In this document: positions 1 to 64,000 of the stretch, in pieces
How positions within the stretch are numbered: position 1 is the first letter of the stretch
Layout: the number at the start of each line of letters is the position of its first letter
Assembly: GCA_964016885.1 (NCBI GenBank)
Contig: OZ024743.1
Coordinates: 257,300,001 to 257,364,000, forward strand
Length of the DNA: 64,000 nt
DNA from: Eledone cirrhosa
Taxonomy: Eukaryota
Direction of reading: 5' to 3'
Made by a program: the position numbers and the translations under genes
The notes under the pieces: generated by a model
What the model was told of the DNA's origin: nothing
The model's input: the letters and a program-made list of their open reading frames with translations, nothing else
Databases searched by the model: none

Positions 1-542
1 CTCACTAAACCAACAAATTCTCTCCCGCTCTCTATATCCCACTACATACCTCACTCTCTCTCACACAATTCCCCTTTTCACTTGACCACCAAATTCTCTC
101 TCCCTTTCTATATCCTAATAAAATATTTTTGACTTTGAAACAACGAATGTTTTGATCTTCTGTAAAGAAAGACAAAGTTCTCCCCCCCCCCCCTTTGAAC
201 CACTTGGTGTGGGGGAGATGTTTCCTTTTTTGGGTTGTGTGCTTTTGTTGCATTATTTGACAGGAGTTTAAAATATGTGGTGGTAGAGGGGTGAGGTGGT
301 GTCGGTAGTTATGTGGTGGTGTAGAAGATGGTGGGATGATAGTGTGTTTTTGTCGGTGGTGTTTGTTTATTTTGAATATAACTATCTATCTATATACTAC
401 TAAAACTCTGTAATTGTGCGCTTGTCTGTAAAGTAATACAGCCAAAACGGCGCATAATGGGAAAATACTTTGTAACAAAGTTGCCCCTGAAATGGGAATA
501 CAAATTGAAGAAAACAAGTTCCGCGTAAATCGATGACATACA

Positions 543-600
<58 letters not shown>

Positions 601-645
601 GAGAGTAAAACAAAGAAGCCTTCAATACATCAAAAGTCTTTATTA

Positions 646-683
646 GCCGACAATGTTTCGTCATATTAAGGACTCATAAGGGC
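646..683 (-). ncRNA. Minimal type I hammerhead ribozyme motif (variant core CUUAUGA)
   Basis: Minus strand reads GCC-CTTATGA-GTC cttaatat GAC-GAAA-C att GTC-GGC, followed by AATAAA. Confidence 0.65.
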
Positions 684-2486
684 AATTAAAACAACAAGAA
701 GTAATATCGGTAGATACATGCCGGAAGCTCCGAAGAATATGGAGTGTACATACACTAAAGTATTGCAAAAATATATAATAAAAATAATAAAAATATATAA
801 TAAAAATTACTAAGGATGTATATAACATTAAGAACCATATTACAAATATAGTCCAAAGCAAAAAAAAACCTAGAGCTAAACAAAGGTGGTTATATAGAAC
901 AGGAATTATATATAATACAATGTAATATAATATAATATAATATAATATACCTTTACCAACATTAAAATTACAATAAAAATCAAAAGGTACAATATGCATA
1001 TGTATATATGTGCGCACACGTACACACACATACAACAATACACACATCCATCTTCAACTGCACAAATTAAATCTTATTAAGAGTTTGAATACAAAAATAA
1101 GCATGATAGGAATGAAAATAATAATAATAATAATAATACTAATACATCTACCCAATATACATGAGGTAATAATATGATATAATTATAAGTAGCACATATA
1201 ATAAATAATAAATAATACAATTATATACTATATCATACAATATAATAGGATAGATAATCTCCGGTTAATTTACACAAACAATATAGATGTCACAATAATA
1301 ATATAATAATAATATATTAACATTTACAATATACAATATACTAACATTTATAATAAACAATATAAAGGTGCTCAAGTTAACAAATCAATTCATACTGGGT
1401 TACAGAGTCGGTGAGGAAAAATAAATTGTACAATAACCCCAAAAAATGTTGGTGGCACAAAAGTACAAACATCTTACATGATATATAAAGTTTAACATAT
1501 CATAATGTTACATATAATTAACGGTAAGTAATAAGGATCAATATTACAATAAAAAATACAATATAATATAATATATTATATAAAATAAATTAACATAATA
1601 TAATATATAATTACTTATAATTACAAGGTTGGCAGACAGACATGTATATGGATGAGTGAGTAAGTGCCAGACAGTAAATATAATGCACAGTAGTATTACA
1701 AATAAAATACAAAATATAACATATAGAATAAAATAAACAAATAGAATCAACAGGAAATTAAAAAACAAAAACAAACGTATACATTTAGGTCTCACATGCA
1801 GTTAAGTAGTTAGGTAAAAACTAAGGAAACAACCCCTGTAAATGACTCGAAAACCCTATTTGATAAATTAATATTAAAAATATTTAAACTATCCAATAAG
1901 GCAGTATAATATTAGCTATAGTTTAAGTCATTAAAGTTTATAAACGTTAATATTTCGTTACAAATGTTTACAAAAAGGAATGAAAATTTGTTATTATCAT
2001 ATACATAACGATATCTAAAGAACTGACTTAAGCAGAATTAAGGTAGGCTAACAGGGACAGAAATGAAGAAATATATGGAGGATGCAAAGGGGCATAAAAT
2101 ATAGTCGATATACTATATTACATAATAGAAAGGAGCGTAAAAGAGGGGGGGGGGTAAATATAATCATAGTCAATTTGGAGGGGTTGACAATAAGTTTATG
2201 TGCGCATGGGGGCGGGGGGGGGGGGGGGGTCCAAAGAAGAATCCGAATAAAAATAAAAATAAAAATAAGAATAAAATAAAATAAATAGCGTAAAATATAT
2301 AATCTTATATACATTCATAAGGTGTAATAGTGAAAATTTAATGCGTAAGAAGATAGATATGGTACAGTAGCCAAAAGATTATGAGAGCTAGAATAAAGAG
2401 TCATCAAAAACCAATGATAATAATGATGATTATAATAATGTTGGCAAACAAAAGAACCTAAACTAAAAAATAAATAATGGAATATA

Positions 2487-3218
2487 TCAGCTAATGGTAC
2501 AATTTGTACTACTAGAACGTTTAGGTTTATAATAAAAGTATGAATTAGAAATAGCGTGGGGGCAAGAAGAGAATATCTCAGACTTTCTATTAAGTAAAGA
2601 TGCGCTAGAGAAGATTATAGAGTGTGTCTCGAGGATACAGAGATTACAAAACTTAGTATGTGTAGAAAGGTGGTTAGAGCGTGCTACTAAACGCCAGTTA
2701 AGGCTATATGGTATATTAGCTCCCTTAAGATCCCAGATATAATGTGCTAAAGAAGTAGAATTCTTAAACTTAACATGCTTGAAATTAGAGATATGAGAGC
2801 TAAACCTAGTCTTAAAAGTGTTAGATGTAGAGCCTATGTAAGTTCTATTAGAGGAATTAGTTATAACTTCGCAAGCATAGACAATGTTCTTAGAAAGGCA
2901 GTTACCGTTTAAAGGGCAGTTAGCACTCACTCTACAATTGCACTTCCGGGTGTTATTGGTTGACTCAAGTGGTGATGCATTACACGTAGGATTGCTATTA
3001 GATAAGGACTGTTCTGGTGGTAATGCATTGCCAGATCTGTTCAGACTAGTAGTATGTAGAGAGGAGAATCCATCCCTAATTTTCCTATTGTTAGTTCTAG
3101 CTAAATGAGAACTAATATTAGGGGTGGTAGAGAATGAAAGTTTAATAACATTTTTATTAAAAATACTATGGTATTTATGAGAAGGGGGGAAATTTTTCTC
3201 TAAGATAGAGAAGAAAGA

Positions 3219-3220
<2 letters not shown>
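2487..3220 (-). pseudogene. PLE GIY-YIG endonuclease domain with CxC-x5-C-x5-C linker
   Basis: RKCNCRVSANCPLNGNCL..NIVYACEV..RTYIGSTSNTFKTRFSSH..CNLC..LLNRKSE..CPH. The N-terminal (YI)n of the listed ORF is microsatellite. Confidence 0.9.
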
Positions 3221-3287
<67 letters not shown>

Positions 3288-3321
3288 TCACACATATATA
3301 TATTTGCATACATACATACAT

Positions 3322-3425
<104 letters not shown>

Positions 3426-3491
3426 ATATTCTAATTATTTAAAAATTATTTTTAAGTAAATATGACCCGACGGGTCCGGGGTGGTCTGTTG

Positions 3492-3538
<47 letters not shown>

Positions 3539-3922
3539 TAAACGGAATAGAAAATGCTGACAAATTGTTCACAGTTGAAAAATGGTTTAATTAGGAATAA
3601 AAGAGTATTAGTGATTGTATGGGTTAGTATTCAGTTGTGGTTTTAAGTTTTTAAGTTTTTACCGGTTGCGCATTTCTAAATGCTTTTCAAAAATAATTTT
3701 GAGATAGAGTGTCCGTGCTGTTTGCTCTGATCTGATTAGTTTTGGGAATTCTACCTGTTTTTATGTTAAAAAAGTGGCTCCAGCGTTATGTTTGTGTTGC
3801 AAAAATGCTTGTGGTCAAAACAATTTTGATTGGTCGGTAGAGGTCATGTGGATAAAAAATTGGTTTTGCGCCAAGATTGAGAAATGACTCTTTCACAACA
3901 AATATGTGTGTGTGTGTGTGTA

Positions 3923-3954
<32 letters not shown>

Positions 3955-4051
3955 TGTGTGAGTGTGTGTGTGTGTGTAGTAGTAGTAGTAGTAAGGTGTT
4001 CGATGCTGCGACAATGGCCAGCAGCGATGTGTGTCAAATGGCTATTAAGAT

Positions 4052-4124
<73 letters not shown>

Positions 4125-4591
4125 GCAGAGTCATTCGAAGGTCAAAAGATATTTTTCAACTTTTGTCTTATACGGAGAAGTGCGTGTGTGTGTGTGTGTG
4201 TGTGTATAAGTCTCTTTGTATGTTGATGTACGCGTGTGTATGTGTTTGTGTATATATGTGTGTGTGTGCGGGGGGGGGGGGAGCAGTATTTTTTCCCCCT
4301 GGTAAAATGGTGTACATTATTCGATTTTTTCAGTAAAATCGGTTCTCTTAATAGAACATCAAAAATCTTAACAATAAAAGGTGCGAAATGATATTCACTA
4401 TATATATATACACACATACATATATTCACTACATATATATATACATATATACATACATATATATGCACATATATTTTTTTGTATTGCACCATAGAGCATG
4501 TGTGTTTACGTGTGTCATTGTGTTTATATCTGGGTAGAGATGTGTGCTGATGTAGGTATGTATGTTGACGTGTGTATGTTGTGGGTTCGTC

Positions 4592-5160
4592 TTAGGGAGA
4601 AGTGTTTAGACGGGGTCCGTATTTGTTAATGAAGTAAGATTCCTTGCTGATTCGCTGGGTGTGGGTGGCATTATCTTTTATTTTGTAGAGGGGAAAGATT
4701 CTGAAGTTGGGATGATTTTGGGCGGCACAGGTATCAATGTGTTCACTCAGTGGTATTTTCCTGTATTCCCGTATTTTAATTTGGGATCTATGGACAGTCA
4801 TGCGTTGGCGGAGGCTGATTTTGGTTTGGCCTATGTATTGTTCTCGACAACCTGAACAAGTTAATACATATATTAGATTTTCCGATGCACATGTGAAATT
4901 GTGTTTTACTATAAAACGTTGTCCATCTTTGAAATAGAATTCCGAACCCTCTATTAGGTTGATGCAAATGCCACAGTTGGGTCTATCGCATTTTTTTACT
5001 GTGGGTTTCGTTGTTGTGGTTGGCAGTACTTTGGCATGTGTTAAGATGTTTTTCATTGACTTGGATTGTCTTTTGCTCTTTATGATATCGTGTGTTCGTA
5101 GAATTTGGTTCATTCTATGGTCCTTTTTCAAAACAGGGATGTTCTGGAGGATGGTGTCAA
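4592..5160 (-). pseudogene. PLE GIY-YIG endonuclease with Cys-rich linker
   Basis: KCDRPNCGIC..FTCASENLIYVLTCSGCREQYIGQTKISLRQRMTVH..H..ESYFINKYGPRLN. Confidence 0.9.
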
Positions 5161-5165
5161 AATTA

Positions 5166-5202
5166 TTTTTGAAAAGCATTTAGAAATGCGCAACCGGTAA
5201 AA
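5166..5202 (+). ncRNA. Degenerate HHR-like motif (second copy 3657-3693, minus strand)
   Basis: TTT-TTGAAAA-GCAT ttagaa ATGC-GCAA-CCGGT-A-AAA. HHR topology with the palindromic ACCGGT stem III, but both core boxes are altered. Confidence 0.5.
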
Positions 5203-5359
5203 ACTTAAAAACTTAAAACCACAACTGAATACTAACCCATACAATCACTAATACTCTTTTATTCCTAATTAAACCATTTTTCAACTGTGAACAATTTGTC
5301 AGCATTTTCTATTCCGTTTACCAATATATAATAACTTGTGTGTTACACCTCTATTCTTT

Positions 5360-5398
<39 letters not shown>

Positions 5399-6309
5399 TA
5401 TTTTGGTAAAGGCACATATAGTAAGTACAGCGAACCTTTTAAAATTTATTTTAAAACTTTTCTCTATTTGCTAGACCTTTATTTTATATATATATATATA
5501 TATATATGAAAATGGTGTTCCAAGTAGGAACAAAAAGGAACCAGTTACATAAGATGTTTAATACAATGAAAGAGAAGATACATATTTATTTCATTTGTTT
5601 GAAATCACCAGGAACATTCATGATCTCAAACGAACGACACAGTTCTAGTCCTGTACAAATCATTCTATATGAAATTATTTATACTAGGTATGAATTTCCA
5701 CTTACTTCTGGACTTAGTAATTTCAATTGATGCTCGATATTGATTTTGCCAGTGAACGGAAAACATATTCATGAAGCCGTGTCAGTGGGAATTATATGCA
5801 ATGATATACTAAAAAGCCACATAAAACTGTTTGCATAGCATGTATGTACAATTGGCTCTGTTATATGTATTGCGTGTGTAAGTAAAAAAAGTCCAAAGAC
5901 ATAATAAACGCGCTCGACAGGGCAGCTGTATATGTCATCCGTCTTAATGTGTCCTCTAATCACCTTTCATTGCAGATTCCATTATAAATGTAATATGTTA
6001 TACAAGCCAAAAAAAAAAAAATTAAATAATATACTCAAAATAATAACTAGGATACATATTGCTAAATAAAAATAAATACTGACTTTTCTTAGACATAAGA
6101 CCTTATATAATTAATACAAATCAATGGCAAGACAATGTGGTATAAAGACAGGTTCAAGCTAGAATTACTACACCGTCATAAGTTTAGAATCACGTATCAC
6201 GATAAAGTCTTCTTAAACTCTCCGCCTCTTACATTACAATCACTTAAGATTTCATGAAAACTAAAATTCGTATGTATTTCATATTTTGGTAATATATCTT
6301 ATCTGAATA

Positions 6310-6720
6310 TCAGTCGGTTTCGACGATAAGTGTTTCAGTTGTTCATTCAACAGAACGGCATAGAAATTAAATCAATGTGCAAGTGGTTAAGTATTCGATA
6401 GGCTCATGCATGTTTAGCATAATTTTCAGGGATATTCTGATTGGAATAGTGTGTGGCAAAGCTGGTCCTATGAATTAAATCTATAGCTCATCATGTATTA
6501 ACGTACACGTGGTTGAGTATTCCACAGACGCGGTTGAATTAAGGTGATACTGTGACAAGGCTGGCTCTTTTAATCAGATGTATCGTCCACCTGACAGGCT
6601 TCCAAATAGTTTCCATCGACTGAGTTTTATTCATGATGCTTGGGTTTACACGAAGCTATGGAAATAGACACTTACCCAACATGTCATGCAGTGGGGCCGA
6701 ACCCGAAACATCTTGCCTGG
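6310..6720 (-). mobile_element. Degenerate tRNA-derived SINE(s)
   Basis: gacacttacccaac..gcagtggggccgaacccgaaac (reverse B-box-like). Repeated gtgacaaggctggc motif. Related decayed copy near 35040-35260. Confidence 0.5.
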
Positions 6721-7591
6721 TCTTATAAAAATGTCTGAGTACTTGTTTTTTTTAATATATTGAATTAAGCGACAATATAATTTATTTAACTTAGCGATTT
6801 ATGAAGATCTACCAGCCGCCGTACAAACAATATCTATCACATTAAGCATATTTTATTATGCATATAAATGTGCATATCCATTACATACAGTACACCCACC
6901 TATTAGTTTTAAGCTTACATCTCATGTGGAGAAATCAAAGTTATTTATAAGTGATGCGGCAATTTAACCTAACAATCACTGCGTCATAAATCTCATTTGG
7001 AAAATAATCTTTGGAGACACGGTTTCAATACCTTGTGTTTTATTCATTGGAAAAAAAATCGATATGATATTTGGTGCTGGTTGAACAAAATTAAGGCCTT
7101 ACGTCTGAGGTAAGCCAAAGTATCCGTGCTGAAAGTTATATATATATAATTTTGTTTGAAATCCAAGTTATAATGCAACAAGTTGCTATATTAAAAAGAA
7201 TATTCACAATTATTATACAAGATGAATGCATATGGAAAGAGAAATATAAAGGCAAGACTGTGCTGCCTGAAGCATTAATATATTGTGTTTTATATAGGAA
7301 GCATGACTCTATTTCTGATTAACTTCTATGACGAATTGATGTGTATTCAAGGCAAATAACGAATATAATAATGCAACGTATATTTTCTTTTCATATATTT
7401 GCAGTCGAAAAAATATAGCTCCAGAAAATTTTATTAATACAAAAGAAGATGAATAAAAACACGAAACGAATTAAAAAAGACAGATGGAGAGAGCTAACCC
7501 ACATTATTTAAAATAAATACACAATTAAAATTATGTTTTAACTATAAGAAAAGAAAATACAAAGCTGGTTGAAAATTAGATTAAGGTATGC

Positions 7592-7676
<85 letters not shown>

Positions 7677-7689
7677 TGTATATGTATAT

Positions 7690-7741
<52 letters not shown>

Positions 7742-8896
7742 GTATATATATATATTTCTACAAGAAAAATGTGATAGGAAGGAGATGTTGATTATCTTGC
7801 AACAAGGGGTGAGGCCTGCGGTTCAGTTATGTTCTAACAATGTGGACTGTTATCTATGACCCCATCAGTCTACTGCCGGCAGGATTTGGCCCCTAAGCCC
7901 TACCTCTTAGTGCTATAAACACGCAGGGTTAGCTACCTGATTGATTTGTATTCTTATGAAATGACAAAACGATTTGGTAATCAATGGTCTATGAACTAGA
8001 TAGATAGATGGGTGGCACTAATCATCTAATTGTCTTCTTGTCTAGCACGCTCTCTTCTTATTTCACCAGCTGCTTGCTGGAGACATTATATTATCTCACA
8101 AGGTGTAAGCTTTCACTTTAGGGAGCTTTTTAGGGACCATTTTAGGCCCTGATAGTTGAAGGGGTGGGAAAAAAGATTGAATTCATCTCTGGTTGATTAT
8201 GGAATAAAAACGTTATGCAGTTATAAACGCGTTATGATTATGTGAGAAATTATTTCTCTTGTTTTATGTTACAAGTTTTAAGTTTTCTTTCTATGAAAAT
8301 AAGTTAATAATCATAAGAAATTTCAATTCGATTATAGATGGTATATCTCAGCCGTGCCATACGGAGTACAAGCAGTGACACCTGCTTCATCAACCTTGCG
8401 GCAGTTCGAGGACCAAGAACATCAGAGATATTGAGAGTGACCAGCACAAAAAGAAAGCAGACAGTCAAGTACCGTTATTTGGATATCTTTCTCTCCTGCA
8501 AGTCACGGACAGAAGTGACTGGGTTTAGATACACAACTTTACCCTACCTAGCTAAACAAAGAGTTATTCAGGAAAACATTAATCGATTGCAACAGTGTTT
8601 ATAAATAATTAGTGTAAATAATAATTTTATTATTTATAAAGAAATATTATTGTCTTAAATTTTCAAATCGTTTTAAAATATCATTTTGTATAGCATGTAA
8701 TATATTGATGTATTTCAATTGTTTCCCTCCCAACATATAGACATAATATATATGATGAGAATTACCTGTTTTCTCATAGTTTTGTATAATTTTACAAAGT
8801 CTCTGATCATAACAGCATTGAGTAAAATTAACAGCTACTGACAAATTCCTTGTGTCAACGCTACAATTCAAATATATAAACACATCGCTATATATA

Positions 8897-9089
8897 AATA
8901 ATTGTTTCTACTTCAGGCACAAGGCCAGCAATTACCCAGTGCATTACTGGTACTTTATTTTATCGACCCCGTAAGGATGAAAGGCAAAGTCAACCTCGGC
9001 GGGATTTGAACTCAGATCGTAAAGGGACGTAACTATGCTGGAAAGCATGGCGTCCGACCCTCTACCGATACTGCCAATCCACCACCCTT
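8897..9089 (-). mobile_element. tRNA-derived SINE family A (Deu/Nin-like central domain)
   Basis: B-box GAGTTCAAATCCC, central gcctttcatccttacggggtcgataaaataaagtacc, ATT tail. Close copies at 11354 and 40157. Confidence 0.85.
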
Positions 9090-9234
9090 CGCTATATATA
9101 AATAATGGAGCTGGAGCGAATCGTTCACAATTTCTTTTCTTTTTTTCATCTCTTTTCATTTGAAACATGTGTAAGACAAATAAAATGTCTTTAACTTCTT
9201 TCTTCGTCTTGCTTGACTCTCCAGTATTTATCAT

Positions 9235-11310
9235 CATTCTCTGCTAAACACAGAGTTCAAGATTTTGGCCAAGGTGCTAGCAAAGAGGTTGGCGCTTGTC
9301 GTTGGTGGTCTGGTGGGAGAGGCGCAGACATGCGCCATTCCAAACAGATCCATCCACGACAACCTCCACCTCATGCGATACATCGTGGAGAAAGCAGCTA
9401 GGGAACATGGCACGAGTGGGTCCTTGATCAATTTAGATCAGTCGAAAGCTTTCGATAGGCTCGACCATCGTTATCTGGCGGCAGTCCTGAGGGCGGCTGG
9501 CTTTGGGCCCGTCTTCAGAGGCTGGATCGCTGCCATGTACAGCGACATCTGCTCTGTGGTGAGAGTGAACGGTCACCTTTTGGAACCGTTCAACATCATG
9601 CGTTCGGTCCGCCAAGGCAGTCCCCTCTCGTCCCTCTTGTACGTATTGACTCTCGAGCCATTACTGCACAAACTGGAGGCGTTGAGGGGGTCCCGCGCGA
9701 ACTAGGATGCGGAAGGTCCGTGTCAGCATATGCGGACGATGCCACCGTAGTGGTGTCGAACGCCAAACACATCGAGGTGATCGGCACTACACTAAGAGAA
9801 TACGAAGCGGTGACAGGAACAATGATCAACCAGGAAAAGTCAGTGGGCCTGCAGCTCGAACAGCGTCGTCGGACGCTGGACGGACGGACCGGTTAAATTG
9901 CTAGGGGTCTGGTTCGGTCCGGACCTCCAGACGGACAAAAAATGGGACGAGGTGACGAGCAGGGTGGCTTCTCTCACCCAGAAATGGGCGGAGAGAAAGC
10001 TATCCCTGAAAGGTCGAGCGGAGGTGGCTAACGCGTACATCGCGTCCGTCATCTACTACCGCCAGACCATCGTGCCTTGTCCTAAGCCTCGCCTGACTGC
10101 GCTGGAGCGCTTGCTCTTTCGCTTTTTGTGGAAGGGACGCTCTCCGATGGTCAGGCGGTCCATCTGCTGTCAACACCCGCTACGTGGAGGACTGGGCATG
10201 CCGTGGCTGATGATGCGCAGGCACGCGCTCAGGTTACGACATCTCCACCTCTTCCTCGGCGGTGATCAGGTGTGGTCACCGTTTGCTGGACGCGTCTTTC
10301 CCCAGCTCGTCTCCTTGACGGAGCTGCAGTCCTGGCTCAAGCGAAGACCGAGAGGGAGCGCTTGGAGACTGGAATGTCTTCAGGCGCTCACAGCCCTCGA
10401 CCAATCGGGCAATGTGATCGGTGAAAACTCCACCTTGGCGTACTATAGAGGATCAGTGGACAGGAAGAGCGACGACTGCACTTGGGAAAACTCTAGGCGT
10501 CGACGAAAATCAACTAGCCAATCTCTTCGGAAGAACTTTCGTGCCAGGGCCGATGGACAACTTCCAGAAATCCCTGGCCTGGCAGTGCTACCGAGGAGCT
10601 TTGCCAGTTCGGAATAAACTCTACAGGCATGGAGGTGCCGTCAGCCGTGCATGTCCGAGATGCGCGCAGGGCGACGAAACCGTCCTGCACGCACTCGTCC
10701 AGAGTCCGAGCATTGATGACTTGTGGGTTTATGTCGAACACCTGCTGTCACGTGTAGGACGGATCCGGCTATCAGCTGAGTCCAGCGTGAGGATTGCCCC
10801 ACCCTCTTACTTTAGCCGGGAAGGGCAGGCAGTTTTTATCTGTCTGGTGGCCATGGCGAAAGAGATAGTATGGTGGACACGTTTGAAAGGGCTGAAGACG
10901 AGCACTTACCTCTTCGGTGATGCCCTGATTAACCTTTTCAAATTTCATTTAAAAAGGAAAATCAGGGTAGAGAGGGAAGTGCTCTCTTCCCAGCATTTTG
11001 TTGTAAGATGGGTGAGAGAAGCAAGTATGGCCCGAGTGAATGGGCCTACTCTGAGTATGTGTCTGTAAATTAAAGGTGGAAAACTGGGAGAGGGCACTTG
11101 CCCTGGTGGCAAGGGTCACTGTGGGCTTTTAATGGGCTTTCTGCACAAATGTCCCTCAGAAGTCTCCCCCCTATTGGGGAATTTTTCTTTGTTATTTTAT
11201 TACATCCTCTGTTTTTTTACACGCAGAAATGCCCATTTGTACTGTCCTGTATTGTCCTGTACTGTCCTTAATGTCTACTTTATGTAAACCCTTGTGGTTA
11301 ATAAAGAAAA

Positions 11311-11353
<43 letters not shown>
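9235..11353 (+). mobile_element. 5'-truncated L1/Tx1-clade non-LTR retrotransposon (RT plus C-terminal Zn knuckle), disrupted
   Basis: LLNTEFKILAK, LDQSKAFDR, SVRQGSPLS, AYADD, LSLKGR, GGLG, CPRC-x7-H motifs across ORFs 9265-9705, 9898-10617 and 10421-11068. AATAAA plus (ATT)n tail. Confidence 0.92.
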
Positions 11354-11354
<1 letters not shown>

Positions 11355-11560
11355 GGGCGGTAGATTGGCAGTATGGGTAGAGGTCGGACGCCATACTTTC
11401 CAGCATAGTTACGTCCCTTTACGATCTGAGTTCAAATCCCGCCGAGGTTGAATTTGCCTTTCATCCTTACGGGGTCGATAAAATAAAGTACCAGTAATGC
11501 ATTGGGTAATTGCTGGCCTTGTGCCTAAAGTAGAAACAATTATTATTATTATTATTATTA
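11354..11560 (+). mobile_element. SINE family A copy
   Basis: Reverse complement of 8897-9089, with (ATT)n tail. Confidence 0.85.
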
Positions 11561-11859
11561 TGGAATTAAACATAAATATTCAATTCTTTTCGTTTGTTAA
11601 ATATTTTGGAAATATCTCGTATAACACTTGACGTTAATTGTATCGTCTGATGATTCCATTAAATTACGTTATGTTCCCACTTCGACTTGTCTCCGATTTT
11701 CAATTTTATTCTCTTATTTTAAATAAATTATAGTTTTTACAACATTGCAATTATTTAGGATTTCGTACAATCAACTATTATAATCAGGAAAGATATATGT
11801 CTCCATTTCATAATAAGTTCTCCATTTCATGGCGACAGGTGGTCTGATGTAATACAAAT

Positions 11860-12060
11860 ACACAATAAGGAACATTTCTTCTTCTTCTCCTTAAGTTCGT
11901 CAGACACTCCTTCCAAAGTGTTCTATCAGAAGCAACTTTCTCCAAATGATCCAGCAGGGTTCCCAAGCAAACCAACTGGGCTTATGTATGTTATCCAACA
12001 ATATTGCTTGTAGTCTACATTTGGGTCTCCAGCCAATTGGCTTTGTTTCCAAATTCTGAA
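11860..12060 (-). mobile_element. Old RTE-like LINE C-terminal remnant
   Basis: Frameshifted KPIGWRP..LDNI..DHLEKVASDRTLWK resembles the RTE ORF end. Confidence 0.4.
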
Positions 12061-12104
12061 CATATATATATATATATATGTATGTATGTTTGTATGTATG
12101 TATG

Positions 12105-12510
12105 ACTCCTTAGCCTTTGTCAAGCCAGAATTCTAGGAGAAGGAAAACTCTGATATAACACCTGCAACCCTGATGGTATCCAATGATGTTGACTTGTTCT
12201 TCTTTTTGGTAAATATCATCTTGGTTAAGAGAGTGGGACTGGCTTTGTGCAGTACCTTTGCTCACTATAAAAGCTTCACGGCACAGGCATTGCTTTATAT
12301 CTGGAGATCTCTCTGCACTTGTCGTCACATGGTACCATGGGACCAGCACTATGTGTCAATAATTGTCACAAGTGTAGTGTTTGTACCAGAGTTTTCAAAT
12401 CGCTGGCTGGACTAAAAAGTCACACTCGTTCAGCGCATCGGTAGGGGTTCTCCTATATGGATATAAAGTAGTGGGCGTACTCGAAAACGAGTTTGCAGCC
12501 ACCATGTATG
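12105..12510 (+). mobile_element. About 400-bp non-autonomous retro-element ending in a LINE-like C2H2 finger remnant
   Basis: Near-identical to 27077-27478. Encodes HKCSVCTRVFKSLAGLKSHTRSAHR* near its 3' end. Confidence 0.7.
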
Positions 12511-13004
12511 TATGTATATATATAGAGATATATATTACTAATTACAAAATCAATCCTTTGTATAAATTCTTGTCATCTATGAAACCTTTTGACAATATTA
12601 TTTTCGGGATCCTGGATAGTTTGTAATCTGGGTTTTGTCATTGTTGGTTGCTCGCATTACCAACATATCAGAGGATGCTTCTGGTGAAGTTGCTTGGTTA
12701 TTCCAGGGATTTAACATCGCTAGAATTAACTGCAATGCCCTGTGTGTGAGTGGGTATGTGTTAGCTTTTTCAAATATTATTAAAGGGAAATTCTAGCGAA
12801 CTTCTATTATCATACAATTAAAATGAATTGTCATATAAGCACAGAAGGCAATGGGTACGACCATTTGCTCCAGACATACTGGATAACAAACGAATAATAA
12901 TGCTTTCTGATTTAGGTACAAAGCCAACAGTTTTGGTTGGTGGGGAAGTCAACGAAATTGACCCTGTAAGGGTGAAGGGCAAAGCTAACCACTAACGATA
13001 CTGC

Positions 13005-13144
13005 CAGTGTCGGATTTAGGACAAATAAGGCCCTGTGTTAATTACGTTATGAGGCTCTGAAGGACTTAAAAATCCTTTTGGCAGGAAGATGCTCCCCCCC
13101 ACCCCCCCACCCTGTTCTTAAGCCCAATGGTAAATGCGGCACTG
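13005..13144. mobile_element. hAT-type MITE inserted in a decayed SINE
   Basis: TIRs CAGTGTCGGATTTA / TAAATGCGGCACTG. 8-bp TSD GATACTGC / GATACTGA. Confidence 0.75.
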
Positions 13145-13268
13145 GATACTGACAATCCAGACTATATATATTAGTAGTCCTTCTCGTAGTGAATAGCATA
13201 CATTTCGATTAAATTACCTCTGATCAGTGGTAATAGATAAGTTTTATATTGATATTCATTTATAATAT

Positions 13269-13580
13269 GAAAGTACATGGCTAAATGGTTTGAGAAATGC
13301 ATTCACAATCGTGAGGTTTTGAATTCGATTTATGGACCATCTCTTTAGCAAAACATTTTATTTTACGCTGCTCCAGTTCACTTGACACCGCTAGTGTCAA
13401 AATGTATCAACTTGTTCCTTTTCCTTGGACAACATTGGTGGTCTGGGGAGGGAAGCTAGGCATGCATGGGTGACAGCTGGTCTTCCACAGAAATAACTTG
13501 CCCAGTCTTGTGCCTCGGAGGAGAACTTTATTGGTACAAAACCATTGGTCATTTATGATCGAAGGGAGTCTTTACCCTTT
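13269..13580 (+). mobile_element. tRNA-derived SINE family C (decayed)
   Basis: Colinear with 33250-33583 (ccttggacaacattggtgg, gcctcggaggagaacttt, gaagggagtcttta). Confidence 0.7.
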
Positions 13581-15014
13581 TATTTATTTCTAATAAACTA
13601 TCTATATTAGTTGTCCTCATTTTTCCACTGGTGACATTTTAACGTGTACCATTTTTGTCATTCTACTTTTTTACCAAGGGAAAGGCGTAACTTCACCGGC
13701 CTCATTGGTTCTCTTCTATCGTCGAGTTTGCTCAGATGGGATGTAACCATGAGAGCCCTACCTGCCTAATTATTTGGCCAGAACCTAGGACATATACCTG
13801 AGCTCAAACCACAGACACTCCTGATCAACATGATGGTCCAAAGTAAAAAGAGACCTACATCACTCGTCTTTTCACATACATGATGTTCTTCGTTCCCTCA
13901 TTCCGCCAAGAAGTTTAGTGACATCACTAAACTCCCTACTTTCAGCAAGGAAACCCAACCCAACACACCACAAAAAATATCCACGTTTTCCTTCCATCCT
14001 GTCAATCTTCTACAGAATCGAGCCGTTTTAAAACTGCAAATATCTTTTACATTTTAGAATGACTGTGCCTTCAGTAATTTTTTTCTTATTACTCCAGTCG
14101 CAGTTAATCGATAGATTTGGTTAATATGTTTAAGATAATTACTGGTTTCACGTCGTTCCTCCACCCAAACACCATTACATCCGTCTCCAAAACAGATGTA
14201 ATAAAATTTATTTTTTCTGAATTTAAAAGTAGTTAGATAGGTTTGGTTAGAGCTTTGAAAGCGCAAATTATGTTTTTATTATAATTTTTTTAATTTTTTT
14301 GTGTGTTTTGAACGAATATGAACTTCAAAACTCGTAAATTATTCGTTTTCTGTGGTCCACCCCTTCACACACATATGAAAACTCCATTACAATTGTCTCC
14401 CAGAAGTGTATAATAATAGAAATTTCCCTTCTTCAATTTTTCTTATTAAGCACCAGTAAATGTTTTTTTCTGTTGCGCACTTTTCTACGAATCCTACTTC
14501 GCATAATAATGCACTTCAGCGCCTATAGTATTTCATTCTTAACAATTAAAGCTCTATAGAACACATGCTTATTATCTGTTGTTATAATTAGTAATGTACT
14601 GGGTAATTGCTGGCCTGTGCCAAAAGTTATAATTATTGCATGTTATCATCTCCTACCATCACGCTAATTATAACGGTAATTCTGTGATTGTGTGATGTTG
14701 CCTGAAACAATGTTACAGGGCAACAGCAGAATTCCCAGTAGTGTGTAATTGAGAAAGTGTGCATGTCTTCGTCTTTTGTTTGATATGTTTATTTTCTAAA
14801 TCATAATCATTATATAAACTACGTCTATATCTATAAAACGTTGACGAAGTGGAATAAATTTAATTATAACTTACACGGTTAATTGTGTATGTAGCGAATT
14901 CAAATATTTAAAGGGAAATTTAAGTATCCTGTTTATATAGTCAATATATTGTTATTTGGCTGCTATTTCCAGCTCACAGCAGCGTTTCAAAATATTTTCT
15001 GTAAAACATATTGA

Positions 15015-16172
15015 ACAATATATATAGTAATAATAATAAATTTGAAGACTAAAATCCAAAGAGGGCTCGATAAGGATAAATATATATATAAGGGTGAAAG
15101 CAGCGATGCTTTGCTTAATCTTTAATCTGTTATTTTAATAAATATATATGTGTGTGTGTGTGCGTGCGTGTGTGTGTGTGTGTGTGTGTAAAAGGGAAAC
15201 AGAAATAACAACACAATCGGAACACTATTTGGAAGGAATATATTAGGTTAACGCTTGGAAAAGCAGGAAGACGGCCTTAACGTTCACCAGAAGAAAGAAT
15301 GAGAAATTAGAAAGATTGAAGGGACGGACGGAGCAGAATCGGAAAAAAATGTTTTTAGAGGAAATAAAACAGTTCCATTCATGTTGACATCTCTTGGAAA
15401 AGTGTTGATGCTGGCGTTTTGTGTAGGATATACTTTTTTTTTTAGAAAAGGGCTTGATGGAGCGTGTCTACCAAAAATGAAAAAAATGTTTTGTATATAG
15501 AGCTATACGTGGCGCGTGCGTATGCATGTTTGTGTATGTTATACGCCCGTACGAATCTAAGAGGATGATTATGTATATGTAAGTAAAAGAGTGTGTGTGT
15601 GTGTGCTTGTAAGTACGAAGCTGCGAGCAAAATTCTGTTAACATAAGGGTGCGTGTGTGTGTGTGCTTTGAAGGACAGTAGAGGTGTGTGTGTGCGTAAT
15701 TTATTGGTCTGTATCAGCTGTAAGAGTATATATTTATGACCATAAGAGAGCCATAGGAATCTAGGGGTGAATGTACAAGCGCGTGTGTGATAACGGACGG
15801 GGTAAACGTGATGGGGCAAAGGGTAGAGAAGTAAGCATGAACGTATATGTGTAATATTAAAGAAAATGGGGAGGGGAGTTGAGTCCATGAGGGAAACGGC
15901 CCAAGGCGGTAAATCAGACTGTGTCCAGTACTGGTGCGCGAAGCCTGTGATCCGTTATCTAAAAGGACAACCAGGACTGAGACATGTAAGGAAGAGTGGC
16001 CTGGGGAACAAAAATGATGAGCGACGGGGGTATCCTACCGAGTCGTATGTCCCTCAAATATTCAGCAAAACGGTCCGCAAACGGCGTCCCGTTTGTCCGA
16101 TGTATAAACACCCATAATGAAACACCGGAGGGCATAGACAACGTGGGTGGAGGTGCAGGTGAAGGAGTGCAT
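15015..16172 (-). mobile_element. Decayed Neptune-type PLE 3' part plus rearranged pLTR pieces (CAGAAGA family)
   Basis: 15875-16172 minus, frameshifted: HSFTCTSTHVVYALRC..LYIGQTGRR.ADRFAE..VAHHFCSPGH..PHGLN. The UTR resembles 61270-61385. 15015-15145 matches 35400-35545. Confidence 0.75.
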
Positions 16173-16243
16173 ATATATATATATATATATATAAAGAATG
16201 AATAATAACAGATAGACATCATAAAAAGGTAATTTATTCCGTG

Positions 16244-16355
16244 TGCTTACAAGTGTTTCCACGGTGGTACTGCAGCCTAGTTATGCTACGTGCAAATTCA
16301 CAAGTACTTGCAGAACTCGAATATCCAATGCTGTGACCACTGTTTCCTCAGAGCA
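16244..16355 (-). ncRNA. Type I HHR with extended stem II (inverted pLTR copy)
   Basis: Reverse complement of 17891-18002. Confidence 0.75.
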
Positions 16356-16570
16356 GAATGGTAAATGTACAATGTAAATACCCTTAAGTGGGGTTGTTGG
16401 GGAAGATAGAGAAGAAAAGAAAGAGAGAAAAGTAGGGAAGAGGGAGAGAGAAAGAAAGATATGCAGGGGTTGGAGAAGTAGGAGAGAGTGGCTTGTAGAT
16501 ATCTTAATCAAAATGTTATGGTAGGGGTTTTATTATACTGGTTACTTTTGGAGAGATGCGTTGATAGTTA

Positions 16571-17396
16571 ACCAGACATACTAATAATAGAAGATCACCA
16601 CTAAATAAATCACGTTGTAGAAAGTATATCTGGTACAATCCTATTTTTAATGCCTCGATTAGTACAAAACTATCTCTTTCATTCTTTAAGTTAATCAACA
16701 AACACTTCCCTAGTTCCCATAAATACAGCAAAATTCTGAACTCTAAAACTATTAGACTATCATACTCCACGGCACCAAACCTTGAAGCATACATAAAAAA
16801 AACTTAACTTAAGGCAATTAAACAACTCTACAAAACAAAACATTTTAGTAACAGATGGGCAGAACGCAATATCTGCCTCCCAACCACTAAATGGGAGATG
16901 GGTATTACACAACCCACCTGTACCGCTATCACAAACTATCCATGGTATACCCGCTACCCACAACAAAGAATGTAACTGCCATCTACCTGAAAGATGTCCA
17001 TTGAAGAATGAATGCCTAAAGTCCAACATTGTTTACCAATGCACGGTTAAATCGAACGACCAGAAATGGTATTATATCGGATCTACCACCACATCGTTTA
17101 AATCTCGCTGGTACCGTCATCGATTCTCAATCAAACATCCGAATCACCGTTTTGTGACCACGCTCGCCAACAAGACCTGGCAACTCCGTGAACACAAGCA
17201 ACAGTTCACCTTAAAATGGGATATACTTTCCAGCTCAAGTGCATATCGGAGTGGATTGAAGTACTGCAGGTTATGTAACCTTGAGCTCTTTTACATATTA
17301 AAATCCCCAAACAAACTACTTAACGATAGAATTGAACGATCATTATACTGCAACCACAAACTAAAAGCTAAATTCTTTCACTATAAAATAACTTAA
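16571..17396 (+). pseudogene. Duplicated PLE linker plus GIY-YIG endonuclease
   Basis: CNCHLPERCPLKNECL..NIVYQC..YYIGSTTTSFKSRW..CRLCNLE..CNH. Confidence 0.9.
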
Positions 17397-17890
17397 CATT
17401 CGAACCCGTAACTATAACACCACTTTCTAGCTAACAACCTTCTCTTCCCCCCACACTACAAGACAATACACTGCTTATCACTATAGATGGTAACTCAGTG
17501 CAATTCCTAGATTACTACTACAAACCCAAAGTTCACTCACCACACATACTTTGTCTGTCCCCTCTCTACCTATGTCTCTCTACATCCATTACACTCTCTT
17601 TCTCTCTCACCTTTGACCTACCTCCCTCTCAACATCTATGAACCTGCCCTCTGGGGCAATAAATAATTCCGACCTTAACTATCAACGCATCTCCCCAAAA
17701 GTAACCAGTATAATAAAACCCCTACCATAACATTTTGATTAAAATATCTACAAGCCACTCTCTCCTACTTCTCCAACCCCTGCATATCTTTCTTTCTCTC
17801 TCCCTCTTCCCTACTTTTCTCTCTTCCTTTTCTACTCTATCTTCCCCAACAACCCCACTTAAGGGTATTTACATTGTACATTTACCATTC

Positions 17891-18002
17891 TGCTCTGAGG
17901 AAACAGTGGTCACAGCATTGGATATTCGAGTTCTGCAAGTACTTGTGAATTTGCACGTAGCATAACTAGGCTTCAGTACCACCGTGGAAACACTTGTAAG
18001 CA
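17891..18002 (+). ncRNA. Type I HHR with 85-nt stem II
   Basis: TGCT-CTGAGGA-A ACAGTGGT..ACCACCGT G-GAAA-CACTTGT-A-AGCA, followed by AATAAA. Confidence 0.75.
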
Positions 18003-18247
18003 CACGGAATAAATTACCTTTTTATGATGTCTACCTGTTATTATTCATTCTTTATATACACTCCGGAATACTGAAGGATCAGGAACTAAGTTTCTTGAAC
18101 AATTCTTCCATAACTCGTAGAGTAACCTCTTACCGTACGTCAACCATATCCAGTGTAGTAATTAACCATTACTACATCTTGGATAATCCTATACCTAATA
18201 ATCGCCTCCTACACAGTTGAGCAACCACACCGACACACGGCATTAAT

Positions 18248-20566
18248 ATGGAAAGGCATCATATAGGTATGTCACTTAAAAACATACCTATACCTAACAA
18301 AAGGGAATATATTCTTAGTATGATTCAACGCAGTAACGACTTCATTCGGCGTGTACGATGGAAAGCTTTCCATTTCGATAAAGGACGCGCCAATCACTCG
18401 TCTGAATCATATGGTTTTAGATCATGTAAAAACCCACCTACAAACCCTCACCTCGATGCTTTCGAACAAGATTTAATGAAAACGACCATGGACATTAAGT
18501 TCAACAAACATAGAAATAATGAGCTGCAGAACAACATGAAAGCACTACTCCGAAGATTGCAAAATACCAATGGAATTGTTGTGAAAGCTGACAAGACTTC
18601 TAACGTGTATACCATGGATATCGATACGTACAATAACTTCATACGCAACGAACTACACAAAAAATATAGAAAAACAAATGAAACTACGCTAGAAAATATT
18701 AACAACGAGGCATATAAAGTGGTGAAGAATCTCAAAATAGACGATAGAACCGAGCCGATTATACCCGCTACCCCCACCTTCAACCTGAAGGACCATAAGG
18801 TAAATTTTGACTCTAACCCTAAGATCAGACTTATATGCCCTTCTAAATCAGACATAGGGAAAATTAGCAAACATATACTTGACAGAGTAATAACTCAAGT
18901 GAAAAAGAAAATTGAAATTAAATTATGAGGCAACACTAGCGAAGCAATTCGCTGGTTTAATAATGTTAAGAATAAGAATAAATCTAAGTTTATACAATTT
19001 GACATAGACGAATACTACTCTTCCATCTCACCAAGCACTTTACGTAAGGCCCTATCGTTTGCTAAGACCAATTCCGACATAACGGAGGACGAAATTAATA
19101 TTATTGTCGAGGCTAGAAAAACCATTATTAAGTTCGATAACTGCTACTGGGAACGTAAGGACAGACCCACAAATTTCGATATTACCATGGGTTCCAACGA
19201 CTCGGCGGAGGTCACGGATCTCGTGGGAATTTACATAGCCCACATATTACATAGTAAATTTAGTAATCTACAGGGGGGGATATACAGAGATGACGAGCTC
19301 TTATTAGTTAATAACTTGAATAACCAAAATCTTGAAAGGCTACGGAAAAATATTAGAAAATCTTTTAGTGAACTGGGTCTAAAAATGACATACGAATACA
19401 ATCTTAAAGTAGTAAACTTTCTGGACGTAACTCTTAATTTAAATACTGGACAGATACGACCCTTCCACAAGGTAAATGAGAACCTTACGTATATTAATTT
19501 TAACTCTAACCACCCACTCTCCATGATCAAATCAGTTCCCCGGAGTATTTCTCTTAGAATCTCTCGCCTATCGTCTAACTCTGATATTTTTAGTGAACAC
19601 GCTGAATAATGCATTAAGGAATGCTGACCACCGGGATACAATAGAATACATCGATAGGAATTTCCATAACACACATAGCTCTACACGAAATCAAGGAATA
19701 CGTAACCGGGGGACTAAAACACAAGCACACACACACAGTACTACCAGACATACTAATAATAGTAGATCACCACCAAATAAATCACGTTGTAGAAAGTATA
19801 TCTGGTACAATCCTATTTTTAATGCCTCGATTAGTACAAAATTATCTCTTTCATTCTTTAAGTTAATCAACAAACACTTCCCTAGTTCCCATAAATACAG
19901 CAAAATTCTGAACTCTAAAACTATTAGACTATCATACTCCACGGCTCCAAACCTTGAAGCATACATAAAAAACTTAACTTAAGGCAATTAAACAACTCTA
20001 CAAAACAAAACATTTTAGTAACAGATGGGCAGAACGCAATATCTGCCTCCCAACCACTAAATGGGAGACGGGTATTACACAACCCACCTGTACCGCTATC
20101 ACAACCTATCCATGGTATACCCGCTACCCACAACAAAGAATGTAACTGCCATCTACCTGAAAGATGTCCATTGAAGAATGAATGCCTAAAGTCCAACATT
20201 GTTTACCAATGCACGGTTAAATCGAACGACCAGAAATGGTATTATATCGGATCTACCACCACATCGTTTAAATCTCGCTGGTACCGTCATCGATTCTCAA
20301 TCAAACATCCGAATCACCATTTTGTGACCACGCTCGCCAACAAGACCTGGCAACTCCGTGAACACAAGCAACAGTTCACCTTGAAGTGGGATATACTTTC
20401 CAGCGCAAGTGCATATCGGAGTGGATTGAAGTACTGCAGGTTATGTAACCTTGAGCTCTTTTACATATTAAAATCCCCAAACAAACTACTTAACGATAGA
20501 ATTGAACGATCATTATACTGCAACCACAAACTAAAAGCTAAATTCTCTCACTATAAAATAACTTAA
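18248..20566 (+). pseudogene. PLE reverse transcriptase + GIY-YIG polyprotein (possibly Hydra-type clade), disrupted
   Basis: SLKNIPIP, ADKT, KDHK, FIQFDIDEYYSSI, FDITMGSNDSAE, YRDD, NFLDVT, SNHP and a C-terminal GIY-YIG. In-frame TGA at 18926, frameshifts near 19607 and 19970. Confidence 0.95.
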
Positions 20567-21058
20567 CATTCGAACCCGTAACTATAACACCACTTTCTAG
20601 CTAACAACCTTCTCTTCCCCCCACACTACAAGACAATACACTGCTTATCACTATACATGGTAACTCAGTGCAATTCCTAGATTACTACTACAAACCCAAA
20701 GTTCACTCACCACACATACTTTGTCTGTCCCCTCTCTACCTATCTCTCTCTACATCCATTACACTCTCTCTCTCTCACCTTTGACCTACCTCCCTCTCAA
20801 CATCTATGAACCTTCCCTCTGGGGCAATAAATAATTCCGATCTTAACTATCAACGCATCTCTCCATAAGTAACCAGTATAATAAAACCCCTACCATAACA
20901 TTTTGATTAAGATATCTACAAGCCACTCTCTCCTACTTCTCCAACCCCTGCATATCTTTCTTTCTCTCTCCCTCTTCCCTACTTTTCTCTCTTCCTTTTC
21001 TACTCTATCTTCCCCAACAACCCCACTTAAGGGTATTTACATTGTACATTTACCATTC

Positions 21059-21170
21059 TGCTCTGAGGAAACAGTGGTCACAGCATTGGATATTCGAGTT
21101 CTGCAAGTACTTGTGAATTTGCACGTAGCATAACTAGGCTGTAGTACCACCGTGGAAACACTTGTAAGCA
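21059..21170 (+). ncRNA. Type I HHR with extended stem II (3' pLTR copy)
   Basis: Same motif as 17891-18002. Stem II is further extended by ACAGC/GCTGT. Confidence 0.75.
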
Positions 21171-21362
21171 CACGGAATAAATTACCTTTTTATGATGTCT
21201 ATCTGTTATTATTCATTCTTTATATACACTCCGGAATACTGAAGGATCAGGAACTAAGTTTCTTGAACAATTCTTCCATAACTCGTAGAGTAACCTCTTA
21301 CCGTACGTCAACCATATCCAGTGTAGTAATTAACCATTACTACATCTTGGATAATCCTATAC

Positions 21363-21425
<63 letters not shown>

Positions 21426-21839
21426 TAAACGGACGGTAGTCCGTTTAGTAATATTGCTGTGGTCGTGTTTTCGTTGGCTATCGTCTGTTTACGACAGTAC
21501 AGCGCGGCTCTACTTTATTTAAGTGAGATAAAACTTATATGAGCATGAACAGTAGATCATTACGCATCTTTTGGCTTAAAAATCTAGAAATTTGGTCCAG
21601 CGGGAAAAAGTTTATAATGAAAGTTTGCTGATAAATCTTGTGTTCAAGTGAGTGAGTAGTAAGCGTGACGCTAGGGGAGGTAATCCAGAAATGACGTAGC
21701 TTTGTCATTAAGCCAGTTGCCTCAACTAGATTGCAATTATACTTAAAAGAACTTTAAAATGTCAATCACTTGTCAGTAATTCACTATGATCATTTAATTA
21801 TTAGATAGTTGTTGCTTGCATTGCCTTAAAAAATAGTAG

Positions 21840-23435
<1,596 letters not shown>

Positions 23436-23561
23436 TCACAGCGGAGAGAAAAATATAAATAAAAAATGGCGTACTGCGTTGTTACAAATGGGATACATAT
23501 GAATAAAAATATATATATAAAAATGAAGAATTAATACATAAATGCAACAACACAGCTCGCC

Positions 23562-23640
<79 letters not shown>

Positions 23641-23689
23641 ACACACACACATATGAATATATTACTCATCTCAAGAGAACGTCCTTACG

Positions 23690-23890
23690 CATATATTTGG
23701 CCGTAACTTTCTAGAAAAATTTACTTCTGCATTTACAGATTGATTTCCTCAGTTTCAGATGATCCTGCTTAGGACAAAAGCAGATAATTTTTATCTGTAC
23801 TAATAATAATTATTTGCTGTACGGTTTTATATGTACTTATATATATGTATATACAACTCTTATCGAGTCCTCTTTGGATTTGGGGCTTTG
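23690..23890 (+). repeat. Diverged CAGAAGA-family pLTR
   Basis: atttacttctgc..acagattgattt..agtttcagatga tcct gctt agga..tacggttt..ttatcgagtcctctttggattt matches 61740-61912. Confidence 0.7.
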
Positions 23891-23894
23891 TATT

Positions 23895-23950
<56 letters not shown>

Positions 23951-23952
<2 letters not shown>

Positions 23953-25493
23953 TCATCATCATCATCATCATCATCGTTTAACGTCCATCTTCTACGCTAG
24001 TATGGGTTTGGACGGGAATTTTCCCACTTGAGCCAAGATTGGTTGTCTTGCTCGTATAGGACTGTCTGGCGGGTTTTCTACGGCTGGACGCCCTTCCTAA
24101 CACCAACCACGTTTACAGTGTTGACTGGGAGGTTTTTACCGTGTTACCTACACGGCAACATTACAGCGTGGACTGTGTGTTTTTTTTTGTCGTGACAGCT
24201 ACACGACCTCATTTGTTTCGGACTGGATGTTGTGGTACCAACATAACTTTACATTGTAAGGAATGGTGTGGATGGGGTGGGGTAGGGGTAGTGGGACAAG
24301 GGTGTATTTTTGTTAGAGGTGCCTACTCACTGTAGGATTCGCTTTGTACTTAGGCAAGGCGGGTATTCTGTATTACTGTGTAGCGCCAAAGATCTCGGTC
24401 CAGTGACATTGTCTTGGAGAGGTGTAAGTGTGTGAGGTCGGAATTTATCAAGTCGTCCCAGGTTTTTCTGGGTCTGCCTACTCCGTGGCTACCGTCTATT
24501 TTTATCGCCCTGCACTTTTTTATACAGCTGTCGTTTTTCATGCGCATCACGTGACCATACCAACGTAGTTTTCTCTCGAGTAAACAACATCTGATCCCTC
24601 TTATTCCTAATTCCTCCCTTAGGTCGTTTATGCTTTGTTTGCCGTTCACGTATATTACTATTACACATCCAGCGGAGCATGCAAGCTTCGTTTCTCTCCA
24701 GTCTGCGTATATCCTCTGCACACAATGCCCAGGTCTCACTGCCATGTAACATTGCTGTTCGTATGCAGGCATCATACAGCCTGCCTTTCATTTTTAGAGA
24801 GAACCCTTTAGCGGCCAATAGTGGTATAAGCTCTCTGAACTTTTTCCATCCCGTTTTGACTCTAGCTACTATACTTTCAGAGCACCCTCCCCCACTGCTC
24901 ATTTTGTCACCCAGATAACGGAAGGTGTCCACTATTTCTATAGAACCATCTGTGCAATGGAATGAGCTAGTATTCTGTGGGCACTTGCTGCTACTTATTG
25001 CACCAGAGCACCGGCCACATATAAAATCTATGTTCTTAGTTAGCTTACCTGTGATCCCACTACATCTTTTATGCACCCATACTTTGCATTTGGGACATAA
25101 AATGGAGTTTCTGCCTACTCCTTTCCTACACACTGAGCATGGCCATTTCCCAGATGGGACTGGTGCCCTATTTTTCTTCCTAAAAACTAGAACTTTAGTC
25201 TTAGAGATTAATTTTAAGACCTTTTGATTCTAGGCCATGCTTCCATATTTGGAATTTCTTCTCTACTTCGGCCATTGATTCAGCTATGAGCGTCTGATCA
25301 TCTGCGTATAGGAGTTCCCATGGGCAGCCGGCCTTGAACTCCTCTGTTATAGCCTGAAGGGCAATAATAAATAGGAGGGGGCTAAGGACGCTAAACTCTT
25401 CACTACATTCTTTGTTAATTCTAACCTTGCTGACTGTTTCTTTATACATGGCTTGTATAGCTCTCACAAGCCATTCATCAACACCTAGTTTTC
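23951..25493 (-). mobile_element. 5'-truncated RTE-clade LINE (family 1)
   Basis: ELLYADD, WPCSVC..C..C..WVHKRC Zn insertion, FRYLG, MLHGSETW, LRWYGHV, GRPRKTW. (GAT)n tail. Confidence 0.92.
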
Positions 25494-25494
25494 T

Positions 25495-25880
25495 AATATA
25501 TATAATAGTAGAAAACTGATTTGTTATATCCATATTAGTAGCGCACTCAGTCCATGGGACGAGTTTGATAGAAGTAGTTCATAACAGTTAGTTCACCATA
25601 CCGAGAACAAAAGTTTCACCTTATTTGGATCCTCAGCTCGATCTAAAATCCTAATAAGGTGAAACATTTGTTCTCGGTATGGTGAACTAACTGTTATGAA
25701 CTACTTCTACGAAACTTGCCTATGGACTAAGTGCTCTACTACAACGGATATAACAAACCAGTGTTCTACTATTATATATATAATGTTTCACCTTATTTGG
25801 ATCCTTAGCTCTGTCTAAAATCTGAATAAGGTGAAACATTTGTTCTTGGTATAGCGAACTAACTTTTGTGAACTACTTCT
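25495..25880. repeat. Head-to-head inverted pLTR pair (about 290-bp imperfect palindrome) plus partial duplicate
   Basis: 25495-25625 pairs with 25653-25783. 25785-25880 repeats the centre. Related to 63252-63321. Confidence 0.8.
25603..25639 (-). ncRNA. Minimal type I HHR motif
   Basis: GAG-CTGAGGA-tCC aaataa GGt-GAAA-CTTTTGT-T-CTC. Confidence 0.55.
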
Positions 25881-25929
25881 ATATATATATATATATTTTT
25901 TTTTTTTATATATATATATAGTAATAATA

Positions 25930-26046
25930 ATAAAACGTTTTTTGAAATATTCACTTCTGTGTTAACAGATTGACTTTGTTAGTTAGTTTCAGAAGATCCC
26001 GTTAAGGGTGAAAGCAGCGATTCTTTGCTTAAACTTTAATGTGTTA

Positions 26047-26053
<7 letters not shown>
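25930..26053 (+). repeat. CAGAAGA-family pLTR fragment
   Basis: gtttCAGAAGAtcccgttaagggtGAAAgcagcgattctttgcttaaactttaat. Confidence 0.75.
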
Positions 26054-26090
<37 letters not shown>

Positions 26091-26091
<1 letters not shown>

Positions 26092-26239
26092 CCACAGTGA
26101 GTGGAGTTAGTAGAGTGATGATTTTCTTTGAACGAAACAGTTTTAGTCCTGTAGAAATGCTTTCTACATGACTAAAACTGTTTCGTTCAAAGAAAATCAT
26201 CGATCTACTAATGTATTGAGTACCTTACTTACTGTGGTT
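26091..26239. repeat. Fold-back palindrome
   Basis: 41-bp stem (26117-26157 / 26161-26201) with one mismatch and a 3-nt loop. Looser pairing extends to accacagt/actgtggt. Confidence 0.85.
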
Positions 26240-27076
26240 ATCCCTGATTGAACCCAGGACTCATATTTGTTACAAATATTTTCTTTTATGTTTGAATCAC
26301 ACTTTGACAAACCATACTCACACTCAATATTAATACAGCTAGACACACTTAGATACCATAAAGAAAAAGGTATAGTCAATTCCACCAATATATATGGTGA
26401 AAGAATTAGAAACAACACACACACTATTTCTATGTTTCCTTTTCTATCTAATTGTACTCTCCGAAGGAAGGACTAACGTCCAATGAGTGGAACTACTCTT
26501 CTTTCTTTTATCCAAAGCCTGAACCTAATAACACTAATTGTTTTTGCATCATTTTTTTTTTTGTGTGTTTTTCATATTTTGTATTATATACATACATATA
26601 TATATATGTGTGTGTGTATGTGTGTGTGCAAAACTCAACCTGGAAAACGGGCCCGAGAAGAGCAATAGATTACATTGAATATATATATATATATATATCC
26701 CATACTCTAATCATCCTACCCATGTACCTATGTCTCTAATTCCCCAAACATCTTGGGCAACATACTGCTCCTTTTCTTTTGTTTTAAAAAGTCTGGCATC
26801 ACGTCTGGAAAAGGGAGTTATTTGCAGTTTATCAGAGATTAACTAGCTTATATACACATTCTGCTCTTGTCTCTCAAGAGATGACAAATGAACACAAAAA
26901 GTGGAGAGATGCCATGCTGAGAAGGACCCGTCCAACCCATGCAAGCATGGAAAAGCAGATGTAAAAACAATGATGATGATGATAATGTGTGTACATGACT
27001 GTGTATATATGCATTCACACAGGTATATGAATATGCTTTATGTGTGTGTGTGTATCTATGTGTATATGGGAGAGAT

Positions 27077-27478
27077 GACCCCTTAGCCTTTGTCAAGGCA
27101 GAATTCTAGGAGAAGGAAAACTCTGATATAACACCTGCAACCCTGATGGTATCCAATGATGTTGACTTGTTCTTCTTTTTGGTAAATATCATCTTGGTTA
27201 AGAGAGTGGGACTGGCTTTGTGCAGTGCCTTTGCTCACTATAAAAGCTTCACGGCACAGGCATTGCTTTATATCTGGAGATCTCTCTGCACTTGTCGTCA
27301 CATGGTACCATGGGCCTAGCACTGTGTCAATAATTGTCACAAGTGTAGTGTTTGTACCAGAGTTTTCAAGTCGCTGGCTGGACTAAAAAGTCACACTCGT
27401 TCAGCGCATCGGTAGGGGTTCTCCTACATGGATATAAAGTAGTGGCCGTACTCGAAAACGAGTTGGCAGCTGCCATAT
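27077..27478 (+). mobile_element. Second copy of the ~400-bp non-autonomous element
   Basis: Near-identical to 12105-12510. A diverged, longer relative lies at about 33610-34145. Confidence 0.7.
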
Positions 27479-29882
27479 GCACATGAGTATGTATGTCTGC
27501 ATGAGTGAATTGTGCTTGCATACTGTATCCACTCATCTACCCACCTAGTGTATATAATTTACATACTTGATCCGCATCTATCCACCTACTATTTTTTTTA
27601 CTCTCTAAAATTTACCTCCTTTCATTAAAGTAATAATTGATTTGTTTATTCATGCATTTCTATGTAAAACCTTTTCAAACTCCCCAGTATACCAGTGTGT
27701 TCTTGTCTGTATGTAGTATGTATACATATGATACATAAATTTTATCACAAATTACCCACCCATATTATCCACTTTATTATCTATTCTTAAACTCTTAAAT
27801 TTTACCTAATCGTATTCTACGTTATTTTATCCTATTCTCTCATCTACTTACTAATTTACTTAGCCATTTGCTCATTTACTTTTATATAAACCAATTTTTA
27901 TTTTATTATTTTCTTAAAAGCACTCCTCTACCTCTAAGCCCTGTCTATACATAGTCTTAGTCCTCACAACCTCCATACCCTAATCTTATGACCCTTATGA
28001 ACTTTCTCCTCTTACTCCATTCCTATACACTAACCACCCCTACATCTACCCACACCACATCTCCAGACCCCTTGCCTATCCAGATATACTTACCTTTCTT
28101 TGTCCCCCACACATACTTCCTCCATAAGCCTAGCTTATGACTATGATAGATTTGATCAAACACTACCAAGACAAGTGAACTACCTTCACACACCCTGCAA
28201 ATTTTAATACACCATTGGCTTGTTGAACACATACATAAGTCAAAACCACTTGGTGCTGCATTCAGGATTTTACATATATATGCACACTCACACACACATG
28301 ACATTTAATATAAATTGTTTTTTTACTTTCTATTCCCATTTCTATTTATGGCACTTTTTGTTATCGTTGGCATAATCTTGTTATCGTTTCCCCTTGTCAG
28401 TGACATAATATATATTTTAAATAGCATTTTCATGGAATTCTTTTGTTATAATTCCCATTCTGACTTCCTTGGCAAATACCCAACGTTTCTCTCACTATAT
28501 CCACACACTTTACATATGACCTCCCAACAGTCTTTGCTCTGTCGAGGAGAACTTTAAACTCTTTATATATTAAGGAAATCCCACCAACAATAAAAGCTTT
28601 GTCTGTATATAATAAGTATCTTAGATTATGGCACTTTTCATTATCAATAAACTTGGCATGATATCGTGGTTCATTAGAGTGATTGATTCAACTGGATTCA
28701 TATAAACATAGATCAATGTGGGTTTAGGTTTGTGTGAAGGAAATGACAGAAATTAAGCGAGAGAGATTAAATTTGCTCATCTATTCAATTAACACTAATT
28801 ACTTCAATTATCTTCGAATTATTCCTACAAGGAACTTCCTTACAACAGGAGATATTCCTGTTTGCTGAGGAACATGAAGTCATAATTTTATGGCCTTTAA
28901 TGTATTCCATTTGTGGTGAATTGGCAAAATTGTTAAGACATTGGATAAAATGCTTTGCGGTATTCATTCCAACTCCTTAATTTAAAATCCCATCAAGGTC
29001 AACTTTGTCTTTCATCTTTTCAAAGTTGATATAAAAAAAGTACCATCTGGAACTTTCATCGATTCTTCATCTATATGACTTTCTCACTTTCTCATGTACT
29101 CTCTTGCTCTCTCCCTCAAAGATATTAGCTGTATTCCAACCTGGAGAGATGATGGGTTCTTTCAGATTTAAACAGTGCCCAAGATTTCACCCCCATGACT
29201 CCACCAGGAATAAGGGTCTGTACATTCAATGCATTTCATATTATATCTATTTCATTTCCAATCTTAACCATTTAACATTTAAACTAGCCGTACTGCTGTT
29301 AAGGTATTGTTCTCAAAATAAATAATATTAAAATCTCATAGTTTCGACATTATGTGAGGTAAAGCATTTACTGTAAAAATGTAAAAGTAAATATAGAGTA
29401 ATGTATTTGCTAAAGGGTTGATATAAAGTTTTATAAATATAACCACATTTTAATGCTTTTAGTTTTACAGCAGTAGTTGGCAATAGGTGAAAAATTTCCC
29501 ACAGGGTGTTGGCTGCTTTTATGTGTAATTTATGATATATTATAGATGTGGATCATGGGCAAAATTAAATATGTAAAAATAGGACATTTAGTCAATCATA
29601 TGTACTTTTTTTACAAGTCTGATACTTACTTCATCAAACTCTATTTTGTTGAACCACTAAGTTACAGGACATAAAAAAGAGGATAAACATACATAAAGAA
29701 AACATGAACACACACACACAAAAAACATACATATATATATATGTCTCTCTTAATATATATATATATACACACACAGACACACACACGTACACATATATAT
29801 ATATGTATGTATGTATGTATATATGTGTATATTCATATATATGTGTACATTCATATATATATATCTTTATATATATGTATAT

Positions 29883-29968
<86 letters not shown>

Positions 29969-30320
29969 TACCGCCTCTATTGGTCAACACTAACAGAGAG
30001 CGAAAGAGAGCGAAACATGAACTTTCCTCTCTTAAATATGTACGTAGAAACTAATAAATTTTCTTCTCTATTTTATTAGTATTCGTATAAATATGCAATT
30101 TAACTGCACTTTACACTTCCGTCGCTTAAAAAGCATATCATGCTGAAGCCCGTATACAATTAAATGTGGAAATCCCCACTTTATAAATAAATGTTTTGAT
30201 ATTATACTGAAAAAATCCCTCCAGCATTTTCTGCTGTATTTTTTCCTTTTTACTATTCATATATATATATATATAATATGGAAAACGAAGAATCAGTGAT
30301 GCATCAGAATACAATTTATT

Positions 30321-30413
30321 ACATATTACAATTGTTTCTCCGGTGAACAGCTCGAGGTGTGATCTGTTTGTAGATCGAACCTGATTCTGGATTCGCAAGT
30401 TCCTCAGATACGT
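30321..30413 (-). ncRNA. Type I HHR with 62-nt stem II in a solo pLTR-like fragment
   Basis: ACGTAT-CTGAGGA-A..AGGT tc GATCT acaaac AGATC ac ACCT..A-GAAA-CAATTGT-A-ATATGT, followed by AATAAA. Confidence 0.75.
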
Positions 30414-30804
30414 CTAGTGATTTCGAAGCAAATCTTCTTTCTGCTGGACTTCGACCCTTAGAATTTCTATCATCTGCCATCATCCTGTCTGCGTGGCGCA
30501 TCGATTGGTTAATAGTTCGAGATGTCATCTGTGTGTTTGACCATTAAAAACTGCCCACTGACATAAAAAAATATATATGCGGTGAGTATGGAAAAACAGT
30601 TTGTAATGGAATGTTACTGTGGCTGGAACAGAGTGCCTTAGTGATGTGTGATACGGGATTGAGTATACCCATGGAAATTGAACCGCCGTGTCCAGACTAT
30701 TGGGATGGCAGTGTTTAAGATAAAGTTCAGAGTCAAATGTGCAGCATTGTGTGTGTCACTGATTCTTCGTTTTTCATATTATTATACTCTGCTCCGAAGG
30801 AGCA

Positions 30805-30875
30805 TAGAGTGCTCAAAAAAGTGCATCCAGAGTGCTCAAAAAAGTGCATCATAGAGTGCTCAAAAAAGTGCATCC
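30805..30875. repeat. Short tandem repeat, three copies of about 22-24 bp
   Basis: agagtgctcaaaaaagtgcatc repeated three times. Confidence 0.8.
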
Positions 30876-30889
30876 AGGCAACCTTAATC

Positions 30890-30927
<38 letters not shown>

Positions 30928-30932
<5 letters not shown>

Positions 30933-33206
30933 CCTTTCACTAAAATACAAATTTAGGAAAGCCCTTCAAGATGTGTATGACGAAAAAAGAAGACGATTTA
31001 GAGACGTATGACATAGATAATAACTAAAATTTCTTACGTTACAACTTACTGCAGGCTACTGATGAAACGTGTGGCTGGAGCAGAGCTCCAACCTGACATA
31101 GAGTGACCTTGTGGTGGAACAGGACAGTAGATAAGGTCATTAGAGACAAAAGACTAGCATGGAAGGCTTGGAAAAAGAGTGGGAGTAGAGAAGGATATAC
31201 AGCTGCTAAGAGAGAAGCTAGATGTCAGGTGTACTTAGCACGCAGGGAGGCTGAGAGTAAGAGGTTTGCCAATGTTCTGTGACGGGAAGATCAGAGGTGT
31301 GCGGTATTCCACATTGCAAGGCAGTGTGTCAGTGCAAATCAGGATGTTGTTGGAGATGAGTGTGTCCGGAATGATGCTGGTGTACTTAGTGTTACGAATG
31401 ATCAAAAAAAGGAGGCCTGGAAATGTCATTATGAGAGACTGATGAATGTGGAGAAAAAATGGGAGAGAGAGAAATTACCCGCAGTAGATCCAACAGAGGG
31501 ACCAGCTATTAAGATTGATGAATATAGGGTACAAAGGCGATTAAGGAAATGAAAAATGGTAAGGCTGCAGGACCATCAGGGATAGTTGCTGAGATGCTGA
31601 AGCTATCAGGAGTAGTAGGCACTAAACTGGTTGCACAAATCATCAATCAAGCTATATATGGTGGTGTCACACCCAAAGACTGGTGCAGCAGTGTTCTCAT
31701 AAATTGCTAGAAAGGTAAAGGGGATGCTCTGGAGAGGAGCAAGTATAGAGGTATAAAACTGATGGATCAGATTATGAAAGTGGTAGAAAGGATATTAGCA
31801 CAACTAATTAGAGAAAGGGTCAAACTAGATGAGATGCAGTTAGGTTTTGTACCTGGGAAGAGAACAACAGATGCCCTCTTCTTGGTGAGACAACTACAAG
31901 AGAGGTTCTTAGAGAAAAATAAGCCACTATACTTAGCCTTTGTTGACCTAGAGAAAGCCTTTCATAGAGTACACCGATCTGTCATCTGGTGGTCTCTAAG
32001 GAAACTATGTGTTGAGGAATGGCTTGTGAGGACAGTGCACACTTTGTACAGAGGTACTGTCAGTAAAGTCAGGGTAGGAATGGAGTTTAGTGAGGAATTC
32101 CAGATACAAGTTGGAGTACATCAAGGTTCGGTCCTCAGGCCGTTCTTGTTCATTATAGTCCTCCAAGCCATAACAGAAGAGTTTAAGACTGGCTGTCCAT
32201 GGGAACTTCTCTATGCTGACGATCTGGTTCTTATAGCAGAATCAGTAGAGGAGCTAGAGAATAAATTCTGGCTATGGAAACAGCAGTTCGAAGCAAGAGG
32301 ACTGAGAGTGAACCTAGCTAAGACAAAAGTGTTGATGAGTAGAAAAGAGGACAAAACTCTGATTCCGTCAGGGAAATGGCCATGTTCGATATGAAGAAAA
32401 GGAACTTGCAGAAATTCTATAAAATACACACAATGCAGATCCTGGGTACACAAGAGATGTAGTTGGATAGCAGGCAAACTAACAGGTAGGGAAAAATACG
32501 TATGCAGTAGATGTACAGGGAAATTAGACAGTAGAAGTCGCATTGATAGACACATTTTTCAAATGCAGGCGGTTACTATAGAAGTGGTGAATAGCTTCCA
32601 GTACCTAGGAGATCAGATTAGCATGGGAGGGGGGTGTTCCGAGGCCATAGTATCTAGAATAAGGACGAGTTGGAAGAGGTTTAGGGAGCTGCTTCCTCTG
32701 CTGATGAAGAAGGGTTTCTCCCTGCGTACGAAAGGACGGTTATATGATGTCTGTGTGAGCAGCGCGATGCTGCATGGTAGTGAGACATGGGCAGCAACTG
32801 CAGAGGATATGCAACGGCTGGAGAGAAATGAGGCAAGCTTGCTCCGTTGGAAGTGCAATGTCAATGTGTGTGAACGACCCTGCATGGATGTGTTGAGAGA
32901 GAAACTGTGTTTGAGAGGGATAGAATTTAGTGTGCGAGAGAGGAGACTGAGGTGGTATCGACATGTGTTGCGCATGGAGGATGACCGATGGGTGAAGAAA
33001 TACCAGGAAATGTCAGTTGAAGGAAGACGTGGTAGAGGTAGACCACGAAAAACATGGGCGGAGGTGGTGAGAACAGACCTCATTTCACTGAAGCTCACAG
33101 TGGAGATGACGAAGGACCGTTACAATTGGAGAGATGCTGTGCTGAATAAGACACTTCCCACCCTTGCAAGCAGGGAAAAGCGGACGTAAAATGATGATGA
33201 TGATGA
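30928..33206 (+). mobile_element. 5'-truncated RTE-clade LINE (family 2), disrupted
   Basis: WWN, GKAAGPSG, YRGIKL, FVDLEKAF, GVHQGSVL, LLYADDLV, FQYLG, MLHGSETW, RGRGRPRKTW. (GAT)n tail. Confidence 0.93.
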
Positions 33207-33249
33207 TATATATATATAATAATATATATATAAGTATACATATATATGT

Positions 33250-33583
33250 GAAGGCACGTGGCTTTATGGTTAGGGTATTCAGCTCACAATCCTAAGGTCC
33301 TGAGTTAGATTGTTGGCAGTGCCCCTGAGCAAGACACTTTATTTCAAGTTGCTCCAGATGTCTCAGCTGTAGAAATGGGTTACAACATCACTAGTGCCAA
33401 TCTGTATGAGCTTCTGCCCATCCCTTGGACAACATTGGTGGCATGGAGAGAGGAGAATTGTATGCATGAGCGACTCCTGGTCTTCCACAAACAATATTGT
33501 CTGGAAGTGTGCCTCGGAGGAGAACTTTCTAGGTGCAAATCCCATGCTCATTCATGACTGAAGGGAGTCTTTACTCTTTACCC
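33250..33583 (+). mobile_element. tRNA-derived SINE family C
   Basis: A-box-like gtggctttatggttagggt, CORE-like ctgagcaagacactttatttca. Matches 13269-13580. Confidence 0.75.
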
Positions 33584-34169
33584 TATATGTATGTTTATAT
33601 GCATGTATTATATGTCCGGTCACTCATTATTGCTGTTGGTAACATGTAATCCAGTACAACCTGTGCTTGGTCGGGTTGTTGGTGACTAAACCGGCAAACC
33701 CACCAAGCTTGCTTGGTGAGAAGGATGAATTTGGTCACCTGCAAGATGAAAACAACCTGGAAGAGTCAGCGGCCAGCCAATAAAGTATTTGTTTGTGGAG
33801 TGAGACACCCCTAGTGTACATTAAAACATCTCTCTCTAGGAGAAAGTCACTCTGATATTAAACATGCAACTTTGTCTGCATCCAATGATGTAGACCAGTT
33901 CTTCTTTTTGGGCAAATGTATTCAATGTTTAGAGAGTGAGACTGGCCCTGTGCAAAGCTTTTCCTCACTTAAAAAAAGCTTCAACCACAGCCAATGCTTG
34001 ATATGTAACATTTTCTTTTTGCTATGCATTATATTGCTGGCCATAGGCAAGTCCCTAGCTGGATTAAAAAGCTACATCTGTGATGCTCATGCTTAAGTAT
34101 CAAGTGATGGCATTACTTGAAATCGAGTTGCCGCCATCATCTATGTGTGTATATATATGCATGTATTTG

Positions 34170-34640
34170 TTATTTATCTATTTATTTATTTTTATTCCAG
34201 ATGAAAGGCTGAGGCCATGCTGAGGCACTACCACTGATACTACACTTTCTATAGCCAGCCCTCCCTGGTTGGCCATTGATGCTGCAATCTTGGGCAGTAG
34301 AATGTCATAATGTCCTTTGAAACATCTACATGCACACCATGTAGATCTCACAGATATTTTGACAGCTTACTAAAAAGCTTGTGTACCTTGAACCCCAGGC
34401 TATTGCAGTATGTGGTCTTTATTCTTGATGCGACAGATGAGACCTTTGGCATTATACAGTGATGTCCTGTTTGTGAGCTGGTCTTGCCCTCAATGATGAA
34501 GTTTGGTGCTAACCATTCCAAGATGTTCCATATATAAATATAACTGCGTATCTCTCCCGTCTCCGCTCCATGGAGTAAAGCTTTAATATCTTCAGCCTCT
34601 CACAGTAGCTCATCTCTTTCATTCAGGCAATCTCCTTGTT
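34170..34640 (-). mobile_element. CR1/Jockey-like LINE 3' remnant
   Basis: Minus strand IRTTYCNSLGFK..QLFSKL..LHGVHVDV. Related plus-strand piece at 38800-38985. Confidence 0.55.
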
Positions 34641-34729
34641 TTAAGCTTCATTTGACACTGTGGGGCAACAAGAGCCATGCCCCAGCATGGCCTCAGTCAG
34701 ATAGCTGGTACATGTAAAAGAGTAAAATA

Positions 34730-34767
<38 letters not shown>

Positions 34768-35258
34768 TACATGCTGTGAAGTGGTTGGTAATAGGAAGGC
34801 CATCCAGCCATAGGAAGCTTGCCAAACAAAGGATTGGGAGGACCCTCAGTTGTCTCAATAAGATGACAACCTCTCCTGTACACTTGATAGAAAGTGAGAC
34901 TCCTGTCTTCGGTACTGACTTGGTCTATGTAGACATGTCCAACCCTTGCTAGCAGAGAAAACAGACTTTAAAACAATCATGATGATGATATATATTCTGT
35001 TGGTTATCTTTTGGTTCTAACAGCAGCTTAATCAGTTATTCAAATAACTTAACATCCTGCTCATGAAATTAATGCCTAATTTGCTGACCATTCCACAAGC
35101 ATGTATAACTTTGATATATTTCTTGATGAGATTCAGCATGACAAATAGTATAATAAGACCAGCCCTTTTACATAGAGGCGTAACTCCTTTTTAGTATTGT
35201 GAAATAAACTGTTTTGATCAAGGGCACAATGCAGAAATCGAACATACGACCTTTTGCT

Positions 35259-35309
<51 letters not shown>

Positions 35310-35317
<8 letters not shown>

Positions 35318-35540
35318 TAAAATAAGAGATTAAAGTTTAAGCAAAGAATCGCTGCTTTCACCCTTAACGGGATCTTCTGACTTTCAGAAGATCCCGTTAA
35401 GGGTGAAAGCAGCGATTCGTTGCTTAAACTTTAATCTCTTATTTTAATAAATATTTGCTCTACGGTTCTTATATATCTAATATATATTTATCCTTATCGA
35501 GCCCTCTTTGGATTTTAGTCTTCAAATTTATTATTTTTAC

Positions 35541-35545
<5 letters not shown>
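35310..35545. repeat. Head-to-head CAGAAGA-family pLTR palindrome
   Basis: 35310-35380 / 35384-35454: about 70-bp arms, one mismatch, 3-nt spacer. Confidence 0.9.
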
Positions 35546-35571
<26 letters not shown>

Positions 35572-36027
35572 ATGTCGAAGTACATGAAATACTTGACATC
35601 CCTTCGCTGTGCATCTCCAATACTTTTAACACTTTTAATGCTTGCACTATTTTTAATGCTTATAACATTTCTCCACACACAGACTATATCAATCATATAA
35701 AGAATTTGCCACCAGATCTACCAACTTAACACTCTTGTTTACCTACATAAGTGCCTCTACCACACATATCTCTCTGCCACACTATATAAACAAGACGCAC
35801 ATGCGTGCCACACATATAACATTTGCACTATATAACCGCTTATCTTCATGTTGTATTTTAACCTGTATTTTTGATTTTTGATTGTACCTCTTAATATGAA
35901 TGTAATCTCGAAGTGTGTACTGCCACTCTAAATTCTGTAATGAATGTTGACCCACAATATTTGCATATGTATTGGTATGTCTCTTGGCTGAAAAGGAGGT
36001 CATAGAACTGTCCATGCATTAATAAAT

Positions 36028-36074
36028 TGCTCCGAAGAATCCAAACCTCGGTTTGGAGGAAACAGCTGTAAGCA
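36028..36074 (+). ncRNA. Type I HHR motif (core CCGAAGA) in a solo pLTR-like fragment at about 35565-36110
   Basis: TGCT-CCGAAGA-A TCCAAAC ctcg GTTTGGA G-GAAA-CAGCTGT-A-AGCA. Confidence 0.7.
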
Positions 36075-36114
36075 TAATAATGTTTTGAACAGTTCTTTGA
36101 TTCTTATATTTCAT

Positions 36115-36176
<62 letters not shown>

Positions 36177-36204
36177 GTGGTCGTAGTCATAGTCATAGTA
36201 GAAG

Positions 36205-36249
<45 letters not shown>

Positions 36250-36771
36250 TCAAGTTCTCAAGTTGGTGAATCAACAGTAATGTAAGGTTCCAATAAACTA
36301 TATATATATATATGCAGACACACACATAAGGGTGTCAGAAAAATGTGAAGAAAGCAATCGCTATTGATGGTAATGAACTGAATATATGACAATGGTGAAG
36401 CTATGCTGTTTTCCCTAAACATGTTTGACGTAAATGAAATAGTGTTTATTTGAATAAAAATGTCATTTAATTTAAAGAATAGGTGTTGAATTTGTTTATC
36501 AGTTTATCAATAGCAACTAACGTTTTGTAAAATATACTTATCTAATGGATAATCTTTTCTTTTTCTTTTCTGTTTCTTTCCTTTCATTCACTTAGTTATG
36601 TATGTATATGTACATATCTATATATGTATATGTAGATATGTATATATATGTACATATGTAATTATATATACTATTACACACACATACATATATATATACA
36701 TAATATATATATATATATGTGTGTATATATATATGTATATATATATATATATATATGTAAATATACACACA

Positions 36772-36836
<65 letters not shown>

Positions 36837-36837
<1 letters not shown>

Positions 36838-37175
36838 GAGGCATATGGCTTAGTGGCTTTGCAATCGAAAGGTTGTGAGTTCAATTCTCGGACAGGGTGA
36901 TGTGTTGTTTCCTTGAGCAAGAGACTTTATTTCACATTGTTCCAGTTTACTCAGCTGTAGAAATGAGATGGTAGGGACTGAGGTCCATATCATTCCACTG
37001 CAAAGTGGTCGTGGAGGTGCCACGGCAAAAAAGGCACCCAGCACTCACTGTAAATGAGGTTGGTGTTAGGAAGGGCATCCAGCTGTAGAAATCAAGCCAG
37101 AATCAGTTCCCATCCCACCCTTGCAAGCAGGGAAAAGCGGACATAAAATGATGATGAGGAGGATGATGATGATGA
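36837..37175 (+). mobile_element. tRNA-derived CORE-like SINE family B with RTE-derived tail
   Basis: ggaggcatatggcttagtgg..gagttcaattc..ccttgagcaagagactttatttcac..ccacccttgcaagcagggaaaagcggac (GAT)n. Confidence 0.85.
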
Positions 37176-37245
37176 TATATATATATATACTATATAATAT
37201 GTGTGTGTGTGTATATATATATGCATATATGTGTGTGTATATATA

Positions 37246-37332
<87 letters not shown>

Positions 37333-37338
37333 ATATAC

Positions 37339-38313
37339 CACTATTAGCCGCTAAAGGGTTCTCCCTAAAAATGAAAGGCAGGTTGTATGATGCCTGCATA
37401 CGAACAGCAATGCTGCATGGCAGTGAGACCTGGGCATTGTGTGCAGAGGATATACGCAGACTAGAGAGGAACGAAGCTTGCATGCTCCGCTGGATGTGTA
37501 ATAGTAATATACGTGAACGGCAAAGCATAAACGAACTAAGGAAAAAATTAGAAATAAGAGGGATCAGATGTTGTTTACTCGAGAGAAGGCTACGTTGGTA
37601 CGGTCACGTGATGCGCATGAAAGACGACAGCTGTATAACAAAGTGCAGGGCAATAAAGATAGACGGTAGCCACGGAGTAGGCAGACCCAGAAAAACATGG
37701 GACGAGCTGATAAATTCCGACCTCACACGCTTACACCTCTCCAAGACAATGTCACTGGACCGAGACCTTTGGCGGTACTCAGTAATAGAGAAGACCCGCC
37801 TTACCTAAATACAAAGTAAAAACCTACTACAGTCAGTAGGCATCTCTATCAAAACACACCCCCGTCCCACCACCTCCACCCCACCCACACCGCCACTTTC
37901 AATGTAAAGTTAAGTTGGTCCCACAACATCCAGGCCGAAACAAATGAGATCGTGTAGGTGTCACGACAAAAAACACACAGTCCACGCTGTAAATGTGGCC
38001 GTGTAGGCAACACGGTAAAAACCTCCCAGCCCCACACTGTAAATGTGGTTGGTGTTAGGAAGGGCATCCAGCTGTAGAAAACCCGCCAGACAGTCCACGC
38101 TGTAATGTGGCCGTGTAGGCAACACGGTAAAAACCTCCCAGCCCCACACTGTAAATGTGGTTGGTGTTAGGAAGGGCATCCAACTGTAGAAAACCCGCCA
38201 GACAGTCCTATGCGAGCAAGACAACCACTCTTGCCTCAAGTGGGAAAACCCCCGTCCAAACCCATGCAAGCGTGGAACACGGACGCTAAACCTGATGATG
38301 ATGATGATGATGA

Positions 38314-38317
<4 letters not shown>
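37339..38317 (+). mobile_element. RTE family 1 3' fragment
   Basis: [27 protein letters not shown]. The 3' UTR has a ~115-bp tandem duplication (37977-38207). Confidence 0.92.
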
Positions 38318-38355
<38 letters not shown>

Positions 38356-38984
38356 TGGGGGGTAGATGCACATTTCTGTTATACATACATAAATATTGAC
38401 CAATGAAAATGAAATTCATGTCAACTACAGATATGATATAATTAAAGTTTCATTAAAATTATATATTGTTTGCATAAAAATGGTTACATTATATATTGTT
38501 GGTTATACAAAAATGTCCTATTGTTTGATCACCAGGTTATTATTATTATTACTACTATTAATCATGCTGAGAATTTTGTAAACAAATGAAATTGCAGAGA
38601 GTTTGTCTGTCAAACTTTTGATTGCAAGTTTAATCCTGCAACAAGTGCTTTATATTTCTGATTTTTTTATCATTGTTTGGGGTTTTTTCTAATCTAGAGA
38701 TATGTTCAGAACTAACACCTACGTAATTAGCACATTAGGTTAACCTTCGGCTCTACTTGGAGTGCCTTTCTTATTTCCCTATCAAGTAACTATACTCCAA
38801 ACAACTTTGGTCCCATCCATTGGGTCACATCCATTGCATCAAGAATAAGGACCACATACTGCAATAGCCTTAGGTTCAAGAGATCCCAGCTTTTTAATAA
38901 GCTGCCAAAAAATCTACATGGTGTGCATGTGGATGTTTTCAAGAGACATCTCAACATCCTACTGAACAAGATCTTAGTTGAACC

Positions 38985-40060
38985 CATTGCTGCCCATGTC
39001 TCACTACCATGCAACTTCGCGCATCTCACACAGGCATCATATAACCATCCATTCCTACTCTCACTTTACTGACAGCACCCCTGTACATAGCTTGCACTGT
39101 CCTCACAAGCCATTCTCCTAGTTTCCTTAGGGACCACCAGATGACAGATCGGGGTACCCTATGAAAGGCCTTCTCTAGGTCAACAAAAGCTAACTATAGT
39201 GGCTTATTCTTCTCTAAGAACCTCTCTTGTAATTGCCTCACTAAGAAGAGGGCATCTGTTGTACTTTTCCAAGGCACAAAACCAAACTGCATCTCATCTA
39301 ATTTGACCCTTTCTCTAATCAGTTGCGCTAATATTCTCTCAGCCACTTTCATAAACTGATCCATCAGTTTTATACCCCTATAATTGCTCCTCTCCAGAGC
39401 AGCCCCTTTACCTTTGCAGCAATTTATGAGAATACTGCTGCACCAGTCTTTGGGTCTGACACCACCATATATAGCTTGATTGATGATGTGTGCAACCAAT
39501 TTAGTGCCTACTTCTCCTGATGCCTTCAGCATCTCAGCAACTATCCCCGATTGTCCAGCAGCCTTACCATTCTTAATTTCCTTAATTGCCTCTTGTACCC
39601 TATATTCGTACCCTATATATAATAGCTGGTCCCTTGTCGGGTATACTGGTTGTAATTTCTCTCTCTCCCATTCGTTCTCCACATTCATCAGTCTCTCATA
39701 ATGACATTTCCAAGCCTCCTTTTTTATATCATTCGTGACACTAAGTACACCGGCACCATTCCGGACACACTTATCTCCAACAACATCCTGATTTGCACTG
39801 ACACACTGCCTTGCAATGTGGAACACCGCACATCTCTGATCTTCCCATCGCAGAACATTGGCAAACCTCCTACTCTCATCCTCCCTGTGTGCTAAGTACA
39901 CCTGACATCTAGCTTCTCTCTTAGCGGCCGTGTGTCCTTCTCTATTCCCACCATTTTTCCAAGCCTTCCATGCCAGTCTTTTGTCTCTAATGGCCCTATC
40001 TACCGTGCCATTCCACCACCAGGTCACTCTCTGTCTGGTTGAAGCTCTGCCCCAACCACA
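38985..40060 (-). mobile_element. RTE family 2 internal fragment with deletions
   Basis: ORF 39194-40027 is colinear with 31070-31930. Confidence 0.9.
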
Positions 40061-40156
40061 ATGATGTCTAGCAATATATTTATTAATTAGAAGAAATTAA
40101 CATATAGTTAAATTAATCAAACAAATTTGTAATAAAACTGTTATCCTTTAAGCTTT

Positions 40157-40349
40157 AATAATTGCTTCTACATTTGGCACAAGGCCAGCAATTACCCAGT
40201 ACATTACTGGTACTTTATTTTATCGACCCCGTAAGGATGAAAGGCAAAGTTGACCTCGGCAGGAATTGAACTCAGACTGTAAAGGGCCGTAACTCTGTGC
40301 TGAAAAGCATGGCGTCCGACCTTCTACCAATACTGCCAATCCACAGCCA
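40157..40349 (-). mobile_element. SINE family A copy with TSD
   Basis: Matches 8897-9089. Direct repeat TAAGCTTTAATAAT at 40149 and 40350. Confidence 0.88.
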
Positions 40350-41278
40350 TAAGCTTTAATAATGAGCCTCTCTGAATCCTGTACCCTAGGTAGTTGCCTA
40401 GTTGGTGTTAATGGACATGTTTTAATGTAATTTACAGTTAGGTAACCTGATGTAAACTATCGCCGATTCGATGATACAAGACAGTGCATTTTGAAGTATT
40501 TTATTTAAATTTAAACCAGTTCTGAAAATTATATAAAAAGTAATAAAATCCTATTACATTATGTTCGAAACAGCAATATTGAATAACTAGTGGAAACATG
40601 AACTATTTTACGAAATTCCTTCAAATTCAAGATCATTTAAAAAACCAATTGAAACACTGGGACAAGGTATTTTGTTTGAAATATGGTCATGAATGAGTTA
40701 GAAATGTCTCCTTTAATCACTAACAACCTGAAATGAAACCTCGCTTTTTATTCAATACATACACAAGGAAATAGAACTGGTCCTGTAAGAGTCACTGTGG
40801 GGTTTGTGTGTAATCTTTAGCTTTATCTGTCTCTTTTTATAATTTAATCTGTTTGAAGCCTATATTTATTACACCAGGAAAGAAATATAAATAATGTTTT
40901 TTGTACCTGTTATAGTAGTATTTCATCCAATCTCTTGAAAATATAAAGCATTGACAAGGCATTGACTTTATCATGGCTTTTCTTGAATGGCTACTTTAAT
41001 GTAAAGAGTTGCCACTTCTATTGCAGGTTGTTCTGTGACAGGAGGTGGGATTTGAACTCAGTACACACATTGCCAAAATAGATAGCACAAAGCATCCTAC
41101 ATAACTCTTTAACAATTATGCCAACCTACCATTCATGGACTGGTATTTTATTTATTGATCCAAAAAAGGATGAAAGGCAAAGTTGAGCATGGAATAATTT
41201 GAAGAGTTTAGAGACAGAACAACTACAGAAATTTTAATCATATATGCTATCGATGCCATTAATTCACTGACACACACA

Positions 41279-41352
<74 letters not shown>

Positions 41353-41798
41353 AATATATATACATATACATACATATATCATTAGACATAACAGTCTCTA
41401 ATTTAGACACAATGCCAGCAGGTTGGGAGTAGGGGAAAATTGGTTGCATCATCCCCAGATCTTAACTGGTACTTTATTTTAACAAATTTGGAAGGACCTC
41501 AGAACAAAGGGTTTGTAACTAAATGTTGCATCGCATTTTTCTGATGCTCCAACAATTCTGCCTAGCCACAGCATTTATATCATTAAATATAATGAAACTG
41601 TATAAACCATTTTGTTATTATTTTCCTAATGAAATACCTCGATTATATGTAGTAATTAATTTTGAAAATAATTTTTTTTTAAAGTTGGAGGAATTTAGTA
41701 ACAACTTTTTCATTATTAAGCTGATGTTTGCAGCATAACTTAAAATTTCTTACATGACATTATGATGGAATGATTTTAGATAAATCTAAACAAGTGAA

Positions 41799-42119
41799 CT
41801 CTTTTGATACCAAACCACATGAAACTGTTCCTGGCACTATGATAGTAAGTTGTTTATCATAGTGTTTATATTTATCTAAACAAACTTTTATATCATAATA
41901 TTATGTAAGATCCTTTGTTACATTATGTTCCAATTATCAGCTTAATATTGAGGAAGTTAGTCATATTACAAAATCTCTCCAAATTCTTTATTAATTTGAA
42001 AATTAATTGAAATAGACAGGCAGTGTATATCATGAGAATTATGCTCTTGAAAGGGTTAACATAAACAGATTTATATCATAGAACTAGAGATGCTTTCAGG
42101 CAGTTTGGTATCAAAAGGG
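41799..42119. mobile_element. piggyBac-like MITE
   Basis: TIRs CTCTTTTGATACCAAAC / GTTTGGTATCAAAAGGG, flanked by TGAA / TTAA. Confidence 0.7.
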
Positions 42120-43756
42120 TTAAAGAAGAAATTTCAGGTATAATTATTGAAAAGGAAATTAATTAAATTATTCTCTGCAGTTATTGATATTTTAATTTCC
42201 ATATAGCTTTCACTGTTCCCCATTTCTTCTAACATGGCCATTATTGAGTTTTGCCAGTGATTTTCAGTGATTCAACGTTGCATTTTCCTTCCGGTCACCA
42301 TAATAACTGAACGCATTTCAAATGCATTTGTTTCAAATTGCCAGCCATAATATGGAAAGTTTTTCTTTATGAAGGCCTAAACATGGAAACTACTTAAAGT
42401 CCATTAAGTTGTGCACCGGAAGATGGTGTCTTGATCTTTTATTGAAACTTCTCATCAGATCAGCGACATAAGAAGGAGATTTCCTTGCAAGAACACAAAT
42501 CACAGCCACACACAGAATACTTTCTATTGTTACAGCCATCTAAATTGAACGCTAAAGAAAATTTCAAATCACTTCTCTCTGTGTTATATGTGAATGAAAT
42601 TGCAAAATCTGTACAAGACAACCCCTGGAACTATATGTAATGACTTCTAATTTAATCAATGAGATAGTTTTATATCTTCTGTTCTGCTGCTGTTTTCATT
42701 TCTCCAGCATTTACCATTTACCTCATAGCTGCTTGCCTACCATGATAACGACATACTTGGCTTTGTGTTTCACTTGTGTCTGGCAGCTAGTCAGATGTCG
42801 TTGCAATAATGGCTAGAATTTATTATAACTTGCCTTCTATGAAAGACTGGCTGCTTGTCTTGAAGCATGGGTATGGTTATGGTTAAAGGGTTGGGTTGCT
42901 GTGAATTAATTGTATTATATCGTATCAGTTTATATTTATTTCTGAATAAATATTAAATTAAGCAATAACATAGTCAACTAGAGGCCATTCAATTTTTCCA
43001 GACCGTAATTTCACCCAATAAAGAAAGAACTTTTCTTCATTTCTACATTTAATTCTGCAGCACGTTTCTTATTTTTGGTACTAACAATATGTATCAATTA
43101 TGAAGATTTCCATCATTAATAACTAACTTCATACGTCACTGGAATTTCTTTTCTATTCAAATCATTATAAGCAATGAAATGTAATTTTCAAATTCAAAAT
43201 AAATTCTTTAATTGAATCTATTAATATACACACACACACACACATATGCATATATGTATGTATGCATGCATGTATGTATGTACGTACATATATGTATGTA
43301 TGTACATGTATGTATGTATCATCATCACCATTATATCCATTTTTCCATGCTCGCATGTGTTGTACATGATAGTTTGAGAAAGATATACAGCAAGATAACT
43401 TTCTTGATGCCAACCCCTTTAGCCACCTCTTACAACATGTAGGGATCAATGTATAATATTTTATCAATGTTACAGTGGGTGTGGGGCAATGATGAAATAT
43501 ATTCTTCTAAAATGGAAGCAGCAGTACCAATATGTTTGTATGTGTATATATATATATATATATATATGTATATAATTATATTATATGTATATAATTCTTT
43601 TAAATTTTACTTTTTAAAATTTTCTTTATTTTTACATTTACTTTACTCTGTTTATCTTGTTATTTATTTTTTTGTTTTGTTTCTCAACTGTAAGAAGTAC
43701 TAGATACTTTTCCTAGTCTCTCATCACTTACTACCTCTATAAGGACATTTAAATTG

Positions 43757-43837
<81 letters not shown>

Positions 43838-44321
43838 ATGTTTGTGTGTGTATGTGTCATCGTTATTATCACCATTTTACATTTATTTTCTATGCTTTAC
43901 ATCTTCTCATTCTGAGGCTAGGCAGTGCTATGTTTGAAGTCTACATTCTTCATTAGCCTGCCTAAAATCCCATTGGATCTTGTGTGTACTAAGAGTTTAC
44001 TTTAATTACACAGTATGTAATCCCTTCTAAATTTTTTTGTACAAACAGAACATGGCGATTTTCCTGGTGGGATCAGTGTTTTGTCTTCTTTCCTAATTAC
44101 CAGGACTTTAGTTTTTTATATAACTAGGTCATCAGCATATAAGAATTCCCACAGGCAGTTGGTCCTAAATGCTTTTGTTACAGCCTAGTGGACTATAATG
44201 AACAGGTTAGACTGGGCATTGGTGAATCCCAATGAAAATAAACATAATGATGATACTCTGACACCTCGTTCCTACTTATTATTAATATTACAATCTGCTT
44301 AATAGGGAAACCGACCATAGT

Positions 44322-44765
44322 ATCATCATCATCATCATCATCATCAAGGTTTTAAGTCCGTTCTTCCACGCTAGCATAGGTTAGACGGGTTGTCTTGTTG
44401 TGGGCAGTTTCCGGTCAGTTTACCTTGTCTTGCTCATACGGGAACTGATTCTGGCTTGATTTCTACAGCTGGATGCCCTTCCTAACACCAACCTCATTTA
44501 CAGTGAGTGCTGGGTGCTTTTTTTCCGAGGCGCTTACACGTCCACTTTACAGTGTGGGCTGGGTGATTTTTTGCTGTGGGACCTTCACGACCACTTTGCA
44601 GTGGTATGATAGGGACCCCAGTCCTATCATCTCATTTCTAGAGCTGAGTAAACTGGAACAATTTGAAATAAAGTGTCTTGCTCAAGGAAACAACACATCA
44701 CCCAGTCTGAGAATTGAACTCACAACCTTTCGATTGCAAGCCCAATGCTCTAACCACTAAGCCAT
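44322..44765 (-). mobile_element. SINE family B copy
   Basis: Reverse complement of 52417-52750, with an alternative RTE-like tail. Confidence 0.85.
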
Positions 44766-44769
44766 ATAA

Positions 44770-46680
44770 TATACTGAAATGGATCCACCTATGCATTGAG
44801 TGCCCAAGCTGGTGAACCAACACTAATATAAGGTAACAACATATTAAGCTACAAGATCCTACTCAAGTCAAGCGCTTACCTGGAACAACATGGAGAGGTA
44901 CCTCAACACATCCTTTTAAAGGATATACCGATACCATCTAACAAGACGTACATGCATTTGACATCATGAAAACCAACTCATTCATCCAAAGAATGCGATG
45001 GTGGGCCTACCACTACAAGAAAAAGAAGGCTTCCTCAAGCCCACGAGGAATATAACTACGACCTCAAGCTAATTTTCGACTCATGAAAAATCCCACTACA
45101 CAACATATACCTGGAAGAATTCAAGGACTGAATCATCAACATGATCTGGAATATTAAATTCAAGAGAATACCTCGTGGGAATGACAGAAGTGCATACCTC
45201 TCCAAATTAGTCTCCGCGACCACTGAAATGAAGCAATACCTTAGAGTCTTAGTACCAGCTGACAAAACTGGAAATGTATATACCATGGAGTAAAACACCT
45301 ACCGAGACTGCTTGAAAAAAAGAAATACAATAACTACAAAATCATAACACACGAAAACCTCACAGACATAGTCAGACCAAGAAAGTAATGACGGACCTTA
45401 AAATTGATGATGGAGGCAGAACCTTATAGTATGCGGACACTGAGAATCTCAATTAAAGATCACAAACCAGACTTTCAGACTAAACTTCCTGTGAGGTTAA
45501 GGCCCCATCCACATCTGACCTCGGGAGGCTTAACAAATCTATTATTCACAGAATTATAACTGAACTTAGACATAAAATGAGACTTAACCTATGGTCATGC
45601 ACTAAAGAGTTCATAGACTTGTTCTACCACATGGATATGAAGTCTGAAGTTCAATTCGGGCAATTGGACATATCAAACTACTATGCCACTATTGCCTGAT
45701 CACCATGAATTGATCTAGCCTCACTAGAGTGGAAGTTGGCATTATTATAATAGCTAAGAAAACACTCGTAGGATTTGAAGATAGACTCTGAAAAGACATA
45801 ACAGGCCTGACAGTTTTGACATAACTATGAGGTCTAGTAACTTTGTGCAAATCACCTCTTATACAAACTTGCAGAGGTGCTCCCTAGTATAGTAGGTCGA
45901 CTATGAGAATGACTACAGAAACAACTTAATTATTTTTTAAAAAGCTATGGACTGACATTAGAAATAAGCCCCTACATAAGGAGTGTAAATTTCCTAGATG
46001 TGACGTTACAATTGGACACATGTTTTTACTACCAATTCCACAAACCCAACAAAAATCAATACGTGAATACATGAATAGACACTCTAACCTCCCAAAATCC
46101 ATTATTAACTCTTTGGTTAAAAGTGTCTCTAACAGGGTGTCTACATTGTCAGCAAATATCTTCAACCAGCATGCCAAGTATTACAACTCAGCACTGGCCT
46201 GGGTCGGGTATGAAGATAAGCTACAATATGATGACAACACTAACAAAGCAGCACAAACCAAACGCCACAGGCCTTTCATTACAATTACACATAGCAACAT
46301 GTCTGACATGGTAACCGCTTCCCCAGACTTAGCCATAGCTGACCAGGAAGACAAGTATATACACCAGCACCATGAGGCTGAAGCCAGACCTTCCTACCTC
46401 ATTTGTAGTAATTGTATAATGACTAATCACCCTACAAACATGTCTAAAACACATACCCATAAGCTAATAAATAGTAGAATACACAATGATGAAGAACTAG
46501 AAAATAGTGAGTGCAACCTACCACACACTGAACAAAACTAGAGAACTAAGAGCCAGGAAGACGTGGAATGAAACAATGAAGGTGGACTTGATTCAACTGA
46601 ATCTCTCAATGACCGAATCCTCTGGCACTACAACATACGACAAAAGACCCATGTCAACAACTCAACCCCTCACTTAGCTC
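44770..46680 (+). pseudogene. Heavily decayed PLE reverse transcriptase
   Basis: KDIPIP, QRMRWWAY, VPADKTGNVY, IKDHKPDF, QLDISNYY, FDITM, NFLDVT, NRHSNLP, colinear with 18248-19900. Confidence 0.85.
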
Positions 46681-47160
46681 ATAATGGTGCCACGAAGCCG
46701 CACATTGCAAACGCAGTTGAAGGGCAGGCTCACCAAGTAACATGGCTCCCTTTATGACTAAGACTTGTTGCGGCCAACTGGCCCAACCTCCCACATAAAC
46801 TATGGTTCCATTTGGAGAAGGGTTCAGCATGGCTAAATGGCCTGTCCCTTCCCATAGTGGTGCCATGAGTTCTACACTGCAATTGTAGTTGCGACTCCCA
46901 AACTGTGGTCCTGCTGTGAGAAGGGTTTGCCATGGCCAACTGGCTTGTCCCTCTTCATAGTGGTACCATCCAGTTTCACATTGTAAATGGAGTTGGTGTT
47001 AAGAAGGGCATCCAGCTATAAAAACGCCAGCCAAGTTTACAGTCTCGTTGGAGCAAGGTACAGTGTGGCCAATTCTGGCCAGACTTTCCTCTTGACATGG
47101 ACGACCCCTCTAACATATGAAAGCATGGTCAATGGACACTAAACGGTGTTGATGATGATA
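46681..47160 (+). mobile_element. RTE-type 3' UTR fragment with internal repeats
   Basis: gttggtgttaagaagggcatccagc..aagcatgg..taaacggtgttgatgatgat. Confidence 0.6.
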
Positions 47161-47210
47161 TATGTATGTATATGTATGTATATATATATACATATGTATG
47201 TATATATGTG

Positions 47211-47299
<89 letters not shown>

Positions 47300-47303
<4 letters not shown>

Positions 47304-48205
47304 TATTTTCCGTAGTGTTGTAATATAAATATTACACACAGTAGATGGACAGCTCACGTAGAGTTTGCTCGACGGTTCCAGCTAAGTGAGGGGTTGAGTT
47401 GTTGACATGGGTCTTTTGTCGTATGTTGTAGTGCCAGAGGATTCGGTTATTGAGAGATTCAGTTGAATCAAGTCCACCTTCATTGTATACACCATCACCT
47501 ATATAACTCACCCACACACACAGCCCCCCAAAAAAATTTTTTATCCACACGCCACCCACACCCACAACACGCTTAAACCACACACACGTGCTTCCCACCA
47601 CATATTTACACCCTCAGCCTCCTGATTCCTCTCCCCCCATCCACCCTATCCACACACGCACAGACACTCCGACCCACAAAAACACCCCCCACACACACCT
47701 TCCTGAACATGCAACCCCGTTCTTCCCCCAACCCTCACTTTCACATACACACACACACACACACACGCACACCTAACCACACACACCACCTTCAGCCCTC
47801 CCCGCTCGGACACCCCGTCTCCCTCTCCCCACTCCACCCGCCACCACCCCTACTCACCCCACACCCTTCCACCACCTGTTTACCCCCCTTTTAATTTCAG
47901 TTTATTTTGATCATGCCTTTATTTTAAAATTTTCTCATTCCTTGTATTTTGATTATGCTTTATTTTTATTTATTATATTTTTTGTCTTTATTTGTTAATT
48001 TTTCATTCGCACCGTTTCCTTTCGCTATATGTCTCTCCACTACTCCCCTACACACCTTTTGAACTATGTTCCCACACACTTCTCACCTGAAGAAGGGCTT
48101 ATGCCCGAAACGTCGTCCCCCACCTACCCCCCACTCTCCTGAGCGTGAATTTAATAAACATTTATTGTACTGCCTCTCTGTTCTGTCCCTGTTCAATTTT
48201 TCATT
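47300..48205. mobile_element. PLE debris: inverted copy of 46573-46679 joined to a C-rich 3' UTR/pLTR
   Basis: 47380-47486 is the reverse complement of 46573-46679. HHR at 48085 and AATAAA at 48153. Confidence 0.7.
48085..48116 (+). ncRNA. Canonical minimal PLE-type HHR
   Basis: AC-CTGAAGA-A-GGGC ttat GCCC-GAAA-CGTC-GT, with the ACGT palindrome. Stem I is only 2 bp. Confidence 0.75.
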
Positions 48206-48365
<160 letters not shown>

Positions 48366-48391
48366 ATGTAATAAACAACATAAGGCAATTA

Positions 48392-48451
48392 TTCCATTTA
48401 CCAGTGGTTTCTTAGAAGCAAAAGGTTTTGCTTTCAATCCTCAGAATGAAA
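48392..48451 (-). ncRNA. Type I HHR
   Basis: Reverse complement of 52142-52201. Confidence 0.8.
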
Positions 48452-48982
48452 AAATCCTGGTTTGTTAATTGAATTTGGATTTAAAAAAAACAAAAATGCA
48501 ATCTATATGAAAGTGAGGCTGGAGAAGGAAGAAGGAAAGGAAAAATAAAATAAAACTACACATGCAAACACACACACAAAAAAAAAACACAAAAAAAAAC
48601 ACAAAAGCATACATACACACACATATATACATACATTCACACAATCATACATATATACACACGTACATACATACACATACATAAATGCACACCTCTACAT
48701 ATTCACACACGCAAATTAATATAAGAAAAAAAATATATATATATATTAAAAATATTTGACACCGTTACATAAGGCAGCTAACTGGACAGACACGCGTGGT
48801 AAGTAATACACACAAATGCACGTATACATACGTACGAAATAGTAAACACATACACACACTCTCACACATAAATATACATATACAAATACATAAACACATA
48901 CATACACATACATGCACAAACATGCACACGTATACAAAATATACACACACATATGTATATGTAATTATATACACACACACAT

Positions 48983-50485
48983 TTTAACACCTTTCTAGTG
49001 GGTCCGGGTATGTTTTTACATTCATTTAAATTATTGATGTATTGTTTTATTGATTTTTTTATCTGTTTGTCCCGAATCTTCTATTATCGATTTTTTATCG
49101 TATGGTTGATTGTAGACTTGTTCTATGTGTGACGGTATTTTAACGATAGTTATAGCTCTGATTCATCTGAATTATTGAGCCCTCTGCCGCTCATTTCGAA
49201 TATTGTTTATCGTGAACTCGTGCGCCGATTTTTCGATACTCGATCTTTCTAATATTTTTAGCTCTAGACATAGCTATCCACCAGTTAATTTTATTGCTCA
49301 TTTTTTGTCGATTCTATTGAGTGATGAATAGCTCTTGTTTTATTTTAACATGTCTATTGAGCACTCTTATTCGATATGTGTATTTCCACATTTCCTCGAA
49401 TAGTTTTCGCGGATGTAGAGGTTATCTCCCTTGTCAAATTCCATGTGCGTATTTCGCTTGTGGTTAGCCTCTTATCCGCTAGGAAAAAGCTCGTTGATGA
49501 AGTAAACTCCATTCCTCTGGCTCTAGTAGTCTTATATATTTATATGTGAGCTGATAGAGTACAGTCTAAGGATTTACAGAAACCCAAGAAGCTAGATTTA
49601 ACACCTTTCTAGTGGGTCCGGGTATGTTTTTACATTCATTTAAATTATTGATGTATTGTTTTATTGATATTTTTTATCTGTTTGTCCCGAATCTTCTATT
49701 ATCGATTTTTTATCGTATGGTTGATTGTAAACTTGTTCTATGTGTGACGGTATTTTAACGATAGTTATAGCTCTGATTCATCTGAATTATTGAGCCCTCT
49801 GCCGCTCATTTCGAATATTGTTTATCGTGAACTCGTGCGCCGATTTTTCGATACTCTATCTTTCTAATATTTTTAGCTCTAGACATAGCTATCCACCAGT
49901 TAATTTTATTGCTCATTTTTTGTCGATTCTATTGAGTGATGAATAGCTCTTGTTTTATTTTAACATGTCTATTGAGCACTCTTATTCGATATGTGTATTT
50001 CCACATTTCCTCGAATAGTTTTCGCGGATGTAGAGGTTATCTCCCTTGTCAAATTCCATGTGCGTATTTCGCTTGTGGTTAGCCTCTTATCCGCTAGGAA
50101 AAAGCTCGTTGATGAAGTAAACTCCATTCCTCTGGCTCTAGTAGTCTTATATATTTATATGTGAGCTGATAGAGTACAGTCTAAGGATTTACAGAAACCC
50201 AAGAAGCTAGATTTAACACCTTTCTAGTGGGTCCGGGTATGTTTTTACATTCATTTAAATTATTGATGTATTGTTTTATTGATATTTTTTATCTGTTTGT
50301 CCCGAATCTTCTAATATCGATTTTTTATCGTATGGTTGATTGTAGACTTGTTCTATGTGTGACGGTATTTTAACGATAGTTATAGCTCTGATTCATCTGA
50401 ATTATTGAGCCCTCTGCCGCTCATTTCGAATATTGTTTATCGTGAACTCGTGCGCCGATTTTTCGATACTCGATCTTTCTAATAT
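48983..50485 (+). repeat. 615-bp tandem array (about 2.4 units), retrozyme-like
   Basis: Near-identical units start at 48983, 49597 and 50212. HHR-like fold at 49488-49593 and 50103-50208. Confidence 0.92.
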
Positions 50486-50807
50486 ATATATATATATACA
50501 TAAACACAAACACACACACACACACACATATATGTATACATACACACACATAACCATACATAGCTAAACAATTATACACATACAAATACGTACATATCAT
50601 AAACACGCACAACCAAATACAAACACACACACACACACACATACAAATATATATATACACACGCATATATATATACATATATATACACATGCATACACAT
50701 ACACACACACATACATGTATGTGTAAAACTCAGTCTTAGATAATTCATATGAACCTTACATATACATATATATAGTAGTAAAGTAATAAAGCAACATAAG
50801 GCAATTA

Positions 50808-50867
50808 TTCCATTCACCAGTGGTTTCTTAAAAGCAAAAAATGTTTCCTTCAATCTTCAGAATGAAA
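50808..50867 (-). ncRNA. Diverged type I HHR copy (CUGAAGA core, GUG triplet, likely inactive)
   Basis: Direct paralog of 48392-48451. Confidence 0.6.
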
Positions 50868-51346
50868 AAAACCTGGTCTATCCACATATACATACATATA
50901 CACACACAAATATATACATATATATACACATACACATACACACACATACATATATATATATATACATACATATATACATATATATATATATACACACACA
51001 AATATACATACACATACACATAGGTATGTGAAGGGCAAGGCAAAAATAATATATGGGGGGGGGGGCATAAGATAAGGTGAAATATAAGGGGAGGTAAGGG
51101 AGAAAAAAATAAGTAAATAAACAAGAGTACAGAACGTAGAATCAGCAAAATAAAAACCGTAGCAGAAGTAAAGAGCAGAGTAGGAGTTCAAGGCGGTTGA
51201 TTTATCATAGGAGTGTCAATCCAGTTACAGATCAGATGCAACTTCAGATGAGGACAGCATCTGAAGATCTCAGTCTTTGAGTTAAGGCATAATTGTTTAG
51301 CTATGTATGGTTATGTGTGTGTATGTATACATATATGTGTGTTTGT

Positions 51347-51393
<47 letters not shown>

Positions 51394-51776
51394 TGTGTGT
51401 ATATAATTACATATACATATGTGTGTGTATATTTTGTATACGTGTGCGTGTTTGTGCATGTATGTGTATGTATGTGTTTATGTATTTGTATATGTATATT
51501 TATGTGTGAGAGTGTGTGTATGTGTTTACTATTTCGTACGTATGTATACGTGCATTTGTGTATATTACTTACCACGCGTGTCTGTCCAGTTAGCTGCCTT
51601 ATGTAACGGTGTCAAATATTTTTAATATATATATATATATTCTTTTTTCTGATATTTATTTGCGTGTGTGAATATGTAGAGGAGTGCATTTATGTATGTG
51701 TATGTATGTACGTGTGTATATATGTATGATTGTGTGAATGTATGTATGTATATATGTGTGTGTGTATGGCTATGTT

Positions 51777-51827
<51 letters not shown>

Positions 51828-52141
51828 ATATGTGTGTGTGCGTGTGTGTGTGCATGTATGAGTGTATGTATGTGTATATGTGTATGTATGTGTATGTGTA
51901 TATATGTGTATGTATATATATATGTGTGTATATGTATATTTGTATATATATATATATGTATATATATATGTGTGTGTATGTATGCTTTTGTGTTTGTTTT
52001 TTTTGTTTTTTTTGCGTGTGTGTGTTTGCATGTGTAGTTTTATTTTATTTTTCCTTTTCTTCTTACTTCTCCAGCCTCACTTTCATATAGATTACATTTT
52101 TGTTTTTTTAAAATCCAAATTCAATAAACAAACCAGGATTT

Positions 52142-52201
52142 TTTCATTCTGAGGATTGAAAGCAAAACCTTTTGCTTTTAAGAAACCACTGGTAAATGGA
52201 A
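52142..52201 (+). ncRNA. Type I HHR with intact core
   Basis: TTTCATT-CTGAGGA-TTGAAAGCAAAA cc TTTTGCTTTTAA-GAAA-CCACTGGT-A-AATGGAA. Confidence 0.82.
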
Positions 52202-52299
52202 TAATTGCCTTATGTTGTTTATTACATAATAATAATAATTAAGCTCTGTTACCTACATAGAGCACTCTTTTTTCCTGGACTTTTCCGACGGAATTACTT

Positions 52300-52812
<513 letters not shown>

Positions 52813-52820
52813 ATATATAA

Positions 52821-53015
52821 AATGTGGGAAAGAGGGGAGTGACCTATTGTATCCAGGACTTAAAATACTGTGGTGATTATGTTATATTACTTTTTTAGAT
52901 AAAATACAAGACCATGTTAAATAGAAGATAAAATAACGACTGTTGCAAACACGGATTGGAATATATAAAAACAGGGAAATATGTTTGGTGTGTTTGTATG
53001 TGTATGTACACACAC

Positions 53016-53070
<55 letters not shown>

Positions 53071-53727
53071 AAAGGTAAACATATATATATATAGACACAC
53101 ACACAAATGAAGGTGCATGACCATGGGGTTAGGTTGATGGGCTTACAATCATAGTGTCAAGGGTTCAATACCTATATTAGGTGGTGCAGTGTGATCTTTA
53201 GCATTGCTGTAGTACATTCAGTTGAAAATGAATAATAGCAGGGGCCAGGCTTTAACCCTATAATGGACCACGGTCCTGTAACAGGGGGGTGCATTTAAGA
53301 CAATTAAATACACACAATTATATATGCATATATATACATGTATATATAAATAGCTACATATAGATATAGATATATACATACATATACACATATATACATA
53401 CATGCATATATATACATACATATGCATATATATATATACATATACATATATATATGTCTGAGTATATATATGTGTGTATTTAATTGTCTTAAATGCACCC
53501 CCCTGTTACAGGACCGTGGTCCATTACAGGGTTAAACCCTGGCCCCTGCTATTATTCATTTTCAACTTAATGTACTACAGCAATGCTAAAGATCACACTG
53601 CACCACCTAATATAGGTATTGAACCCTTGACACTATGATTGTAAGCCCATCAACCTAACCCCATGGTCATGCACCTTCATTTGTGTGTGTGTGTGTGTCT
53701 ATATATATATATATGTTTACCTTTTAC

Positions 53728-53792
<65 letters not shown>

Positions 53793-53998
53793 TACATATA
53801 TGTGTGTGTACATACACATACAAACACACCAAACATATTTCCCTGTTTTTATATATTCCAATCCGTGTTTGCAACAGTCATTTATTTTATCTTCTATTTA
53901 ACATGGTCTTGTATTTTATCTAAAAAAGTAATATAACATAATCACCACAGTATTTTAAGTCCTGGATACAATAGGTCACTCCCGCTCTTTCCCACATT
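52821..53998. repeat. Inverted duplication with ~500-bp arms around a TA-rich spacer
   Basis: 52821-53316 pairs with 53470-53998 with few substitutions. Contains a decayed SINE head. Confidence 0.9.
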
Positions 53999-54446
53999 AT
54001 AAAAAACAAAGCTAGTAGTGAACAAATAACAGTAAAAATTACAACATCAAGGCTATACCTACAATAGACTGTTACACATGTATCTATGATGCATGTTTTA
54101 CCACAACATCAATATCAACATGGCTGCAAGTACAAGTATGTATATATTTAGACAGATAAACTGATATGATGTGTATGCTTGCTTGTGTGTGGGTACATGT
54201 ATACGTTTATATATGTTTATGTATACATGTATATATAGATATGTTATGTGTTTATATCTATCTATATATACATAATGATGATGATGATATATGTGTTTTT
54301 TGTGCATGTGTGTATATGTATATATACATATACACACATATACATACATATACACGCATATATATATATATACATACACGCATATATATATACATATATA
54401 TATGCATATGTATGTGTATGTATGTATATATATGTATATATATATG

Positions 54447-54488
<42 letters not shown>

Positions 54489-54906
54489 TTCATGTCTGTG
54501 TTTATATAAGTATGTATATATATATATATATGCATATATAGCTATGTTGTAAGAATTCTAAAACTATTGACATAACAGCAATATCCTAAAATTAAAGGAA
54601 ACTGAATGCAAGATCAAAGAATTGGCAACAACGAGAGTATGATGAAGATGAAACAAATGCAATAAGCAATTCAAATGCTAACACAGCAAGATTTAGAACA
54701 GAAACTACTATGCTTTCTTTCTGTCAACATAGCCTAAAACTAGACATTTTTATCTTATTTTGTTATCATCCGGTGTGTTATTTGTACCAAAGCAGGTCAA
54801 CGGAACAGAAAACTGTAGGTTTGAGGATGAGACAAATGCTGGAGATTTATTATTGCTGACAAACCCATTGACGTTGCATGCAATAACCTAGATAAGATTG
54901 TATGTA

Positions 54907-55028
<122 letters not shown>

Positions 55029-55030
55029 TT

Positions 55031-55931
55031 CATGATCATCATCATCATCAACGTTTAACGTCCGCTTGCATGGGTTTGGACGGGGGTTTTCCCACTTGAG
55101 GCAAGAGTGATTATCTTGCTCGCATAGGACTATCTGGCGGGTTTTCTACAGCTGGATGCCCTTCCTAACACCAACCACATTTACAGTGTGGGGCTGGGAG
55201 GTCTATACCGTCTTGCCTACACGGCCACATTACAGCGTGAACTGTGTGTTTTTTTGTCGTGACACCTACACGATCTCATTTGTTTCGGCCTGGATGTTGT
55301 GGCACCAACATAACTTTACATAGGAGGGGGTGGTGTGGATGGGGTGGGGGTGGTGGGACGGGGGTGTATTTTGTTAGAGATGCCTACTGACTGTAGTAGG
55401 TTTTACTTTGTATTTAGGTAAGGCGGGTCTTCTCTATTACTGAGTACCGCCAAAGGTCTCGGTCCAGTGACATTGTCTTGGTGAGGTGTAAGTGTGTGAG
55501 GTCGGAATTTATCAGCTCGTCCCAGGTCTTTCTGGGTCTGCCTATTCCGTGGCTACCGTCTATCTTTATTGCCCTGCACTTTGTTATACAGCTATCGTCT
55601 TTCATGCGCATCACGTGACCATACCAACATAGCCTTCTCTCGAGTAAACAACATCTGATCCCTCTTATTTCTAATTTTTTTCCTTAGTTCGTTTATGCTT
55701 TACCGTTCACGTATATTACTATTACACATCCAGCGGAGCATGCAAGATTCGTTTCTCTCTAGTCTGCGTATATCCTCTGCACACAATGCGCAGGTCTCAC
55801 TGCCATGCAACATTGCTGTTCGTATGCAGGCATCATACAACCTGCCTTTCATTTTTAGAGAGAACCCTTTAGCGGCTAATAGTGGTATAAGCTCTCTGAA
55901 CTTTTTCCATCCAGTTCTGACTCTAGCTACA
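55031..55931 (-). mobile_element. RTE family 1 3' fragment
   Basis: Reverse complement of 37339-38317, and colinear with 23951-24870. Confidence 0.92.
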
Positions 55932-55954
55932 TTATACTATATCACTATATATCA

Positions 55955-57030
55955 TCATTATTGTTTTAACATCCGTTATTGTTTTAACATCCATTTTTCC
56001 ATGCTCAAATCAGTTGAATCGGTCCTTTTCAGCACACCATCTTTCCATTCAACGCATCTCTTTATCATCTTGTCTGTGAGTCTCAGTGATTTGAGATCAG
56101 CCCAGGCTTCTGTCGAGGCTTCTTTGGTCTACCTCTATTGTAGCTTCCTACCCCTTCTTCACTCAGCAATCATCATCTATGCGCATTACATTCCTGTACC
56201 AATGCAGTCTTCTCTCTTGCACACAACTTTGCAATCCTCTTAAACCCAATTACTCCCTCAGTTCATCCAAGCTCTGCCTTTCTTTCACATTAACACTGCA
56301 CATCCATCAAAGTATTGTAGCCTCATTTTTCTCCAGCCTACCTATGTCCTCTACAGTCACTGCCCAAGATTTGCTACCAATACACAGCCAGTCTTAAACT
56401 CTTTTTATTGGAGAACCATGATTAACAGAAATAGAATGAGAACCAAATCCTGATAAACACATACCTGTACCTTGAATTCCTCCCTAAATTCACTTCCTAC
56501 TCTCACTTTATTTACATCTCCTTTGTACATGGCTTGCACTACTCTCACAAGCCACTCTTGACAACAAAAGGTTTCTCACTGCATAAAAAAAAGACAAATG
56601 TATAATGCCTGTGTGTGAAGTGTGATGCTGCATGGTAGTGAAACAGAAGCTGTGACAGAAAAGGATAGGCATGGACTGGAAATAAGCAGCGATGTTTTGT
56701 TGGATGGGCAATATAAATATGAGAAAATAAGCAGAGCTTGGGGTAGATGTGGGATAGGCTGAGTTTAAGAGGAATCCAACATAGTGTGCTAGAGAGAAGA
56801 CCACATCAGTATGGACATGTGATGCACATGGATGATGATCGCTGAAATGCCAGGAAATTCCCGTGGAAGGAAGCTGCAGTAAAGGTAAACCAAGAAAGAC
56901 CTGGACAGATGTGGTGAAAGCTGACCTTAAAATGCTAAGACTCACATAGGAGATGATGCAAGAATGCAGTGAATGGAAAGATGCTTCACTTGAAAGGACT
57001 CATCCGATCCATGCAAGCATGGAAAAACTA
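55955..57030. mobile_element. Old RTE fragments in both orientations
   Basis: Decayed MLHGSET, GKPRKTW and ccatgcaagcatggaaaa tail motifs. Confidence 0.7.
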
Positions 57031-57039
57031 TCATATGGT

Positions 57040-57480
57040 CAAATATGAATACTCTTGTCCAAGGAACATGAAGTCACACCCCCGGCATAAACAACAGAGC
57101 CCTAAAGTATATGGATGTTCTCGTAAACACCTGAGTCATGTCCACTGGATCAATAATGCAACACCCCAGCAATAATATATGAAGCTGAGGTTTCTCTATT
57201 AAATCAACACTGCCAAAACGAATCATTGGTATGTGAGAGAGTTGGTTTAAAAATCGCTTCCTTAATCACCAAACAACCTTCAGATATCTAAATAAAAGAA
57301 TCACAAAAACAAAATTTGGCAAATAAAATAGGGTACCTCACAAACAAGAACACTGAGTTCTCCATCAAATTGAAGAAACTAGAAAAATATTGATGACATA
57401 TATAAATGAGTTCAAGACCTGCAGATTATGCAATGATGAGTAATGATGGATATTGAATAATTTCCACAACAATAACAAAC
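57040..57480 (+). pseudogene. Decayed PLE GIY-YIG remnant
   Basis: CPLDQ*CNTPAIIYEAEV..WFKNRFLNHQTTFRY, matching the 63502-64000 element. Confidence 0.7.
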
Positions 57481-57774
57481 CACTTATCACACATACATAG
57501 TTCTTGCAATGTTCTCACATTTCTAAATACCTTTTAAAGAACTGGCCTCCTTAGTATTGATTTATATCTTAATTAATCTATCGATCTTTCTTTCTAGCCC
57601 CCTCATAATTATTAATTAATTTAGCGCTTGTTTGTGTCTTTTCAATCAAATTGTCCTTCTTAGTCCATCCAGAATATCTGTCTTTCATTGGGCTCTTCTT
57701 TGTTCTTTATTTTCCTTTTTGAGTAAACATTTTCCAGTTCATTTTCATCGGCACAGGTTAAACAAGTTGGTACT

Positions 57775-58917
57775 CAGGGTTAACAAAATATGTCCCAAAT
57801 GCAAGCTATGAGTACATAAAAGATGTAAAGTGATCACAGACAGGCTATAAAAGAACGTACGTTTTATATGCAGCCAATGCACAGGTGTAGTAAGTAGCAA
57901 AGGCTCACAGGATACAAGCTCCTTCAAATGCCCAGACAGTTCTATAGAAATAGTCAACAGTTTCCGTTACCTGGATAACAAAATCAGCAGTGAAAGAAGG
58001 TGTTCCGAAAGTACAATAGCCAGAGTAAAACAGGGTGGAAAAAGTTTAGGGAGCTACTATCGCTGTTAGTTACAAAAAATGTTCCCCTTGAAATGAAGAG
58101 CAAATTGTACAATGCATATATACGTAGAGCAATGTTACATGGTAGTGAGACCTAGGTACTGTGTGCAGAGGACCTGTGAAGATTGGAAAGACATGAAGCC
58201 TTCATGCTCTGAATGATGTATAATAGTAATATACATGAACAGCAAAGTGTAAATGAACTAGGAGAGAAATTAAGTATAAGAGGAATCAGATGGAATATGC
58301 TAGAGAGGAGATTGCATTCGTGTGGTCATGTGATGCATGTGAAGGATGGCAGCTGTATAAAAATGTGCAAGGTGATCAAAGTTGATGGAAGCTATGGCGG
58401 AGGAAGACCTGGGATGAGGTGATAAAAGCTGACCATGCGCAATTGCACTGCTCAAATACACTGACACATGATTGATATCTTTGGGGTCATGTAGTAATAC
58501 AGAAGACATGCATTCCCATGCACATGGACTCAAAATTACATCTAGTAGGTACCTCTTAACCATTATACCCCCTTCCAAACACATCCCAACACTCACCCAC
58601 CCACTTCTGTCGACATTGTAAAGTTACACTGGTATCACAACAAAATAGCATCCAGCCCACATTGTAAAGTGGTCATGTAAGTGTCACAAAAAAAGCACCC
58701 AGCCCACATAGTAAAGTTGTCATGTAGATGTCACGACAAAAAGCACCCAGTACACACTCTTAATGCGCTTGGTGTTAGGAAGGGCATCTAACCATAGAAA
58801 GCTACCCAGAAATAGTTCTATATGAACAAGACAAGGTCAACTGATCCGATTTGCCTCTAATGGGACAACTCATCTAACCTAAGCTAGCGTGGAAAGTGGA
58901 CGTTAAATGATGATAAT
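57775..58917 (+). mobile_element. Decayed RTE family 1-like 3' fragment
   Basis: CPKCKL*VHKRC, FRYLD, MLHGSET*, 3' UTR with aggaagggcatc and gtggaaagtggacgttaaatgatg. Confidence 0.85.
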
Positions 58918-59068
58918 ATATATGTGTATATATATATATATATGTATATATATATGCATATATATATGTATATATATATGCATATATATATGTATATATA
59001 GATGCATATATATATGTATATAGATGCATATATATATATGTATATATATATGTATATATAAATGTGTA

Positions 59069-59397
59069 TCATCATCATTATCATCATCATTTTACGTCCG
59101 CTTTTCCCTGCCTGCAAGGGTAGGGCGGGAAATGATTCTGGCTTGATTTCTACAGCTGGATGCCCTTCCTAACACCAACCTGTTTGCTTTTTTTTCCATG
59201 GCGCCTACACGTACACTTTACAGTGGAATGATAGGGACCCCAGTCTCTATCATCTCATTCCTACAGCTGAGTAAACTGGAGCAATTCGAAATAAAGTTAT
59301 CTTGCTCAAGGAAACAACATATCACCTGGTCCGAAAATTGAACTCACAACCTTTCGATTGCAAGCCGAATGCTCTAACCACTAAGCCATGTGCCTCC
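59069..59397 (-). mobile_element. SINE family B copy
   Basis: Reverse complement of 52417-52812 with internal deletions. Confidence 0.85.
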
Positions 59398-60358
59398 ATC
59401 ATGTACGTATATATAAATGTATATATATATGCATATGTATACACACAAGTAATGAGTAATAGCCTTTCTTCAAACAATGGAAGGATTGCTGGGCTGTGTG
59501 AAGACACAAGGAGCCTACTTCAAAGAAGATTAGTGATTAAACCACACTAAGTATGTATTTTTTTTCCCAGCCTAAGGTTGAATACTTCTTCGACGGACCT
59601 CCCATATGTGTGTCTGTGCATACGTGTGTGTTTATGTATGTATTATATATTATCTGTATTATACATCACACACACTCATATGTTTGTATGTATATAGATG
59701 TATATATACATACATAAATATGCATATGTGCATATTCATACACACTGACACACACACACACATACACACATATTTATTATATATATATATATAAGAAGAG
59801 AGATTGAAACATAAGCAAAATAATGGAAAAAATAATCAGATTTTACGAAAAACAATAAAGCAAAGGAAAAAAATACTAAAAAAGGGAATGGTTTGATATG
59901 AAGCTACTCTCTTAGAAATAATACAACAGGAGGGATAGTGGGAGTAGGTAAAGTAACTAAAGATATTACTACTTTCTCTCTGGAAAATTAGTTTTGTAAA
60001 TTATATTACGATATTGAAGTATGAAATTGCTAAACATTCCCAAATAGAAATTTTCACAAAACAAAAATAATAATTAAAAAATATACAATAAATGTAGGAA
60101 TAAATGAGGAAAAAAGAAATAAAATACATACTTTAGCATACCATAAGGATATAGAATAATTTGGAGATAAGTGGGGGAATTATATTTCTTTAGATAATAT
60201 TTTATCAAAGACTTTCCCCTCTCATGATGTTTGTAAAAACAAAGACACACAAAATACACATACATATATATATATATATACATACACACACACACACAAA
60301 TATATATATACACATATATGTGTATCTATATATATATATATGTGTATATGTATATGTG

Positions 60359-60441
<83 letters not shown>

Positions 60442-60442
60442 A

Positions 60443-60480
<38 letters not shown>

Positions 60481-61154
60481 TATATAAGCTTTTTTTAAGT
60501 CTTGGCAGATTACAGCCATAGTTTACTGAAGAATTTGATTTGGAAAATGATAATAACTGAGGTAAGGTGTAACAATGTTAGATGTAAATATTATTAGTTC
60601 TTTATGCCCCTCCTTCCTCCATAGGTGTTTCTAGAATTGATAAATGTGATAAACGTAGACAATTGTGTGAACATAATTTGATCAAATGTATCTATTTGTG
60701 GGTGATCAGCTCTACTAATGCTCTTTGGAAGTAGAAGCAGTGAATGGTTAGATGTACGTATAGTATATTTAATAATATACTGTATGTTTACTTTAAAACA
60801 TTTGGAAGGCCATTCGCTATGAATTTTAAAGTAGTGACTAACTCAAAATGGTTAGATATTAATGTGTTTTTATTCTTTTTGCTACCCCGCCTGCTTTTAC
60901 TCAATGTAAATCTTTCTGTGTGTCTTAGTTATTGTTTGTCTATGTATTTCGTCTTTGTACTGTCCTCGAATCTTGGGTTCTTCATCATCATCATAGTTTA
61001 ATGTATATTTTTCATGTCAGCATAGATTAGACAGGTTGCCATATCTTGGGTTAGACAAATCACGTGACGGTGTCTTGCTCATATATTCTGTTTTTGGCTT
61101 TGTCAAAAAATGTGATCAAGCTTTAACTTTCATGTAAATATGAATATATATATA

Positions 61155-61910
61155 TATTTATTTATTGAAATAACAGATTAAAGTTTCAGCAAAGAATTGC
61201 TGCTTTCGCCCTTAATGGGATCTTCTGAAACTAAAATAAATAAATCTATGGACGCAGAAGTAAATATTTCGAAAAAGTTGCAACCAAAGGAAAACAGGAA
61301 GACGATACTTTGGTTCGTGTGGACGTTCCCTGGCAATGAACAGAAAGAAAGCGAAGATAATACATTGTTATGTGGAGCGGAGAACAATTTCACGCAAAGA
61401 CACAAAAACAAAACCACGTTTATGGTATAAATGGAATCATTAGATTAATATTCTATTTAGAAAACCGAATGATTCTCAGCTCCGGAGTTTAAGAATAATT
61501 GTTTCTACTTTTGCCACAAGGCCAGCAATTACCCAGTGCATTACTGGTACTTTATTATATCGACCCCGGAAGGATGAAAGGCAAAGTTAACCTCGGCGAA
61601 GCATAATGTTAATAAATTTGTTCTCAACGCTCCACATAACAACATATTATCTTTGCTTTTTTTCCGTTCATTGCCAGCGAACATCCTCACGAACCAAAGT
61701 ATCATCTTCCTCTTTTCTTTCGGGTGCAACGTTTTTCGAAATATTTACTTCTGCGTACACAGATTGATTTTTTTTAGTTTCAGAAGATCCCGTTAAGGAT
61801 GAAAGCAGCGATTCTTTGCTTAGACTTTAATCTGTTATTTTAATAAATATTTTCTCTACGGTTTCATATATTTTTATATATACATTATTCTTATCGAGCC
61901 CTCTTCGGAT

Positions 61911-61915
<5 letters not shown>
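61155..61915. repeat. Inverted pair of CAGAAGA-family pLTRs around a SINE A fragment (61495-61599)
   Basis: 61155-61385 pairs with 61620-61850. Confidence 0.8.
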
Positions 61916-61980
<65 letters not shown>

Positions 61981-61981
<1 letters not shown>

Positions 61982-62440
61982 AGAAAGTATGACTCCGACG
62001 GCAGAGCTCAAGCCGGTTCGACGGTTATTTCTGGACTAGAGTAAGAGTTTTTTAGTCTGGTAAATAAATAGCCGAATTTTTCAAGGGGTACTTCCTTATA
62101 TGGGAAGATTGTAGTTGTCAAGAGGATTGGTCAAAATGTGTAGCAGACAGAGAAAGATGCCGTGTAGATTTCACTTTCTACGCTTGACCGGCTCTACCCA
62201 CTCCCCTATCGTTCTACAGGCAAGTTCAGCCATCCCCACTCCACAACCACTGCCATGATAGACTATTCTGTGTCTGCTACAAACTTTGACCAATCCACTT
62301 GACAACTACAATCTTCCCACATAAGGAGGTTCCCCTTAAAAAGTTCGGCTATTTATTTACCAAACTAAATCAACTCTTACTTTAGTCCAGAAATAGCCGT
62401 CGAAACGGCTTGAGCTCTGCCGTCGGGGTCATACTTTCTC
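61981..62440. repeat. Fold-back element with ~170-bp imperfect arms (MITE or inverted pLTR pair)
   Basis: 61981-62152 pairs with 62266-62440. Confidence 0.8.
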
Positions 62441-62596
62441 ATATTACCCACTCTACTACTCTAAGTATTGAGTACTCTGGTGCATTATGGTCCATCTGGT
62501 TCCTTACCACAACTCCTTCGTTATATATATATATATATATAATTCAAGAAAGAAGAGTGACATGGTTGGCTATACAATAAGGGCTTTATTCACATG

Positions 62597-62703
62597 GCTG
62601 ACAATTGTTTCTTTGATCTGGTAGGTCTAGAGTTCGCTAATCGCTTGATGTTGCGTCAATCGATCTCCAATACTTTGTTTATAACCAGTCGTTTCATCAG
62701 AGC
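62597..62703 (-). ncRNA. Type I HHR with 82-nt stem II in a solo pLTR-like fragment
   Basis: GCT-CTGATGA-A acGACTGGT..ATCGATTGA cgcaaca TCAAGCGAT..ACCAGATC aaA-GAAA-CAATTGT-C-AGC, followed by AATAAA. Confidence 0.75.
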
Positions 62704-62805
62704 GTGCGTAAGTGAGGAAAATACTCAAGGCATGGCTTTTATAGAGGAGTGGTGTTAGACCAGAACAATAATATCAATAATAAAATAACTAGATACTGAA
62801 TATCG

Positions 62806-62838
<33 letters not shown>

Positions 62839-63149
62839 AAGTTTGTCCTTCATCAGTGGTCTTCCAACCGTCCTAGGCATTTCATCGCTTTAAAGACCAT
62901 ATACCTCAGGTTGGTGCGAGCAACGGCTAACAAAAGTCGTTGGGACACGTAAATAAAGGGGACGGTAGGGTAAACAAACAAAATGGTTTAAGCAACAGAA
63001 AGTGATGAAGAAAGAGACAAGTCCCAGATTTCTATGAATATAAATTCGGTGAAATTGTGAACGAGAGAATAAAGACCATCAAACCTGGTTGAAATGTGAG
63101 CAAGGAAGGAATTTCGCACAGGTCTAACGGGAGGAAGAATATATATCTA

Positions 63150-63182
<33 letters not shown>

Positions 63183-63199
63183 GATATTCAGTATCTAGT

Positions 63200-63251
<52 letters not shown>

Positions 63252-63255
<4 letters not shown>

Positions 63256-64000
63256 GTGGTTACACAACAGTTAGTTCACCATACGGAGAACAATTGTTTC
63301 ACTTTAGCCTATCCTCAGCTCCTAATGGGCATAATTATACGGTACAGGAAGGACAACCGTATAAACGCGCATGCGCAGAAACGCGTCACTTCACACAGGC
63401 AATACTAAAATGCGTGCGAGAGGTGTAAGGGAGATAACTGCGAAAGTCCGAAAAGTTTTTAGTTGATAAGAAAAAATATTGATGTTGTTACAATAATTCA
63501 TTCAATCCGGAGGTTTGTAGTTATGCAATAGGTGTTTCGAGACGTGTGGACGACGTGTGAAAAATTCATTTCTCGTGTTTAGGCAATCACTATTGCATAA
63601 TCTCTTTAGAATATTTATTCGTTCGTCAATACACAGTCCACACGACGGATTTCCCCTTGCGTATGGCTTGGACTTAGTGATGGCTTTCCATTGAATGGAG
63701 TAGTCTATACTTGAGTCCTTGAGGGACCATACGTGACTCGCGAGTTTCGTGGATGAACGTCTGTCCGGGTACCTAAAGTTCGACTGATGGTTCAGGAAAC
63801 GTTCCTTAAATCAGCCCTCCGCCTAGCCCACGTGGGATTTGACCTCTTGTGGTTGGTTTGATCGGTTGGAAGTGACCACAGCTTCATAAATTACAGCTGG
63901 TGTGTTGCATTGCTGTTGAAGGGGGCAAGCTTCGGGCTTACGGCAAGAGCACCCTGGTGGAGTGTTGCTCCTAGGGCTCCTGGTGATTCCTGTTCCGTAT
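63252..64000 (-). mobile_element. PLE 3' end (GIY-YIG pseudogene plus short pLTR), runs off the window
   Basis: 63502-64000 minus: GCSCRKPEACPLQQQCNTPAVIYEA..SHVG*AEG*FKERFLNH..CGLCIDE..CLNTRNE..KPPD*. Not in the ORF track. Confidence 0.88.
63286..63321 (-). ncRNA. Minimal type I HHR motif
   Basis: GAG-CTGAGGA-taggctaaagt-GAAA-CAATTGT-T-CTC. Stem II is weak. Confidence 0.55.

Follow-up and report, generated by a model that had tools for sequence, protein, structure and literature searches.

The window, the 64-kb stretch of DNA analysed here, was scanned on both strands for type I hammerhead cores. Five copies with long stem II arms were identified, representing three families referred to as A (three copies), B and C, and their features are collected in Table 1. 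The initial annotation had reported CUGANGA, GAAA and GUH elements with a pairing stem I at these five places and stem II inserts of 85, 62 and 82 nt; the scan returned all five cores and the same three lengths, and the family A copy furthest upstream, for which no strand had been given, lies on the minus strand. The core (CUGANGA, GAAA and UH) is intact in all five copies, stem III is a 2-bp helix capped by a 4-nt loop, and an AATAAA lies no more than 28 nt downstream. A strict pattern (GAAAC-N4-GTH with a stem I of at least 3 bp) occurred 0.02 times per window in 50 block-wise dinucleotide shuffles, and 0 times when AATAAA was also required. The stem I that closes the core showed two-sided changes in 4 of 6 pairs in the one-module alignment described below and in 2 of 3 pairs in the two-module alignment. 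CTGA, G8 and GAAACA were invariant in the arm-family alignments A1-A3, partly owing to the search pattern.

Table 1 Hammerheads and associated element features in the window.
Feature	Position	Strand	Basis or remark
Inverted 384-nt pLTR piece	16188-16571	-	ends in (TA)n
Third family A hammerhead, within the inverted 384-nt pLTR fragment	16244..16355	-	core 16351-16248; arm 85 nt; stem I 4 bp
GIY-YIG endonuclease, upstream 5'-truncated family A copy	16797..17396	+	PF01541, E 9e-5
Family A type I hammerhead	17891..18002	+	window scan; core 17895-17998; stem I 4 bp
Family A stem I	17891-17894/17999-18002	+	
Family A CUGAGGA	17895-17901	+	
Family A stem II arm	17902-17986	+	85 nt
Family A proximal module	A17917.G17969, bulge 17918, U17919-A17968	+	model R1 alignment
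Family A distal module	A17929.G17960, bulge 17930, U17931-A17959	+	model R1 alignment
Family A GAAA	17987-17990	+	
Family A stem III	17990-17997	+	near-palindromic
Family A predicted cut site	after A17998	+	
AATAAA behind first family A hammerhead	18008-18013	+	
Hydra-clade RT frame, family A	18248..19609	+	RWK and DKT motifs
GIY-YIG endonuclease, downstream family A copy	19958..20566	+	PF01541, E 3e-4, below gathering cut-off
Second direct family A hammerhead, 3' pLTR	21059..21170	+	3168 nt downstream of first; core 21063-21166; arm 85 nt; stem I 4 bp
Family B hammerhead	30321..30413	-	core 30407-30327; arm 30400-30339 (62 nt); stem I 6 bp; stem III perfect palindrome
Family B module	A30386.G30351	-	single, in 62-nt arm
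Family C hammerhead	62597..62703	-	core 62700-62600; arm 62693-62612 (82 nt), two modules; stem I 3 bp; stem III perfect palindrome

Hammerheads with short arms of 11, 12 and 26 nt were also found in the window. The 26-nt type, with a 7-bp stem I and a 9-nt stem III region, forms a family at 52142-52201(+), 48392-48451(-) and 50793-50872(-), two copies of which make an inverted pair. The hammerheads with 11-12-nt arms, at 63285-63322(-) and 25600-25642(-), carry U.U beside the core, and the former lies ~190 nt downstream of a Hydra-type endonuclease (EN) at 63511-63969(-). Degenerate hammerhead-like remnants with altered cores were present at 628-692(-) and 36020-36088(+), with weak model matches (E 0.03-0.05).

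The family A region is a PLE array that comprises an inverted pLTR piece, a 5'-truncated copy, a hammerhead, RT, EN, a hammerhead and a (TA)n tail. The upstream EN stops ~500 nt before the hammerhead, and the RT frame, which begins 250 nt past the predicted cut, is broken by in-frame stops. The family A protein contains RWK, DKT, the CxCX5C linker, CxxC and CxH and is without CCHH, the combination given as diagnostic of the Hydra clade in the text of PMC8557442. The family B hammerhead lies in a truncated 3' end of ~290 nt (about 30276-30563) adjoining (TA)n, and that of family C in a truncated 3' end (about 62542-62805) flanked by (TA)n runs. Copies of family B elsewhere carry a Hydra-type EN and linker 1.2-1.9 kb upstream of the hammerhead, while family C copies elsewhere carry a Hydra-type EN and RT upstream of it, with an RT match to family A of 40-79% and an EN 45-50% identical. 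The junctions of element ends with (TA)n fall at 18058- and 18200-equivalent sites, and the insertion traits of Hydra-type elements were found, namely a (TA)n target, a pLTR, an inverted truncated copy and a tail. Because Hydra-type EN features occur in A, B and C, and RT features in A and C, the three are distinct families of a single clade, as judged from these motifs and homologies, and their earlier description as unrelated PLE families was not upheld. A non-LTR retrozyme, in which short non-coding tandem repeats carry the hammerhead, was rejected as the source, since the hammerheads here either follow EN/RT frames or belong to truncated 3' ends.

Several further repeats were recorded alongside these elements. 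The family B 3' UTR is unusually long (1.2-1.9 kb), with (TG)n-rich tracts between EN and hammerhead (L229, L230). Two additional GIY-YIG frames lie in the window at 2490-3287(-) and 4592-5179(-), one Hydra-type and one of another PLE type. Non-LTR fragments were found at 9217-11068(+) (RVT_1 with zf-RVT), 24489-25578(-) (RVT_1, then a PHD finger) and 31711-33189(+) (RVT_1). Partial tRNA-model matches at 44703-44766(-) and 59331-59388(-), scoring 31.5 and 30 bits and hence just above the gathering score, are possibly tRNA-derived SINE heads. A repeat with a 615-nt period occupies 49055-50584 in three copies, amid nested inverted repeats.

The abundance of long arms was determined across the 3.0-Gb source genome. 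First-look searches with three 181-201-nt queries returned 1910, 2954 and 2553 candidates, of which 40 were scored per query. Genome counts were obtained with exact patterns having the same core and stem III signature, other stem III sequences falling outside the pattern, and reversed patterns in the same spacer bins served as controls. Matches numbered 356 for arms of 8-31 nt (6 reversed-pattern controls), 255 for 32-55 nt (5), 3513 for 56-80 nt with a slightly narrower stem III pattern (3), 3572 for 81-105 nt (2) and 122 for 106-130 nt (4). Arms of 56-105 nt make up ~7,100 of the 7,800 core-pattern matches genome-wide and dominate the genome-wide long-stem-II search that had been proposed for this locus, here run with spacers of 8-130 nt. 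Judged by eye, many 32-55-nt matches resemble deletion derivatives of long arms, and many of 106-130 nt are nested or chance. Among the first 60 long-arm matches fetched, stem I was at least 3 bp in 46, at least 5 of 7 proximal arm pairs were present in 47, and AATAAA or ATTAAA was found in 52.

The same pattern was applied to metagenome and viral contigs. Of 112 metagenome loci, 4 had a stem I of at least 3 bp, 14 had the proximal pairs, 7 had AATAAA/ATTAAA and none had a PLE protein match; of 119 viral loci, 0 had a stem I of at least 3 bp and 5 had the proximal pairs. The pattern matches in both sets are chance-like. In other repeat families flanking the matched loci (L020, L012, L067, L016, L032 and others), the hammerheads have arms of 14-59 nt and other stem III palindromes; the pattern counts thus miss many further hammerhead types in the genome.

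The minimum-energy fold of each long arm in the window is a single interrupted hairpin, as had been noted initially. Stability relative to shuffled sequences varied among families, with z scores of -3.5 and -2.8 for family C, -2.6 for a typical family B copy, -1.0 for the mutated family B copy of the window, and -0.35 and -1.39 for family A (-0.10 in a one-base-shifted copy). Arm stability is by itself convincing only for family C and the typical family B copy; that the family A arm is not above its shuffles counts against the docking explanation developed below.

Covariation was assessed on 160 distinct arms grouped into 61 clusters at ~83% identity. Two sets were hand-picked from these clusters, with short deletion-like arms and odd singletons excluded: a one-module set (A1) of 20 representatives of the ~60-nt type, with a reference structure taken from family B, and a two-module set of 14 C/D-type ~80-nt representatives, to which counting was confined because MAFFT misaligned family A among the 24 longer arms. 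In the one-module set, 78.8% of cells were paired, compared with 29-35% when the structure was slid, and two-sided changes in 24 of 32 pairs were matched by 0-1 of 500 shuffles; RNAalifold independently recovered 11 pairs, all with compensatory changes. In the two-module set, 84.9% of cells were paired and 16 of 29 pairs showed two-sided change, with 0 of 500 shuffles matching on four of five measures and 158 of 500 on the fifth ('further pair types'); RNAalifold independently recovered 17 pairs. Since the clusters share descent and the shuffles ignore relatedness, the shuffle significance is overstated. The proximal arm helix covaries from the second base outward, more weakly in family A. Within the family A lineage (n=7, 85% identical) 86% of cells agree with the structure, but covariation, at 3 of 33 pairs, did not exceed that of shuffles (211 of 500), which also counts against the docking explanation. 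The stem I and stem II covariation that the initial annotation had asked to be checked was thus seen between families, in both sets, but did not rise above shuffles within family A by itself. The arm is very probably a real, selected structure, and the counts and covariation sets together bear out a covarying long-stem-II variant of PLE hammerheads that is real and high-copy.

A recurrent loop module was identified in the arms. It consists of a Watson-Crick pair, an A.G mismatch, one bulged base and then a U-A pair. Arms of ~60 nt have one module, 14 nt from either end, and the C/D-type ~80-nt arms have two, at a spacing of 11 nt along the 5' strand and of 10 nt along the 3' strand, or about one helical turn. 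By a rule-based count, at least one module was found in 31 of 54 clusters (arms 56-98 nt), as against a mean of 11 and a maximum of 20 clusters in 200 runs with shuffled arms, and 16 of 54 for the best alternative letter combination. By length, the strict rule found it in 24 of 32 clusters above 70 nt and 7 of 22 below; its failure in the other 15 shorter clusters counts against the docking explanation. Seven of 8 module bases in the two-module set are at least 90% conserved, a level reached by 15 of the 76 other columns of the arm. For the one-module set the difference is modest (mean conservation 0.72 at module bases and 0.61 elsewhere), and this likewise counts against it.

A covariance model (R1) from which family A had been withheld aligned both modules in each of the three family A copies at 48-49 bits, where the rule-based script had credited each family A representative with a single module. 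On the family B copy the model gave 28 bits in another register, and a motif with a 20-nt arm scored 32 bits, so the core supplies much of the score. With sequence-only arm HMMs, B-type and C/D-type arms gave no cross-match, and the link between the two arm types is therefore one of module and fold rather than sequence; the family A arm reached 5.9, where the highest shuffled score was 2.8. The earlier remark that the inserts share no obvious sequence thus stands for B and C at the level of sequence-only HMMs, but a structured loop module is common to them.

The sarcin-ricin/loop E bulged-G motif is made up of A.A, a bulged G, U.A and then a sheared A.G. The module was rejected as an instance of it, because the pair after U-A is G-U, G-C, C-G or U.U and the bulge may be G, U or A, so that the resemblance is partial at most. 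Three loci, L141:1476-1630(-), L164:1476-1626(-) and L052:1055-1207(+), have 94-98-nt arms that lack the usual module; the first two lie downstream of a Hydra-type EN, and these arms are possibly a third long-arm design.

Arm types were placed on a within-genome EN tree of 22 rows, from which 12 redundant family A rows were left out; in the pairing of L056, L112 and L128, one was relabelled and two were left out. Twelve longer-arm rows (78-90 nt, labelled by length) fell on one side of a 97% branch, and 6 one-module rows grouped at 93%, with the short-arm rows on the one-module side. As the EN outgroup is too distant, the tree is unrooted, and the long-arm history may be a single gain with losses or two gains. 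Judged from these EN sequences, arm type tracks the element's EN lineage. For 35 of 40 family-B-like EN loci, the 2.8 kb downstream contained no recognisable hammerhead; the hammerheads at the other 5 all had 60-63-nt one-module arms.

The pair that closes the arm beside the core was also compared. In the window copies the usual G10.1-C11.1 pair is indeed absent, the arm ends being A..G in family A and A..A in B and C, as initially annotated. As a class trait this was rejected, since the ends vary over the 54 clusters (AA 10, GT 8, TT 8, GC 6, others 22) and U..U stands beside the core in 14 of the 26 published Hydra-clade rows of PMC8557442 File S2. Sister subfamilies of family A have U-G, G-U or A-U at this place, and U.U beside the core is described as natural and tolerated in the texts on other hammerheads (PMC3088659, PMC7229834).

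The long-arm hammerheads were compared with described systems. Published Hydra-clade hammerheads (Craig et al. 2021, PMC8557442) are alike in being type I with a 3'/pLTR position, an intact core and a short palindromic stem III, in the frequent non-G-C pair at 10.1/11.1 and in hosts with RWK, DKT, CxCX5C and (TA)n targets. Their arms, in the 26 rows of File S2, are simple hairpins of 12-26 nt, whereas those described here are multi-helix arms of 56-98 nt with one or two modules, and stem II is thus three to four times the length recorded for catalogued relatives. According to the text of that study, its core-only search used 7-17-nt spacers, relaxed descriptors gave no further matches in its sets, and the Naiad half cores lie 35-50 nt apart. 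The descriptor of Cervera and De la Pena 2014, as given in the text of PMC4209133, specifies a stem II of 3-7 bp, a loop 2 of 3-10 nt and no helix III, and the window copies, whose arms measure 62-85 nt and whose helix III has 2 bp, fall outside it. Searches with such caps (7 bp and 10 nt, or 7-17-nt spacers) would miss long arms, as the initial annotation had supposed for length-limited searches.

The minimal PLE hammerheads of PMC4209133 share the pLTR location, the extra base beside A9, a palindromic helix III and the proposed dimer, and their helix II of 7-8 bp is already called larger than usual in the text. They are without the 2-bp helix III and 4-nt loop found here, and the present arms are much longer. 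Two spike-moss PLE-X1 hammerheads in PMC8557442 File S2, marked as deviating from canonical, have a stem II of ~48-54 nt, so long arms are not wholly unprecedented; by their description they differ in belonging to an EN-minus Chlamys-related clade and in being shorter, with no module reported. PAc, of Poseidon in Anolis, is a PLE pLTR hammerhead and a model for protein assistance, but by the text of PMC11167929 its short stem II overlaps the start codon, while the family A ORF begins well after the cut. In the discontinuous Clec2 hammerheads a large insertion likewise hides the ribozyme from length-limited searches; these are mammalian mRNA motifs with loop 1 or loop 3 insertions by the text of PMC2950038, and the insertion here is a structured stem II in a transposon.

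Rfam returned no hammerhead among the best 150 of 182 window matches, and none at gathering threshold in 12 loci. Short-arm hammerheads are missed as well, so this failure is not specific to long arms. The text of a 2026 retrozyme preprint describes the use of canonical and minimal models (10.64898/2026.07.22.740005). In the literature searched, mostly open-access text without figures, no description of a modular stem II of 56-98 nt was found, and on the question raised earlier, whether an existing model covers long-stem-II PLE hammerheads, none was found in Rfam or in that text. The long-arm hammerhead is apparently an undescribed structural variant of the known PLE hammerhead, and the A.G mismatch, bulged base and U-A module repeated in its arms is a new observation.

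Fixed non-canonical loops in covarying helices, on one helical face and tracking the protein lineage, would suit a protein docking site. The preferred explanation, offered tentatively and as something a little short of probable, is that these are Hydra-clade pLTR hammerheads that would cut as dimers and whose stem II arm would be a docking site for the element's own RT-endonuclease. A tandem transcript with two pLTR copies (3168 nt apart in family A) would allow the stem III palindromes of the two copies to pair and form active cores, with cleavage after GUH (A17998 in family A), likely as a dimer. The RT-endonuclease would dock on the module or modules along one face of the long arm and, once bound, would bias folding towards the active form and single out the RNA for reverse transcription in cis.

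The published accounts provide parts of such a mechanism. PLE minimal hammerheads are described as cleaving weakly and as dimers (PMC4209133), a dimer model with a palindromic helix III is set out in PMC4209133 and PMC6765202, and for the Anolis PAc hammerhead the text of PMC11167929 reports cleavage only once its own protein was added. The 8-nt stem III region pairs at 8 of 8 bases in families B and C, with a self-duplex of -6.4 kcal/mol, and at 6 of 8 in family A, and the suggestion that a palindromic stem III suits the dimer model agrees with these values. The two central C.U mismatches of family A, which leave its self-duplex at -1.1 kcal/mol, count against the preferred explanation. So does the cost of the hammerhead fold, 3-7 kcal/mol above the minimum-energy fold in all five contexts, although such a cost also makes help in folding plausible. 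Two further points weigh against protein docking: PAc hammerhead mutants were not impaired for insertion in vitro, by the same text (PMC11167929), and Hydra elements with 11-20-nt arms have also multiplied in this genome, so the arm is not required for transposition. A bolder form of the proposal, which is possible but doubtful, is that the A.G/bulge/U-A loop would be a cis-recognition element by which the RT-endonuclease picks and activates its own RNA, in a modular arm duplicated one turn apart in some lineages; these would then be the first natural hammerheads with a dedicated stem II protein-docking domain.

The arm could instead act as an RNA-only activator, its modules or A-rich internal loop docking onto stem I or the dimer partner in place of the loop I-loop II contact that canonical hammerheads use, a reading considered unlikely. 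Conserved non-canonical loops are typical tertiary docking sites, and stem I is extendable in families A and C. Contacts between stem I and stem II are needed by canonical hammerheads according to the texts of PMC7229834 and PMC3088659. Against this, the modules lie 14-33 nt from the core, at a distance that varies by lineage and is beyond the 4-bp canonical helix II, and the complementarity of arm loops to flanks is not family-specific, either upstream (own 10.6, cross 10.1) or downstream (own 10.4, cross 10.5). No signal for a pseudoknot between arm loops and flanks was obtained in this comparison, which is blind to non-canonical contacts.

It is improbable that the arm is a tolerated expansion in which selection acts on the closed helix alone and the module is inherited or incidental. 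PLE hammerheads in the genome do have arms of many lengths (11-98 nt), a few 94-98-nt arms are without the module (L141, L052), B-type and C-type arms are without sequence homology, and the clusters are not independent, all of which such an expansion would accommodate. Arm lengths nevertheless fall into two groups, 56-62 nt and 75-90 nt, which take in 58 of the first 60 long-arm matches fetched; module bases are fixed while the helices turn over, and the same module occurs in lineages on either side of the deepest EN branch.

Least convincing, and quite improbable, is a role for the arm in binding a host factor or in controlling 3'-end formation at the adjacent AAUAAA, with the upstream pLTR read through, the downstream pLTR processed and cleavage secondary or absent: AATAAA or ATTAAA does lie within 26 nt downstream in 42 of 54 clusters, and RNA-seq showed no ends at the PAc cut site by the text of PMC11167929, but AATAAA also follows short-arm hammerheads and so does not explain the arm, and arm type tracks the EN lineage, as would fit an element-encoded partner, a pattern that shared descent alone would also give. 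An extended stem I of family A is predicted at 17876-18014(+) and would pair with part of AAUAAA, in keeping with such a role; this pairing could mask the poly(A) signal of the upstream repeat before cleavage. AATAAA was rejected as a class marker; it does follow all five window copies, as first noted, but it is common to short-arm PLE hammerheads both in this genome and in the published rows (text of PMC4209133).

The variant is larger in scale and more structured than the initial annotation saw, with different hallmarks. Length-capped descriptors undercount such ribozymes, about nine-tenths of the core-pattern matches in this genome lying beyond the published limits, and elements elsewhere scored as hammerhead-less or as having a 'half core' may need re-screening. 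The arm bears on the role of hammerheads in PLEs and on the way in which the protein of a PLE finds its own RNA; minimal hammerheads are poor cleavers, and one depends on the protein of its element. A family-diverse set of thousands of copies with a covarying arm and a repeated loop allows mutants that would separate protein assistance from RNA tertiary docking and from dimerisation. If the module is indeed a cis-recognition element, it would provide a defined handle on template choice by PLEs.
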